Source: a virus
Taxonomy: Duplodnaviria > Caudoviricetes
IMG/VR virus record: IMGVR_UViG_3300046740_000679
Span: 1-53,185 of that record
Length of the DNA stretch: 53,185 bases
Strand: one strand, 5' to 3'
Positions within the stretch are counted from its first letter, which is position 1. Each line of letters opens with the position of its first letter. The notes under the pieces were generated by a model, which had not been told where the DNA came from, did no database searches, and was given only the letters and a program-made list of their open reading frames with translations. Shown here one piece after another: positions 1 to 53,185 of the stretch. The position numbers and the translations under genes are program-made.

Positions 1-127
1 GAAGCGAGGCTATCGAGGCGGCCAGCGAGTCGCTGTTCGGCCTGAGAGAGCTCGTCCAAGGTGTCATCCGGTGTATCGGCCCCGGAGTAGTGAAGCTTCC
101 GGTCGGCCAGGGTGCGCACCCGGTCGC
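1..127. repeat. Terminal direct repeat (copy 1), identical to 53059-53185; assembly overlap indicating a circular or complete genome
   Basis: The first 127 nt match the last 127 nt exactly; 127 is a common assembler k-mer; terS reads through the junction. Confidence 0.95.
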
Positions 128-518
128 TCGCCTTCAGCGCGAGATCGGCGAAGGCGTCGGCTACGAGGAGCGCGGCGCGAAGGCCTTCGGGGTCCTTCCG
201 GCCGTCGGCCTTGGCGACCTTGTCGAGCGCTTCGCAGGCTTGCGTATGCAGGCGGCTCGCGAGCTTCTCGACGCGGCGCTGCTCACGCGTCAGGCGATCG
301 AGATCGTTGAGGACGGTGGCGGTGAGCTTCTCGCGGACGACGGCCTTCGCGACGTCGGCGCGCTCGACCTTGGTGCGCGAGAGCAGCCGCTGCACGGCCT
401 TGTAGCTCGCCGTTACGCCGTGCGTCTCAAACAACCATTGGGACACGTCGCGGGTCGACGCGCCCGAGGCTGCTTTTTCGAGGATCGCGGGTTCGAGGTT
501 GGGAGGGATGGCGGCCAT
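1..518 (-). CDS. terS: Terminase small subunit, 5' part (continues across the junction to the stop at 52992; about 194 aa)
   Basis: Hand-translated from ATG 518: MAAIPPNLEPAILEKAASGASTRDVSQWLFETHGVTASYKAVQRLL (HTH-like), then a helical region; the 3' end overlaps the terL start. Missed by the ORF track because of the junction. Confidence 0.75.
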   Translation of the reverse strand, partial: MAAIPPNLEPAILEKAASGASTRDVSQWLFETHGVTASYKAVQRLLSRTKVERADVAKAVVREKLTATVLNDLDRLTREQRRVEKLASRLHTQACEALDKVAKADGRKDPEGLRAALLVADAFADLALKASDRVRTLADRKLHYSGADTPDDTLDELSQAEQRLAGRLDSLA

Positions 519-548
519 TGGGACGGGGGCGGACGCCGTGGGACGGGG

Positions 549-794
549 CTATCCGATTGCCTGCCCGACGCGCATCGCGCCGAGCGTGCCGGATCGCTCG
601 GGCGCGACGGCGGCCTTGTTCGCCCACATGAGGGCCTGCTCGAGATTCGTCAGCGCGAGGGCCTTCTCGCGGCTACCGTGGAGCGCGTCGAGCGCCTCGC
701 GGAAGTCCTTCGCCTTCGACCGAAAGACGTCGATGGCGGTCAGCTGGTTCTCGGTCGGCTCGTGGTAGTCGAACGCGTCGAAGGCTTCGGTCAT
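549..794 (-). CDS. Acb2/Tad1-like hairpin-domain protein (candidate anti-defence nucleotide sponge), 81 aa
   Basis: FDYHEPT...FRSKAKDF...SREKALALTNLEQALMWANKA resembles the Tad1 C-terminal motif SRENACALTHVEEALMW and the FxYHxP...SREKSLALTKLEE family. Confidence 0.65.
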   Translation of the reverse strand: MTEAFDAFDYHEPTENQLTAIDVFRSKAKDFREALDALHGSREKALALTNLEQALMWANKAAVAPERSGTLGAMRVGQAIG

Positions 795-873
795 GGTCGT
801 CTCTCGCTTCGCGTGCGGGCAGTCGTCGTTGTAGCAACCGGGCGAGCAACGCATTGGCAGCCCTCGAAGAGTG

Positions 874-1223
874 ACGGTGCCGGTGTGGGGGGCCAGCGTT
901 CCCGTAATCCGTTGCGGCTCGCATCCGAGGCCCCACCGGCCGCGTTTTGGGTATTCCGTGATCGAGACGGGGCGTCCCCTCGTCTCCGTTGGCGTGACGT
1001 TATTCGACGCTGAAAACAGTCCGCACCGCGACGCGTCCGCCCCCGCATCCTTTGCAGGCGCCGGGGACGTCGACATTCACGACGGCTTGGTCGGAGGCGT
1101 CGGCGCGGGCCTCGTTCGCGCGGCCTCGGAGCTCCAACGGGTTCGCGACGTCTGCCCCGCAATCGCGGCAGCTTCCCGTCACGCGCAGTCCGAAGCCGAC
1201 GTCTACGCCCACACCGGCACCGT
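874..1223. repeat. Perfect 16-bp inverted repeat pair (874-889 and 1208-1223)
   Basis: ACGGTGCCGGTGTGGG at 874-889; CCCACACCGGCACCGT at 1208-1223. Confidence 0.9.
1000..1212 (-). CDS. Small zinc-ribbon protein (70 aa), probably leaderless
   Basis: CRDC...CKGC; GTG start 6 nt after an extended -10-like TGcTACGGT (1227-1219). Confidence 0.55.
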   Translation of the reverse strand: MGVDVGFGLRVTGSCRDCGADVANPLELRGRANEARADASDQAVVNVDVPGACKGCGGGRVAVRTVFSVE

Positions 1224-1324
1224 AGCAGGAGGGGCCGCATCGCGCTTCTGCGCGCGGGCCCTTACGGTGACCTGTTGAGAACGCCCCAAGGTGGAACATC
1301 GTGGAACACGCAAAGCGCAGCGCC

Positions 1325-1720
1325 TCACGCGATGAGCCGCAATTGTGAGCACTTTTTCGTGAGGTACCGAACCTCGTTTCGCGTCGTCCCGATCTCGCGC
1401 GCGAGTACTTCGTCCGCCTGCGTGAGCCCGTCGAGCCGGTCCTCGAGCTTCTCGACGCGATCGCTGAGCTCTTCGAGCTTGTCGGTGAAGAGCCCCGGCC
1501 ACGCGAGCTTGAGCGCGCGGAGGCCGACGAGGAAGCGCGGCTTTGGTCCCGCGCTGACGTTCTGAAGGAGACCGCCACCGGCATCGGCGTCGAGCTTCTT
1601 GAGGCGGCGCCACATGCGCTTGCGATGCCACTTCGCGAGCCGCGCGACGTAGCCGAGCGTGACGAGCTCGTCGACGTCCGCCGCGAGTGAGCGCGCCGCG
1701 GGAGGAGTGGGCGCTTTCAT
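1325..1720 (-). CDS. Hypothetical protein, HTH-like N-terminus plus coiled coil (possible late regulator)
   Basis: ATG overlaps the upstream stop (ATGA); VTLGYVARLAKWHRKRMWRRL; heptads LEELSDRVEKLEDRLDGL. Confidence 0.55.
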   Translation of the reverse strand: MKAPTPPAARSLAADVDELVTLGYVARLAKWHRKRMWRRLKKLDADAGGGLLQNVSAGPKPRFLVGLRALKLAWPGLFTDKLEELSDRVEKLEDRLDGLTQADEVLAREIGTTRNEVRYLTKKCSQLRLIA

Positions 1721-2487
1721 CCTGCCCCCCGCGAAAGCATCGTGAGCCGATCGAGCTGCGCTTCGAGGTTGGCGCGTCGCTGGCGTCGCTTCTCGTCGGC
1801 GAGCGGGCCGTACTGCCAATCGAGCCGCTGTTGCCGCACGTCCTCGTAGGCGCGCAGGGCTTTGACGAGACGACGATCGGCGGCGTGCGCGACGCGCGTG
1901 AACCACTTCGGGAGCCACACCATCCAGCGGGCGTCGTCGGCGTCCTTCTGCTCGCCGGACATGTTCGAGCGCTTCGCGTCCCATCGCTCGAACGCGGCTA
2001 CGGCGATCTTCTCGAGAAAGCCCAGAAGAGCGTCGGTGGTCGGTTCGGGCGCTGCCTCAACGTCGAACGCTTCGTCGGCGCGCGCAAGAGACGTGACGTA
2101 CTGATCGGCGACATCGGGGACTTCGAGCGCGAGCCCTAGCAGGCCAACATTGCTCCCTTCGCGGCGGAACGCTTGCCAAAGCCGCGATGAGCCGAAGGGC
2201 GTCTCGTATGCATAACTGCGATGCTCGAAACCGAGACCGATGGTGTAACGCGACGGCGTGTCGATCATACCGAGTGTCAGTTCGACCATGCGCACGTTCT
2301 CGATCGATTCCGAATGCGATTGCTGAAGGCGCGCGAGGTGAAGCCGTGCGACTGCCGCATCGTCCCAGCCCCCTGCGCCTCCACCGTTCCTCATGTCTTG
2401 GGCGCGCACGCCAAGCCCGCTAATGAAGTATTCCGCGAGCTCGCACTCGGCGTGCGCGAGCGGGTTCATCTCTACGACGTTCGACAT
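1717..2487 (-). CDS. Hypothetical protein at the position usually held by a late-gene regulator or antiterminator
   Basis: 256-aa ORF with GGAG RBS; function inferred from position only. Confidence 0.55.
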   Translation of the reverse strand: MSNVVEMNPLAHAECELAEYFISGLGVRAQDMRNGGGAGGWDDAAVARLHLARLQQSHSESIENVRMVELTLGMIDTPSRYTIGLGFEHRSYAYETPFGSSRLWQAFRREGSNVGLLGLALEVPDVADQYVTSLARADEAFDVEAAPEPTTDALLGFLEKIAVAAFERWDAKRSNMSGEQKDADDARWMVWLPKWFTRVAHAADRRLVKALRAYEDVRQQRLDWQYGPLADEKRRQRRANLEAQLDRLTMLSRGAG

Positions 2488-2535
2488 GTTCGTTTCTCCC
2501 GAGAGCGCGGCCCGCGCGCCCTGCACGTCCGTTGG

Positions 2536-2727
2536 TCAACCCTCGAAGCTCGAACCCGATCGCCGTGCGACGACGCGTCGCCGGCCATTGTTGCACCTTG
2601 CATGTATTGGCGTGCCCGTGCACGTCTCATCCTCGCGACGCGCGTCGGGCGAGAGCGCTCCGCGCAGGCGCGCACACTCTTGCTGGTCGCGCATTACCTG
2701 AGCGCGGATGTCGGCGGGCCAGGTCAT
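2536..2727 (-). CDS. Hypothetical protein (63 aa)
   Basis: ATGA coupling to the upstream gene. Confidence 0.35.
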   Translation of the reverse strand: MTWPADIRAQVMRDQQECARLRGALSPDARREDETCTGTPIHARCNNGRRRVVARRSGSSFEG

Positions 2728-3701
2728 TGGCTCTTCGGCCCGACGGAGTACGGCCGCGCAAGGATCGGCGCGCCTTCGGGACCGCGCCAGTACGGCTCAA
2801 TCCAGACGACCTTTCGTCCCGCCCGCCCGATGCCAACGACTTGCCGCTTTATATGTCCACGCACCAGCGTTTGCACCGATGGAGCCGATCGATCGCCGGA
2901 GCGCGCGTCCGTGCGGACCGCTTCGGTGACATCTATCGAGAGGGGCCTCCCGATTACAATCGAACGATGCGGCGGGGGCTCCTTGCGAAGTTGCTTCCCC
3001 GCTTTGCTGAATGCCGATCCGTGAGTCCAGTGGGTCGTATGCTGCATCGTGTAGAGCAGTCCAACGACAGCGCGTTTGACCAGTTCGCGTATTCGCGTGT
3101 CAGACGCACACTCGCCCTTGTCGTCGGCCGTCTTCGCCATCGATTCTAGATCTTTGGAATGATCGCGCGTGCCCGCGAAGAGCAATGCGCTCAGTCCCAT
3201 GGGCTCGTAGCTCCACAGGGCCGTCGCGTTGCTGTCGTCCGCAGGGGAGATCGCGATCCACGCGCCATTCGTCAGTGGCGGATGCCCGGGTCGACGATCT
3301 GGTACTCCGTCGAACTGGCCCAACATCGCAAAGCCGTACTCGGTGCCGTCTTCTCCAATAAGCAATCCCGGCGGAAGGCGCACCGCGAAAGCCGGCCAAG
3401 GCACGCGCAAATCATCTGAGGCGTCGGCGCTGAGTTTGGTCTGCGCCATTGCAGCGAAGTATTTTGCGTCGGCCTCGATAATCCTGCATCCGCCGTCGAC
3501 CCACTTGGCAGCCCAGAGCAAGCCCTTTTGAACGTCGGTGCGGACGATCGGCGCACCGCCATTGGTATGCGCCATCGCATCGCCTTTCGCGATCAGGTCC
3601 AACGTAATCTTCTCGAGCGCGGCGAAGTCCGACTTCGAATACCGATATGTCTCATTCCAGAGCTGGGCCCCGGAGGCATGATTCAGCGCCTCGATCTTCA
3701 T
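2724..3701 (-). CDS. Conserved phage hypothetical protein (VRGH-x-KRQ...WIEPYWRG C-terminal motif)
   Basis: 325-aa ORF coupled to the rusA stop; I recognise the C-terminal motif from uncharacterised phage proteins. Confidence 0.7.
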   Translation of the reverse strand: MKIEALNHASGAQLWNETYRYSKSDFAALEKITLDLIAKGDAMAHTNGGAPIVRTDVQKGLLWAAKWVDGGCRIIEADAKYFAAMAQTKLSADASDDLRVPWPAFAVRLPPGLLIGEDGTEYGFAMLGQFDGVPDRRPGHPPLTNGAWIAISPADDSNATALWSYEPMGLSALLFAGTRDHSKDLESMAKTADDKGECASDTRIRELVKRAVVGLLYTMQHTTHWTHGSAFSKAGKQLRKEPPPHRSIVIGRPLSIDVTEAVRTDARSGDRSAPSVQTLVRGHIKRQVVGIGRAGRKVVWIEPYWRGPEGAPILARPYSVGPKSQ

Positions 3702-4187
3702 CGCGTCCTCGTCGGCTTCACATCCCACTTCCCAGTCGCCATCAGCTTCTTCACGTCGCCCGTAACGCGCCCGATCTCGATCGGCGCAGGCAACGCAGCT
3801 TCGATCTCCCTCACCTCAACTTCGACGCGCGGCCTCTCCCGATCGACGGCGCCGTACACGAGCAGCGCGTCGATCTGCGAGTCGTCTCGAAAGACGGCGC
3901 CGTTCATGGCGTCCTCGATCGCCTTCGCGATGTTCGAGAGATCGCGCGCTCGCTTGTCGTGCCAGAAGACGTGGAGCGTCAGCGCGTAGCGCGCCGTCGG
4001 CGTCGTCTTCCATCGCTGCGCGTTCATCGCCGTATTCGCGAACCACTGCACGCGATCGCGATACGCCGAAGAGCGGCCAGGCGTCCGGCCGCGGGGTGAC
4101 CCGCTTGCCGTTCGCGAGCACGCGCGTTTCGACGCGTGCACGCTCGAGCGGGACGGGCGGCCCTTGGACGATGAAGAAGAGCCTCAT
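3698..4187 (-). pseudogene. rusA: RusA-family Holliday junction resolvase with a 1-nt frameshift near 4093-4096
   Basis: N-terminus MRLFFIVQGPPVPLERAR is in one frame; catalytic half RDLSNIAKAIEDAMNGAVFRDDSQI is in another; the span is 490 nt (3n+1). Confidence 0.8.
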
Positions 4188-4390
4188 CGCTTCACCGCTC
4201 GAATGCGGCACCGGCCGCAGGCGCACGCGCGCGGGTGAAGGCGACGGCAGATCGTGCAGAGGTGATCGTTGATACGGAATGCCGTCCACCGACACATGAA
4301 CGGGGCCATCAGGTGCACGCACGCTGGCATGCCGTCTTCGCGAATGAAGTGCGCCGCCCCTTTGGCCGGGAGCTTTGACATCCACGTCAC
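4184..4390 (-). CDS. Small Cys-rich hypothetical protein
   Basis: GTGA/ATGA coupling; CTIC...CACGRC. Confidence 0.5.
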   Translation of the reverse strand: MTWMSKLPAKGAAHFIREDGMPACVHLMAPFMCRWTAFRINDHLCTICRRLHPRACACGRCRIRAVKR

Positions 4391-4500
4391 GATCCAAACT
4401 CCCGGCGCGCCTTCAGCCGCCACGTGATGCCTTCGAGCCAAAGCGCGCGGATGACCGCCTCGTGAAGCCAGAGTGCGGCGAGCCCTCGAACGCCGGTCAC
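4387..4500 (-). CDS. Very small hypothetical protein (37 aa)
   Basis: GTGA overlaps at both ends fill the operon gap. Confidence 0.4.
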   Translation of the reverse strand: MTGVRGLAALWLHEAVIRALWLEGITWRLKARREFGS

Positions 4501-4664
4501 GCGACCCTCGCGATCATTCGAACGACGATCTTCGCGTGCACGTCGACGGGAAAGATCCCGTGCCTCGCCCAACGCTGACGCGCGATCAGGCGCGCATCGA
4601 TCTCGTCGACGGCTTCGACGAAGATCCGCTCACCGCTCGACGCGCGCACTTGGTAGCGGCTCAC
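4497..4664 (-). CDS. Small hypothetical protein (55 aa)
   Basis: GTGA coupling; MSRYQVRASSGERIFVEAVDEIDAR. Confidence 0.5.
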   Translation of the reverse strand: MSRYQVRASSGERIFVEAVDEIDARLIARQRWARHGIFPVDVHAKIVVRMIARVA

Positions 4665-4978
4665 GCGCTCTTCTCCATCGGCATCTCGGCGTTCAGCTCG
4701 ACCTGACGCAAAGCAATGCCGCGCATCACCGTCGCGTGGTCTCGTTCGAAGATGCGCCCGATCTCCGGAAAGCTGATCGGATGCATCGAGTCGTGGACGA
4801 CGTTCCAAAGCTCGTAGCGCGCGGCCGTCGCGAGCGGGCAGTGCGTGCGACTCAGGAGATCGCGAATCAGCACGCGACGGCGCGTGGCGACGCCGCTCAT
4901 CAGATCGAGCAAGCCGAGCTCGGCGACGTTCCGAAGAACACGTTCGATGGATGCGTCGTCGTAGCGGGTTCGGATCAT
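4661..4978 (-). CDS. Stand-alone DnaA C-terminal (domain IV) HTH protein
   Basis: AR...SFPEIGRIFERDHATVMRGI matches the DnaA signature SLPEIG..F.RDHTTV. Confidence 0.8.
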   Translation of the reverse strand: MIRTRYDDASIERVLRNVAELGLLDLMSGVATRRRVLIRDLLSRTHCPLATAARYELWNVVHDSMHPISFPEIGRIFERDHATVMRGIALRQVELNAEMPMEKSA

Positions 4979-5286
4979 GCTCGCCTCGCTTTCTTCGGTC
5001 GTGTGTCCGTTTGGAATTCCTGCACGCGTTGCTGCGCGCGCCGCCGTTCGTTCTCCTTGCAGCGGTCGCAGCGCGTCTCGCCGGGCTTCGCGGTCGCGTT
5101 GCAGAAGACCTTCGCGCCGGCGATGAAGAACACGCCGCCGCAGAACGACGGCCGACCCACGAACGCGGGCTTCGGGAGCGGGAGCGGCTTCGTCGTGCCG
5201 ACGTTCTCAGCCGCGCACGCGTTGCACGGGCACGTGCACTCTCCGGGGGTGAAGAGGCACACGCAGTCTTCGCGATCGCAGCTCAC
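4975..5286 (-). CDS. Cys-rich hypothetical protein
   Basis: Multiple CxC/CxxC motifs; coupled to its neighbours. Confidence 0.55.
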   Translation of the reverse strand: MSCDREDCVCLFTPGECTCPCNACAAENVGTTKPLPLPKPAFVGRPSFCGGVFFIAGAKVFCNATAKPGETRCDRCKENERRRAQQRVQEFQTDTRPKKARRA

Positions 5287-6305
5287 GACGAGACCGCCTT
5301 CGGCGCGAAGATGTTCGCGACGCTCGCGAGCGCGGCTGCGCGCTCCTCGGCGGTGAGCGGCTTCTCGCGCGGCGGAAGCTTCGCCTCGGCGTGGTACGGG
5401 CGCACCGCATCGGCGTCCGCACGCTCTTCACGCGTCGACTCGGGTGTGCGGCATCCGGAGTCGAGCCAGTCGACGAACTTGAACACGTTCCGGGTGCGCT
5501 CGCGGTGCGCGACGCCGAAGGCCTTCGCCTTGGCGCGCGTCCACGTCGCCCGAGCACGCTGCTCGTCCGGCCCGCCGCGGGGGGGGCCGTGCGTGTCGAT
5601 CGCGTCGAGCAACGTTCGGAAGGTGCCTTTGCGGGGCACGGTGGGGCGCACGCCGCAGCCTTCGAACATGCCAGCGGCCCACTGGTCCGCGAGCTCGTAG
5701 TCGCCCATGGGATCGGGCGGTGACGACGTGCGCGCGACGGGGGCGAGCTCGTGGATTCCGGACGGCTTGTCCGTCACCTCGTCGGGGCCCTCTCCCCTTT
5801 CTGATCTGATCTGATCTGATCTAGAAGTGACAGATAGCGTGACGTCGCGTGACGAAGGGTCGGGGGTCTCGTCACGCCTATTGTCACGTTTCGTGACCGA
5901 TGGCGTGACGTCGGGCGTGACAGGTAGCGTGACGGGAATCGCCTCTTCCTTCGCCTCGAGGAGCGCGCGGGCCGTCTCGCGTGACTTCCGCTGGCGCGCC
6001 GGATCGGACGCGCTCGCGCTCTGCATCTCGATGTGGTTCGGGATGAGCAGCGCCCCCTTCTCGGGGAGGAAACGCACCCGCCCGTCGTCGATGAGCTCCT
6101 GAAGGGGAGCTGCGATCTTGTCCCAATCCGCGCGCACGGCGACGGCGACGCCGCGCAGGCCGTTCTTCCCGACGCGAAGGATTCCGGCGCGATCGACGTA
6201 GCGCGCGAGGTAGACGCAGAGCGTTCGCGCTTCGTACGACAGACCGAGGAAGTCGATCGTGTCGCGCGTGTAGACCTTGATGAAGGGCTCGTCTTCGTAG
6301 CGCAT
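5283..6305 (-). CDS. Phage replication initiator (lambda O-like organisation)
   Basis: wHTH-like N-terminus, S..ARQRKSR motif, iteron-encoded VT repeats and an RSDQIRSE linker typical of phage initiators. Confidence 0.75.
   Translation of the reverse strand: MRYEDEPFIKVYTRDTIDFLGLSYEARTLCVYLARYVDRAGILRVGKNGLRGVAVAVRADWDKIAAPLQELIDDGRVRFLPEKGALLIPNHIEMQSASASDPARQRKSRETARALLEAKEEAIPVTLPVTPDVTPSVTKRDNRRDETPDPSSRDVTLSVTSRSDQIRSERGEGPDEVTDKPSGIHELAPVARTSSPPDPMGDYELADQWAAGMFEGCGVRPTVPRKGTFRTLLDAIDTHGPPRGGPDEQRARATWTRAKAKAFGVAHRERTRNVFKFVDWLDSGCRTPESTREERADADAVRPYHAEAKLPPREKPLTAEERAAALASVANIFAPKAVSS
5799..5933. repeat. Putative replication origin: GTGAC/GTCAC iterons and tandem TGATC repeats inside the initiator gene
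   Basis: GTGAC at 5827, 5839, 5849, 5893, 5905, 5917 and 5929; GTCAC at 5871 and 5883 (mostly 12-bp period); four CTGAT copies at 5801-5820. Confidence 0.7.
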
Positions 6306-7276
6306 CAGCGATCTCCGGGGCTCACGTCGCGGATCGCCACGACGGATTCAGGGGCGTTGCACGGTTCGAGCTGTAACTTCGGGACGACAGACGCAGGCCA
6401 CTCACGCACGCGGAGGTCGGGCGTCCACTCCGTCCAGTCGCCACCCTTGTGATCGCGAAGCTGAACGAGCCCCTTCGCGTTGCTGCCGGCGATGCCGTCG
6501 CTGTCGACGGCTCGCGCGCCGAGTTGCTTTACAAAGCAAGCGACGTTCGCAGCCTTGCACTGGTTGACGAGGGATCGTGCCCACGCGAGATCGAAAGGTC
6601 GCGCGCCGCCGCCGCTCTCGCCGCCGACAATCACCCAATCGAGGTGGCTCACGCATTGGCGGTGGTCGGCTTCGTCGTCCCGGCCCTCATAGCCCTCGTG
6701 GAAGCACGACCCGTAGTCCGACAACCTGATCTTCACCTCCTCGAGCAGCGGCTCGCACGAGAGGAATCGCACGCGCGCGGGGATCTTGAGCAGCTCTGGA
6801 ATGCGTTCGTCGGCGCGCTTCTGATCTTCGACGGTCGTTCCGAGCCACACGTTCGCGGGCCACTCGTCGTTGCCCCACGCCGATCGCCAAAGACGTAGAA
6901 CGTTCTGCGGGCGCTTCGTCAGTAGGAGCCAGTCGAGCGCCGGCGTGCCTTCGATGACGTTCATCAACCTCCGACGCGAGTCGACGAGATCGGCCCGGTC
7001 CTCGAACACGTCGGCCATCGATGCGCAGAACACGCGACGACGGACGCCTTCCTTCGCGGCCTTTGCATTCCACTTGAAGGGCTTTGCCCAAGTGTCATTG
7101 CCGACGAACTTGCGCTCGGCGTTCACGCCCCAGATCATTGGCAGTCGCTTGCCGTGCCCGACGCGCTTCGAGAACGTCTCGGCGTAGCAATGCTCGCAGC
7201 CCGGGGAGACGCGCGCGCAGCCATGCCAAGGGTTGAACGTGTGATCGGTCCACTCGATCTCGGTCGCCTCACCCAT
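6305..7276 (-). CDS. Gp37/Gp68 (DUF5131) family radical-SAM-like protein
   Basis: IEWTDHTFNPWHGCARVSPGCEHCYAE; VFCASMADVF; LLLTKRP; WLGTTVEDQ; FLSCEPLL; WVIVGGESG. Confidence 0.9.
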   Translation of the reverse strand: MGEATEIEWTDHTFNPWHGCARVSPGCEHCYAETFSKRVGHGKRLPMIWGVNAERKFVGNDTWAKPFKWNAKAAKEGVRRRVFCASMADVFEDRADLVDSRRRLMNVIEGTPALDWLLLTKRPQNVLRLWRSAWGNDEWPANVWLGTTVEDQKRADERIPELLKIPARVRFLSCEPLLEEVKIRLSDYGSCFHEGYEGRDDEADHRQCVSHLDWVIVGGESGGGARPFDLAWARSLVNQCKAANVACFVKQLGARAVDSDGIAGSNAKGLVQLRDHKGGDWTEWTPDLRVREWPASVVPKLQLEPCNAPESVVAIRDVSPGDR

Positions 7277-7838
7277 TCGACACGACCTTTCCAACCGGCG
7301 CGGCCTCACCGCCCGGAAGCTCGTTCCCCCACTGAGACCAGTTCGATCGCGGTGCGCGCGCGAAGAGCTCCGCGTACGGCCCGCCCGCGAGGCGCTCGAC
7401 GATGCGATAGAATTCATCGGGTTTCGCCGAGTGCTCGCCACGCGGCGCGAAGAACACCGAGCGGATGCCGCGATCGCGCACCTTCGGCTTGCCGCGCGTC
7501 GCGATGATGCAGACCTCGTGCGACGCGCGCGTGTAGTGGCCCATGCCCATCGCGAGGCGCAACGGCTCCTCGGGCTTCGGCGCGGCCGTCTTCACCCAAA
7601 CGATCTCACTCTTCGGCGTGAAGCCCCACGCGCTGACGACGTCGAGCGCCGCCGCGGGCATCGAGGCCACGCGCCAGAGGAAGAGCAAGGCGTCGTCCGC
7701 GATGGGCGGCAGCGGGAAGCGCATGATCTCGTGAAGCGAGAGCGTCGCGTAGTGCTTCTCGGCGCCGCGGCCGGGACCGGGAAGCGTGTCGTCGAAGCGC
7801 CACGGCGGATCGGCGCAGAGGACGGGGAAGGGCTTCAT
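7269..7838 (-). CDS. MT-A70 family N6-adenine methyltransferase
   Basis: ADPPW, LFLW, GMGHYTRASHE, HSAKPDEFY, ELFAR. Confidence 0.9.
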   Translation of the reverse strand: MKPFPVLCADPPWRFDDTLPGPGRGAEKHYATLSLHEIMRFPLPPIADDALLFLWRVASMPAAALDVVSAWGFTPKSEIVWVKTAAPKPEEPLRLAMGMGHYTRASHEVCIIATRGKPKVRDRGIRSVFFAPRGEHSAKPDEFYRIVERLAGGPYAELFARAPRSNWSQWGNELPGGEAAPVGKVVSNG

Positions 7839-8188
7839 GTCGACTCCGGTGCTTCAAGAACGATGAGGCCTCGTCTCTCATCGACGGTTCGCCATCCCGC
7901 TCTCAGGAAGCATCGGCCCGGGTCGCGCTTGCGGCGCACTTTCGACGGGTCGACCTCGGTCGTGAGCGGTACTTTTGGGCGACCGCTGTAGTGGCGATCC
8001 CAGAAGGCGAACGTGAGCGACGTCGCCTCGCGAATCATCTCGCTCGAGCGACGCGACCCCTCGTTGCGGAAGATGCTGCATCGCCAGCGCACGGAGTAGT
8101 GCCGGTCGGCGAGTGCGCGAGCTCGAGGATCGCTCCGGCGAACCTGCTCCCAATACCCGGACATCGGAAAGAGGCGAGCGCAGATCAT
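7835..8188 (-). CDS. Mom-like/GNAT-like phage protein, apparently with an internal in-frame deletion
   Basis: ALADRHYS...CSIFRNEG..SSEMIREA...VDPSKVR...PGRCFLRAGW; homologues I recall have a longer segment between DRHYS and CSIFRNE. Confidence 0.5.
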   Translation of the reverse strand: MICARLFPMSGYWEQVRRSDPRARALADRHYSVRWRCSIFRNEGSRRSSEMIREATSLTFAFWDRHYSGRPKVPLTTEVDPSKVRRKRDPGRCFLRAGWRTVDERRGLIVLEAPEST

Positions 8189-8497
8189 GTGCCCCCCGCG
8201 AGGTCGAAGAGCCCGCCCTGCACGTCGACGAGGGGGAGACAATGCGGCGAGAAACTCACGACGTCCTCCGATTGCGCCGAGCTACACCGCTCAAGCGTCC
8301 TGCCTCGACAGCCGCGTCGTGGTCGAAACCAACGTCGCCCGCGGCAGCGTGCTCGCGCATGTGCGCCGCCTGACTCTCACCGCGCCCGATCCGAAGAAGG
8401 GTTCTACATAATTCGGCACGTTTCCGAATGCGCGCCACACGACGTCGGCGACGCGCGACTTGCCGCCAAACCATGGGAAGGGGGCTTTGAGGGTCAT
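8185..8497 (-). pseudogene. Remnant of a D12-class (Dam-like) adenine methyltransferase
   Basis: The first 40 codons are APFPWFGGKSRVA...YVEPFFGSGAV; 124 unrelated nt follow, then an out-of-frame C-terminal tail FSPHCLPLVDVQGGLFDL whose stop is coupled to the next ATG. Confidence 0.75.
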
Positions 8498-9966
8498 GCG
8501 GCCGCGACCTCCTCACCGGCGAGGTTCGCGGAGACGAGCGCGGCGGCGATTGCCGGCGGCACGCTGTTTCCGCAAAGACGGATCTGCGCCGTCTTCGACA
8601 GCGAGCCGCCGTCGGGTGCCCGGTCGATGACGTACGAATCGGCGAAGCCTTGCGCGCGAAAGAGCTCGCGCGGCTGGAGCATCCGCTGGCCGATATCGGC
8701 GATCGCGTAGTCGGTTCCGTGCACGGTCACGAGCCCGAAGCGGTCGCGCGTCGTCACGGTGCCCAGCGAGAGCTGCAGCGACTGCCCGAGGCCCGTCCCG
8801 TTGTAACGCGTCAGAAAGGCGCGGACGTCGTTGGCGCGCGAACCATCCGTCGTGACGGTGACGAGCGCGTGGTGGTCCTGCGTCGTGATCGTCGAGAGGG
8901 GCAGACGCAGCGACGTTCCGGTCGCCTCGTGCCCGCCGTAGTGCTTCGCGAGGTATGCGGCGACGAGTGAGTGCTTCTGTCCTTGGGCGACAATGGTGCC
9001 CAGAGGAGCGTGCAGATCGAGAATGCGCGGCGCCTGGCCCTTGCGTTCGCCGTATCCGCTCTGAATGAGCGTCGGTGCGATGAGCATCAGCTCCCCGCGC
9101 TGCGCCGCCGTGATGGTGCGCAGAGGCGCGCCCGTCGAGTGAGGGGCGGAGTCGTTCACGCGACCGTGCGTCGACGGGACGATGAACGGCTCACCGGTCC
9201 GAAGGACGAAGCGATCGATCCCGCGCGCGATCCGGCGAAGCGTCTTTTCGACGAGCGGCTTCTTCCGGCCGAAGATCGAGGGACACGCGTGCGCCCAGTC
9301 GATGCACTCCGCGGCCGGTCGGTGTGCGCGCGCGAGTCCCGGCCCGTGCGTCGGCCGCGGCCACACGATCGGCTGCCCGTCCGAGCGCGCGATGATGAAG
9401 AGTCGCTTGCGGGACGTCGGTGCGCCGTAGTCGCACGCCCGGAGCTCACGCATCTCGACGACGTAGCCCGCTGCTTTGAGCTGCCCTAGCCAGCGCCGGA
9501 ACGTGAGCCCACGCCGCGCCGGGTCCGGCTTTCCGTCGTCGTCGAGCGGTCCCCAGTCCGCGAACTCCTCGACGTTCTCGAGCATGATAACGCGCGGCTT
9601 TACGTCGCGCGCCCAGCGGACGACCACCCATGCGAGCCCGCGCCGGCCGGTCGCCGACTTCGGATCGCGGAACGGCTTTCCCCCGCGCGCCTTCGAGTGG
9701 AAGGTGCAATCGGGCGAGAACCACGCGAGGCCGATCCGGCGGCCCTTACAAAGTTCCTTCGGCCTCACGTCCCAGACGTCGCCACAAAGGTGTCGGGTCT
9801 CGGGGTGATTGACCGCGTGCATCGCGATCGCTTCGGGGTCGTGGTTGATCGCGACGTCAGGCGATCGCTTGATCGCGCGCATGATGCCGGTCGACGCACC
9901 TCCGCCGCCCGCGAAGCAGTCGACGACGAGCTCGTCGGCGCTGAGGCGAAGGACGGGAGGCCTCAC
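8494..9966 (-). CDS. C5 cytosine DNA methyltransferase
   Basis: DCFAGGGG (motif I), SPDC (IV), ENV (VI), RKRLF (VIII), GNSV (X). Confidence 0.93.
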   Translation of the reverse strand: MRPPVLRLSADELVVDCFAGGGGASTGIMRAIKRSPDVAINHDPEAIAMHAVNHPETRHLCGDVWDVRPKELCKGRRIGLAWFSPDCTFHSKARGGKPFRDPKSATGRRGLAWVVVRWARDVKPRVIMLENVEEFADWGPLDDDGKPDPARRGLTFRRWLGQLKAAGYVVEMRELRACDYGAPTSRKRLFIIARSDGQPIVWPRPTHGPGLARAHRPAAECIDWAHACPSIFGRKKPLVEKTLRRIARGIDRFVLRTGEPFIVPSTHGRVNDSAPHSTGAPLRTITAAQRGELMLIAPTLIQSGYGERKGQAPRILDLHAPLGTIVAQGQKHSLVAAYLAKHYGGHEATGTSLRLPLSTITTQDHHALVTVTTDGSRANDVRAFLTRYNGTGLGQSLQLSLGTVTTRDRFGLVTVHGTDYAIADIGQRMLQPRELFRAQGFADSYVIDRAPDGGSLSKTAQIRLCGNSVPPAIAAALVSANLAGEEVAAA

Positions 9967-10051
9967 CGAGCCCCCCGCTGATCCCTATCGGCTGCGCCCG
10001 TTACGGATTCGTCTTCGCCGCGTTTCAGCGGTGAATGAAGTCGTGCCGGCA

Positions 10052-10312
10052 TCACGGTTCCCCCTTGGCTTCGTTGTCGGTGCGCACGATCGCGGCATGC
10101 ACGGCGCAGAGATCCTTGCCGTCGACGATGCGCCGGCATGCGAGGCAGAGCGGGCGGTCGCACGTCTGCCCTAGCTTCCGACCGCCGAGCGCGAAGTCGC
10201 AGACGACGCGCACCTGACCGCTGCACCCGGTCGTCGAGCACGCCGAGCGGCTACGGGATCCGCCGCAGACGAAGACGCTCACGGCGTGGCCGCGTTTCGG
10301 AGCGCCGTTCAT
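10052..10312 (-). CDS. Cys-rich zinc-finger-like protein
   Basis: C..C...CDF...TCDRPLC..C...DLC..H pattern. Confidence 0.6.
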   Translation of the reverse strand: MNGAPKRGHAVSVFVCGGSRSRSACSTTGCSGQVRVVCDFALGGRKLGQTCDRPLCLACRRIVDGKDLCAVHAAIVRTDNEAKGEP

Positions 10313-10644
10313 AGCGAGACCCTGCCGGCACGCATGGATCTTCTCGGGCCGTCGAAGATGACCCCGTCGCCGGTCGCGAGAAGGTCTCCGGGATAGACCG
10401 TGACGAGGTCACCGAGCCGCGCGATCGGCACCGTCGGCGGCACTTGATCGGTCGCACTGAGGAGATTGCGGCAGCGTGCGCATTCCCACGCGGAGCCGAC
10501 GAACGCGGGCTCGTGCATGCCGCGATCGCAATTCCACGGGGCCGTGCCGTGAATGCCGACGGAGGCGCGGAAGGCGCGGGATGCGCGGCGATCGACGAGC
10601 GACGGTGGCAGCTTCGCTTCGCGCGAGGGGACGATGGTGCTCAC
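10309..10644 (-). CDS. Hypothetical protein
   Basis: GTGA coupling; CARC motif. Confidence 0.5.
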   Translation of the reverse strand: MSTIVPSREAKLPPSLVDRRASRAFRASVGIHGTAPWNCDRGMHEPAFVGSAWECARCRNLLSATDQVPPTVPIARLGDLVTVYPGDLLATGDGVIFDGPRRSMRAGRVSL

Positions 10645-11024
10645 GCCGCACCGGCCTTTTGGGCGTCCAGCAGTTCGCGTAACCGCGTGGCGTATTCGAC
10701 GGCCTTCGCGACGGTCCACGCGTGGACATAGCTGTCTCCCTTGGAGACGTCGTCATCGGTCACGCGCTCCGTCGCGCCGATGGATGTCCAGTCGATCTCT
10801 ATGACGCGCTTGCGCCAGCCGATGCGGATCAGGCCGTGCCGCGTATTGAATAGCCACCAAGGACGCCGGACGTCGTCGTAGTCGGGTGCATCGGGCCAAT
10901 ATTGGTTGGCCAGCTCCCACTTCTCGCGAAACGGCAGGCCGGCTCGGGTCATGATCGACTCGGCCTGCTCCCACGACTCTTTGCGCATCTGCCCGCGCCT
11001 GCCCTGAATGTCGTCGATGCTCAT
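10641..11024 (-). CDS. Conserved phage hypothetical protein (NQYW...PWW...IGWRKRVIEIDW)
   Basis: Trp-rich motif set; ATGA coupling. Confidence 0.65.
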   Translation of the reverse strand: MSIDDIQGRRGQMRKESWEQAESIMTRAGLPFREKWELANQYWPDAPDYDDVRRPWWLFNTRHGLIRIGWRKRVIEIDWTSIGATERVTDDDVSKGDSYVHAWTVAKAVEYATRLRELLDAQKAGAA

Positions 11025-11176
11025 CGTCGCCCCTTGCGCGGCTTGCACGGCCGCCTGAACGGATCGGTCTCTTCACGCGGGAGAATCGCGGCGAGGCCGA
11101 CGACGAACGCGAGGGTCATCGCGAGCTCGAAGACCGCGCTCGCGACGCGGAACGTGGAGGCGAGGCGGCGGGTCAC
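11021..11176 (-). CDS. Small membrane protein (51 aa)
   Basis: Hand-translated; hydrophobic AVFELAMTLAFVVGLAAIL; coupled at both ends. Confidence 0.45.
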   Translation of the reverse strand: MTRRLASTFRVASAVFELAMTLAFVVGLAAILPREETDPFRRPCKPRKGRR

Positions 11177-11748
11177 GAGACACCTCCGAGGACGCGCGCG
11201 ACGTATTCGTCAGAGCCGGCCCACGCGTGGATCGGGAACGGCTCGCTCGTCTTCGGGAGCATGAGCGGGTGACAAGGCTCGTCGTCCTTCGTCCACTCAA
11301 GCGCGTGGACGTCGTTCGGCTTTGCGATCGCGGCCAGGAGCGCGAGGACGTCCTGCGCGCGAACGTCGAGCTTCAGCGCGGTGACGTTCGCGCCCCACGC
11401 GGCGATGATGCGATTCGCTTTGCGGGCGACGCGCGCGATCGTGGCGTCGTTCTCGGGGCCGATCGGATCGGCGACGGTGAGCAGCCCGCGCGGCTTCGTG
11501 GATCGGAACGCGAAGAGGTTGCAGACGTCGAGCGCGCCGAAGCCCCAGCCGTGCGCGAAGCGGATGCAACGCGTGATCGTCGGGTCCGGATTGTCGGCAT
11601 CCGCGGTGCTCGGGTTGAGCATCACGAAGAGGCAGCGATTCGTGACGTCGCCCCAATCGCGCGTGAGGTGGTACCGATAGAGGCCGCACGCGCTGAACTT
11701 CGCGGTGCCGACCGGGGCGGTGACGCCGGGGAGGAGGAGCGCGCTCAA
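11173..11748 (-). CDS. DUF1643 family protein
   Basis: FSACGLYRYHLTRDW, FVMLNPSTAD..DPTITRC, NLFAFRST.P, AAWG, PCHPL. Confidence 0.88.
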   Translation of the reverse strand: MSALLLPGVTAPVGTAKFSACGLYRYHLTRDWGDVTNRCLFVMLNPSTADADNPDPTITRCIRFAHGWGFGALDVCNLFAFRSTKPRGLLTVADPIGPENDATIARVARKANRIIAAWGANVTALKLDVRAQDVLALLAAIAKPNDVHALEWTKDDEPCHPLMLPKTSEPFPIHAWAGSDEYVARVLGGVS

Positions 11749-11972
11749 GACGTCACCGCCTTCCGAAGGCAGAAGCCGCAGCAGACGAACTTCGTGCCGG
11801 GCTTCCACGCCGCGGCATCGAGGACGATCGTGCGGTGCTCCTTGCAAGACGGACAAAACACCGCGCGCCTGATCGGGCGACGCGTGCTCACGTCGGTCGA
11901 CATGATCGGGAGGACCTCGACGCGCTCGGCGCGAAGGTCGAAGGGGACGTGGCGGGAGTGGGCGAAGATCAC
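11745..11972 (-). CDS. Small zinc-ribbon protein
   Basis: CPSC...CCGFC. Confidence 0.5.
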   Translation of the reverse strand: MIFAHSRHVPFDLRAERVEVLPIMSTDVSTRRPIRRAVFCPSCKEHRTIVLDAAAWKPGTKFVCCGFCLRKAVTS

Positions 11973-12448
11973 GACGCCGCTCCCTCGACGCCGACGCGGC
12001 CCCGTTCACGCCACGCTTGGGCGAACCACTGGAGCCGGCGACCGAGCCCGAGACCAAGAAGCGGCTCACGAATGCGGACGCAATTGACGTCGTGCCGCGA
12101 CTCAAAGACCTCTCGGATCGGCGCGGTGTAGTCGGCGCCGGCGAGGAGCAAGAGCTCGTACGGCCCACAACCCACGAACTCGCGATAGAGCTTGTTCGCA
12201 ATGCCCACGGCCCATTGCTGCGCGTCCTTCGGCTTCAGCCGATCGTCGTACGGCTCGATCCGATATTCGGGTTTGAGGAGGCCGTAGCGCGCCGAGACGA
12301 TGCGCCATTCGTCGCACTCCTCGGCGTACGCCCGAGCCGCTCGGAAGAGCGGGCCGGTGTAGAGGTCCTTCGCCCGCGCGGGTTTGAGGAGCTTGCTCTT
12401 GCCGCATCCCACCAGGGCGATGGTGATCGGCACGGACGGGGGGCTCAC
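11969..12448 (-). CDS. DUF6884 (YaaA-like) family protein
   Basis: VGCGKSK...AKDLYTGPLF...IVSARYGLL...IEPYD...LAGADY...PLLGLGLGRRLQW. Confidence 0.8.
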   Translation of the reverse strand: MSPPSVPITIALVGCGKSKLLKPARAKDLYTGPLFRAARAYAEECDEWRIVSARYGLLKPEYRIEPYDDRLKPKDAQQWAVGIANKLYREFVGCGPYELLLLAGADYTAPIREVFESRHDVNCVRIREPLLGLGLGRRLQWFAQAWRERGRVGVEGAAS

Positions 12449-13818
12449 GAGGCCGCTCCCGTCGCCAGCGTCGGAGCGAACTCCGAGGCCCAGTAGGCCA
12501 CGACCGCCGAGGCGACCCCTGGAATCCTCGGCGTTTCCGATCGCACATCGCCGTACAGAACCGGCACAACCGAGGCTTCGCGCTTACGCTGATAGGCCTT
12601 TTTATTCCCTACGGAACGCGTGTTTTCGCTCCGCTTTCCTAAAGCGAAGGTCGGTAGTTCGAATCTCCCTGGGGGCGCGTCTTTTACCGCTGCTTTTGGC
12701 TCGTTTTGGCCTTGGTTGTTCGAGGCTTCCGCAGTCGTTTGAGCTTCAGTCGGTACAGAATCGACACACTCGGGCAGCGCGGCGACCGGGCGCGGAGCGT
12801 GGGCCTCGAGCTGGGCTTCGACGAGGGCGCCCATCTCTTCGCCCGTCGCCTTCGCGTACGTGGTCTGCGCGAGCTTGTCGGTCGAGTGACGGAGCATCTT
12901 CGACACCGCGTTGATATTCACGCCGGCGAGCAGGTGCCACTTCGCGAACGTGCGCCTTAGGTCGTTCGGACCGAGGCGAGGGATGCCCGCGCGAACGCAT
13001 GCGGCGGCCATATCGCGGACCATCTTCCCCCACGGATGAAAGAGAACGTCCGCACCCGGCGCGTGCTTCAACGCCTCGTCGAGGATCGGCGCGTTGACCC
13101 GCGTGATCGGAATGTCGTCGTCCGCGAAGGCCGTCTTCGTTCCGTGAAGGTGAACGATGCCGCGCGCCTTGTTCGTGTCGCGTCGACGCGCACGGAACGA
13201 CTCCTGATATCGCGCGCCGGTCGCGACGATGTAGAGGATGTGTGCGCCGCGGCGGCGATCGAATTGCTTGAGGAGCGCAGTGAGCTCGTCGGGCGTGGCG
13301 AAGCGATCGCGCGGTTTGTGGCCCGACCCGAAGTAAGGCGGCATGACTTGCGCGACGCTGCCGTGGAACGTGCCGAGGTGAATGGCGATCTTGAGCACCA
13401 TTCGAAGGTGGCCAAGCTCCATGTAGATCGTGTGGTCGCTCGCGGTCTCGCTTTGGCGCTTGTCGATGTACTCCATCACGAGCTTCGCCGTGATCCGAAG
13501 CATCGGGAGATCGCCTCCCCAGATGCGCGCGAAGTGACCGAGCTTCCCCTTCGCCTTGCTGAGCGTGGCCGCGCTGCGTTTGCGGCGCACCATGTCGAGG
13601 CGGAGTGCTTCTACCGCGCCGGCGAAGCTCGTCGCCGCCGCGGCTGCGTAACGTGGATCGGCGGCGACGCGCTCGAGCTCGTTCGCGCGCGCGACGGCCG
13701 CAGCTTCGTCGGTGCACTTGGTGCTCTTTCGGACCTTTCGTCCGGCCGGTCCGAGGACATGGGCCCAGATGGTCTTGCCTCGCCAGAAGAGTCTTGCGTC
13801 GCGGAGCTTCGGTTGCAT
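12445..13818 (-). CDS. int: Tyrosine integrase with attP inside its 3' region
   Basis: TGARYQE (R), GTKT (K), NDLRRT (HxxR variant), LRHS, TTYAK (Y); GAAGAGGG RBS before ATG 13818. Confidence 0.92.
   Translation of the reverse strand: MQPKLRDARLFWRGKTIWAHVLGPAGRKVRKSTKCTDEAAAVARANELERVAADPRYAAAAATSFAGAVEALRLDMVRRKRSAATLSKAKGKLGHFARIWGGDLPMLRITAKLVMEYIDKRQSETASDHTIYMELGHLRMVLKIAIHLGTFHGSVAQVMPPYFGSGHKPRDRFATPDELTALLKQFDRRRGAHILYIVATGARYQESFRARRRDTNKARGIVHLHGTKTAFADDDIPITRVNAPILDEALKHAPGADVLFHPWGKMVRDMAAACVRAGIPRLGPNDLRRTFAKWHLLAGVNINAVSKMLRHSTDKLAQTTYAKATGEEMGALVEAQLEAHAPRPVAALPECVDSVPTEAQTTAEASNNQGQNEPKAAVKDAPPGRFELPTFALGKRSENTRSVGNKKAYQRKREASVVPVLYGDVRSETPRIPGVASAVVAYWASEFAPTLATGAAS
12553..12768. 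repeat. Direct repeats flanking the attP core (putative integrase arm-type sites)
   Basis: GTACAGAACCGGCACA (12553-12568) and GTACAGAATCGACACA (12753-12768), 14/16 identical and 200 bp apart. Confidence 0.65.
12632..12678 (+). other. attP core: 3' half of tRNA-Arg(CCT), not a complete tRNA
   Basis: CGCT-TTCCTAA-AGCG anticodon arm, AGGTC, GGTAG-TTCGAAT-CTCCC T arm, TGGGGGCG acceptor strand; no D arm or 5' half upstream. Confidence 0.85.
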
Positions 13819-13985
13819 CCCTCTTCCCCATTCCTTTCGAACCACGCGATCAGAGCTTGGCGGGTCACGCGCAGGTGGCGGCCGACCCAGTGATGTTTCA
13901 TCTCGTGCATGCGGAGATAGGCCGTGCTCACGGGAACGCGGAGCTCGGCGGCGACGTCGTCGACGGTGAGGAGATCGAGCGCCAC
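13611..13985 (-). CDS. xis: Excisionase-like HTH protein overlapping the 5' end of int
   Basis: LLTVDDVAAELRVPVSTAY...VGRHLRVTRQALIAWF (HTH_17-type). Confidence 0.8.
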   Translation of the reverse strand: MALDLLTVDDVAAELRVPVSTAYLRMHEMKHHWVGRHLRVTRQALIAWFERNGEEGCNRSSATQDSSGEARPSGPMSSDRPDERSERAPSAPTKLRPSRARTSSSASPPIHVTQPRRRRASPAR

Positions 13986-13986
13986 G

Positions 13987-14160
13987 TCAGGCCCCCGTCG
14001 TGTTCTTCGGCGACTCGCCGGGTCGCTTGGCCGCCTTGCGCACTTCTTCGATCGCCCACTCGCCGAGCTTCGTCGCGACCGCGGTCACGATCGCGGCGGC
14101 GGCCGTGATGGCGAGGTAGCGGCGGTTCTCACCGTTCGCGGAGATCATCGTCATATCCAT
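13987..14160 (-). CDS. Small hypothetical protein (57 aa)
   Basis: Hand-translated MDMTMISANGENRRYLAITAAAAIVTAVATKLGEWAIEEV; GGAAGGA RBS. Confidence 0.55.
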   Translation of the reverse strand: MDMTMISANGENRRYLAITAAAAIVTAVATKLGEWAIEEVRKAAKRPGESPKNTTGA

Positions 14161-14186
14161 TCCTTCCGTACGTCTTCAGCCACTGC

Positions 14187-14434
14187 GTTCGCTTGCGACG
14201 AGCCCGCGCCCCCTATCGAGTCGGGCTCGTCGCAAACGATCGAATCGCCGCGAGGCCCCCCACGCTCGAAGGAAGGACGGGGGAGCGGAGCCCTCTTCCT
14301 TCGAGCGTGGGGACGGCACCGGCGATTCTTCGGGCCACATACCGGCGATGTGGTGACCCCGACGAAGCATTGCGGCTATCGGTCAGCGCGTGGGTAATGA
14401 GCCCGTCCGCGCGAACCGCCTCACCGCTCCGCAG
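14187..14434. ncRNA. Multi-hairpin structured region (candidate ncRNA or cis-regulatory RNA)
   Basis: 14-bp IR 14193-14206/14222-14235; 18-bp IR 14258-14275/14295-14312 nested in a 9-bp IR 14242-14250/14320-14328; further stems at 14335-14353 and 14371-14433. Confidence 0.5.
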
Positions 14435-14460
14435 CGTCGATCCCGAATCTTGGACGATGA

Positions 14461-14709
14461 TCACGCGACGCTCCGCCGCGACGTCGTCGCCTCTTCATCG
14501 TGAAAGTCGAGGTGCTGGCTGAACGACCACGCGACGAGGCGCGGCGCGAGCTCGGAACGCCACGCGACGGCGACGCCCGTCTCGAGGTCGACGAGGATTG
14601 AACCTAAAGGCGCGCGCTCGGCCTCTTCGGCGCACGTGGCAATGAAGGGCGAAACTGCGTCTATCTCGGCGAGGATGTCGCCTCCGTTCTGGATGTAATA
14701 ACGACCCAT
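14461..14709 (-). CDS. Hypothetical protein
   Basis: GGAGG RBS before MGRYYIQNGG. Confidence 0.6.
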   Translation of the reverse strand: MGRYYIQNGGDILAEIDAVSPFIATCAEEAERAPLGSILVDLETGVAVAWRSELAPRLVAWSFSQHLDFHDEEATTSRRSVA

Positions 14710-14802
14710 GGTTCCTCCCTTCCCCACTTCACGCTTGGCCAGTCGCCGGGCCCTTCACACGCTTTCAGTCACCGCTGATCGCCACGTCATTTTTCGCGAC
14801 CG

Positions 14803-15186
14803 CTAGTCGTTGTCCGCCGACGACGTGTCGATGACTTGGAGCACCGCGCGGAGCGCATCGCGCACAAGATTGCGGCACGCCGGACCGCCATCGGCGGCGA
14901 GTGCGACGGCGACGTCGAGACGAAGGCCGTTACTCCCCTCGGGCGACGTCCACTGTTGAACGAGACGACGAGAAACCCCCGCGGCGGCGGCGACTTGGCG
15001 CTGCGAGGCGTGCTCCTCGATCGCGCAACGAAGGATGCTCGCGACAACGAGCTTCGAATACGCAAACGAGGTCGCGCGAATGGGTCCACCCACGCGTTTC
15101 GCGCGCACGTGCACTCGGTGAACAGTGGCCACTTCGGCCACCATTGCGGACGCGGCGGGAAAGCTGGAAGAAGACGCGTGGGCCAT
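14803..15186 (-). CDS. HTH transcriptional regulator (CII-like position)
   Basis: SQRQVAAAAGVSRRLVQQWTSPE; GGAGG RBS; immediately downstream of cro. Confidence 0.7.
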   Translation of the reverse strand: MAHASSSSFPAASAMVAEVATVHRVHVRAKRVGGPIRATSFAYSKLVVASILRCAIEEHASQRQVAAAAGVSRRLVQQWTSPEGSNGLRLDVAVALAADGGPACRNLVRDALRAVLQVIDTSSADND

Positions 15187-15188
15187 GA

Positions 15189-15446
15189 TCAACCTCCGTC
15201 CGTTCCGGTGCGCGCGGGCTCGGTCAGGGCGGCTGGCTCCTCGATGGCCGGCTCCGCCCACGCTTCGAGAGGCACACCTGCTTCGCGGCGGATCGCGACG
15301 ATGTGCCTCGCCGTAGGAGTCGTGCCGTTGCACCAGTTGCTGACCGTCGCCTGGCGCACCTTCAGCCGCTTTGCCAGCGCCTCTTGCGTGGTCTGCGTGA
15401 GCCGCATCCACTCGCGCAGCATCAGCGTGCCCTTCGTGATCACCAT
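15189..15446 (-). CDS. cro: Cro-like XRE HTH repressor
   Basis: TQEALAKRLKVRQATVSNWCNGTTP; divergent from cI. Confidence 0.8.
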   Translation of the reverse strand: MVITKGTLMLREWMRLTQTTQEALAKRLKVRQATVSNWCNGTTPTARHIVAIRREAGVPLEAWAEPAIEEPAALTEPARTGTDGG

Positions 15447-15449
15447 GCA

Positions 15450-15482
15450 ACGACTGATAACAGTCGTCTGTTCGACAGTCAA
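15450..15482 (-). promoter_or_regulatory. Leftward promoter and operators of the switch
   Basis: Palindrome ACGACTG-ATAA-CAGTCGT (15450-15467) and a second site TCTGTTCGACAGTC (to 15480); minus-strand TTGACT-N17-TATCAG 7 nt before the cro ATG. Confidence 0.6.
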
Positions 15483-15530
15483 GCGTGTACTAGTAATTCC
15501 CCATCAATTGACGCGAGACCGTATATTCCA

Positions 15531-16037
15531 ATGACACTCATGTCGCCGACGCCAAAGAAGCCAGGCGCATCAACCTTCTCTCCTGAAGAGGTCGCGAAGC
15601 TTCGCGACGTGGCGAAACGCGTCCACGCGGAAAAGTTCGGCGGCAACCAAAGCGCGATGGCCCGCGCGTTTGGCGTTCGTCAATCCGCGGTTCGGCGTTG
15701 GGTCACGAAGGATTCCGAGGATGCGGGCGGGATGAGCTACGGCATCGCGCGCAAGCTTTGTGAGATGGACGGGACTACACTAGAGTCCGCTCTCGGCTGG
15801 CCCGCGTCCAGGGGGGACGACATGACGCAACGTGGCGATGCGATCGGTCGCGAATCGGTGACCGACCCTGAGCTCGCGCTCGCATTGGGTCACAATTACG
15901 GCCGCTGGCACGAGGCTGTCGTCGCGGCGGCGGTAGTGCTTGCGCGGAGAGGAGAGCGGCATTCCAAAGTTGAATGGCAGGCCCTTCTCGACGAATTGCA
16001 AAGCCGTATCGCGGACATGCTCGATCGTAAGAGCTAG
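15531..16037 (+). CDS. cI: CI-like immunity repressor (XRE HTH, no S24 peptidase domain)
   Basis: GNQSAMARAFGVRQSAVRRWV HTH; divergent from cro; start is 15531 or 15540. Confidence 0.75.
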   Translation: MTLMSPTPKKPGASTFSPEEVAKLRDVAKRVHAEKFGGNQSAMARAFGVRQSAVRRWVTKDSEDAGGMSYGIARKLCEMDGTTLESALGWPASRGDDMTQRGDAIGRESVTDPELALALGHNYGRWHEAVVAAAVVLARRGERHSKVEWQALLDELQSRIADMLDRKS

Positions 16038-16337
16038 GTGCAACAAAAAGTTGGGCCGTTCCGCGTTGCAGAGCTGAAACATCTGGGCATACAGTTGCGC
16101 GTTATGGCTGCAGCTCAAGCTCTCCAACTTCCGCCGCTTACGTTTGATGACAAGCGTTCCCGGTTCGCGCAGGCCCTCGGTCTTTGCCGTGCATTTTGGC
16201 CGGCGCGCTGGTCGGAGACGACGCTCGCTGCTGCAGGGGAAATGCACGAGTGCCTTGCGCCCGAGACGCTCCCGGAGGGGCTCGACGAGATCGAGGCGCG
16301 GTGGGCGCCGCTATTAGTGTCGGCTAAGCGTCTGTAG
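16038..16337 (+). CDS. HTH-less paralogue of the repressor C-terminal domain
   Basis: AQALG..RWSETTLAAA..LDEIEAR versus cI ALALG..RWHEAVVAAA..LDELQSR; in frame directly after the cI TAG. Confidence 0.55.
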   Translation: MQQKVGPFRVAELKHLGIQLRVMAAAQALQLPPLTFDDKRSRFAQALGLCRAFWPARWSETTLAAAGEMHECLAPETLPEGLDEIEARWAPLLVSAKRL

Positions 16338-16366
16338 ATACGTGCACTTATTGCTTTCTATCAGAG

Positions 16367-16400
16367 TACTGTTGACAGTCTATTAGTTAGGTAATAGATT
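16367..16400 (+). promoter_or_regulatory. Strong sigma70 rightward early promoter with an overlapping operator
   Basis: TTGACA (16372-77)-N17-TAGATT (16395-400); operator TACTGTTGACAGTC is 11/14 identical to GACTGATAACAGTC at 15452. Confidence 0.85.
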
Positions 16401-16422
16401 CTTCTCCGTGGAGGGAAGGATC

Positions 16423-16563
16423 TTGAACCACGACGACAACGACCACGGCACGCCCTGCCGCGATTGCGGCGGTCTCGATCACACCGACGACTGCCTCGAC
16501 ATTCGCGACCGTCGCGAGGCCCGCGAGGACAAGGCCGCCGACTTCTATCGAGGTGCGCGATGA
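16423..16563 (+). CDS. Small early protein (CxxC..H...C)
   Basis: TTG after GGAGGGAAGG; stop coupled to the next ATG. Confidence 0.5.
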   Translation: MNHDDNDHGTPCRDCGGLDHTDDCLDIRDRREAREDKAADFYRGAR

Positions 16564-16898
16564 CCCTCTTCGCCTTCCGCTCCCTCGTGGGCGAGCTCGG
16601 GCAGCGCGAGGACGGCGACCCGATCGTCGTCGACGCCCCGACGCGTGAAGAGGCTGCGGCGCGCCTTCCGCGTGTCGGCTTCTACGCGATGCTCGAGGCG
16701 CGCTGCGCCGGGTGCTGCACGCCGCTCCTCGTCCGCGAGCGCCACGAGTGCGCCGCGTGCGCGAGCCTCGAAGACGACGAGCCTACGCAGCCGATGAAGC
16801 GGCCGTCGTTCGTCGACGGGCTCGTCGAGTCCGTGAGCGAGACGCGCATCGCGGTCGACGCGCGGTGTGAATCGATTCGCCGGAGGGCTGCGCGATGA
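16560..16898 (+). CDS. Hypothetical zinc-binding protein
   Basis: CAGC...CAAC; coupled. Confidence 0.55.
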   Translation: MTLFAFRSLVGELGQREDGDPIVVDAPTREEAAARLPRVGFYAMLEARCAGCCTPLLVRERHECAACASLEDDEPTQPMKRPSFVDGLVESVSETRIAVDARCESIRRRAAR

Positions 16899-17161
16899 AC
16901 ATGCTTGAGCGACAACTCGCGGGGTCGATCTCGCTCGGGCGTCAGAACCGCGCGGCGAAGGGGCTGCGCGACGCGTGGGCGCGGTATCAGCACGCGCTCT
17001 CCGTCAAGGCGAAGTATCGGCACGGTGCGTCGCCGATGGCCGACCTCGAGGTGAGTCGTTCGGCGGAGGCCTTCGCGGAGATCGCCGCCGCGGCGCTCGG
17101 GCTCGAGACGAACAAGATCGTCGTCCTGCGCACGACCATCTCGGACGAGGACACCGAGTGA
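16895..17161 (+). CDS. Hypothetical protein
   Basis: 88 aa, coupled at both ends. Confidence 0.6.
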   Translation: MNMLERQLAGSISLGRQNRAAKGLRDAWARYQHALSVKAKYRHGASPMADLEVSRSAEAFAEIAAAALGLETNKIVVLRTTISDEDTE

Positions 17162-17331
17162 GCGCCGTCGTGAAGACGTGCGGATGCGGCTCCGAGCTCA
17201 CCGCCGAGGCGTGGAGCGCTCTCCCGTTCGTCGGCATTCAGGACCTCGGGGAGGGTGAGCGCGCCGAGCTTCGAAACCATGACTGCGGCTCGACGATCGC
17301 GATCGAGCTTTCACCGGGAGACGGCGAATGA
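17158..17331 (+). CDS. Small hypothetical protein (KTCGCG...ELRNHDCGST)
   Basis: GTGA/ATGA coupling. Confidence 0.55.
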   Translation: MSAVVKTCGCGSELTAEAWSALPFVGIQDLGEGERAELRNHDCGSTIAIELSPGDGE

Positions 17332-17462
17332 AGTTCAGCGTTCGTTCAAGGCTGGTGTGGCTCGCGATGATGCACGGCGTCTGTCCGCTGGCCGCGTTCG
17401 AGATGACGGCGCTCGAGTTTGCGGCGCGGCTTCGGGCTGCGCGCCAAGGGAGAATGTCATGA
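17328..17462 (+). CDS. Small hypothetical protein (44 aa)
   Basis: Fills the gap with ATGA overlaps. Confidence 0.4.
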   Translation: MKFSVRSRLVWLAMMHGVCPLAAFEMTALEFAARLRAARQGRMS

Positions 17463-18367
17463 CGACGACGAACGGCGCCGCGACCACGCTCGCGCGCAAA
17501 GACGACAACTTTTTCGACGACGAGACGATCGGCCTTATCCGCCGAACGATCGTGCCGGGCGCGACGGACGACGAATTCATGTCGCTGATGGCGGTCGCGC
17601 GCCTCCGTCGCCTGAACCCGCTCTTGAAGCAGATCCACTTCGTGAAGCGGCAGACGTACGACGACACCGCGAAGGAATACGTCATGCGCTGGGCGTTCCA
17701 GGTCGCGATTGACGGCTTTCGCCTGATCGCCGAGCGCACGGGCGCGTACGACGGCCAGGACGAGCCGGAGTACGAGCTCGCACCCGACGGCTCGATCATC
17801 CGCTGCCGCGTGAAGATCTACCGCAACGACAAGACGCGTCCCTTTGTGGGCATCGCCGACTGGACCGAATTCGTGCAGAAGAAGCGCGACGGCGGCGTCA
17901 CCGCCATGTGGCGAGACAAGCCGCGCCTTATGCTCGCGAAGTGCGCCGAAGCGATGGGGTTCCGCAAGGCGTTCCCGGAAGAGACGTCGGGCTTCTACAT
18001 CGAAGAGGAGATGAAGCGCGACGAGATGGAGGGCGAGGTCGTCCCGACGCTCGGTGGCACCGTGAACGGCAAGCGCGCGACGACGACGGCCGCTCCTACG
18101 ACGCCGAAGCAACTCGCGAGCGCCGAGGCATCGAAGGCCGCGGCCGCGGAGCTCCTCAAGGCGCTCGAGACGTGCGACGAGCGCGCGGGCGTGCTCCGCA
18201 TCGGCGCACAGATCGACGAGCGGGCGACGCGCGGCGAGCTCCTCATCCAAGATCGCGCGACGTGCCTCGGCGGCTACACGGATGCGCTGAAGCGGGTCGC
18301 CAAGCCAAGGTCGCCGCCGGCCACGCCTCCTGCGAATGCGCCGCCCGCGCAAGGAGGTGTCGCGTGA
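17459..18367 (+). CDS. bet: Bet/RecT-family ssDNA annealing protein
   Basis: ATDDEF...LNPLLKQIHFVKR...QVAIDGFRLIAERTGAYDG...W.DKPRLMLAKCAEAMGFRKAFPEETSGFYIEEEM. Confidence 0.92.
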   Translation: MTTTNGAATTLARKDDNFFDDETIGLIRRTIVPGATDDEFMSLMAVARLRRLNPLLKQIHFVKRQTYDDTAKEYVMRWAFQVAIDGFRLIAERTGAYDGQDEPEYELAPDGSIIRCRVKIYRNDKTRPFVGIADWTEFVQKKRDGGVTAMWRDKPRLMLAKCAEAMGFRKAFPEETSGFYIEEEMKRDEMEGEVVPTLGGTVNGKRATTTAAPTTPKQLASAEASKAAAAELLKALETCDERAGVLRIGAQIDERATRGELLIQDRATCLGGYTDALKRVAKPRSPPATPPANAPPAQGGVA

Positions 18368-19521
18368 ACCTCTCTGGCTCGAAGCTCGCGCTTCTTCCCT
18401 CCTGCCAATACTTCGCCCGCGACGACGTCGAGCGCCGCGATCTCGAGACGCGCGACGCCGTCATGGGCCGCGCGGGCCACACCGTCAGTGAACGCATCAT
18501 CGACGGCGTCGTGATCGACCTTCCCAGTGTCATCGCGATGCACGGTCTGACGGAAGCGGAGGGGCTCACGATCGAGCGAAAGATCCCCGCCGTTCGCGAC
18601 TTCATCGAGAAGAACCGGAACTGGTCGTGGCGCTCCGAGATCGCCTTTGGCTACAACTTCGAGACCGGCGAAGGCGTCGAGCTTCCGAAGGGCGAATATC
18701 ACCGCGACTATCGCCAGTGCCCGCCCGGCTTCGTGCCGATGACACTCGACGTCGTCGGCGTTACGCAGGTCGAGGTCGACGGCATCAGGACGCCGTGCGC
18801 GTTCGTCCTCGATTGGAAGTGGGGCTACGGCGAATCGGTCGACGCCCCCCGCAATAACGGCCAACTCTGCGGGCAAGCGCTCGCCGTCGCGGCGGCGTAC
18901 GCGTGCGATCTCGTGCTCGTCGTCGTCGCGCACGTCCGTGACGACATCGTCGAGCTGAAGGAATCGCTCTTCGATCCCGTGACGCTCGCCAAGGTGCACA
19001 CGGAAGGCGCCGAGCGTATCGCGAAGATCCCGACGTCGCAGCCGCAACCGGGATCCCATTGCACGCGGAAGTTCTGCAACGCGATCCATGCATGCCCCGA
19101 AACGGTGCGTGCCATGGCGAGCGTCGAAGAGACCGCGCTCGCGGCGCCGGCGCCCTTCAAGCTGACGCCGAACATCGTGTCACCCGAGCATGCGGCGTGG
19201 ATGATCGACGCGCGCGCGGCGTGCCGGAAGGCACTCGACATCATCGACGACGCGCTCGAGCATTACGCCGACGAGATCGGCGGCATTCCGCACGACGGCG
19301 GCACCTGGCAGAAGGTGCTCGTTCCGACGGAGACGCCCGATCTCACCGTGCCGGGCGCGATCGCAACCCTCGAGGCGATGGGTCTCGGCCACGCGGTCAA
19401 GCCGTCGACGAACTGGAAGGCGCTCGGCAAGCAAGCGGCCGACGCGCGCGAAGCGCTCCGCGTGCTCGGGGCGCTGAAGAAGAACACGCAGGCTCGCTAC
19501 GAAGACCGAAAGGCTGGATGA
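18364..19521 (+). CDS. PD-(D/E)XK Cas4-like/RecB-type exonuclease (partner of Bet)
   Basis: LSGSKL...C, SEIAF, TLDVV, VLDWKWG, QL, PGSHC....C.....CP (probable Fe-S ligands). Confidence 0.82.
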   Translation: MNLSGSKLALLPSCQYFARDDVERRDLETRDAVMGRAGHTVSERIIDGVVIDLPSVIAMHGLTEAEGLTIERKIPAVRDFIEKNRNWSWRSEIAFGYNFETGEGVELPKGEYHRDYRQCPPGFVPMTLDVVGVTQVEVDGIRTPCAFVLDWKWGYGESVDAPRNNGQLCGQALAVAAAYACDLVLVVVAHVRDDIVELKESLFDPVTLAKVHTEGAERIAKIPTSQPQPGSHCTRKFCNAIHACPETVRAMASVEETALAAPAPFKLTPNIVSPEHAAWMIDARAACRKALDIIDDALEHYADEIGGIPHDGGTWQKVLVPTETPDLTVPGAIATLEAMGLGHAVKPSTNWKALGKQAADAREALRVLGALKKNTQARYEDRKAG

Positions 19522-19841
19522 CGATGACGCAGAAGCTGATCGAAGCCGCGCTCGCGTACGGGCGGGCGCACGCCGAATTCATCAAGCGATGGAACGCGTG
19601 GCGCGAATCAACGCCGGAAGAGTACACGCCGTCGACGGGATCGTTCGCACCGAGGCCGATCTACGTTCGTGACGTGGATCCTGCGATCGACGCTTCGAAC
19701 GCCGCAAAGGACCTCCTCTGCGTCGCCGCCGATGAGCTCTACGCCGGTTCGGCCGGCATCCTCGCCCTCGCCGACGAGGCCACAGCGCGCGAGCCGACGG
19801 CGCCGGATAGTGATCAACCCGCGACGGCGGGGGTCGTCTGA
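19518..19841 (+). CDS. Hypothetical protein
   Basis: ATGA coupling; MTMTQKLIEAALAYG. Confidence 0.6.
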   Translation: MTMTQKLIEAALAYGRAHAEFIKRWNAWRESTPEEYTPSTGSFAPRPIYVRDVDPAIDASNAAKDLLCVAADELYAGSAGILALADEATAREPTAPDSDQPATAGVV

Positions 19842-20047
19842 TGGGCTCCCCCGCCCAGAACCCCACGCGCCGGCAAGTGCGTGAAGCAAAGCACGACGCG
19901 ATGCTCCTTCGCGCGCGCGAATACGTTGCCCGGCTCGAGACCGGGCTCGATCCGACGGTGGCCTTGCGCGCGCTCGGCGCGGCGGCCGTCGAGTGGCATC
20001 AGGCTGAGAAGCGGGCCGTCGACGGCAGAAGCACGAGGGACCAATGA
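19841..20047 (+). CDS. Hypothetical protein
   Basis: Coupled 68-aa ORF. Confidence 0.55.
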   Translation: MGSPAQNPTRRQVREAKHDAMLLRAREYVARLETGLDPTVALRALGAAAVEWHQAEKRAVDGRSTRDQ

Positions 20048-20265
20048 CCGATGCGAGAATGACGCCCGGCGATCTTCGTGCGGAAGCCGATCGCTTGGCC
20101 GCCGCGAGAGGGCCGGCTTACACCGAGGGCTACGCGGCCGGGCTCGCCGCGGCGATCGGCGCCGTCAAAGATTGGCGGTTCGAGCTGCACCCGGTCCACG
20201 AATCCTCGACGCGCGAGGTCGCCGATCTCATCATCGAGGCGATCGAAGCACTGAGGACGCGATGA
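20044..20265 (+). CDS. Hypothetical protein
   Basis: Coupled 73-aa ORF. Confidence 0.55.
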   Translation: MTDARMTPGDLRAEADRLAAARGPAYTEGYAAGLAAAIGAVKDWRFELHPVHESSTREVADLIIEAIEALRTR

Positions 20266-20603
20266 GCGAGCGACCGACGTGTGACACCCCGGGATGCGGA
20301 GCAACTATTCCGGTTGGTGGAGAGGGGCACCCCGAGATCTGCCCTCGATGCCTGGACAGCATGAAGGAGAGCGACGCCCTCAAGGCGTCGACAATGGTCG
20401 GTTGCAAGAACGGATGCGGCGCTCAGGTGTTCGGCGGCATCTGCTCCGCCTGCGACATCAAGCTGCTCGCCGCGATCGGGCAGGCGGCGGTCGACTACGC
20501 GGACGACGTCGATTGCCTGTTCTGCGACCTAATGAGCGAGAGCAATCATTCCGAGGGTTGCCCCGTTGGCCACTACCTTGGGTTGACGGCGGTGTCGTCG
20601 TGA
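20262..20603 (+). CDS. Cys-rich multi-zinc-finger protein
   Basis: CDTPGC, CPRC, CKNGC, CSAC, CLFC..H...C. Confidence 0.6.
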   Translation: MSERPTCDTPGCGATIPVGGEGHPEICPRCLDSMKESDALKASTMVGCKNGCGAQVFGGICSACDIKLLAAIGQAAVDYADDVDCLFCDLMSESNHSEGCPVGHYLGLTAVSS

Positions 20604-20722
20604 CCGGCGGCTGGCACCCGGTCTCTCTCGTCGAAGTGCTCCGCGAGATCCGGCTCGCGATTCGTCGCAGCGCGCGGCGGCTCTTCGGGCCTGGCAAGAA
20701 GCGTCGGAAAGGGGGCCGCTGA
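20600..20722 (+). CDS. Small basic peptide (40 aa)
   Basis: Coupled at both ends. Confidence 0.4.
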   Translation: MTGGWHPVSLVEVLREIRLAIRRSARRLFGPGKKRRKGGR

Positions 20723-21210
20723 TGTGCCCCGGGACCTGCGCAGACTTCCTCTGCAACGATTGCCGGAAGGCCGCGCGCGACGACAAGCAGGGCGCGGCGA
20801 ACTACGCGACGCTCTGCGATGCGGTCTGCGCCACGAGCATGGGCGTGCACGACGCGTGCGCTCAGGCGCGGGGGACGCGGGCGCAGCTCGCCAAGGCCGA
20901 GGGCGACGCCGAGGCGCATCGGCTTCGTTGCGTCTCGCTCGGCGAGCAGCTCGAGAAAGTAAAGCGCGACGAGCTCGAGAGCGACCGGCGATTGCGCGAG
21001 GCGCTCGACGAGATCGAGGCGCTGCGGGCGCTGGTGGACGCGGCGGTAAAGTTTGAATTCGGCGAGGGGGAGACCAGGGTGGCGGTCATTCGGATCGCCG
21101 GCCCAGCATCGGCGTGGTGGGTCTGTCCACGCGACAAGGATACGGAGAGGGCGGACACGCGTGACGAGGCCGTTGCCCGCGCCCGCGTCCTCGCGAAGGG
21201 GGCGACGTGA
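20722..21210 (+). CDS. Hypothetical coiled-coil protein
   Basis: 162 aa, coupled. Confidence 0.6.
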   Translation: MCPGTCADFLCNDCRKAARDDKQGAANYATLCDAVCATSMGVHDACAQARGTRAQLAKAEGDAEAHRLRCVSLGEQLEKVKRDELESDRRLREALDEIEALRALVDAAVKFEFGEGETRVAVIRIAGPASAWWVCPRDKDTERADTRDEAVARARVLAKGAT

Positions 21211-21383
21211 GCACCAAGACAGAGAGCGGTCCCCAGATGACTGACCTTCGCCAGCGCGTGGCGACGCTTGAAGCCGCCCTGCGCGAAGCGTCGATCATGC
21301 CCATGCATTGGAGCTCGCGCGGCAAACAGAAGAAGTTCCGCGAGATCCTCGGCGACGTCGTCGAAGGCAAGGTGAAGACGTGA
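21207..21383 (+). CDS. Small hypothetical protein (58 aa)
   Basis: Hand-translated; GTGA overlaps. Confidence 0.5.
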   Translation: MSTKTESGPQMTDLRQRVATLEAALREASIMPMHWSSRGKQKKFREILGDVVEGKVKT

Positions 21384-21562
21384 GCGCCGACGACGAGAAG
21401 AAGCACGCGGAGCTTTCCGAACTGCTCGGGCTCCTGAAGACGCACCGAGACGCGCTCGCCGAAGCGTCGGGATGGAACAGCGCTCACGTCGACGAGGTGC
21501 TCATCGCCGCGCGGAAGGCGCGCGATAAGCTCGCGACGAAACCGGCCGAGGCCGACCACTGA
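21380..21562 (+). CDS. Small hypothetical protein (60 aa)
   Basis: MSADDEKKHAELSELLGLL; last gene of the coupled run. Confidence 0.5.
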   Translation: MSADDEKKHAELSELLGLLKTHRDALAEASGWNSAHVDEVLIAARKARDKLATKPAEADH

Positions 21563-21689
21563 TCCCCCACCGACTCCGCCACTTGCTTACTGCAACAATT
21601 GGATGCGCGCGCGCATGCTCGCGGCCCGCATAGTCTCGGTGTAGAGGTCGGCTCGACGCGTGCAGCGTTCAGGACGACGGAGGGGCTGC

Positions 21690-22415
21690 ATGCGACGATG
21701 GCTGGCGCTTGGGTTCGTGGCGATGACGGGGTGCTCGACGACGAACGTCACGAACGTCACCGTGGTGGGCGGCGACGCGGGCGCGGATAGCGCGCCGCCG
21801 GCGACGACCAACGATGCCGCGATCGCCGACGGCGCGACGGCGGGCGATGCGGGTGCGGATGACGCGAGCTTCCCGGACGACGCGACGGCCGTCGACGCCG
21901 GTCCCGCGAACGCTACGGTTTCAGGCACCTTCCAAGGGGCGACGTTCGCAGCCGCGGGCGGCGTCGCCGAGCTCACCTACGTCGCGACGGGACCGCACTA
22001 TCAGGACGTGAACCTCGTTATCGCCGACACGCTCCCGACGTGCCCGATGCTCGGCTCGTACCTTCCGAACGGCGGGCGGAGTATCGAGATCACGATGCTC
22101 GTTCCCGGCGTCGATGGAGGCGCGCCGCAAGTCGCGCCCGGGACATTCTTGGTCGGCGGGACGAGCGGCACGGCGCAGATCAGTCTCAGAGAGGCGGTCG
22201 TCGGGTGCAAACCGGAAGCGCAGCAAACCGCCGATGGGACGAACGGCAGCAGCGGATCCGTCACGTTCACCGCGGCCGACGAGGTCCACGTCGCGGGCTC
22301 GTTCACCGTGACCTGGCCGAACGCGGCCGGCGCGATGTCGGGCACGTTCGACGTGCCGGTGTGCGCGGCGGACGCGATCGCCGATGCGGGTGCGGATGGC
22401 GGGGCGTGCAATTAG
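21690..22415 (+). CDS. Myxobacterial-type lipoprotein (moron-like)
   Basis: MRRWLALGFVAMTGC lipobox; DAG/DAA-rich linker; beta-rich domain ending GSF.VT...GTFDVPVC; GGAGG RBS. Confidence 0.75.
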   Translation: MRRWLALGFVAMTGCSTTNVTNVTVVGGDAGADSAPPATTNDAAIADGATAGDAGADDASFPDDATAVDAGPANATVSGTFQGATFAAAGGVAELTYVATGPHYQDVNLVIADTLPTCPMLGSYLPNGGRSIEITMLVPGVDGGAPQVAPGTFLVGGTSGTAQISLREAVVGCKPEAQQTADGTNGSSGSVTFTAADEVHVAGSFTVTWPNAAGAMSGTFDVPVCAADAIADAGADGGACN

Positions 22416-22433
22416 CGAAGGAGGGGCTCGACG

Positions 22434-22727
22434 ATGGCTAATTATGGGGGACCTCCGCAAGGCTACGGCCCGCCGCCGGGATACGGCGCTCCGCAACAGC
22501 CGCAGGCCTATGGGTACGGCCCGCCGCAGGGCTACCCGATGCAGCCGCCGATCTGGCAATGCCGCGCGTGCGGGTTTCAGGGGCAAGCGATGGTGCGCGA
22601 GAAGGTGTCGGTCGCGGGCTGGGTCGTCTTCGGCCTGCTCCTGCTCGTCTGCCTGCCCCTCTGCTTTCTCGGCCTCTTCATGAAGGACAAGACGGCGGTC
22701 TGCCCGCGCTGCGGCGTGAACGCATAG
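22434..22727 (+). CDS. LITAF-like zinc-ribbon membrane protein with a Pro/Gly/Tyr/Gln-rich N-terminus
   Basis: CRAC, hydrophobic GWVVFGLLLLVCLPLCFLGLF, MKD...CPRC; GGAGG RBS. Confidence 0.8.
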   Translation: MANYGGPPQGYGPPPGYGAPQQPQAYGYGPPQGYPMQPPIWQCRACGFQGQAMVREKVSVAGWVVFGLLLLVCLPLCFLGLFMKDKTAVCPRCGVNA

Positions 22728-22747
22728 CCGGTGGTAAGGTCGACCAA

Positions 22748-23221
22748 GTGAAAGCGACCCCCGATGTACCGCCGGTGCTGCGTGCGTTGGTGACCGAGCT
22801 TCTCGCCGAGTCCGAAGAGGCGAAGCGTGTCCCCGAGGCTCCCCACGCGGCCGGCGACTGGAGCCTTGACGTCGAGATGCAATGGCGCGCCGAGCGACTG
22901 CGAGGTATCGCGGGGCGCCTCAATGAGATCGCCGGCACGCTCGAGGACGGGTGGAAAGTGAAAGCGGTGGAAGCGCTACCCAAGCCCACCGTGCCTGAAG
23001 TGCTTCCTCTCGTCCGCGATCTCTATGCGCGGCCGAACGGCGGCGCCGGCTGCTGTCTCCATATCGTGATCGACGACGGCAACGTGGATGACGACAGCGT
23101 GGCGCACTGCCTTTCGCTCGCGCGCCTCGACGGGCATGCGGACTGCGAGCGCCTCGCGAAGCTACTCGCGCTCATGTCGAAGACGCAGCGGCAGAAGCTG
23201 TATTCTATTCGAACCACCTGA
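22748..23221 (+). CDS. Hypothetical protein with a GCCLHIVIDDGN motif
   Basis: 157 aa; last rightward gene; its stop overlaps the convergent SLT gene. Confidence 0.6.
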   Translation: MKATPDVPPVLRALVTELLAESEEAKRVPEAPHAAGDWSLDVEMQWRAERLRGIAGRLNEIAGTLEDGWKVKAVEALPKPTVPEVLPLVRDLYARPNGGAGCCLHIVIDDGNVDDDSVAHCLSLARLDGHADCERLAKLLALMSKTQRQKLYSIRTT

Positions 23222-23684
23222 CCGGATGCGCGCGCAATAGCTCGCCCGCGAGCTTCGTCCGGTGGCGGCTCGCCTCGCCGCCGCGTCCGCACGATCCGCT
23301 CGCGTACTCCGCGAGCCTAAATTCCTTCGGCCGCACGCGACACGTTCGCAGCGACGAGCGCAACATCGCGATCGCGGCGCGCGCGGCGACGTCGGGATCG
23401 AAGAGATCGTCGATCGCGACGTCAAGCCGGCGAACGTTCGATACGCCGACCTGGAAGAGCCCGAGCGAGCGACCGTGGTCGCCGACGGCGCGTGGATCGA
23501 AACGCGACTCGAACCACGCGATCGCGACGAGCTGCGCCGCCGTCCGCTCGGGGCCATCCTCGCCCGCATAGAGCGGCGCCTCGTGGCTCGCGCGATCGAT
23601 CGCGGCGGCGGTCTGCGGGAACGTGTCGGCGTACGGGGCGCGCGGCACGAGGGCGAGCATCATCATCAAGATCCAATGCGTCAT
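23205..23684 (-). CDS. Lytic transglycosylase (SLT) domain protein with a hydrophobic N-terminus
   Basis: AIAWFESRFDPRAVGDHGRSLGLFQV...LFDP...YASG. Confidence 0.8.
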   Translation of the reverse strand: MTHWILMMMLALVPRAPYADTFPQTAAAIDRASHEAPLYAGEDGPERTAAQLVAIAWFESRFDPRAVGDHGRSLGLFQVGVSNVRRLDVAIDDLFDPDVAARAAIAMLRSSLRTCRVRPKEFRLAEYASGSCGRGGEASRHRTKLAGELLRAHPVRWFE

Positions 23685-23685
23685 A

Positions 23686-23730
23686 CAAAATGGCGAAACG
23701 CCCGCCGGCCGGTGAAGGCAGGCGGGCGTT
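23686..23730 (-). terminator. Terminator-like hairpin just upstream of the SLT start codon
   Basis: 10-bp stem AACGCCCGCC/GGCGGGCGTT (23697-23730) followed on the minus strand by TCGCCATTTTGT. Confidence 0.5.
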
Positions 23731-23760
23731 CGGTGCGAACTTTCTAAATTGCGAAAGTCG

Positions 23761-23842
23761 TCGCGCCCCCGAATCGAGACCGGGGCGGGCGCGAGTGGCT
23801 GCTGACACGCCATAAGGCCCCGATCTCGAGGCGGAGGCGCGA
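23761..23842 (-). ncRNA. Long intergenic RNA stem-loop (24 bp including two G-U pairs on the minus strand)
   Basis: 23761-71 pairs with 23832-42 and 23774-86 with 23817-29; inner TGGC/GCCA hairpin. Confidence 0.5.
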
Positions 23843-23850
23843 GGTCGTCG

Positions 23851-24465
23851 CTACGTCCAGAACTCCATAGGAGGAGGCGTGGGTGAGCCTTTGTGAAAGA
23901 CCGGTTCGCCGTCGTCGCCGATATGGCCGAAGGTCTGCCAGCCGTAGAACCCCGTCCCTTGCGGGTACTGGCACCGAATGTCGCCGTCGGGCCGATCAAA
24001 CGAGAGCCCGAAGATCTTGCGAGCGAGCACGTTGAACTCGGCGAGCTCGGCGTCCGACGATGCGCGCAGGTGCCGGAAGTAGAACTTTTGGTGGTCGCCG
24101 ATGTACGCCTTGTAACCGGTCTTATCGGTGCCCGAGAACTGGCTGCCCGGCGTCTTTAGAAGGCGGATCGCCTCCGGCACGCTCAGGCTGCCGCAGTACG
24201 AGCAGCCGCCGTCGGAATGCCATCCGAGCGCACCAAGACCCGGGTACATCGGCTCGCCGGCGTGAACGCGAGGATCGACCTCACCGGTGACCTTGATGCG
24301 CAGCTTTGAGTAGCCGACCCCGGCTTCGCAGCACGACTTCGGGACCTGCCCGTCGACCAGGCTGAAGCGCTCGGGCTTGGGAGGAGACGAGCCGTCGGGA
24401 TTCCTCACATACGAGCGTTCCCATTCGCAGCCACACGTCTTGCACACGAATACGAGGTCCTTCAT
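23851..24465 (-). CDS. Hypothetical zinc-binding protein
   Basis: CKTCG; CSYCGSL...GTDKTGYKAY...KFYFRHL. Confidence 0.6.
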   Translation of the reverse strand: MKDLVFVCKTCGCEWERSYVRNPDGSSPPKPERFSLVDGQVPKSCCEAGVGYSKLRIKVTGEVDPRVHAGEPMYPGLGALGWHSDGGCSYCGSLSVPEAIRLLKTPGSQFSGTDKTGYKAYIGDHQKFYFRHLRASSDAELAEFNVLARKIFGLSFDRPDGDIRCQYPQGTGFYGWQTFGHIGDDGEPVFHKGSPTPPPMEFWT

Positions 24466-24469
24466 GAAT

Positions 24470-25150
24470 TCATGACTGCTCCTCCGGGTCGCGCGAACTC
24501 GGCGGCGGCCCCACGAAGACGGGAGCGTCGTCGCCCCCATCGGTGACATCGATCGGCGCGGCCGGCTGCGCGGCGTGGATGCTCGCGACGTAGCCGGTCC
24601 ACGTGTCACCCATCGCGGCGCACGATCGCGCGATCGCCTCGGTGAGCTGGTGCACCCGGATCTCGCCGGTCCGGTGCGGATCGAAGCTGAGGTTGCCGGC
24701 GTACCAGCCGATCACGTCCTCACGCTTGAACGTGTACGGCGAGTCGGTGCGCCCGTCCTGCGAGCAAAGGAGCGCATCGGGGTTGCCGGCGAGATCGAGC
24801 AGCGCCGGAAGATACGTGCAGACGTAGGCCGCCGCGGCGTTGACGAGCTTGCCCTTGTGCGGCGCGAAGTAGCGTTCCCAATAGGGGAGCTGCATCTCGG
24901 CCGAGAGCGCGGCGAAGCCTTCGAGGTTCGCCGCGATCCATCGGACCCCCGGGGCAGCGACGGCGGTGAGCTGCCAAAGCCCGGCCGCGACGACGACGAT
25001 GACGCCGTCCTTTCGCTTGTATCGATTCCTCGCAGCCGGGTCGCAGCGACTCTCGTTCGCCGCGACGGAGAGAAGATCGACGGGATCGACGTCGATGCGT
25101 CCGCACATCGCGACGTAGGGGCGGAAGAAGGGCGTCGGCAGCATGGTCAC
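24470..25150 (-). CDS. Endolysin, lytic transglycosylase/lysozyme-like fold
   Basis: LLSVAANESRCDPAARN...AAGLWQL...SAEMQLPYWERYF...YAGNLSFD. Confidence 0.8.
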   Translation of the reverse strand: MTMLPTPFFRPYVAMCGRIDVDPVDLLSVAANESRCDPAARNRYKRKDGVIVVVAAGLWQLTAVAAPGVRWIAANLEGFAALSAEMQLPYWERYFAPHKGKLVNAAAAYVCTYLPALLDLAGNPDALLCSQDGRTDSPYTFKREDVIGWYAGNLSFDPHRTGEIRVHQLTEAIARSCAAMGDTWTGYVASIHAAQPAAPIDVTDGGDDAPVFVGPPPSSRDPEEQS

Positions 25151-25605
25151 GATCCCTTCGGGGCATTGCGCGTGCGCCAGTCGACGGCGTCACGAATGGA
25201 GACGAGGCGCCGGTCGCCGCAGAGAATGCATCCTGCGCAGGCCGGGCAACGTGCCATCGTGTCGGCGACTGGCCCTTCATGGGCCTCGTGCGCGCGCGCG
25301 ATGTCGTCGTCAGAGAGCACCGGATCGCTCGGAAGCCGAACGGCGACTCGCTCGACGCGCTCGCGGCCGAGGAGATAGTCGTTGACGCGTTCGTTGAGCT
25401 CGGCGGACGCGTTTGCGATCTCGAGGAGCTCGTCCCCCTCGGGCACGTCGCGCTCGGCGTCCTCGAGAACGAGAAGCAGATTGCGAACATCGTGAACGAG
25501 CTTCGCCCCCGTCGCATCCGACGTCGCGCGCGTGCCCAGCTTCACCTCGGCATGTCGCATCGTCACGAGCATCGAGGCGACCGTCTTGTGCTTCGGCACG
25601 GTCAC
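25147..25605 (-). CDS. Hypothetical protein with a C-terminal CPAC.GC..C
   Basis: GTGA coupling. Confidence 0.55.
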   Translation of the reverse strand: MTVPKHKTVASMLVTMRHAEVKLGTRATSDATGAKLVHDVRNLLLVLEDAERDVPEGDELLEIANASAELNERVNDYLLGRERVERVAVRLPSDPVLSDDDIARAHEAHEGPVADTMARCPACAGCILCGDRRLVSIRDAVDWRTRNAPKGS

Positions 25606-25769
25606 TCCATCGGGGGCGGGGGCGAGCTCGAGAGGATGGCGCGTTGCACTTCCTCGGCGGCCCACTCTTCGAACGCGTCGTCGCTGCGCGTCGCTTCCTG
25701 CGCGCGCTCGAGCACGGCGCGATCGATCACGAGGGTTTCGGTGCTGTCGTAGCGGCGAGGCGCGCTCAC
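25602..25769 (-). CDS. Small hypothetical protein (55 aa)
   Basis: GTGA coupling. Confidence 0.5.
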   Translation of the reverse strand: MSAPRRYDSTETLVIDRAVLERAQEATRSDDAFEEWAAEEVQRAILSSSPPPPME

Positions 25770-25936
25770 GGTGCGGCCTCGCGCGCGCCGGCGTCGGCGA
25801 TCGGGCCGCCCACGCTGAGCGGCGGGCATTCGGTCGACCCATAGCCCGGCTCCCACTCTTCGGGGTGAGGCACCGGTAGCGGCGTCACGTGGCAGGCGAC
25901 GAGCGCGAGCAGCACGAAGGCGACGCGGGCCCTCAC
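25766..25936 (-). CDS. Small lipoprotein (possible o-spanin-like)
   Basis: MRARVAFVLLALVAC lipobox; Pro-rich. Confidence 0.55.
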   Translation of the reverse strand: MRARVAFVLLALVACHVTPLPVPHPEEWEPGYGSTECPPLSVGGPIADAGAREAAP

Positions 25937-26286
25937 GGCGAGCTCCTTGGCCCGCGGCAGCCGTTCTTCCAAGCGGGCGCGCACGCGCGGATCCCCTCGG
26001 GACTCTTCTGCGTAGCCACGCACGACGGCGCATAATTGGCGAGCCGCGCGGCCTGCGCGGTCCGCATCGTGTCGGCGCAGTTCGGCGCGTCGCCTTCGGG
26101 GCAACCGACAGCCCGGAGATTGAGGCAGGCGATCGCAAACGCATCGTCGGGGGCCGCGTCGAGCCAATAAGGCGATGCGTCGGTTGGCCAAAGCGAGGCA
26201 TCGCTCGCATCGATCGGTGTGATCGGCGCGGGCGCTGGGGTGCAGGCGATGAAGAGGACGAACAGCAGAGCGAGGAGGAACTTCAC
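25933..26286 (-). CDS. Cys-rich lipoprotein in the lysis block
   Basis: MKFLLALLFVLFIAC lipobox; DAS repeats; six further Cys. Confidence 0.75.
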   Translation of the reverse strand: MKFLLALLFVLFIACTPAPAPITPIDASDASLWPTDASPYWLDAAPDDAFAIACLNLRAVGCPEGDAPNCADTMRTAQAARLANYAPSCVATQKSPEGIRACAPAWKNGCRGPRSSP

Positions 26287-27065
26287 AGCGTCACCTCACG
26301 AACGACGGGCGCCCACTTCAGGGCCGTTGCATCCCAGATCCCGCCCGTGGCGACGAAGCTCGTGTCGATCCACGCGTAGCCCGAGTCGGCGAATCCGTCG
26401 CCCCACGAACCGGTCACCTTGAACTGACCGGGCCGGTAGCCCGAGATGCGCTGCGCGTGCCCGCCTCGCATCTTCCCCGTCGGCCCGGTGTAAACCTGTC
26501 CCGGACGGAGGTTGATGTACCCGTCGTCGACGTCCATCCCAAAAGGGACGTGAATGTCGCCGGCAACGCATTGTTTGATCGCAAGCACGAGGTCGTTGCC
26601 CGCCTGGGTAAGCCAGGAGAAACCGGTGACCTTCGCAATCGCGCAGCGCTCCATCTCGAGCAGCCCGAGGCGATCGTTCAGATGCGGCGCCTCGTCAGTG
26701 TATGGGTAGTCGGCTTCGGCCATCACGCCGAAGTCGGCGAGCGCCTCGACGCCGATCGCCGGATCGGTCCCCGAGTCCGTGAGCTCGACGTCGGGGTCGG
26801 CCACCATGAGCGAGCGCGCGAGCGCGTAGGCCGCAAGGGCGCTGATGGGGACGATGACGTCACCCTCACGCGCGTGTGCGCGCTGGAAGGCTTCGGCGGC
26901 CTTGCCATAGCCGAAGGACCAGCATGAGCCCGCGATTCCCTGGTCGTAGATCGTGTCGGGGAGCTCGTAGGTGTCGGGGATTGCCGTCACCGCTCCGAGC
27001 GCTAGGTGGTGCACGGACCCGCGCGGGACACGCGTCGCGCGCGAGTGGAGATACTTTCGATTCAT
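26283..27065 (-). CDS. Papain-like (C1) cysteine peptidase
   Basis: DQGIAGSCWSF (Gln, Cys), GGHA (His), GSWG in place of NSWG, GYAWI. Confidence 0.85.
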   Translation of the reverse strand: MNRKYLHSRATRVPRGSVHHLALGAVTAIPDTYELPDTIYDQGIAGSCWSFGYGKAAEAFQRAHAREGDVIVPISALAAYALARSLMVADPDVELTDSGTDPAIGVEALADFGVMAEADYPYTDEAPHLNDRLGLLEMERCAIAKVTGFSWLTQAGNDLVLAIKQCVAGDIHVPFGMDVDDGYINLRPGQVYTGPTGKMRGGHAQRISGYRPGQFKVTGSWGDGFADSGYAWIDTSFVATGGIWDATALKWAPVVREVTL

Positions 27066-27709
27066 CGGCCGCCGTCCACGTTCAACGGGACCACGCCGGC
27101 GCGCTGAAGGCCCTCGACGACGCCCGCACGGTGGGCGGCTGCGAGGCGTGCACGCTCTGGCTCCGCGACCGCGTCGACAATCTTGATGATGTCGGAGACG
27201 TCGCCTTCGATGCCGCAGATCGTCGCGATCGTCTGACTTGGGAACGCCGCATTCGCGATGATGCAGAGCTTATCGGCGTCGCTCACGGCGCTTTTGACAC
27301 CGTTCGGAAAGAGCAGCTTGCATCCGCCGACGAGCGGCAACGACGCGCTGCCCAGCACGCCAAGCACGCTGACGATTAGGAGCGCGCGTACGCGGACGAA
27401 GCCACGCCTATCGCTGACGTCGCTGACCTTGGGAACAGGCGTTCCGTCGTCGGGCACGTGCGGCGCACCGTGCGCGAGGAAAGCCGTGATCACACTCGCC
27501 GTCGCCGTGCCGAGCGCGGTCAGCCACGGCACGCCGCTCACGATCGCCATCAGGCAGGTTTGCGTCGCACCCAAGGCGAGCGCGACACTCGCGCGCATGC
27601 CCGTCGATAGCGTGAACGGCAGCGACGTATTGTCGGGTCGAAGCGATGAGACGACGGCGCCGATGACGACGGCCGCGAACGTGAACCAAACAGCCACTTT
27701 CGGATCCAT
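27062..27709 (-). CDS. Holin-like membrane protein with an internal lipobox segment
   Basis: Three N-terminal hydrophobic helices, then RRGF, a hydrophobic stretch and LVGGC. Confidence 0.55.
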   Translation of the reverse strand: MDPKVAVWFTFAAVVIGAVVSSLRPDNTSLPFTLSTGMRASVALALGATQTCLMAIVSGVPWLTALGTATASVITAFLAHGAPHVPDDGTPVPKVSDVSDRRGFVRVRALLIVSVLGVLGSASLPLVGGCKLLFPNGVKSAVSDADKLCIIANAAFPSQTIATICGIEGDVSDIIKIVDAVAEPERARLAAAHRAGVVEGLQRAGVVPLNVDGGR

Positions 27710-27769
27710 GGACGTATCCCTTCACCGCGTGCGAGACGCGGCGCAGTCGCGCGAACGAGCGCGCGTGTT

Positions 27770-28096
27770 TCAGTGATGCGATCGATAAATCTCGAGCGTG
27801 AGGACGATGATCGTAATGACGATGGACACGAAGCGTTTGTATTCGCGCCACCGCTTGTCGCTGGCGCGCTTCTCCGCTTCCTTCACGACCCGTTTTTCGC
27901 GTTCGGACTCGGACCGCTTCGCGATGGCGAGTTGCTCCTCGTTCATCGGAATGAGACTGTCGAACCGATCCTTCACGGCCTTTTCGACCGCCTTCACGAC
28001 GGCTTGATCGACGGCCTCCTCCACGATCTCGACGAGCGAGGCGTGCTTCGGGCGATGCGGTGAGCCGCTCGGCGGCGGTAGATCGCTATCGTTCAT
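27770..28096 (-). CDS. Coiled-coil protein with a C-terminal TM helix (lysis-associated)
   Basis: FVSIVITIIVLTLEIY. Confidence 0.6.
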   Translation of the reverse strand: MNDSDLPPPSGSPHRPKHASLVEIVEEAVDQAVVKAVEKAVKDRFDSLIPMNEEQLAIAKRSESEREKRVVKEAEKRASDKRWREYKRFVSIVITIIVLTLEIYRSHH

Positions 28097-28278
28097 GGGT
28101 CGACCGGTGCCCCCTCGGCCTCGCGAATGACGGTTGCGACGTCTTCCTCGGTGAGGTGGTCGACCGCTTTGAGCCATTCGATCGCCGCATCGCGTCCGCG
28201 ATGAGCGACGAGATCCCGAAACAGGCTGACGTACTGGGGTATGTGGCTCACGAGCCGCGAGCTATCGGTTCTGTTCAT
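28093..28278 (-). CDS. Small hypothetical protein
   Basis: 61 aa; RBS and ATGA coupling. Confidence 0.5.
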   Translation of the reverse strand: MNRTDSSRLVSHIPQYVSLFRDLVAHRGRDAAIEWLKAVDHLTEEDVATVIREAEGAPVDP

Positions 28279-28309
28279 GGTCCTGCCCCTGCCTCGCTCT
28301 CACGGAATG

Positions 28310-31300
28310 TTAGATCCCGTACTTCGTGTGGATATAGGCATTCACGACGGCGCGATCGCCCGTCGACAGCTTCGAGGGCCACGCGAAGAGGAATGCGATC
28401 ATCCCGATGTAATCGGAGATGACGCCTTTGCCGACGCGATGCGTGCCGTAACCGACCGTGTTGCTGGCCTGCGTATAGATCTGTGTGCCGTTGAACGAGG
28501 CCGTCCACTCCGAGGCCGTCGCGATCGAGTTGTAGCTCCAAGGCAGAGCCCATTTGCCGGACGCCGGTGCAAAACCCGTCGTCTGTCGCGTCGTTGAACC
28601 GCTGCCGTCGTACAGCTGACGATTCGATGCGAGCGGGAACAAGTTCGCCTGCGTGTCGTCGGTGAAGCAGAACGGCGATACTTGCGTGGTGTCGTCCGCG
28701 TTTTGGCAGACGGCGAACAGGTCGAGGCCCGTCAGCGTGGGGAACGATGCGAAGGTGAGGGTGTCGCCGCCACCGACGAATCGCACGGACTTCTGGCCAT
28801 TGATGCCTGAGCTAACAAGCGCAGGTAGGAAGCTTGGAGGGCTGAGCGTGCGTCCATTGCCGCTCTGGTCGGCCCACGCCGTGATGTTCGACCCCGATAG
28901 CGTCATACCGACGTCGCCGCTGAATCCGAACGCGAAGCCCGCGGGCAGGTAAGCGAATGCGTTCGCCTTGGTACCGGTGCCGCCCGGAGTCGTGACGGAG
29001 AGCGTGTTGTTTGCGCTGGCTGCCACCGCAGCCGTGGTGCCCGTGATCGTCGTCGAGTTGACGACGGTGAACGATGTGACGTTGACGCCGCCAATCGATA
29101 CGACCGTGGCGCCCGTGAGATTGGTGCCGGTAAGCGTGAACGACGTGCCGCCAGATGCTGTTCCGAAGTCGGGTAGTATCGACGTGACAGTGGGAACCGA
29201 CGTTGCTCCAGAAACGGTGGATGTGCACGTTCCGACGATGTGACCATTCAGATCGGTCACGGTGATCGTGTCGACCCCGTTTCCGGGCCCCGCGGTGATG
29301 ATTCCAGAACTGGAGACGCTGCCGCCACTGTTGTTCGTCGTGACTGCGTATGTGTAATCGCCGGCGCCCATTACCGTGAGCTGCTGCGTGGTGTTGATCG
29401 TGAGCGAGACGGTGGTGGGGGTGACCGTGCCCGGCATTGCCTGAGGCGTCACGATCATCCACTCCGACAACTGCAAGGCGGCGACATTGAGCACGATGCC
29501 CGTGGTCGTCCGCGCTGCTACGAGGCACATGTTGCCCGGTGTCGCCTCGTAAAGTCCGCCGTAGTAGAAACCGCCGAAAACCGGCTCGAATTCGAGAATC
29601 GACGAGCTCCACGCCGTGTTCCACGCGGAACCCGGATCCTGATAGAAGATCCCACCCTTCACGGATGATCCGATGCGACGGATCAGAACAACGCGACGCC
29701 CAGATGCGAGTTTTCGCACCTGTTGGCCCGAGGAGTGTCCCGGCAGATTGACGGTCACCGGTGCGGCCCAAGTCACGCCGTGATCGGTCGAGTGCGACGC
29801 GAGCATCGGAAGTGAACCGGACGTGTCGTCACGAATGAGCGTGCGTAGCTCGGAGCCCTCGAAGTCAAAACCGGGCTCGACGTACTTTTTCGAGTCGGTC
29901 ATCCCGTTCGCGATGCGATTGCGTGTCCACGTCGCGCCCGCGTTCGTGGTGATGTAATCCCATACCGAATAGAAGGTGTCGCTCGACCCCTCTTTCGTCC
30001 ACACCGCCATATGCAAGGTGCCTGGCGTCGTGGGGTCCTCAACCGGCGCGCATTGCGTCGCAGACCACGTCGGCGTGCCTGTCGTGATCGCGTTCCAGGT
30101 CCCGGGCCAGATGGGGGATCCGTCAACGTTGAACGTCGTCGCTCTGCGCCACACGACGTTCACGAACGCCAGCGAGACGTCGTAGGTCATCGTGACCTGA
30201 ATCAAGCTGCCATCGGCGAGCGGCTCGCTCGTCTTGAGGTCGCTGTAGAGCGTCGTCGCGCTCGTATTGATGACGGTTGGACCCGACCACGTCAGCCCTC
30301 CATCCGAGGACAAGAACGCGTCGCTATGGTCGCTATGCTGCGGCCCGATCGACTCCGATGTATTGGTTACGGTCGCATAGAGCTTTCCGCCCGGAAGCTT
30401 TGAGACCCAGGGGAACCCTGCCGACTGAGTGGGGTCGGCATAGAGCGGGTCGCCTTCGAGGAGAACGCTGGGCTTCGTCCCGAAGCGTGCGGACAGCCTC
30501 GTATTGAGCGCCGCGACGTCGGAGTCGGAGAGATAGCTGTCGTAAAGTTCGACCGCCTTGTAGTCGCCGGCGGCGCCACCAATCTGAAGTTTGCCCGTGG
30601 TACCGGCCGCATACGAACGCGCGGGTGAGATGGTCCAGCCGCCGACCTTGGCCGACTGGCCGTCGACCATTACGTCGCAATGCGTATCCGAAAGACGAAC
30701 GACGATCGTCTGATTCTTGAACGGGATAAAGACCCCGCTCATGATCGCGCCCGCGATGCTGAGCGAGTCGAACACCCACGAAGAGCCGTCCCATTGGCGA
30801 ACGCTGATCGATCGGCCGTAGAAGATATTGTTCCCCTCGTCGCCGATCTGGACCTGGATGCCGGCCTTCGTGCCGCCCTCGGTGGTGTCGAGCAACGTGA
30901 CGAGCGTGCTGGTCGTGATCGACCGATAGCGCCAGACGAACGCCATCGTGCACGGGCCGCTATTCAGGAACGCGGCGGCTCCGCCCGGCGTGAGTAGCTT
31001 GTTCGCGGTCGTCGTACGAATGACGTTGCCGCCATCGACCGAATCGGTGACCACGCGCGGCGTTCCCGCAATGCTGGTGGCCACACTCCATACCGTGATG
31101 AGCTCGCCCGTCGCGGTGATCGATGCGGGCACATCCCCGTAGAAGCTAAGTGCCGGCGTGGGTCCGCCGCCGCCCGAAGGAGTGACTGCGATGACGAGAG
31201 GCAAAAGCGCGACGCGGAAGTTGAGTGTGCGGCCGCCGACCGATCCTGAGCCCCGCGCAATCAGATCGTTTCCGCTCACTGCGAGCGACGCGGATGCGCC

Positions 31301-31912
31301 CGTGAGCGTGCCCGCGGCGGTTCCACCGGCGTCGCCCACGTCCGTGACCGGAGCTCCGCCGCCCGTGCGTGCGAGCGTGATCGTGCGCGTCTGACGCCAC
31401 GTCTTCGTGGGCTGCGCCGGATCGCCCGCGACGAACGACGCCGAGACATCGATCACCGAGTCGTCGGGGACGGGATAGGTAAGAAGCGTGGAGGTCTGCG
31501 CGCCCGTGGTCGTGCCGGTGCCCGTAAGCGTGTCGCTCGATCCCCCGCCGGCGCCCGGAGCGGCTGCGACGATGACGAGCGCGCCCGAGGCGACGGTGTC
31601 TCCAGGTTGAGCGCTGCCCGTCGGGATCGACTTCAGCGAGAGCTGCACCTGCGTGCTGCTGAGGATGTTGTAGACGATATAGAAGCCGCCGCCGTTGACG
31701 GCATAAGGCAAGAGCGCCGCCATCGTCGCGGTGCTGACAACATGGACGGTGATCAGCGCGTCGATCGCGGGCTGCACGAAGCTCGCGGTTGTCGACGTAT
31801 ACGCGGTGAGCCCGGGGCCACCGGGATCGCCGGTGTCGCCCTTCGGGCCCGTGGGACCCGGCGGCCCTTGAACCTGCTCGGTGACGAGCACGATCGAATC
31901 AGAATCGCTCAT
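28310..31912 (-). CDS. Multi-domain tail fibre or receptor-binding protein (collagen, LamG-like, sialidase/BNR propeller, Ig/IPT-TIG, LamG-like)
   Basis: GPPGPTGPKGDTGDPG; Asp-boxes SSDGGLTW, TTNAGATW, STDHGVTW; PTVTSILPDFGTASGGT; AWADQSGNG; ATG 31912 coupled to the upstream stop. Confidence 0.8.
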   Translation of the reverse strand: MSDSDSIVLVTEQVQGPPGPTGPKGDTGDPGGPGLTAYTSTTASFVQPAIDALITVHVVSTATMAALLPYAVNGGGFYIVYNILSSTQVQLSLKSIPTGSAQPGDTVASGALVIVAAAPGAGGGSSDTLTGTGTTTGAQTSTLLTYPVPDDSVIDVSASFVAGDPAQPTKTWRQTRTITLARTGGGAPVTDVGDAGGTAAGTLTGASASLAVSGNDLIARGSGSVGGRTLNFRVALLPLVIAVTPSGGGGPTPALSFYGDVPASITATGELITVWSVATSIAGTPRVVTDSVDGGNVIRTTTANKLLTPGGAAAFLNSGPCTMAFVWRYRSITTSTLVTLLDTTEGGTKAGIQVQIGDEGNNIFYGRSISVRQWDGSSWVFDSLSIAGAIMSGVFIPFKNQTIVVRLSDTHCDVMVDGQSAKVGGWTISPARSYAAGTTGKLQIGGAAGDYKAVELYDSYLSDSDVAALNTRLSARFGTKPSVLLEGDPLYADPTQSAGFPWVSKLPGGKLYATVTNTSESIGPQHSDHSDAFLSSDGGLTWSGPTVINTSATTLYSDLKTSEPLADGSLIQVTMTYDVSLAFVNVVWRRATTFNVDGSPIWPGTWNAITTGTPTWSATQCAPVEDPTTPGTLHMAVWTKEGSSDTFYSVWDYITTNAGATWTRNRIANGMTDSKKYVEPGFDFEGSELRTLIRDDTSGSLPMLASHSTDHGVTWAAPVTVNLPGHSSGQQVRKLASGRRVVLIRRIGSSVKGGIFYQDPGSAWNTAWSSSILEFEPVFGGFYYGGLYEATPGNMCLVAARTTTGIVLNVAALQLSEWMIVTPQAMPGTVTPTTVSLTINTTQQLTVMGAGDYTYAVTTNNSGGSVSSSGIITAGPGNGVDTITVTDLNGHIVGTCTSTVSGATSVPTVTSILPDFGTASGGTSFTLTGTNLTGATVVSIGGVNVTSFTVVNSTTITGTTAAVAASANNTLSVTTPGGTGTKANAFAYLPAGFAFGFSGDVGMTLSGSNITAWADQSGNGRTLSPPSFLPALVSSGINGQKSVRFVGGGDTLTFASFPTLTGLDLFAVCQNADDTTQVSPFCFTDDTQANLFPLASNRQLYDGSGSTTRQTTGFAPASGKWALPWSYNSIATASEWTASFNGTQIYTQASNTVGYGTHRVGKGVISDYIGMIAFLFAWPSKLSTGDRAVVNAYIHTKYGI

Positions 31913-32322
31913 CGGGTCACCGGGAGGTCGATGGTTACGGGGCCCGCGAGGACGGGGAATGAGGTCCCATCGGGTGTGCCCGACGGGTCGAGCCAGCAGT
32001 CCCAAACGCCGGAGAAGAGGGTCCGCTGCGGTTGGGCGCGCGCGTCGCCGGTATAGAGCGCGCGGAGCGAGAGGCTTTGTGCGGCAGTGATCACGACGAG
32101 GATCGATCCGTCGCTCGCGCCGAGCGTGATGCCGTTGCCCGCAGTCAGCGAGAGGAGCGGCGACGGATCCGTCTTCTTCTGGCGGATCATCGCGCGCGCG
32201 CCGTAGCCCGCGAACGCGAACGGCTGGAGATCGCCGCCGCTGACGACGAAGCGGAGCGAGGACGCAGCTCCGGGTCGCAGAACCAAGAGGCGTTCCGCAG
32301 GTAGCTTGATGAGGGCCGGCAT
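31909..32322 (-). CDS. Fibre adaptor / BppU-like beta-sandwich protein
   Basis: GYGARAMIR...LLSLT.GNGITL...G.I.V.ITAAQS...GVWD; directly precedes the fibre. Confidence 0.6.
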   Translation of the reverse strand: MPALIKLPAERLLVLRPGAASSLRFVVSGGDLQPFAFAGYGARAMIRQKKTDPSPLLSLTAGNGITLGASDGSILVVITAAQSLSLRALYTGDARAQPQRTLFSGVWDCWLDPSGTPDGTSFPVLAGPVTIDLPVTR

Positions 32323-33167
32323 TACGGCCGGATCACGATCACGTGCAGACTCGGCACGAGGAGACTGACCGCCGAGCCGTCTCCGCTCGACCCCTGCAAC
32401 TTGACCGTATGCGTTCCGTTCTCGACGACGACGAAGGACGCGAGCGCGCCGCCGGGAATCGATCCGACGGAGGCGGTGTTATTGGCCCACCCTGCTTGGC
32501 CCAGGACGACGGTGCCGAGGGTCGGCTGCACGATCACGGTCTGCGAGTTGACGGTCTTTCCGGTGTTCGCGAAGAGCGTCGTGGAGTGCCCGACCTTCAC
32601 GACATCGCCGGTCTTCAAGCCGGTGAGCGTGACGAAGCACGCCGTCACGTCGACGAACACCGCCGAGCTCGTCGGGAAGTCGGGGGTCATCACGTCGCCG
32701 AACGCGACGATCGCGTTGCGCACGGAGGCCGCCGGGACACGCCCCGCGCTATCGCACTGGGCGATCCCGTTCGGAGCCCCGACGGTCCCGAGCCCGAAGG
32801 CGATCAGGATCCATCGGCCGGCACCGCCGCCGACGAAGGTCGGAGTGCGGACCGTCGGCGCAAGGGGCGTCGCGGTGCTCGCGGCGACGAACTGATATTT
32901 ACCGACACCATCGACGATGCACGTCTCGCCGTCGACAGCGTCGGGCGCGGCGATCGCGAGAAGCGCGCCGTCGCTTGCCACGTGCCTCTCGAAGCGCACA
33001 CCATCGGTCGATGGCGCGATGAGATCGATCCGGTTCTTGTTTTGGCGCGTGCGATTCGACAGCCCTTGGAAGGGCGTGCGCACGGACACGTAGCCGCGTG
33101 CGTCGGTCGCGTTGGGGACTGCGATCGCCGGAAAGACGGTCGCGTCGTCCGTGAGTGTATCGGGCAT
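32322..33167 (-). CDS. Tail fibre/baseplate-associated protein, paralogue B
   Basis: Collinear similarity to 33188-34039; LSNRT motif of fibre N-termini. Confidence 0.7.
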   Translation of the reverse strand: MPDTLTDDATVFPAIAVPNATDARGYVSVRTPFQGLSNRTRQNKNRIDLIAPSTDGVRFERHVASDGALLAIAAPDAVDGETCIVDGVGKYQFVAASTATPLAPTVRTPTFVGGGAGRWILIAFGLGTVGAPNGIAQCDSAGRVPAASVRNAIVAFGDVMTPDFPTSSAVFVDVTACFVTLTGLKTGDVVKVGHSTTLFANTGKTVNSQTVIVQPTLGTVVLGQAGWANNTASVGSIPGGALASFVVVENGTHTVKLQGSSGDGSAVSLLVPSLHVIVIRP

Positions 33168-33187
33168 GGGTCGATTCCCTCAGCCGG

Positions 33188-34039
33188 TCAGGGCCGGATC
33201 ATCATGGCGTCGAGCGAGAGGACGCCGTTCGCGGTCTGCGTCGCGGCGCCGGAGAGCGAGAGGTAGCGAGCCTTTACGGTCTGCGTTCCCGAATGCGTGA
33301 CGACGTAACGTCCGAGGAGCGTCTGCGTCGCGGTCTCGTTCACGGGGATGGAGACTTCTTGGACGATGTTGGTGCCCGCGCTGTCCGTCACGGTGAGCGC
33401 GAGCTTGCCGCCCGCACTCGAGGGAGCGAGGAACGGCACCGAGGCGCGCACCATGAGTACGTCGCCGACGGCCGCACTCGAGAGGACGACTTGCGCCGGC
33501 CCCGCGCCGATATCGACGTAGGTCGTCGACGTCGTCGTTCCGTAGGCGGACCCCACGGTGCCGAACACCGCGCCCGCCGTTGCGATGATGCCGTTGACGA
33601 CCTTCGCCGCATCGACGCGCGCCGAGCCGTTGAGCCTCGGAACGCCGTTCGCGATGTCGAGCGCTCCGAACGCCGAGAGCTCCCAACCGCCAGTCCCGTC
33701 GGTCGCCGCGATCTGAAAGGGCGGATCGTTCGTGTCAGTCGCGGCGAAGTATTGATAGAGACCGACATTGTCGACGTAGCAGAAGCCGCCCTCGATCTTG
33801 GCCGCCCCCGTGAGTGCTTCGAGCGCGGCGATCGTTGCCACATGGCGCAGGACGCTCACGCCGCCGGGAGAGGCACCCGAGCCCGGAGCCACCGCATCAA
33901 GGCGCGCCTTGTTCCCCGCCGTGCGATCCGCGAGCTTCTGCGCCGTAGTCTGAATGTCCGCGACGTTGATGAGGTCACTCGCGGACGGCGCCGTGACGGC
34001 CGCGAACGAAGTCGGGTCGTCGGTAATTGTTACGGGCAT
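33188..34039 (-). CDS. Tail fibre/baseplate-associated protein, paralogue A
   Basis: QKLADRT motif; follows the gpI-like gene. Confidence 0.7.
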   Translation of the reverse strand: MPVTITDDPTSFAAVTAPSASDLINVADIQTTAQKLADRTAGNKARLDAVAPGSGASPGGVSVLRHVATIAALEALTGAAKIEGGFCYVDNVGLYQYFAATDTNDPPFQIAATDGTGGWELSAFGALDIANGVPRLNGSARVDAAKVVNGIIATAGAVFGTVGSAYGTTTSTTYVDIGAGPAQVVLSSAAVGDVLMVRASVPFLAPSSAGGKLALTVTDSAGTNIVQEVSIPVNETATQTLLGRYVVTHSGTQTVKARYLSLSGAATQTANGVLSLDAMMIRP

Positions 34040-34042
34040 CGC

Positions 34043-34723
34043 TCAAACCTCCAAGTAAACGGCGGTGCCGAGCAGCGACGACCACGTCACCGCCCCGTGA
34101 CTGGCCCACGTGCCGCCGAGCGTTCCCCAGAGCTCGTCGCTGAGGAGCAAGATCACGTTCGCGCACTGCGTATGCGGCGGCTTCAGCTTGCGAACGAGCG
34201 CGCGCAAACGTTGCCAGTCGCCGAGCGGGATCTCCTCGGCCCAGTTGCCGGGATCACCCCACGTGCCGTCGGCGTTGCCCCAAAGCCCGGCCGCGAGCGG
34301 GCTACATGTCCACGGGAACGTGGGACGAATGATGACCCAAAACTTCCACCAGGCCGCAGGCCAGCCCTCGGCCCACTGGAAGCTCTCCCAAAGCTCGACG
34401 TTCGGAATGCCGGCGCGCTTGAGTGAGGCGACGATGCCCGTCGGTGTGCCCGACGCGAGCCACTGTTCCCACGCGTAATTGAGCTGCGCGATGAAGGTCG
34501 CATCGTCCTTCGCGAACGCGCGATCGATCTGAAAGTTCGACCCGATGTAGTCGAGCGCATCGCTCGGCGCCGAGGCGGGGAAGCGTGCCAGCGTGGCCGC
34601 CTTCGCGCGCGCGACGTAGTCGTCTTTCGTCTGCCCGAGCGAGACATTCCAGGCGACGGCGCCGTCATCGCGGAGCCAGGGCGGCGCGTTCTCGACTTGA
34701 TACTCCTCGTACGTCGGGCTCAT
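34043..34723 (-). CDS. Baseplate wedge protein (P2 gpI-like)
   Basis: APSDALDYIG...GTPTGIVASL...LVRKLKPPHT; follows baseplate J. Confidence 0.75.
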   Translation of the reverse strand: MSPTYEEYQVENAPPWLRDDGAVAWNVSLGQTKDDYVARAKAATLARFPASAPSDALDYIGSNFQIDRAFAKDDATFIAQLNYAWEQWLASGTPTGIVASLKRAGIPNVELWESFQWAEGWPAAWWKFWVIIRPTFPWTCSPLAAGLWGNADGTWGDPGNWAEEIPLGDWQRLRALVRKLKPPHTQCANVILLLSDELWGTLGGTWASHGAVTWSSLLGTAVYLEV

Positions 34724-35847
34724 CGGCTCGCCGTGAGGAGGAAGTTCGGCGTGAAGACCTGCGTGCCGAGCAGCGTGAGGTCGGAGGTGGGGCCCGTGAG
34801 CGCGAGGTTCGTGACGCCGGGGGTGTCGACGATCGCGGCGATCAGCTTGTCCAGGATCATCGTCCCCGCGATCGCCGTCGATCGCGCGTAGGCGAGGACG
34901 TTCGCTTGGACAGCGGCGAGCGTCGCCGTTAGGTCATACGCGCCGTCGACGATGACGTTGCCCGCGATGTTCGTGTTCGTGCCGGTCGCATTGGTGGCGA
35001 CGACCTTCACGCAGAGCACGCGCTTCACTTGAAGGAGCGCGTTCACGGCATTGTAGCCGTCGGTCGTGAGCGGCCCCGAGGGGCCTGCGACGACGACGGT
35101 GACGGTGCCCGTGTCGGGGTCCTCGAGTAGCCGCGTGCGCGTGACCTCCGAAGACGCGAACGTCGCCCAATAGAGATAGGCGCTCGAGGTCGAGCCGCTC
35201 CCGAGCGTGCCCCACTTGTTTTTGCAGCGCGCCACGTAGAGCGCGTTCGACTCGACGTCGGTGCCCTGCTGCGTGATCCAGGACGTCGTACCCGAGATCG
35301 CCGGGTTGCTGACCGTGACTCCGGGCAGCGACGACTGGAGAACCGTGAGTGCGCCGTTCGAGAGGTTGTAGGCCGCGCCCGGCGAGCTCGCCTGAAGGGT
35401 GAGCGGAAGGCTCCCGCTCAAGGGCAGTGTGCCGCCTCCGAGGTTCTGGAAGAGAAACCGACGCGTAGGGTCTGAGATGAAGAGCTGCCCGGGCTGAATC
35501 GTCGTCGGGCCGTTCGCGCCTGCGTCGACGAGGGTCACCTGCCCGCGCGTGGTCGTCGCCGGCTTGCGCGTCTCCTGAAAGACGCCTTGGCAGAGCAGGT
35601 CGAGCCAACCGGGCCCGCCTTCGGGCGTCACGAGCGCGGCGAGATCGAGGAAGCCGCCCGCCGCAATGCGCGCGATGGTCGCGTCGAGATCGGCGAGGTA
35701 GCTCGACTCGCCCTGAAGGAGCGCCGTCGGAAGGCTGAAGGGTGCCCACGACGTCTCTTGGATGCCGTTCGCCTGGAGCTTCGAGAGCATAAACGCGAGC
35801 GCGTCCGCCTCGGTCTTCGTGGCGAGGAGATCGGAGAGAAGCGTCAT
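34720..35847 (-). CDS. Baseplate J-like protein
   Basis: GWLDLL...RKPAT...PGAAYN...GTDVESNALYVAR...GTVTVVVAG...PGVTN. Confidence 0.88.
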   Translation of the reverse strand: MTLLSDLLATKTEADALAFMLSKLQANGIQETSWAPFSLPTALLQGESSYLADLDATIARIAAGGFLDLAALVTPEGGPGWLDLLCQGVFQETRKPATTTRGQVTLVDAGANGPTTIQPGQLFISDPTRRFLFQNLGGGTLPLSGSLPLTLQASSPGAAYNLSNGALTVLQSSLPGVTVSNPAISGTTSWITQQGTDVESNALYVARCKNKWGTLGSGSTSSAYLYWATFASSEVTRTRLLEDPDTGTVTVVVAGPSGPLTTDGYNAVNALLQVKRVLCVKVVATNATGTNTNIAGNVIVDGAYDLTATLAAVQANVLAYARSTAIAGTMILDKLIAAIVDTPGVTNLALTGPTSDLTLLGTQVFTPNFLLTASR

Positions 35848-36239
35848 GCGGCCTCTTGGAAGTCGAGAAGCGAGACCGTGACCTTGTCGACCCCGAGGAC
35901 GAGCGCGAAGGGCCCATCGGCCGTCGTGACCGTGATCGTGATGACCGCGGAGAGAAAGTCGACGGCGGGCGTGATCGTCACGTCGGCCGAGCGGACGCGC
36001 TCATCCTTCTCGCACTCGCCGACGATCTGGCTCCGCCACTTGTAGAGCATCGACGCCGTGAACTTCGCGCTCAGCATGCCGCGGAGATCGAGCCCGTCGT
36101 TCGGAGCCCACGGAAGTGATCCGCGCGGCGTCATCAAGCGGCGCGCGAGCTGCTCGCCGACGACGCGCTGCCCGCTCGTGAGCGAGAACGTCACATCGAG
36201 CACAGGGAACGTGCTGACGTCGGTGCCGAAGTCGACCAT
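35844..36239 (-). CDS. Baseplate wedge / sheath initiator (gp25/gpW/Mu gp46-like)
   Basis: LARRLMTPRGSLPWAPNDGLDL...KDERV. Confidence 0.8.
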   Translation of the reverse strand: MVDFGTDVSTFPVLDVTFSLTSGQRVVGEQLARRLMTPRGSLPWAPNDGLDLRGMLSAKFTASMLYKWRSQIVGECEKDERVRSADVTITPAVDFLSAVITITVTTADGPFALVLGVDKVTVSLLDFQEAA

Positions 36240-36781
36240 CAGGCGGCCGTCTGAAAGAACTTCGAGATCGCGGCCATCGATTCAGGCGTCGACGCCGCAA
36301 GGATGACGGCAGTGCAGCCGTCGGTCGGTGCGGCACCTCCGGGCAAGCCGCCCGCGACGCCGTTCGCGAGCTCCGTTCCCATGCGGTTCACCGTCCCGTT
36401 GAAGACATAAAGATCGATACCAATCGCGCCGAGCACCGCGGCAAACTCGGCGCCGAAGCTGACCGACGCGCCAAGCGCCCCGATGTCGGCTTGCAGCTTT
36501 GCGAGCGCGGAGGCGATCGCCAAAACCTGGAAGTCGATGCCGGGCAGGCCGAGCGCGATCGCGGCCTCGAGGTTGACGAGGAGCGCCTGCACGGTCGTCA
36601 GCGATCCCGCGAGCGACGGCGGCGTCAGTGCCATCGCCGCCTGCATCTCGATGAGGCCCGCGATCTGCGCGGTGAGCTGCGGGAGCACGGCGCCGATGGA
36701 GGCGTTGAGCGCGGCGTTCGCGGCGAGGGCGAGCGGCACGCACGCGCCGAGCGACAGCGTGCCGACATGCACGAGGCTCAA
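36239..36781 (-). CDS. Hydrophobic Ala/Leu-rich baseplate-region protein
   Basis: 180 aa, coupled between the spike and wedge genes. Confidence 0.65.
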   Translation of the reverse strand: MSLVHVGTLSLGACVPLALAANAALNASIGAVLPQLTAQIAGLIEMQAAMALTPPSLAGSLTTVQALLVNLEAAIALGLPGIDFQVLAIASALAKLQADIGALGASVSFGAEFAAVLGAIGIDLYVFNGTVNRMGTELANGVAGGLPGGAAPTDGCTAVILAASTPESMAAISKFFQTAA

Positions 36782-37254
36782 AGGGTCACCTTCGGATTGC
36801 CTGAGGTGATCAAACCGGGCGCGGGGCTCGTGATCGTGAGGACGCCGACCGCAGGCAAACCGCCGACCGTTCCCGAGAACGGAATGAGGGGCGGGAAGAA
36901 CACGGTGACGGATCCGCCCATGTATGCGGCGGGCCGGTTGCCGTCGAAGAGAGCGAGCGACTCGATCGTCGCGTCGTCGATGATCTGCGCGAACGGCTTC
37001 TTCGGATCCTGGTTCGCGAAACCGACGAGCGCGAGCCCGCCCTTCTTGATCTTCGCTTTGACGCCCGGCACGCCATACCGAATGGCGACGCGGCTGAGGG
37101 GCGCGAGCTTCTTGACGAGCGGCTTCAACTCGAGCGAGCCGTCCTCGTTTTGCATGACGACCTCGGCCTCGTAGAACGCCGAGTAGTCGACGCGGCGTTC
37201 GAGCGCGTCGAGGACGCCCGCGAACGACTTCTTCAGGCGATCGAGGTTAATCAT
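36778..37254 (-). CDS. Baseplate central spike (gpV-like)
   Basis: OB-fold-like N-terminus (YEAEVV..NEDGSLELKP...GVPG...ALVGFANQDP.KP); ends GLITSGNPKV. Confidence 0.7.
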   Translation of the reverse strand: MINLDRLKKSFAGVLDALERRVDYSAFYEAEVVMQNEDGSLELKPLVKKLAPLSRVAIRYGVPGVKAKIKKGGLALVGFANQDPKKPFAQIIDDATIESLALFDGNRPAAYMGGSVTVFFPPLIPFSGTVGGLPAVGVLTITSPAPGLITSGNPKVTL

Positions 37255-37909
37255 CGAAGGTCACGTCGGTGCGCGTGTTCGCTTGCCCGAGGCGATGCAC
37301 GACGCGGCCGACCTTGCCCCCCTCGAACATCGTGCCCGGGAGAAGCGTCGGTGCGTCGGCGCCGATCAGCATGATCGCGTCCTCGATGTTGCGATCGAGG
37401 ATCGTGTAGTCGCTGGGCGCCGCGTCGGGCCACGTCTCGGCGCCAAGCCAGATGGATCCGTCGGGGAGGACGCGCCACACGGCGCCGAGCTCGGCGGCGA
37501 TCGACGTCAGCGCCGCGCCGGCGGACGACTCGAGCCGCACCCATGAATCGAGGTGCGTTCCGAGGAGCGCGGGATCGATCGTATCGGAGAGGCGCTCGCC
37601 TGCCCCGCTCACGATGTCGAGCAGGATCGCGCGGGCTGTCGTCTTCGTGAACGCGCCCGCGTCGAGTCGCGTGCGGAGCTTTGCCGCGCCGCCGACGATC
37701 CGCACGTGCGTGTGATCGCGCCACACGGCCGGGGGTCGCCACGGTGCGCCGACGAGAAAGAGCGCGCCGTCGGCGAGCGAGAGCGTGACGGTGCCCGTGA
37801 ACGGTGTGGCGTCGGCCGAGTCGATGACGAGATCGGCCTGCCACACCATGACCCGCGGAAGCATGACGACGGCCTCGAGGACCGTGTGCCCGTTCGCCGT
37901 CGACGTCAC
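37247..37909 (-). CDS. Baseplate hub protein (gpD/Mu gp44-like)
   Basis: ARAILLDIVSGAGE...LGAVWRVLPDGSIWLG; position. Confidence 0.65.
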   Translation of the reverse strand: MTSTANGHTVLEAVVMLPRVMVWQADLVIDSADATPFTGTVTLSLADGALFLVGAPWRPPAVWRDHTHVRIVGGAAKLRTRLDAGAFTKTTARAILLDIVSGAGERLSDTIDPALLGTHLDSWVRLESSAGAALTSIAAELGAVWRVLPDGSIWLGAETWPDAAPSDYTILDRNIEDAIMLIGADAPTLLPGTMFEGGKVGRVVHRLGQANTRTDVTFDD

Positions 37910-38568
37910 GGATCACCCTGCGACGTGGACGGCTTCTTGAGCTTCCCGCCCGACTTGGCAGGCGAGTCAAAGATGGTCGGGTGGTTTGCGACGCCCGCCG
38001 TCTCCTTCGCCGCGTGCTTCTTCGGCTGCGCGAAGTACTCGATGCACGTAAACGTCGCGGTCTTCATCTGCGGGCCGGCGTCGCGGAGGAGCGGCGTGCC
38101 TTCGATGACGAAGCGGCGCAGGCCATAGAGCTCGAGATGTGGATGCAGGATGTCGATCGGCACCGAGCGGGTCTTCCCCGGCTTCACTTTCGCGACCTTG
38201 ATCAGGTCCTGAAGGCTGAGGAAGAGGGAACGATTCCAGATCAGGACGGAGATCGAGACGTGCGCGGGCACGTATCCCTGATCGTGCATCGACGCGCCGT
38301 CGGTCGCGGGCGTCGGCTTGACGTCCCACTTGACGGTGGGGGTGCCGCTGATCTCGATCTTGGTGTTCTCGAAGGGGACACCCCCCATGTCGATGGCGTT
38401 CCACGTGGCCATCTCGCTGGGCGAGCCGCCGAAGAACGGGATCGACGAGGCGGGGAGATTCGCGCCAAGCGTGGCCGGCTTCTTCGGGCCGCGCGTCGCG
38501 CCGGAGAGCGTGTCCGGCTCGGTCTTCTGCTCACGCTTGAAGACGGTGTTCGCGAGGGTATTCGGCAT
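37906..38568 (-). CDS. Tail tube initiator / post-tape-measure protein
   Basis: WDVK...DGAS..DQGY.P...PIDILHP.L...F.CIEY; position. Confidence 0.6.
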   Translation of the reverse strand: MPNTLANTVFKREQKTEPDTLSGATRGPKKPATLGANLPASSIPFFGGSPSEMATWNAIDMGGVPFENTKIEISGTPTVKWDVKPTPATDGASMHDQGYVPAHVSISVLIWNRSLFLSLQDLIKVAKVKPGKTRSVPIDILHPHLELYGLRRFVIEGTPLLRDAGPQMKTATFTCIEYFAQPKKHAAKETAGVANHPTIFDSPAKSGGKLKKPSTSQGDP

Positions 38569-38571
38569 CGC

Positions 38572-40392
38572 TTACCCGCCCGACTCTGCGTTCAGCTGCT
38601 CGAGCGCGCGGACTAGCGACGGGAGCGCATGCTGTTGGACCTGCTCGGCGATCTGCTTCGCCATGTCCTCATCGTCGGCGCGGGTCACGTGGATGTGGAG
38701 CTCGATGACCGTGCCGCGCCCGCCTGCGCCCGCGTAGCCGCCCGCTTGTGTGAAGCTCGCGAGGCTCGGGCTACGCGGTGGCGCGATCGCGGCGTTGATG
38801 CTGCTCGGAACGTCGCTCGCGTCGAGGCCGACGGAGAAGCCGGCGCCGGTCTGCATCCCGAGCTCGGCGAACACCTTTGACGGTGAGGCGATGCCGAGGA
38901 TCTTTTTTGCCGCCGCGGGGAGAAGCTCCACGAGCGCGTGGAACTTGTCGAGCATCGCGTCCCACCCCGACGTGATGCCCTCCCAGAGACCGCCGACGAT
39001 GTCGGCGCCGACCTGGACCATCTTCTGAGGCAGCTCCGCAATCTCGGCGTAGAGCTCGATCGTGCCGATTCCCCACGCTGCGAGCAGCTTGAGGTTGAAG
39101 AGGAACGCGTCCCAGGCGACCTGATTCTCGGGCGCCTTTACGATTCGATCGACCGAGTCCCAAAGCTGCCCGAGCGGCCCCTTGATCTCGTCCCACGTCT
39201 TGCCTACCGACGTGCCGAAGTCGATCGCCCAGTCAACGACCTTCGAAAATCCGTCGGCGATCTTGTTGATCGTCGCGTCGAGGTCGTCGCCGCTGACGCC
39301 GAAGAGCTTTGAGACCGCATCGAAGGCTTTATTGATCGCGGCGGTGAACTTCGCGCCTGCGGGCCCCTGAAGCGCGGTGACGATGTTGTGAATGAAGTCG
39401 ACGAGCGGCTTCGTGTTCACGTTCTCGAAGAGATCGCCCCACGCGTCTTTGAGGTGCTGGACCTGCGCGGTAAGGCTACCCGCCTCGAACTCGAGTCCCT
39501 TCGTGCCGAGCTTGTTCCCGCCGTCGAAGTTGGTCTGAATCGACTTGAGGATCGCGTTGAGCGCGTCCTGACTCTTCAGATCGCCGCTGTCGAAGAGTGC
39601 CTTCGCCTGCTGGAGCGTGACGCCCTTCGCTTCGGCGAGGGCCGCGTAAATCTTGTCGCTCGAGATGCCGAGCCCGCCGAAGGCGACGAGCTCGCGACTC
39701 GAGACCTTGTCGAGGCTCTTGATGCGCTCGAACTGCGCCATCAGCTCCTGCGCCTTCGCGACGTCGCCGCCGTTCGCGGCTTGCGTGTCGGAGATGGCGG
39801 CGAGGAGCGGCTTCAGCTCGTCCCGGTTGAAGCCCGCGCCGAGGAGCGAGCGCGCGAACCCGGTGAACGCGTCCTTCTGAAGGCCCGTCGACTTGGCGTA
39901 GCCTTCGAGCGTGTCGAGCGTATCGCGCGCGTCGGCGCCGGCGCCGAGCATCGTCTGAAGCCCGATGATCGTGTTGCGCTTGAAGTCGGCGCTCTCGGCC
40001 GCGAACTTGAAGCCCGCGAAGACGAGGCCCGCCGCCGCGATCGCGACGACGCCGGCGACCTCGGCGAGCTTGGCTACGACCGAGAGGAGCTCGCCCGCCG
40101 CCGCCGTAGCGAACCCGCCGATGGCCTTGAGCGCGTCGAGCGGGATGATCTTGTCGACCTTCGAGAGCATACCGGCGATGCCGCTCGCTCCCTTGTAGAA
40201 CGCCCCTTCGGCATCCGCGCCGAACGCTTGTCGGATCGCCGCACCGATCTTGACGAGGCCGCCGCCGTTCGTCGCCTTGTCGACCGACTTCAGAGAGTCG
40301 TTGACGGACGAGAGCGAGCGCGTCGCGTCCTTCGCCGGCCCGGAGATGCGGTCGACGAGTTGGAAGTACCAGGACATGCCGTCAGCGGCCAT
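38572..40392 (-). CDS. Tape measure protein
   Basis: Ala/Gly-rich helical 606 aa; C-terminal ILGIASPSKVF motif. Confidence 0.9.
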   Translation of the reverse strand: MAADGMSWYFQLVDRISGPAKDATRSLSSVNDSLKSVDKATNGGGLVKIGAAIRQAFGADAEGAFYKGASGIAGMLSKVDKIIPLDALKAIGGFATAAAGELLSVVAKLAEVAGVVAIAAAGLVFAGFKFAAESADFKRNTIIGLQTMLGAGADARDTLDTLEGYAKSTGLQKDAFTGFARSLLGAGFNRDELKPLLAAISDTQAANGGDVAKAQELMAQFERIKSLDKVSSRELVAFGGLGISSDKIYAALAEAKGVTLQQAKALFDSGDLKSQDALNAILKSIQTNFDGGNKLGTKGLEFEAGSLTAQVQHLKDAWGDLFENVNTKPLVDFIHNIVTALQGPAGAKFTAAINKAFDAVSKLFGVSGDDLDATINKIADGFSKVVDWAIDFGTSVGKTWDEIKGPLGQLWDSVDRIVKAPENQVAWDAFLFNLKLLAAWGIGTIELYAEIAELPQKMVQVGADIVGGLWEGITSGWDAMLDKFHALVELLPAAAKKILGIASPSKVFAELGMQTGAGFSVGLDASDVPSSINAAIAPPRSPSLASFTQAGGYAGAGGRGTVIELHIHVTRADDEDMAKQIAEQVQQHALPSLVRALEQLNAESGG

Positions 40393-40396
40393 AAGC

Positions 40397-40561
40397 TCAC
40401 CTCGGCGTGAGGGTCGCGATCACGCGGCCCATGAATTCGGCGATGAAGAGCGCCCCCGCACGTGCCTCCTCGCTGTCTTCGCCGCTGCGAAACGCGATGA
40501 GTTGATCGGCCGCCGCGAGTAGATCGCGCCGGCTCACGTCGCGGAGGTCGATTATTTTTTT
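40397..40561 (-). CDS. -1 frameshift extension of the tail chaperone (GT)
   Basis: Seven A at 40561-40555 on the minus strand; the -1 frame is open (IIDLRDVSRRDLLAAADQL...TLTPR) to 40397, 4 nt before the tape measure ATG. Confidence 0.8.
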   Translation of the reverse strand, partial: KKIIDLRDVSRRDLLAAADQLIAFRSGEDSEEARAGALFIAEFMGRVIATLTPR

Positions 40562-41199
40562 ACGGTGAACGCCGCCGACGCGCCGGCGAACGTCGCCGCC
40601 GCACTGCCGAACGTGTCGACGAGGCCTGGCATGCGCTCGACCATCTCTTTCCACGACTCGGCGAACGGGGGGATGACGCAGTCGACGAGGAGTTGCTCGT
40701 ACGCGGTGATCCCTTTTGCCTTGCCGGCGCGCATCGCGTTGAACGACTTCCATGCGCCGCGGGATGGCCGCTTGATGACGATCTCGCAATCGCGGTACTC
40801 GGGATGCCGCAGGTGCTGAAGCTCCCCCTTGCCGTACTTCTCCTCGAGCGGGCCGAGCACGGCTAGATCGTTGCACACGGCGGAACGCTCCGTCGCGCCG
40901 ACGAGGCGAGGGATGTCGCCGCCGAACGTGTCTGCGAGCGCGGCACGCCGATCGAGCATCGCGTCCCACTCGGGGAGCGTCGGGTAGACGACGCACATCT
41001 CCATGAGGCGCTCGACCGACTCGCCGCGCTGCACGAGGTCGGCGAGCTCGCGCTTCCACGCACGGAAGGCGTCGAGGCGCGGCGTCTTTACGACGATCTC
41101 GAACTGAGGCTCGTCGGGGTGCACAAGGTGCTCGAGTCGATCGTTGGGGTACTGCGCGCGAAGCTCGTCGAGCGTCTTCGCGGTAATCGGTTCCGGCAT
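40552..41199 (-). CDS. Tail assembly chaperone (G) with an internal tandem duplication
   Basis: Lies between the tube and tape measure genes; two repeats of about 100 aa; ends at slippery A AAA AAA TAA. Confidence 0.8.
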   Translation of the reverse strand: MPEPITAKTLDELRAQYPNDRLEHLVHPDEPQFEIVVKTPRLDAFRAWKRELADLVQRGESVERLMEMCVVYPTLPEWDAMLDRRAALADTFGGDIPRLVGATERSAVCNDLAVLGPLEEKYGKGELQHLRHPEYRDCEIVIKRPSRGAWKSFNAMRAGKAKGITAYEQLLVDCVIPPFAESWKEMVERMPGLVDTFGSAAATFAGASAAFTVKK

Positions 41200-41261
41200 T
41201 GCGGGTTACTCCACGCGCCCCGCCACCAGGGCGCGCATGGATGGTTTTTAGGGTGTTTTTA

Positions 41262-41714
41262 TTACTGCTCGGTCGGGACCGGGCTCACGCCGTTGCGAAG
41301 GACGACCTGCACGTAGAGATCGAACTTCACCGTCGGCGGTTCGTTGCCGACCTTGGGCGAGTCGCGATCCTTCTTGATGCGCACGCCGACGAGTTCGTCG
41401 GTGATCGTGGGCATCCCGTTCTCGCGGTACGTGCTCGTGATGTTGAAGGTCACGCCCATGTAGCCGTCGCCGAGCGCCTCGATGAGCGCCTGCGCCGAGG
41501 CCTTGTGCATCTCGAGCGAACCGTCGGGCTTCAATTGACCGAGGCTCGTGCCCATGGCGACGGGGCTGTTGCCGCGCGCTTCCCCGGGATCGAGCGCGTT
41601 GCCGTAGTCGATCGCAGTGACCCCCTTGTAGAAGTCACCGGCGACGTTGAAGCGCGTCGACGCGAAGTCGTAGACGCGCCCGTTCACTACCGGGAAGATC
41701 GCTTCGTCACCCAT
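41262..41714 (-). CDS. Tail tube protein
   Basis: VNGRVYDFAS...GVTAIDYG...GNSPVAMGTSLG; follows the sheath gene. Confidence 0.85.
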   Translation of the reverse strand: MGDEAIFPVVNGRVYDFASTRFNVAGDFYKGVTAIDYGNALDPGEARGNSPVAMGTSLGQLKPDGSLEMHKASAQALIEALGDGYMGVTFNITSTYRENGMPTITDELVGVRIKKDRDSPKVGNEPPTVKFDLYVQVVLRNGVSPVPTEQ

Positions 41715-41799
41715 GATCGTTCTCTCTCTTTCGGACGAGGGTCGGCGTCCCGGCGCGCGTCACGCGCCGGTGCCTCTCAATGCGTGCGCGCGATCGGCG

Positions 41800-43272
41800 T
41801 CAGGCCAGCGCGGGGTTCTGGAAGCCGATGTTGATCGGGAGCGACTTGAGGTAGCCGTCCTTCACGAGACGGATGGTGATCGGGTCTACGCCCCCGTTCG
41901 AGATGAGGTTCGCCGTTCGACTGAGCGCGACGCTGCACGCGCTTGCATGGCCGGGCGTCACGATCTCGTCGCGAAGAAGAGCGTTGATGTTCTTCTCGAT
42001 GGCGATCGCGTCCTCCTCGGCGATGCCGCCCGGAATGGCCGGGAGCTTCACCGCCTTGCCGTTCACACGGACCTTCTTGCTCAGATAGAAGATCGCGGCC
42101 GTGTGCGCGACCTCGCACGCGCGGTCCATCACGCGACGGTACTGCACGAGGTCGTAGTCCCCGCCGCTCTGTTCCATCATGAGGCCGTTGGTGACCCAGA
42201 TGCCGATGAGGCCGACGAAGGTGCGGTGCGTCGTGTAGCGAACCGCGTTCAGAGCCGGCGTCACGGCTTCGTCGCGGCCGATGAGCCCCGTGCTTGGGCC
42301 GGTGCTGCCGAGCGGCCCGTCTTCGACCGCGGCGGGGTCCTGGCTGATCGGGATCGAGACGATCCGCGCCGCCGTCTTCCACGCCGTGCTTCGAAGCTTC
42401 TGCGTGCCGGTGAGCGGCGAGGTGACGTGCTCGACGTCCGCGCAGATCATGACGCGGTTGCCGACGAACGCCGCTTGCGCCGAGATGAGGTTCGCGTCGG
42501 TGTCCGGAGCGGCCTCCATCATGGCGAAGGCATACCGAACGCGCGCTTCGGCGCTCGACATGAGCGTTTGGAGAACGCCCGCCATCGTGATCGTGGCCGT
42601 GCCGGATGCGGCGCGCCCGACGAGGTGCAGGAAATTCCACCCGCGCGGATCGGCGAGGAGCGCGTTCACCGCGGCGAGCACGTCCGTCGAGGTGTAGGCC
42701 GGGCCGACGGACGACCAGGTGTAGTAGTCACCCGCGACGACGGTGGCGACCGGGCTGCTCACGGCATCGGCGATCGTGAACGTGAGCCCCGTGCCGGGGA
42801 TCGCGAACACCCCGCTCGTCGACAGCGCGAAGACCGGCGAGAACGTCTGCCCGTTGTCGAGGCTGTATTGGAACGTGGCCGTTCCGCCTGCGAGGAGCGT
42901 CGTGCCCGTCAGGAACTTGACGATCGCGTCGTAGCTCTCGAGCGGGTTGCCTGAGAGCACAAAGGTCGAGTTGACGGTGCCGTCGACGTGCCGGGTCACC
43001 GATCCGCGCGTGCCGGCGACGCTCGCGTTGATCGGGACGAGAATGACCGAGCCCGTGCCCGGCGTCGCCAGCGACACCGCGGCCGCTTCGACGGCTTCGC
43101 CCGAGAGGTGGGCCGCCTGCATCGTGGTCGGGTCGGTGTATTGGTAGAGCGTGTTCGCGGTGCCCGCGGTGCACACGCCGATCACGGCGTGCACGTCGGC
43201 GGTCGATACGGGGATGACGGCGCCCCCGCCGTTTTGGACGGTGAGCGGTGCGTTCGGGATTCCGGGCGGCAT
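41800..43272 (-). CDS. Tail sheath protein (DUF2586-like)
   Basis: 490 aa; ALNAVRYTTHRTFVG..GIWVTNG...GDY..VQYRRVMDRAC...INIGFQNPA. Confidence 0.88.
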   Translation of the reverse strand: MPPGIPNAPLTVQNGGGAVIPVSTADVHAVIGVCTAGTANTLYQYTDPTTMQAAHLSGEAVEAAAVSLATPGTGSVILVPINASVAGTRGSVTRHVDGTVNSTFVLSGNPLESYDAIVKFLTGTTLLAGGTATFQYSLDNGQTFSPVFALSTSGVFAIPGTGLTFTIADAVSSPVATVVAGDYYTWSSVGPAYTSTDVLAAVNALLADPRGWNFLHLVGRAASGTATITMAGVLQTLMSSAEARVRYAFAMMEAAPDTDANLISAQAAFVGNRVMICADVEHVTSPLTGTQKLRSTAWKTAARIVSIPISQDPAAVEDGPLGSTGPSTGLIGRDEAVTPALNAVRYTTHRTFVGLIGIWVTNGLMMEQSGGDYDLVQYRRVMDRACEVAHTAAIFYLSKKVRVNGKAVKLPAIPGGIAEEDAIAIEKNINALLRDEIVTPGHASACSVALSRTANLISNGGVDPITIRLVKDGYLKSLPINIGFQNPALA

Positions 43273-43598
43273 CAGCGCATCTCCACGTTCTGCGCAGCGT
43301 TGATCGCCGCGTCGTAGGCCTGTTCGGTGAGCTCACGTCCGATCGCCCAAGCGCCCGCGGCGCGCGCCGCGTTCACCCAAACGAGGGGGGTCTTCTTCGC
43401 CTTCGCCCACGCCTCAAACGGCTGGTGTCCGTCGGCGACTTGGGGGGAGACCTTCGGCGCGATCGCGCTCGGCGTCGCGGGCGCGGTCGGCGCTTCATCG
43501 GGTGCATGCTCCGCGGGCGCGACCTCGGCGGGGGGATCGTGATGGACGGACGTCTCCGTCGACGCCGTCTCCGGCGCCTCTGCGTTCGTGTCGGTCAT
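43272..43598 (-). CDS. Small pre-sheath protein
   Basis: Acidic N-terminus; FEAWAK...GRELTEQAYDAAI. Confidence 0.65.
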   Translation of the reverse strand: MTDTNAEAPETASTETSVHHDPPAEVAPAEHAPDEAPTAPATPSAIAPKVSPQVADGHQPFEAWAKAKKTPLVWVNAARAAGAWAIGRELTEQAYDAAINAAQNVEMR

Positions 43599-43600
43599 GG

Positions 43601-44110
43601 TCAGTCGTCTCCGGGGGCTTGCATCTCGCCCGGGTCGGGCGGGGAGGACGTGTCGAACGGAAGGGCCGTGAGCGTGGCGGTGTCCTGCTCGTCGTCGGTG
43701 ATCGCGAGCTTGAACGTGACGACGAAGATGTATGTCCAGCCGCGCGAGGCGGTGTCGCCCTCGTCGCGCGTGTTCTGGTGCAACTCGAACTGGCGCCCAC
43801 TGGATCGATAGATGGCGGCGATGACGAGATGACCGAGCGCTTCGGCGATCGAGTCGCGGCCGATCTCGTCGCCCTCGGCCCAGCAATGCACCTCAAAGCC
43901 GGCGACGTCGGTGCGGAGCGGGCGCGGGTTGTCGCCGTCAATGCACTCGGCGGGCCCGAACGATCCCGTCGACGGCACCCACGTCACGCGCGGCGGCTTG
44001 CCGTGCTTCGCGAGCTCGTGCTTGCCGTAGCCGAAGGTCACCTCGGGGAGGTGCCGCCGAATGTCGTCCTCGACGCACGCGAGCAGGGCTTGAGCGCCGG
44101 TGAGAGCCAC
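43601..44110 (-). CDS. Tail terminator / completion protein
   Basis: PPRVTWVP...FEVHCWA; position. Confidence 0.65.
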   Translation of the reverse strand: MALTGAQALLACVEDDIRRHLPEVTFGYGKHELAKHGKPPRVTWVPSTGSFGPAECIDGDNPRPLRTDVAGFEVHCWAEGDEIGRDSIAEALGHLVIAAIYRSSGRQFELHQNTRDEGDTASRGWTYIFVVTFKLAITDDEQDTATLTALPFDTSSPPDPGEMQAPGDD

Positions 44111-44111
44111 G

Positions 44112-44834
44112 TTAGCGCTTCAGGATGCGAAGGAGCGTCGCGCTCCCCGCGGCAACGAAGGCCTTCGACCAGATCGGGCCGAGCGTCCCCTTCGGCAAGA
44201 AGGGGCGCGGCGGGATCTCCATGTGGATGCCCCGCGCGGTGAAGTTTAGACGGCGAAAACCGATCGCGGCGATCGGCTTCGTGGCTTGGCGGATGGTGCT
44301 CGCCGAGACCGCGCGCCGGTGGATGTCGCCGATGTGCTCGGAGATCTTCTTCGCGGACCAGCCTTGCTCCGAGCGCGCGAAGATGAGGTCGATGACGTGC
44401 TGCTCGACGCCCGCCTTGCGAAGTTTCGCGGCGGGATCGACGACGACCGATGCCTTCTTGCGCGAGAGGAACCGGCCTTTCTTGCCGATCGCCATGTTCG
44501 TGCTGCGCGCCTTGCGGTGGTACGTGCCGTCGTAGCCGTTCTGATGCACGGACGCGTAGCGCACGTTCGAGCCGATGCGGAACGACGTGGGCGTGACGTC
44601 CTGGATCGCGATGCTCGAGCGGAGGCGGCCGGTGTCGAGGAGCGGCTTGCCGCTGCGATGTTTGAGCGGCAGCCACGTGTTGCCGTAGGGATCTCGGCTC
44701 TCGCGGAAGCACATGAGCGACTGCGCGACGGCCTCGTTCGCGATCGCTCTGCCGAGCCGCAATTGCGCATTGCCGCGCGCGAACTCGTTCACGGTCGCGA
44801 TCATCTTTTCGAATTCCGGAAAGTCGCCGGGCAT
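44112..44834 (-). CDS. Virion morphogenesis protein (Mu gpG / P2 gpS-like) with an HTH-like insertion
   Basis: DPYGNTWLPL...PLLDTGRLRSSI...GSNVRYASVHQNG...IPPRPFLP. Confidence 0.85.
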   Translation of the reverse strand: MPGDFPEFEKMIATVNEFARGNAQLRLGRAIANEAVAQSLMCFRESRDPYGNTWLPLKHRSGKPLLDTGRLRSSIAIQDVTPTSFRIGSNVRYASVHQNGYDGTYHRKARSTNMAIGKKGRFLSRKKASVVVDPAAKLRKAGVEQHVIDLIFARSEQGWSAKKISEHIGDIHRRAVSASTIRQATKPIAAIGFRRLNFTARGIHMEIPPRPFLPKGTLGPIWSKAFVAAGSATLLRILKR

Positions 44835-45568
44835 CAGCGATTCCACCCGCGAGGAGCATCCGAATAGATCTGGGCACCGCCGTCGTCTTCGTCGGGGGTC
44901 GAATCGATGGCGCCGAAGTACTCCGCGTCGCCGTCGGCGACCGCGCGCGCGTTCTTCCGCGCGTCGTTGTGGTTATCGCGAATGGCCTTGTCGCCGTCGC
45001 TCTCGGGGTTCACGCCGATCGTCTTGGAGAGGATCATCCACGCCGCGATCGAGCACGTGTCGTTACGGAGGTCGTCGCCCCACGACGCGAGCGGCAGCCC
45101 ATAGTGGTTCTGGATGATGCCGCTGATGACGTCCGTTGCGAGGCGGAGGAAGCGATCCTGCACTTCGCGGCTCGCAACATCGAGCACGGCGTTCGGAATA
45201 CCGAAGCGTCCGAGATCGTCCGGCGTCGCGTAGACGAGGACCGCGGTGCCGGTGACCGCGAAGGTGACCGACGGCGTGCCCGTTCCGGTGATCGTCCAGC
45301 GCACGCGCAGGTAGCGATCGGCGCCTGGGAATACGCCCTTGATGACGCCGATCGCGGAGCTCGGCAGGAACCCCTGCTCGAGTGGCCGCCACACGACTTG
45401 GTCGGCGGAGGTCTCGACGTCGATCGCGAGCGACGCGCCCGAGGAGATCGCCGTGACAACGACGGAGAGATCCGCCGTCGTCATCTGCACCAGGTCGACC
45501 GACGCCCCGACGTCCGTGCCCGTGCGGGCAGCGGATGCGAGCGGGGCGATCGGCGACGTGGTCGGCAT
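44834..45568 (-). CDS. Head-tail adaptor (Mu gp36/DUF1320-like) fused to an N-terminal beta domain
   Basis: C-terminal half YATPDDL...ATDVISG..Y.LPL..W..DL...C.IAAW; N-terminal half paralogous to 46248-46598. Confidence 0.75.
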   Translation of the reverse strand: MPTTSPIAPLASAARTGTDVGASVDLVQMTTADLSVVVTAISSGASLAIDVETSADQVVWRPLEQGFLPSSAIGVIKGVFPGADRYLRVRWTITGTGTPSVTFAVTGTAVLVYATPDDLGRFGIPNAVLDVASREVQDRFLRLATDVISGIIQNHYGLPLASWGDDLRNDTCSIAAWMILSKTIGVNPESDGDKAIRDNHNDARKNARAVADGDAEYFGAIDSTPDEDDGGAQIYSDAPRGWNR

Positions 45569-45571
45569 CGG

Positions 45572-46210
45572 TCAGACGCCCGGGTTCGTGAGGACGTCGG
45601 CGATGAGGTGCGCGAAGCCCGCGCCGGCGGTGAACGCCGACGTGATCCGGTCGAAGCGCACCGTGTTGCCGGCGACGAGGATGACGCCCGCGGCCGTCTT
45701 CGCGCCGATGGTGCCGGGGATGATGCCGGCCACGAGCGTGGCCGCGACGTCGCCGCCCGCGCCGCCGAGGAGGTCGCCTTTGGTGTTGTAGGCGGCGTTC
45801 GAGCTCGAGAGGCCGATGGCGCTCGACGAGCCGCCGGTGAAGCCGGTCGCGACCTCCCAGTAGCCGCGGCGCACATGGAGTCGGCACCCGGTCGGAACCG
45901 TGTAGAGCACGGCGGCATCGGCCGTCCCGAATGCGATCGGGAACGTGAGGTCGACGCCATCGTCGATGTTGAGCCACTGGCCAGGCCCGGTGCCGGGCGT
46001 GACAATGAGCTGCGAGGCGGCATCGGTGGCCGTCGCCGCCGTGCTGAAGATCCACTTCGAGCCGTCGACGAGAACGACAATGTCGCCGTCGACGCGCTCC
46101 GTCGGATCGATCGCCGCGAGCGCGGTCTTTGAGGCGAGTGTGTCGGAGGTCGGCGTCCAAACGCCATTGACCATCGTGCCTTGGCGGTGCCCAAACGGAG
46201 TGCGTCGCAT
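45572..46210 (-). CDS. Head-associated structural protein (decoration or head fibre)
   Basis: Beta-rich; shares a module with the tail fibre paralogues. Confidence 0.6.
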   Translation of the reverse strand: MRRTPFGHRQGTMVNGVWTPTSDTLASKTALAAIDPTERVDGDIVVLVDGSKWIFSTAATATDAASQLIVTPGTGPGQWLNIDDGVDLTFPIAFGTADAAVLYTVPTGCRLHVRRGYWEVATGFTGGSSSAIGLSSSNAAYNTKGDLLGGAGGDVAATLVAGIIPGTIGAKTAAGVILVAGNTVRFDRITSAFTAGAGFAHLIADVLTNPGV

Positions 46211-46247
46211 AGTCGTGTCTCCTATCGAATGGTGAGAGAGGTCCCGA

Positions 46248-46598
46248 TCAGACGGCCTCGCCGTCGACGGAGAACGTGAACGGCCCGGTGCCGATGGTGC
46301 AGACCGCCCGAATGAAGCGGTCGATGCCGGTGAACGACTTGCGCTCGCTGGTCACGCCGGTCGCCTGGGTGAAGGCCGCGACGGCGCGCCACGTCGAGTT
46401 GTCGGCCGACGTCTGAATCGCGACGTCGAGCGTGCCGGTGCCCGCCGTGACGGCGAGTGTCAGACGCGCCGTGCCGCGATCGCCGAGCTCGATCGCGGCC
46501 GTGGTGAAGGTGGCCGCTTTCGCCGCCGGCGGGACCAGCCCGCAGGCGAGGGTGTTTGCGAAGCGCCCATTCGCGGTGTTGTAGCCGTTCCCTTGCAT
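46248..46598 (-). CDS. Beta-sandwich virion protein
   Basis: LDVAIQTSADNSTW...DRFIRAV. Confidence 0.65.
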   Translation of the reverse strand: MQGNGYNTANGRFANTLACGLVPPAAKAATFTTAAIELGDRGTARLTLAVTAGTGTLDVAIQTSADNSTWRAVAAFTQATGVTSERKSFTGIDRFIRAVCTIGTGPFTFSVDGEAV

Positions 46599-46611
46599 GA
46601 TCGTGATCCTT

Positions 46612-46890
46612 CTATGGGAGTGCGGCGAGTGCCTTCAGCACCGTCGTCGCTTCTTTGATGTTCAGGCTCGCGAAGTTCATGAGCTCCGCGACGTCGGCGC
46701 CGTCGAGGTCTTCGCGCGTCGTGTAGCGGGCCGCCGCGAGCTTCGCGAGGAAGGGGAACGCCACGGGGAGAGGGGTGCCGGCGACGCCGTCCTGCTTGGA
46801 CCGGTACGCCGCCGCGAGCCCCTCGTACTGCATCAGGTAAAGCTGCTGCGACTTGCGGAGGTAGTAGCGGCGGACGGTTTTGACCGGCAT
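46612..46890 (-). CDS. Hypothetical head-region protein (HhH-like C-terminus)
   Basis: LAAARYTTREDLDGADVAELMNFASL. Confidence 0.6.
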   Translation of the reverse strand: MPVKTVRRYYLRKSQQLYLMQYEGLAAAYRSKQDGVAGTPLPVAFPFLAKLAAARYTTREDLDGADVAELMNFASLNIKEATTVLKALAALP

Positions 46891-46894
46891 GCGG

Positions 46895-47059
46895 TCACCG
46901 CCCCTTCCGCTTCTCCTGCGCTTGCGGCGACGCCGGCGCCGTCGGCGCGGCCTTGTCGTCCTCGACGAGGAGCGCCGCGGCGGCCTTCTCGGCAGCCGCA
47001 GCCTCGACCGCCTTCTTCGCCTTGAGGCGCCGGCGGTTCTCGTTGAATGCGCCGAGCAT
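46895..47059 (-). CDS. Small Ala/Lys-rich protein following the capsid gene (54 aa)
   Basis: Hand-translated MLGAFNENRRRLKAKKAVEAAAAEK; TGATG coupling. Confidence 0.55.
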   Translation of the reverse strand: MLGAFNENRRRLKAKKAVEAAAAEKAAAALLVEDDKAAPTAPASPQAQEKRKGR

Positions 47060-47940
47060 CAGCCGTCCGTCACGATGTCAACGACACCGGGCCGGGTCGC
47101 GCCGGGCGTGCGTGCGTAGCGGTGGGCCACCCAATACAGGTGGAGCGCCATCACTTCGCTGTCGGTGAGGATGTCCTTGTCGGTGTCGACGGTGGGCTCC
47201 TTCGAGTACCAGAACGCGAGGGCGCCCTTTTTGACGACCTTCGAGTGGAACTTCCCGTTCCCGTCGATCGTGTTCCGATCGGAGACGCTCACCGGGATGC
47301 CGTTGAAGCGCGCGAGCGCACCGATGTCGTCCTGCGGCAGAATGAGAAGCGGACGCCCCGTGGTGTCCTTCAGCTTCAGCATGTTCTTGAAGACGGTCGA
47401 GTGCACCGAGAGCAGCGCGATGTCTTGCTGCTCATCGGCCCACTTCATCCGCGAGTCGACGAGGACGTCGTAGGTCAGGTTGTTCGTGCCGCCGGAGACG
47501 TCGTTGATCTGCGACGAGGGCAGGCTCGCCGTCGCCGCGTCGATCAGCGCCTGGTCTGCGCGGCGCATCACGGCGATCATGAGCTGACGCGCGAACTCCT
47601 TGTACGGATCGGCGTACTGGGCCGCGAGCTGCGCCCAGTCGCTGATCTCGACGGCCTTGCCCGAGTGCTTGACCGTATTGGTCTCGGACGTCATCGAGAG
47701 CGTCGCCGGCGTGAGCGCGTCGGTTTCGCCGCCGACGTCGTCGAGCTCGCCGATGGTCCCGAAGTACGGGATCTTGATGGTGTCGCCGCCCTTGATCTTC
47801 CCTCCAGCGGGGCCGGAGTTGGGCATCGTCGGGCTGACGATGGCCGCGCCCGTGCCCCAAAGGCAGATCTGCCCGGCGTACTGGCCTTGGATCGCTTCGG
47901 TCAGGATCTCGGGAATGACGAGGTTTGAACGCGTGAGCAT
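47059..47940 (-). CDS. Major capsid protein (HK97 fold)
   Basis: T.SNLVIPEI...GDTIKIPYF..IG...GKAVEISD.A...DP..E.ARQL. Confidence 0.9.
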   Translation of the reverse strand: MLTRSNLVIPEILTEAIQGQYAGQICLWGTGAAIVSPTMPNSGPAGGKIKGGDTIKIPYFGTIGELDDVGGETDALTPATLSMTSETNTVKHSGKAVEISDWAQLAAQYADPYKEFARQLMIAVMRRADQALIDAATASLPSSQINDVSGGTNNLTYDVLVDSRMKWADEQQDIALLSVHSTVFKNMLKLKDTTGRPLLILPQDDIGALARFNGIPVSVSDRNTIDGNGKFHSKVVKKGALAFWYSKEPTVDTDKDILTDSEVMALHLYWVAHRYARTPGATRPGVVDIVTDG

Positions 47941-48020
47941 GGACGTGTCCCTTTCGGCCGGTCTCTCTCAGGCCATCGACGTTGCGGTTGTGGGCGCGGG
48001 AGCCGCGGCCCTGTTTCTGC

Positions 48021-49181
48021 TCAGCGTTTCGGCTGCGCGTATTTCATGGCGGGCTTGCCGCGTTTTTCCCAGTCGGCCTTGAGCGTCGCGTACATCGCGG
48101 GGTTCTCGACGTTCAGGTTGTGCTTCTCGGCCGGCTCCATCTCCTCCCAAGCCTTCGTGCCTTCGGGGCGCTGCTCGAGGGGCTTGTTCGGCCCGGCCTC
48201 GAATGCGGAGACTGTCGGTGCGCTCTCGATCCAGCTTGCGAGCGTGTCCAACGACTCCTTGAAGGTCTCGGTACCGTCAGCGCTCTTCGTCGTCGCGCGC
48301 GCCCACGCCTCGAGCGCGGGGGTCATCTTGTTGAGCTTGTAGCCCTTTGCGATCAGTGCATCACGATCGCGCTTCTCGCCTTCGATCTTCACGGCCGCGA
48401 GACTCTTCTGCGCGATGCCGAGTTGCTTGAGTGCTTCGACGCCCGACTTGATGAGGCCGAACGCTTCGTCGGCGCTCTTCGCGCCCGTGGCTTCGAGCAC
48501 GCGGAGCTCGAGAGCTTTCGAGCCGCTTTGAATGGCAGTGATCGCGGCGAGGATATCGGCCTCCGACGCATCCGCTTTGAGACCGAGCAAAAGAGCGAGA
48601 GCCTTCATCACATTCTCCAGGTCAGCCGCCGTCGTCGACAGCGGGGATTTCACGAACGCCTTCAGCGCATCGAGCGCCTTGGCCCGGTCCTCGACGGTGA
48701 CCGCGTTGGGATTGCAGGGGACGGGACACACGCTGATCTCGAGCAGCTCGTTCCCGCGGAGCACGTAGACGTCTTGGCCGTTCCGCGTTTCGACGCTGCC
48801 CTGCTTCGGGCGGAAGCCGACCGACACGGCGCGCAGGCTCCCCTGGCTGAAGCCCTGGAAGCACATCTCGGCCATCGGGTTCGCCTTCTCGTCGACGAAG
48901 TTGATCGTCGCGACGAGCTTGCCCTCTTCGATCGCCACGTTCGTGGCGAAGCCGACGGGCAGCGTGTCCTCGGGCTCGCCGCCGAACATGCCGACGATGT
49001 TGTGGAAGTAGAGAACGACGGGGTTCTTCGTGAACCGCCGCAGATCCCAATCTTGGACGAGCACCTCGCCTTCGAGGTCGACGTCGTCGGTGCTCGCGAT
49101 CACGTCGAACGAGCGCGTGCCGCCACCTACGGCAGCCTTCACGCTCGAGAGGCCGAAGAGCCGGCGAATGGTTTCGTTCAC
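48021..49181 (-). CDS. Prohead protease (HK97-family S78) fused to a scaffold domain
   Basis: IASTDDVD..GE...NPVVLYFHN...LRAVSVGF...LLEISVCPVPCNPNA; then MKALALLLGL scaffold; GTG 49181 coupled. Confidence 0.88.
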   Translation of the reverse strand: MNETIRRLFGLSSVKAAVGGGTRSFDVIASTDDVDLEGEVLVQDWDLRRFTKNPVVLYFHNIVGMFGGEPEDTLPVGFATNVAIEEGKLVATINFVDEKANPMAEMCFQGFSQGSLRAVSVGFRPKQGSVETRNGQDVYVLRGNELLEISVCPVPCNPNAVTVEDRAKALDALKAFVKSPLSTTAADLENVMKALALLLGLKADASEADILAAITAIQSGSKALELRVLEATGAKSADEAFGLIKSGVEALKQLGIAQKSLAAVKIEGEKRDRDALIAKGYKLNKMTPALEAWARATTKSADGTETFKESLDTLASWIESAPTVSAFEAGPNKPLEQRPEGTKAWEEMEPAEKHNLNVENPAMYATLKADWEKRGKPAMKYAQPKR

Positions 49182-49861
49182 GGTTGCTTCTCCTTGAAGG
49201 ACGACCAAAGCGGCGCCGGATAGTCGGAGCGCGGGGCCTTCCAATCGTCCTCACCCGGCGGCGCGCCGAAGCCGTCGTCGGCCTCGATCGTCGGGGGCTT
49301 CTTCGCGACGCCGTGCTTGTCGGCTTGCTCGCCGGTCAGCGTGATGAAGTGACTGCGGCAGTTGAAGTGCAGCGGCGGAAGGTGCGACTTCCACCAGGCA
49401 TCGTCGGCGGGGCGCACCGTGCCGTCGCACTTCTCGCAGATCTCGCTCGTGCGGTCGTCCTCGATCGCGTCGAACATCCAGTAAGGGCGATCGGCGATCG
49501 TGTCCTCGTCGGTCGCCTGCTTGTAGCGGCCGGCGGTGTATGCACTCTGCACGTTCGTGCGGAAGATCGTCTCGATGCGCGCAGCGGGATTCTCGACGGT
49601 GCCCTCCCACGCGCTCGTGAGTGACTCGGTGACGCGCGCCTTGAAGTCTTCGAGGTCCTCGCCGTCTTTGAGGGCCGTGCCGATCGCATCCCAAACCTGC
49701 GTGACAAGATCGAGCTGCGCGACGGCGGAGACGTAGAACGCGCGATCGGCAAGGGCCGCGGTGAGCTCTTCGACTTGCGCGCGGGTGAGCACAAGCCGAT
49801 CGGCGAACCACGTAATCGCGTCCTCGGCGTCGACGGGATCGAAGCTGACGTCCCAAGCCAT
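49178..49861 (-). CDS. Minor head protein (Mu gpF / SPP1 gp7-like)
   Basis: RIETIFRTNVQSAYTAGR...D.RT..IC...DG...PPLHFNCRS. Confidence 0.9.
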   Translation of the reverse strand: MAWDVSFDPVDAEDAITWFADRLVLTRAQVEELTAALADRAFYVSAVAQLDLVTQVWDAIGTALKDGEDLEDFKARVTESLTSAWEGTVENPAARIETIFRTNVQSAYTAGRYKQATDEDTIADRPYWMFDAIEDDRTSEICEKCDGTVRPADDAWWKSHLPPLHFNCRSHFITLTGEQADKHGVAKKPPTIEADDGFGAPPGEDDWKAPRSDYPAPLWSSFKEKQP

Positions 49862-49864
49862 CGG

Positions 49865-50095
49865 TCAGCGTGCGCCAGCGGCGAGCCTCGACAGCTTACG
49901 CTCCATGCCGATCGCGAGTTGGTGGCGCGCCCATCCCTCTTCGCACTCTGCCCGCAGCTCGATCGCGACGGTGCATGAGTGCCCGCGCACCGTCGCGTTC
50001 GCGACGAGACACGGATGTCCGCCGACCTCTTGCTGCGCGATCGTCAGGTCGGGAGCTATCGCGCGGCAACGCGCTTCTGCGGTGTCGTCGGACAT
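49865..50095 (-). CDS. Small hypothetical protein
   Basis: 76 aa with RBS, between the portal and gpF genes. Confidence 0.5.
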   Translation of the reverse strand: MSDDTAEARCRAIAPDLTIAQQEVGGHPCLVANATVRGHSCTVAIELRAECEEGWARHQLAIGMERKLSRLAAGAR

Positions 50096-50112
50096 GCTTC
50101 ACCCCGTTCTGC

Positions 50113-51708
50113 TCAAGTGTCTTGCGCGAGCGCTGTCCGTCCCGCGAGCTCGCCCATCGTCATCGTCGCCGTGACGACCTTCGCGAGCTTCGCCGGGCTC
50201 ATGGCCTGGTAGGCCTTCGCGAGGCGATCGCGGATGTCGCCGAAGTCTTCGCCGTCCTCGACGGCCTTGAGGATCGCTTTGAGGTCGGGCGCGATCGCGG
50301 TGACCGCCCGCTCGCGCGCGGTGTCGGCGAGGTTGTCTGCGTACGTCTGTCCTGCTTTGAGGCCGGTACGCTTCGGAGCCGCGGCCTTGGCGCGACGTCC
50401 GCGGGCCGCCTTGCCGCCGCCCCCTTGATCGCCTCCGCCGTCGGCATTGTCTCCGCCGCCGTTCCCCCCGTTGCCACCGTCACCGGGCCCGCCGAACGGG
50501 TTCGGCGGAGGCGGGGGCGCCTCGAGGAGCGGGATCGCCGCGCCGGCGAGAAGGGGAACCTTGAACGTCGCGCAGAACTCCGCGAGATCGATCGGGAGCT
50601 TGAACGCCGCGAACTGCGCGAGCGCGGTGCCGCCGGCGACCCAAAGATCGGCGAGGGCTTTGAGGTCCTCGGGCGGGTCGATCGCCCACTGCGGCCAGGG
50701 CGCGAGATCGCGGCTGCCGTAGTTGAACTCGGCCCACCAGGTGAGCGCCTGCTCGTGCGTGCACGTCGACGCGGTCTCGGCGGTGAAGCGAAGGACGCTC
50801 GCCTCGGCGACCTTGTGCACGTCGGCCGCGGCGAAGCTGCCTCCGGTCACTTCCGTCGAGAGGTTGTTCCCGAGGACCGTGATCGCGAACGCGGCGTTGG
50901 CGCCGTCGTTCTGCGCCTTGAACGTCATCCACGTGTTGGCGATGTCCGAGACGACTTTGAAATCCCATCCGGGCGGCATCGCGAGGGTCGCCCCGCGCGC
51001 CATGGCTTTCATGTCGGCCGCGAGCTCTTTGCGATCGTTCTTTCCGGGGTTCGCGGCGGCGGTCGACGTCGCGACGCGCGTCGTTTGGCCGTGGCCTTCG
51101 GAGTACTGCCCCCAGTCGGTGATCGCGTACTGCTTCAGCAGCCACCAGCGCGCGAGCCCGCGCCAAAGCCCCTTGGCCCACGGACGCTTCCGGCCGTACG
51201 GCGTGTAGAGGATCCAATTGCCGTCGCCCGGCGCGATCGGGACCCACGTCCCGCCGTCGATGCGCGCTTCCCATGTGCGCGTCTGCCAGTTCCACCGCAG
51301 GTTCCGAGGGTGCCATGCATCGAGGACACCGACGACGCGGTCGCCCTTCGTCACCCACGTCATGCGGCCGACGCCGATGCCGAGGAGCGTGCCCCACTTG
51401 AGGACCTCGCCGAGCTCCTCCTCGGCGAACATCGCCCACCAGTCCTCCCCGACGTCGAGCGCTTTGACCGGGCGGCGCTTGCCGCGCGACGCTTCGAACG
51501 TGAGGTCGAGACCGAGGACGCCGTGAATACGTTTGTTGATGACCGCGAGGAGGCGGTCGTCGGCCATCATCTGATCGCAGAGGTCGGCCGCTTGGAGAAG
51601 CGTGCCGCTGTCCGCAAGGAGCTCGGCGCTCCGGATGAGCAGCGGCGTCCAGTCTTGGAACGCGCGGACCGACGGCTCCTGAACGATGGCGAGGTTGGGT
51701 GTGCTCAT
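50113..51708 (-). CDS. Portal protein (Mu gp29 / DUF935-like)
   Basis: Follows terL; GLWRGLARWWLLK....DW..YSE.HG...VLGNNLSTE..GGSFAAADVH. Confidence 0.9.
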   Translation of the reverse strand: MSTPNLAIVQEPSVRAFQDWTPLLIRSAELLADSGTLLQAADLCDQMMADDRLLAVINKRIHGVLGLDLTFEASRGKRRPVKALDVGEDWWAMFAEEELGEVLKWGTLLGIGVGRMTWVTKGDRVVGVLDAWHPRNLRWNWQTRTWEARIDGGTWVPIAPGDGNWILYTPYGRKRPWAKGLWRGLARWWLLKQYAITDWGQYSEGHGQTTRVATSTAAANPGKNDRKELAADMKAMARGATLAMPPGWDFKVVSDIANTWMTFKAQNDGANAAFAITVLGNNLSTEVTGGSFAAADVHKVAEASVLRFTAETASTCTHEQALTWWAEFNYGSRDLAPWPQWAIDPPEDLKALADLWVAGGTALAQFAAFKLPIDLAEFCATFKVPLLAGAAIPLLEAPPPPPNPFGGPGDGGNGGNGGGDNADGGGDQGGGGKAARGRRAKAAAPKRTGLKAGQTYADNLADTARERAVTAIAPDLKAILKAVEDGEDFGDIRDRLAKAYQAMSPAKLAKVVTATMTMGELAGRTALAQDT

Positions 51709-51718
51709 CGTCGTTCTT

Positions 51719-53125
51719 TCAGCGCCGTGAGCTTCCGATCACGATCAAGCCTTCGCCGCCATGCGCGCCGTCGAGCATCAGATCGGTGATTCCGTAGACC
51801 ATCGCGTCGACGCGATCGGGGCTCTTCTTGGAGACGCCCGGCACCCATGTGCACATCTGATCTTCGAGCTCGGGGAACGAGCCGGCGTGGTGCACGCGCT
51901 TCTGTTCGTAGAGGGCCGCAACAGGTTCAGCGCGGAGCGCCTTGCCCTTCTTCGCGTGAATCGCCCGATAGCTGACGTTCTGGTCGACGGTGCGGATCGT
52001 CGACTCGACGAGGTCCCCGCCGTTATTGACCTCGGCGATGATGCGGTCGGCGTCGCGGTCGTTGTATGCTTTGACCGACGTGGTCGCCCACTCATGGGGC
52101 GAAAACAGGCCGCTCAGATCGTCGAGAATGTAGCCGTCACCGTCGACGCCAAGCCCCGACGAGATGATTCCGGTTTCGTCGCTGCCCTCTTCCGCGCTGA
52201 CGGCGGGATCGATCGAGACGACGATGCGCTCCATCGCCGGGAGCAGCTTCGGGTTCGCAAGCTGAAGGAGCTCGAGCTGCGCCCGCTTCCAAAGCGCACC
52301 CGGCGTGTCGTCGAGGACCTCGGCGTAGAGCTCCTGGCGACCGAGCCGCGTGCCCTCGTACTTCGCGATGATCGTTTCGAGGAAGGTCGGGGCGAGGTTG
52401 CCCTTGTTCTCGAACGTCGATCCCTTCGTGACAGCGACGGACCGGCGAAGCTTCCTGCCGCGCGGCGTGACCGTCGGGTAGCTGCCCGCGAGGAGCTCGC
52501 GGATGATCTTCGTCGGCCGCGGCGTCGTCGTGATGACGGCTTGCGGATTGTTCCCGAGGCGGAGACCGAACTTGAACTGATCCCAGGCGTCGACGAAGCG
52601 CCACGCGGCGAGCTCGTCGGCCCATCCCCCCGTGTGCTGCGGTCCGCGAAGCTGGTCCGGCTTGTCGGCCGAATACGTCGTCGCGATCGCGCCGTTCTTC
52701 CACGTCAGACGCCGCTTCGACGGCTCGTACTTCGGAGTGTTCCAAGGGGGGGCGGTGGCGAGGATGCCGCTCTCGCCCTCCACCATGACGTCGCGAACGT
52801 CAGCGGCGGTGCGGCCGACCAGGGCGAGCCGTTCGTTCGAGGGGACGTGCCGCGGGCCTACGCGTTCGCGGCACCATTCGGCGCCGGTGCGCGACTTGCC
52901 GAAACCGCGACCCGCGAGAATGAGCCAGAATTGCCACTTCCACGCGGGCGCGACCTGCTTCGGCCGCGCCCAGAAACCACGCCAGATGTACTCAAGGGCC
53001 GCCCGATCCTGGGGGGTCGGCGCTATCTCCCGGAGCGCTTTCGCCCTCTCCGAGGCGGGAAGCGAGGCTATCGAGGCGGCCAGCGAGTCGCTGTTCGGCC
53101 TGAGAGAGCTCGTCCAAGGTGTCAT
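51719..53125 (-). CDS. terL: Terminase large subunit
   Basis: AGRGFGKS (Walker A), WADELAAW (Walker B), TTTPRP, SIDPA, EVNNGGD, SPDRVDA. Confidence 0.96.
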   Translation of the reverse strand: MTPWTSSLRPNSDSLAASIASLPASERAKALREIAPTPQDRAALEYIWRGFWARPKQVAPAWKWQFWLILAGRGFGKSRTGAEWCRERVGPRHVPSNERLALVGRTAADVRDVMVEGESGILATAPPWNTPKYEPSKRRLTWKNGAIATTYSADKPDQLRGPQHTGGWADELAAWRFVDAWDQFKFGLRLGNNPQAVITTTPRPTKIIRELLAGSYPTVTPRGRKLRRSVAVTKGSTFENKGNLAPTFLETIIAKYEGTRLGRQELYAEVLDDTPGALWKRAQLELLQLANPKLLPAMERIVVSIDPAVSAEEGSDETGIISSGLGVDGDGYILDDLSGLFSPHEWATTSVKAYNDRDADRIIAEVNNGGDLVESTIRTVDQNVSYRAIHAKKGKALRAEPVAALYEQKRVHHAGSFPELEDQMCTWVPGVSKKSPDRVDAMVYGITDLMLDGAHGGEGLIVIGSSRR

Positions 53126-53185
53126 CCGGTGTATCGGCCCCGGAGTAGTGAAGCTTCCGGTCGGCCAGGGTGCGCACCCGGTCGC
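52992..53185 (-). CDS. terS: Terminase small subunit, 3' part (joins 1-518)
   Basis: Frame is continuous with the 518 ATG through the terminal repeat. Confidence 0.7.
   Translation of the reverse strand, partial: DRVRTLADRKLHYSGADTPDDTLDELSQAEQRLAGRLDSLASRLGEGESAPGDSADPPGSGGP
53059..53185. repeat. Terminal direct repeat (copy 2)
   Basis: Identical to 1-127. Confidence 0.95.

Follow-up and report, generated by a model that had tools for sequence, protein, structure and literature searches.

We propose that the window (the whole stretch of DNA analysed, 53,185 nucleotides) belongs to a temperate phage that carries a complete attP, composed of a tRNA-Arg(CCT) core and two arms, inside its integrase gene (int), and that integration at this site swaps the tail of the integrase (Int). 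We put the probability of this joint reading at roughly 0.78. The window is the complete genome (53 kb) of an uncultivated soil phage, and its host is probably a myxobacterium. The anatomy was seen directly in the window, and relatives of the phage were observed in both integrated and free forms.

Organization of the int region

The int ORF was present on the minus strand and heads into a string of phage genes read in the same direction. The features of the region are as follows.

12445–13845, minus strand: tyrosine integrase ORF (body, residues ~10–350; Y330 at 12856–12858; tail, residues 351–466)
12445–12448, minus strand: GTGA overlap, in which the int stop TGA (12445–12447) overlaps the GTG start of the next gene (12446–12448)
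11969–12448, minus strand: DUF6884 gene, which would be the first to be parted from int on integration
13611–13985, minus strand: xis/uoi-like HTH_17 ORF, with conserved residues 1–57 ending at the int start
15189–15482, minus strand: gene for an HTH_3/CI-type regulator, the first in the leftward run of genes to which xis and int belong

Counted from GTG, int (12445–13845) encodes 466 amino acids. We take the ATG at 13818 as the likely start, giving 457 amino acids; a database copy (P0001) has this length, and MQPKLRD is the start common to homologues. Int matched Pfam Phage_integrase (PF00589; residues 183–333, E = 1.1e-8) and has the conserved Arg, Lys, Arg, His and Tyr nucleophile of the tyrosine recombinases: R212, K237, R297/R298, H320 and Y330 were invariant across 39 aligned sequences, with Y330 (466-aa numbering) as the catalytic tyrosine. 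Fold matches included lambda Int, XerA, Tn1549 Int and Cre. The AF2 model has an N-terminal domain of three strands and a helix (strands 19–44, helix 47–62), and full-length lambda Int (1z1g_A) was among its top fold matches, with 358 columns aligned. In the proposed explanation, Int would be a lambda-type (heterobivalent) tyrosine integrase, for which the repeats described below are putative arm sites. GC3 falls from 0.83 in the Int body to 0.60 over residues 346–432, as would be expected if the DNA there doubles as a site.

In the xis-like ORF, HTH_17 was matched at residues 5–52 (E = 1.4e-8); the ORF overlaps int by 208 nt from the ATG and, beyond residue 57, does so in a different frame. 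Downstream of int on the same strand are genes for a methylase, DUF5131, RusA, terminase, portal and protease, and RecT (17255–18367) and its neighbours are on the opposite strand. A consensus scan of 11500–16500 for promoters and terminators returned one promoter-like and one terminator-like site, not above shuffles. Much of what the earlier note had read from the letters of this region holds: a xis-like ORF does overlap the 5′ end of int, and the Int residues that it took for the antisense of a tRNA 3′ half, about 60 codons before the stop, are residues 390–405, 61 codons before it. Nor does the int frame contain a stop before 12680, which the note had named as a refuting finding. It had also placed all modification, replication and late genes downstream on the same strand; the methylase, RusA, terminase, portal and protease genes are indeed there, but RecT on the other strand makes 'all replication genes' too strong.

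A tRNA-Arg(CCT) fragment and flanking repeats within int

12632–12678, plus strand: candidate attP core, a tRNA-Arg(CCT) 3′ fragment (tRNA positions 28–73 plus one base)
12636–12642, plus strand: anticodon loop, with anticodon CCT at 12638–12640; presumed strand-exchange region
12753–12768, no strand assigned: putative Int-proximal arm-type direct repeat, GTACAGAATCGACACA on the plus strand; the int frame reads CVDSVP
12553–12568, no strand assigned: putative Int-distal arm-type direct repeat, GTACAGAACCGGCACA on the plus strand; reads VPVLY, in a different codon phase; 200 bp from the first copy

Int residues 390–405 (APPGRFELPTFALGKR, 12631–12678) are the antisense of the tRNA-like stretch. 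On the plus strand, 12632–12677 corresponds to tRNA positions 28–73. A Polyangiaceae MAG (locus L003) has a genuine tRNA-Arg(CCT) whose anticodon arm and variable loop share all 21 nt of 12632–12652, and 37 of 47 ungapped positions match the tRNA-Arg(CCT) of another locus (L040). A single U:C mismatch interrupts the T stem (12655/12667), which means that a tRNA rebuilt with the fragment may be impaired or that the fragment may have drifted. ARAGORN found no tRNA gene in the window, and the Rfam tRNA model gave the fragment 13.7 bits, where the gathering score is 29; a tRNA that is present only in part should score in this way. The int frame spans the putative core in the manner of Mx8, with no stop from Y330 to 12447. 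In the 'anticodon-centred' class of Islander, attP carries the tRNA from the anticodon region onward to its 3′ terminus, and the target gene is rebuilt; the extent of the fragment (positions 28–73) assigns it to this class, with the T-stem U:C mismatch as a caveat. A second T-arm-like repeat (12714–12730, 76% identical to 12653–12669) forms no stem and was set aside as chance or decay.

Two 16-nt direct repeats, 200 bp apart and read in different frames, bracket the tRNA core. The same motif brackets the core in the relatives L088, L002 and L089/L090, and the motif orthologous to the Int-proximal repeat is present in L088, L003 and L090. More widely, flanking repeats of 16–27 nt at a spacing of 174–254 bp were present in 16 of 24 free forms (window counted), many of them in different frames. 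The 16-nt repeat of the window is by itself not significant (17 of 50 shuffles yield a repeat of equal quality); its weight comes from its conservation in relatives. The repeats look like arm-type Int sites, and Int binding to them is predicted; since they bracket the core within the ORF, the whole attP would lie inside int.

Integrated and free forms among relatives

At least 116 relatives of the window Int were found among species-representative genomes. We analysed 107 relatives' loci, 79 from genomes and 28 from viral contigs, nearly all of them from Myxococcota MAGs and located by local tblastn; the Int protein query alone gave no close relatives among genome contigs or viral contigs. The int ORF ends in or reads through a complete antisense tRNA gene in 46 of the 107 loci (46 of the 98 informative loci). 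The stop lies inside the complete tRNA in 40 loci (37 Phe-GAA, 2 Lys-TTT, 1 Met-CAT); among 12 loci listed, its distance from the tRNA 5′ end is 11 nt in 11 and 6 nt in the remaining one. Six further loci read through the complete tRNA, among them L003 with its tRNA-Arg(CCT). The rest comprise 5 loci that stop before a tRNA, 47 without a complete tRNA within 700 nt and 9 that were uninformative.

The L003 Int tracks the window Int to the FALGKR end that both share in the antisense-tRNA stretch, with differing T-arm codons; past FALGKR, the L003 Int is the antisense of the tRNA 5′ half and the window Int has its own tail. Both junctions were present in three genomes (G407, G408 and G410), 52.9, 25.8 and 10.8 kb apart, respectively. 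The G407 element, of 52.9 kb, is possibly an island and not a phage. Duplicated between the junctions is the tRNA from its 3′ end as far as position ~28–32, and the arm repeats are clearly divided between the junctions in two of the three genomes. Among 26 long-tailed free forms, int ends in 17 with an NTGA that overlaps a start codon, followed in 12 of these 17 by a downstream ORF of at least 60 aa.

Proposed consequences of integration

Taking these observations together, we suggest that the complete attP sits in the 3′ third of int, as a core with one arm-type repeat on each side, the core running from the anticodon stem of the tRNA-Arg(CCT) 3′ part to the discriminator base. The free or excised genome would encode a full-length Int with a folded body, a disordered linker that includes the antisense-tRNA codons and a basic box (RSVGNK and following residues), and the stop of this form would overlap the start of the following gene. 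A crossover between attP and the tRNA-Arg(CCT) gene of the host, most probably within the anticodon loop, would restore the tRNA beside int, and Int residues 406–466 would be replaced by residues from the tRNA 5′ half and host DNA. In relatives, D-stem sequence usually supplies the int stop within a few codons.

On this model the piece that encodes the tail would move to the far end of the prophage, together with the DUF6884, methylase, RusA, packaging and structural genes, and would thereby be parted from xis–int and from whatever promoter drives them. With an attP inside int, the topology of integration would put new sequence in place of the last 61 codons and would part int from the genes downstream. 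The earlier note had seen a switch in this arrangement, and integration may have such a regulatory effect.

Possible function of the Int tail

12601–12618, minus strand: conserved box RSVGNK (residues 410–415), beyond the predicted crossover; start of a predicted short helix (residues 412–424)

Lying past the presumed crossover, the RSVGNK box would be encoded only by the excised form. Whether its peptide matters is where the proposed explanation meets its most serious competitor, to which we give a substantial minority chance: the attP would be as placed and the tail peptide functionless, with the frame kept open only for ribosomes to cross the ~400-nt attP region, so that polarity is avoided and translation is coupled to the gene that follows, and with both Int forms functionally equivalent. 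A mere spacer of this kind fits the AF2 model over most of the tail, where pLDDT is below 50 at residues 353–408 and residues 353–408 and 426–443 are predicted to be disordered. It also fits the VPxLY 'motifs', which are DNA repeats read in varying frames, and the conserved C-termini (..AS, ..AA), which the GTG start of the following gene accounts for by its overlap. Less easily reconciled with a functionless peptide are the moderately confident helix (pLDDT ~73 for residues 412–424) and the RSxGNK-type box itself: of the 71 homologues in which the catalytic motif was recognised by pattern, 40 have such a box in frame after the tRNA motif, and their tRNA targets differ. A review, moreover, reports altered Int specificity after Mx8 integration.

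Codon usage in the box speaks on both sides, the case for selection on the tail peptide resting on the DNA of two relatives. Relative to L088, the box has 4 synonymous changes over 5 conserved residues, which point to selection on the peptide; relative to L002, all 8 third positions are identical, which instead fits a constraint at the DNA level, as the spacer reading would have it. The fullest version of our explanation, in which a large lineage of Myxococcota phage and island integrases, unrelated in sequence to the Mx8 Int, combines an entirely translated attP, a basic box confined to the excised or infecting form, a D-stem stop and coupling to the first gene of the long early and late gene string, is a tentative one, and we doubt that every part of it will hold. 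If it does, lytic gene expression would require prior excision, and the two Int forms would bias the direction of recombination.

Search for the attachment site of this phage

The fragment pattern was absent from 5 relatives' genomes and was not found in 401 sampled Myxococcota genomes (2 mismatches allowed) or, with 1 mismatch allowed, in a sample of 301 genomes from the class of G001. A longer fragment pattern had no match in viral contigs. In metagenome contigs, the pattern of the T arm and acceptor end matched 7 tRNAs, none of them Arg-CCT (Arg-GCG twice, Arg-TCT twice, Arg-TCG once and Glu-TTC twice); recurring in these with a fitting 5′ acceptor strand, this part of the fragment is a natural tRNA module. 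The contigs of three sequencing runs, which cannot show rare forms, contained no hybrid junction. One run, probably the source, covers the stretch in a single contig of 53,088 bases, and the other two have only short pieces of it. The only loose contig ends at the core, in the source run, carry a tRNA-Arg(CCT) that matches 12635–12669; they were rejected as attB, for they come from another organism and their acceptor stem does not fit.

The earlier placement of attP at this fragment has thus gained the flanking repeats, the 46 of 98 informative loci and the junctions in three genomes, while the attB, attL and attR of the phage itself were not found in these searches. Sequence comparison speaks strongly for an attP at the tRNA-Arg(CCT) fragment inside int. 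We consider it improbable that the fragment is left over from an attachment site used earlier, or is a chance resemblance, in a phage that integrates elsewhere or never. Such an origin would account for the failure to find attB in the genomes, metagenome and viral contigs searched, and for the T-stem mismatch, the Rfam score below threshold and the negative ARAGORN result, but it would leave as coincidence 21 nt identical to a real tRNA-Arg(CCT), at the very position where integrated relatives have the complete tRNA, next to conserved flanking repeats and an intact xis–int module.

It is scarcely credible that high G+C alone has produced the long ORF and that the real Int ends functionally near residue 350 through some unrecognised event such as a frameshift or assembly error: long open frames are common at 65–68% G+C, and one antisense frame across the tail region is also free of stops, but the 136 codons after Y330 have no stop in the int frame against 3 in each of the other two sense frames, among the 47 relatives that have no tRNA close by, the int frame is open for at least 60 codons in 26, compared with 24 of 94 runs in the other frames, dozens of homologues have the tail in the same frame, and the contig of the source run has no differing letters here.

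Comparison with known systems

According to a review, Mx8 integration makes a new int 3′ end and alters Int behaviour or specificity, confirming the precedent cited by the earlier note for a changed Int C terminus; Mx9, it reports, uses 'a similar principle'. The Mx8 and Mx9 integrases are standard integration tools in myxobacterial genetics. The window resembles Mx8 in that the int ORF extends across attP and translates the core as antisense tRNA, the Mx8 Int having a comparable ..GLEP.. stretch ~110 residues from its end. In both, a small HTH gene (uoi in Mx8) runs into the beginning of int, and the early and late genes come after int on that strand. Mx8 integrates at tRNA-Asp, whereas the predicted target of the window is tRNA-Arg(CCT); Mx9 likewise has its attP within int. 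The proteins share no detectable similarity (best BLASTP E of 0.2 for Int against Int; E of 33 for HTH against HTH), and a tblastn search with the window Int found no Myxococcus phage among 50,697 phage records. By sequence homology the window Int falls outside the Mx8 Int lineage, and the post-crossover box of its family was not seen in the Mx8 Int. The same design with no detectable similarity to the Mx8 Int suggests that the Mx8 design occurs in a different, widespread lineage.

Lambda shares with the window the integrase fold, including an N-terminal arm-binding-like domain, and direct repeats that bracket the core. Lambda int stops upstream of attP, and integration parts a downstream regulatory element (sib retroregulation) from int; in the window, the putative arms and core are within the translated ORF. 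The SSV-type archaeal integrases also have the attachment site in the recombinase gene and a protein altered by integration, which in SSV splits the integrase gene near its 5′ part. In mycobacteriophages such as BPs and Brujita, crossover takes place in coding sequence and the free and integrated proteins differ at the C terminus, but the split gene there is the repressor and not the integrase.

Implications

An attP within int is a design already known from Mx8, and what is new here is a lineage distinct in sequence. With at least 116 relatives, and int running into a tRNA gene in 46 of 107 loci, the family shows that Mx8 is no isolated oddity. For genome annotation, this means that an integrase gene with an unusually long tail, or one that finishes inside a tRNA gene, is real and marks the exact border of an island. 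Because the Int tail encodes the target tRNA, it may help to predict hosts for uncultivated myxophages, and new tRNA-specific integrases with compact int–attP cassettes would be useful for myxobacterial genetics. A conserved peptide present only in the excised form would provide a testable handle on how the direction of recombination is set.

An antisense tRNA-Arg fragment in the integrase reading frame

The window spans an entire IMG/VR virus record: 53,185 bases, bounded by direct terminal repeats, with a completeness rating of 100% and a G+C content of 62–69%. Its features relevant here are as follows.

Features of the window
549–1076, minus strand: Acb2/Tad1 hairpin domain protein, 175 aa (Pfam E 1.2e-16)
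11173–11700, minus strand: DUF1643 gene, close downstream of int, beyond DUF6884
11969–12448, minus strand: DUF6884 gene, directly 3′ of int
12445–13845, minus strand: tyrosine integrase ORF, 466 aa (ORF and Pfam)
12553–12568: int-distal direct repeat, 16 nt, read as VPVLY
12638–12640, plus strand: anticodon CCT, in the loop of the tRNA fragment
12753–12768: int-proximal direct repeat, 16 nt, read as CVDSVP
28310–32005, minus strand: BNR/sialidase-like and IPT/TIG domain protein, 1,231 aa, located where G+C is lower (0.62)

Homologues of the integrase (Int), including the 457-aa database copy P0001, start with MQPKLRD, which corresponds to an ATG at 13818. The Pfam Phage_integrase domain covers residues 183–333, and R212, K237, R297/R298, H320 and Y330 are among the invariant columns of a 39-sequence alignment. 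Beyond Y330 the frame remains open for 136 codons, a stretch with three stops in each of the two remaining sense frames, confirming that int runs through the putative attP core with no earlier stop, as an earlier note on this sequence had claimed.

Residues 390–405 (APPGRFELPTFALGKR) are encoded by 12631–12678. The plus strand of 12632–12677 corresponds to tRNA positions 28–73, comprising the anticodon stem, loop, variable loop, T arm, 3′ acceptor strand and discriminator base; the earlier note had correctly placed an antisense tRNA 3′ half at 12632–12678. Over 21 nt (12632–12652) the fragment agrees exactly with a true tRNA-Arg(CCT) from a Polyangiaceae MAG (locus L003), and 37 of 47 positions match the tRNA-Arg(CCT) of another relative, L040. 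The fragment scores only 13.7 bits with the Rfam tRNA model and is not called by ARAGORN, consistent with its lack of a 5′ half. Position 51 (12655, T) faces position 63 (12667, C), an unpaired U:C in the T stem; in seven natural metagenome tRNAs that share the fragment's T arm and acceptor end, 51–63 is paired and the matching 5′ acceptor strand is present. A rebuilt tRNA-Arg(CCT) might be weakened by this mismatch, and ARAGORN found no tRNA gene in the window, leaving no phage tRNA to compensate. A 17-nt stretch (12714–12730) has 76% identity to the T-arm part of the fragment, which lies 61 nt from it, and forms no stem; it may be a chance match or a decayed older fragment.

Repeats flanking the core lie within the same ORF

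Copies of the 16-nt direct repeat lie 200 bp apart, one on each side of the core and in different codon phases, and are the only exact matches in the window to the degenerate pattern of the repeat. As 17 of 50 shuffles yielded a repeat of this quality, the window's repeat alone is not significant, and the case rests on conservation and position in relatives. In protein alignments, a VPxLY motif flanks the tRNA stretch of homologues on both sides, and in the DNA of five relatives (L002, L088, L089, L090 and L003) these motifs are direct repeats of the same kind. A repeat of 16–27 nt flanks the core at a spacing of 174–254 bp in 16 of 24 free-form sequences (int with its own tail and no complete tRNA; window counted), with the copies in different frames in 10 of these 16; a unit is often made up of two half-sites ~10–11 bp apart. 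An AF2 model (mean pLDDT 79.9) is confident for Int residues ~10–350 and gives an N-terminal domain of three strands and a helix, with full-length lambda Int among the best fold matches. The repeats are putative arm-type Int sites, and the evidence supports a whole attP, core and both flanking repeats, inside the int ORF.

Possible sequence constraints on the integrase tail

A protein search returned 100 homologues, most of them 430–500 aa long and sharing the tail. Of the 71 recognised by a catalytic-motif pattern, which missed the other 29, 40 carry an RSxGNK-type box after the tRNA motif, and 9 homologues end in the way typical of integrated forms. GC3 drops from 0.83 in the body to 0.60 across residues 346–432 and is back at 0.79 over the final 34 codons; residues 353–408 are predicted to be disordered in the AF2 model, followed by a short helix at 412–424 (pLDDT ~73).

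Compared with L002, third codon positions are the least conserved in the body (0.53–0.58). In the distal arm box, 7 of 8 third positions are identical in comparisons with both L002 and L088, which points to a possible constraint on the DNA. The RSVGNK box has 8 of 8 third positions identical to L002 but uses different synonymous codons from L088 at 4 of 5 conserved residues, which would point to constraint on the peptide; overall, these signals are mixed and come from the DNA of two close relatives only.

The int stop overlaps the GTG start of the DUF6884 gene (GTGA). Such an NTGA end overlapping a start codon occurs in 17 of 26 long-tailed free forms, 12 of them followed by an ORF of ≥60 aa, and this overlap explains the conserved ..AS/..AA tail ends in the alignment. 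Part of the DUF6884 gene has 74% DNA identity to a stretch of Myxococcus phage Mx4.

Relatives occur in integrated and free states

An alignment-based scan of species-representative genomes gave 116 relatives. The 79 loci retained from these came almost entirely from Myxococcota MAGs; with 28 loci from viral contigs, 107 were classified by local tblastn and ARAGORN. In 40, int stops within a complete opposite-strand tRNA gene (37 Phe-GAA, 2 Lys-TTT, 1 Met-CAT). The stop codon of these integrated forms is a TGA in the antisense of the tRNA D-stem (for example, L019, 11162–11235); its distance from the 5′ end of the tRNA is 11 nt in 11 of 12 inspected loci and 6 nt in L068. Six loci read through a complete antisense tRNA, including tRNA-Arg(CCT) in L003, and five stop ahead of a nearby tRNA. 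There was no complete tRNA within 700 nt in 47 loci, many of them free forms in which the antisense-tRNA motif is followed by a tail of their own; nine were uninformative.

The antisense-tRNA stretch ends in FALGKR in both L003 Int and the window's Int, with differing T-arm codons before it. Beyond this point, L003 Int is the antisense of the tRNA 5′ half, whereas the window's Int continues SENTRSVGNK.... The decayed int of L040 ends four codons past the corresponding point, at the D-stem TGA, as do the database homologues P0009 and P0018. In L003 the D loop is one base longer, so the frame is shifted and the ORF continues for hundreds of codons.

Second junctions were found in three relatives' genomes, 52.9, 25.8 and 10.8 kb away. 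The segment duplicated at the junctions runs from the tRNA 3′ end to ~position 28–32, and the flanking repeats are clearly split between both junctions in two of the three genomes. Such a structure would arise from an attP that extends across the int tail, with strand exchange in the anticodon loop or 3′ of it, a type of site named anticodon-centred in the Islander paper (PMC4383910). Of the earlier note's proposal that integration rewrites the Int tail and cuts the early operon from its promoter, the structural part is supported by the flanking repeats, the 46 of 107 loci ending in or reading through a tRNA, and the three double junctions; the functional part, an integration-dependent switch, is hypothetical.

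At one far junction (L118, on contig G408:C80, ~296–341), the DNA beyond the partial tRNA copy is similar to the near junction's int-side flank, a hint of tandem or remnant elements at this tRNA-Phe. Some free forms lie on short contigs in non-myxobacterial bins, namely L002 (Candidatus Limnocylindria), L035/L036 (Chloroflexota), L055/L062/L078 (Peribacteria) and L053 (Gallionella). These may be phage contigs mis-binned by composition, and host labels need care.

Predicted consequences of integration for the window phage

A search with the tRNA-fragment pattern found no attB of the window phage in 5 relatives' genomes, in 401 sampled Myxococcota genomes with 2 mismatches allowed, or in 301 sampled genomes of a single class with 1 mismatch allowed, and no lysogen was found. 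No attB tRNA-Arg(CCT) match was present in metagenome contigs (seven tRNAs, of other types) or viral contigs, and no hybrid junction contig was reported among source-run contigs. The hosts of the relatives, together with the tRNA match, make a myxobacterium the probable host.

The exact crossover, the Int end in the prophage and the fate of the rebuilt, mismatched tRNA are matters on which we infer. Given a host tRNA with an L040-like D arm, prophage Int would stop four codons past residue 405; an L003-like D loop, longer by one base, would let it continue into host DNA.

The minus strand carries a long string of genes, among them those for a C5 cytosine methylase, DUF5131, RusA and the Acb2/Tad1-like protein; the string runs on across the record ends to the large terminase, Mu-type portal and prohead protease. 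The earlier note had placed all modification, replication and late genes downstream on one strand; this holds for the methylase, RusA, terminase, portal and protease but not for RecT, which sits in a shorter plus-strand block. From this map, integration would leave xis-int apart from DUF6884, the methylase, RusA and the genes for packaging and structural proteins; whether the separation acts as a regulatory switch would hinge on promoters. In this presumed myxophage, the Acb2/Tad1 protein could act as a sponge for cyclic-nucleotide defence signals, and the BNR/sialidase-like protein probably serves as a tail fibre or in receptor binding.

The Mx8 design in another integrase lineage

In 23 of the 107 loci, int is directly preceded on its own strand by an HTH_17 gene, and all 23 tblastn hits fall at this position. 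The window's copy bears out the proposed xis overlap: its conserved part stops at the int start, and the ORF continues 208 nt into int in another frame. Mx8 is arranged similarly, with uoi overlapping int and early and late genes following on the same strand, but neither the integrases (best E 0.2) nor the HTH proteins of the two phages have detectable similarity. Among 50,697 phage records, tblastn of the window's Int found no Myxococcus phage integrase, only distant integrases at ≤27.5% identity.

The precedent invoked in the earlier note agrees with a 2018 review (PMC6070905): Mx8 attP lies within int, integration makes a new 3′ end and alters, without abolishing, Int activity, and Mx9 follows a similar principle. 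The Islander paper likewise mentions some integrases extending across attP, for example, Mx8 and SSV (PMC4383910). A full-text literature search returned no description of this integrase lineage and no family-wide myxobacterial survey, which is not proof of absence. The window phage carries the Mx8 design in a different, widespread integrase lineage, its attP lying entirely inside the int frame.
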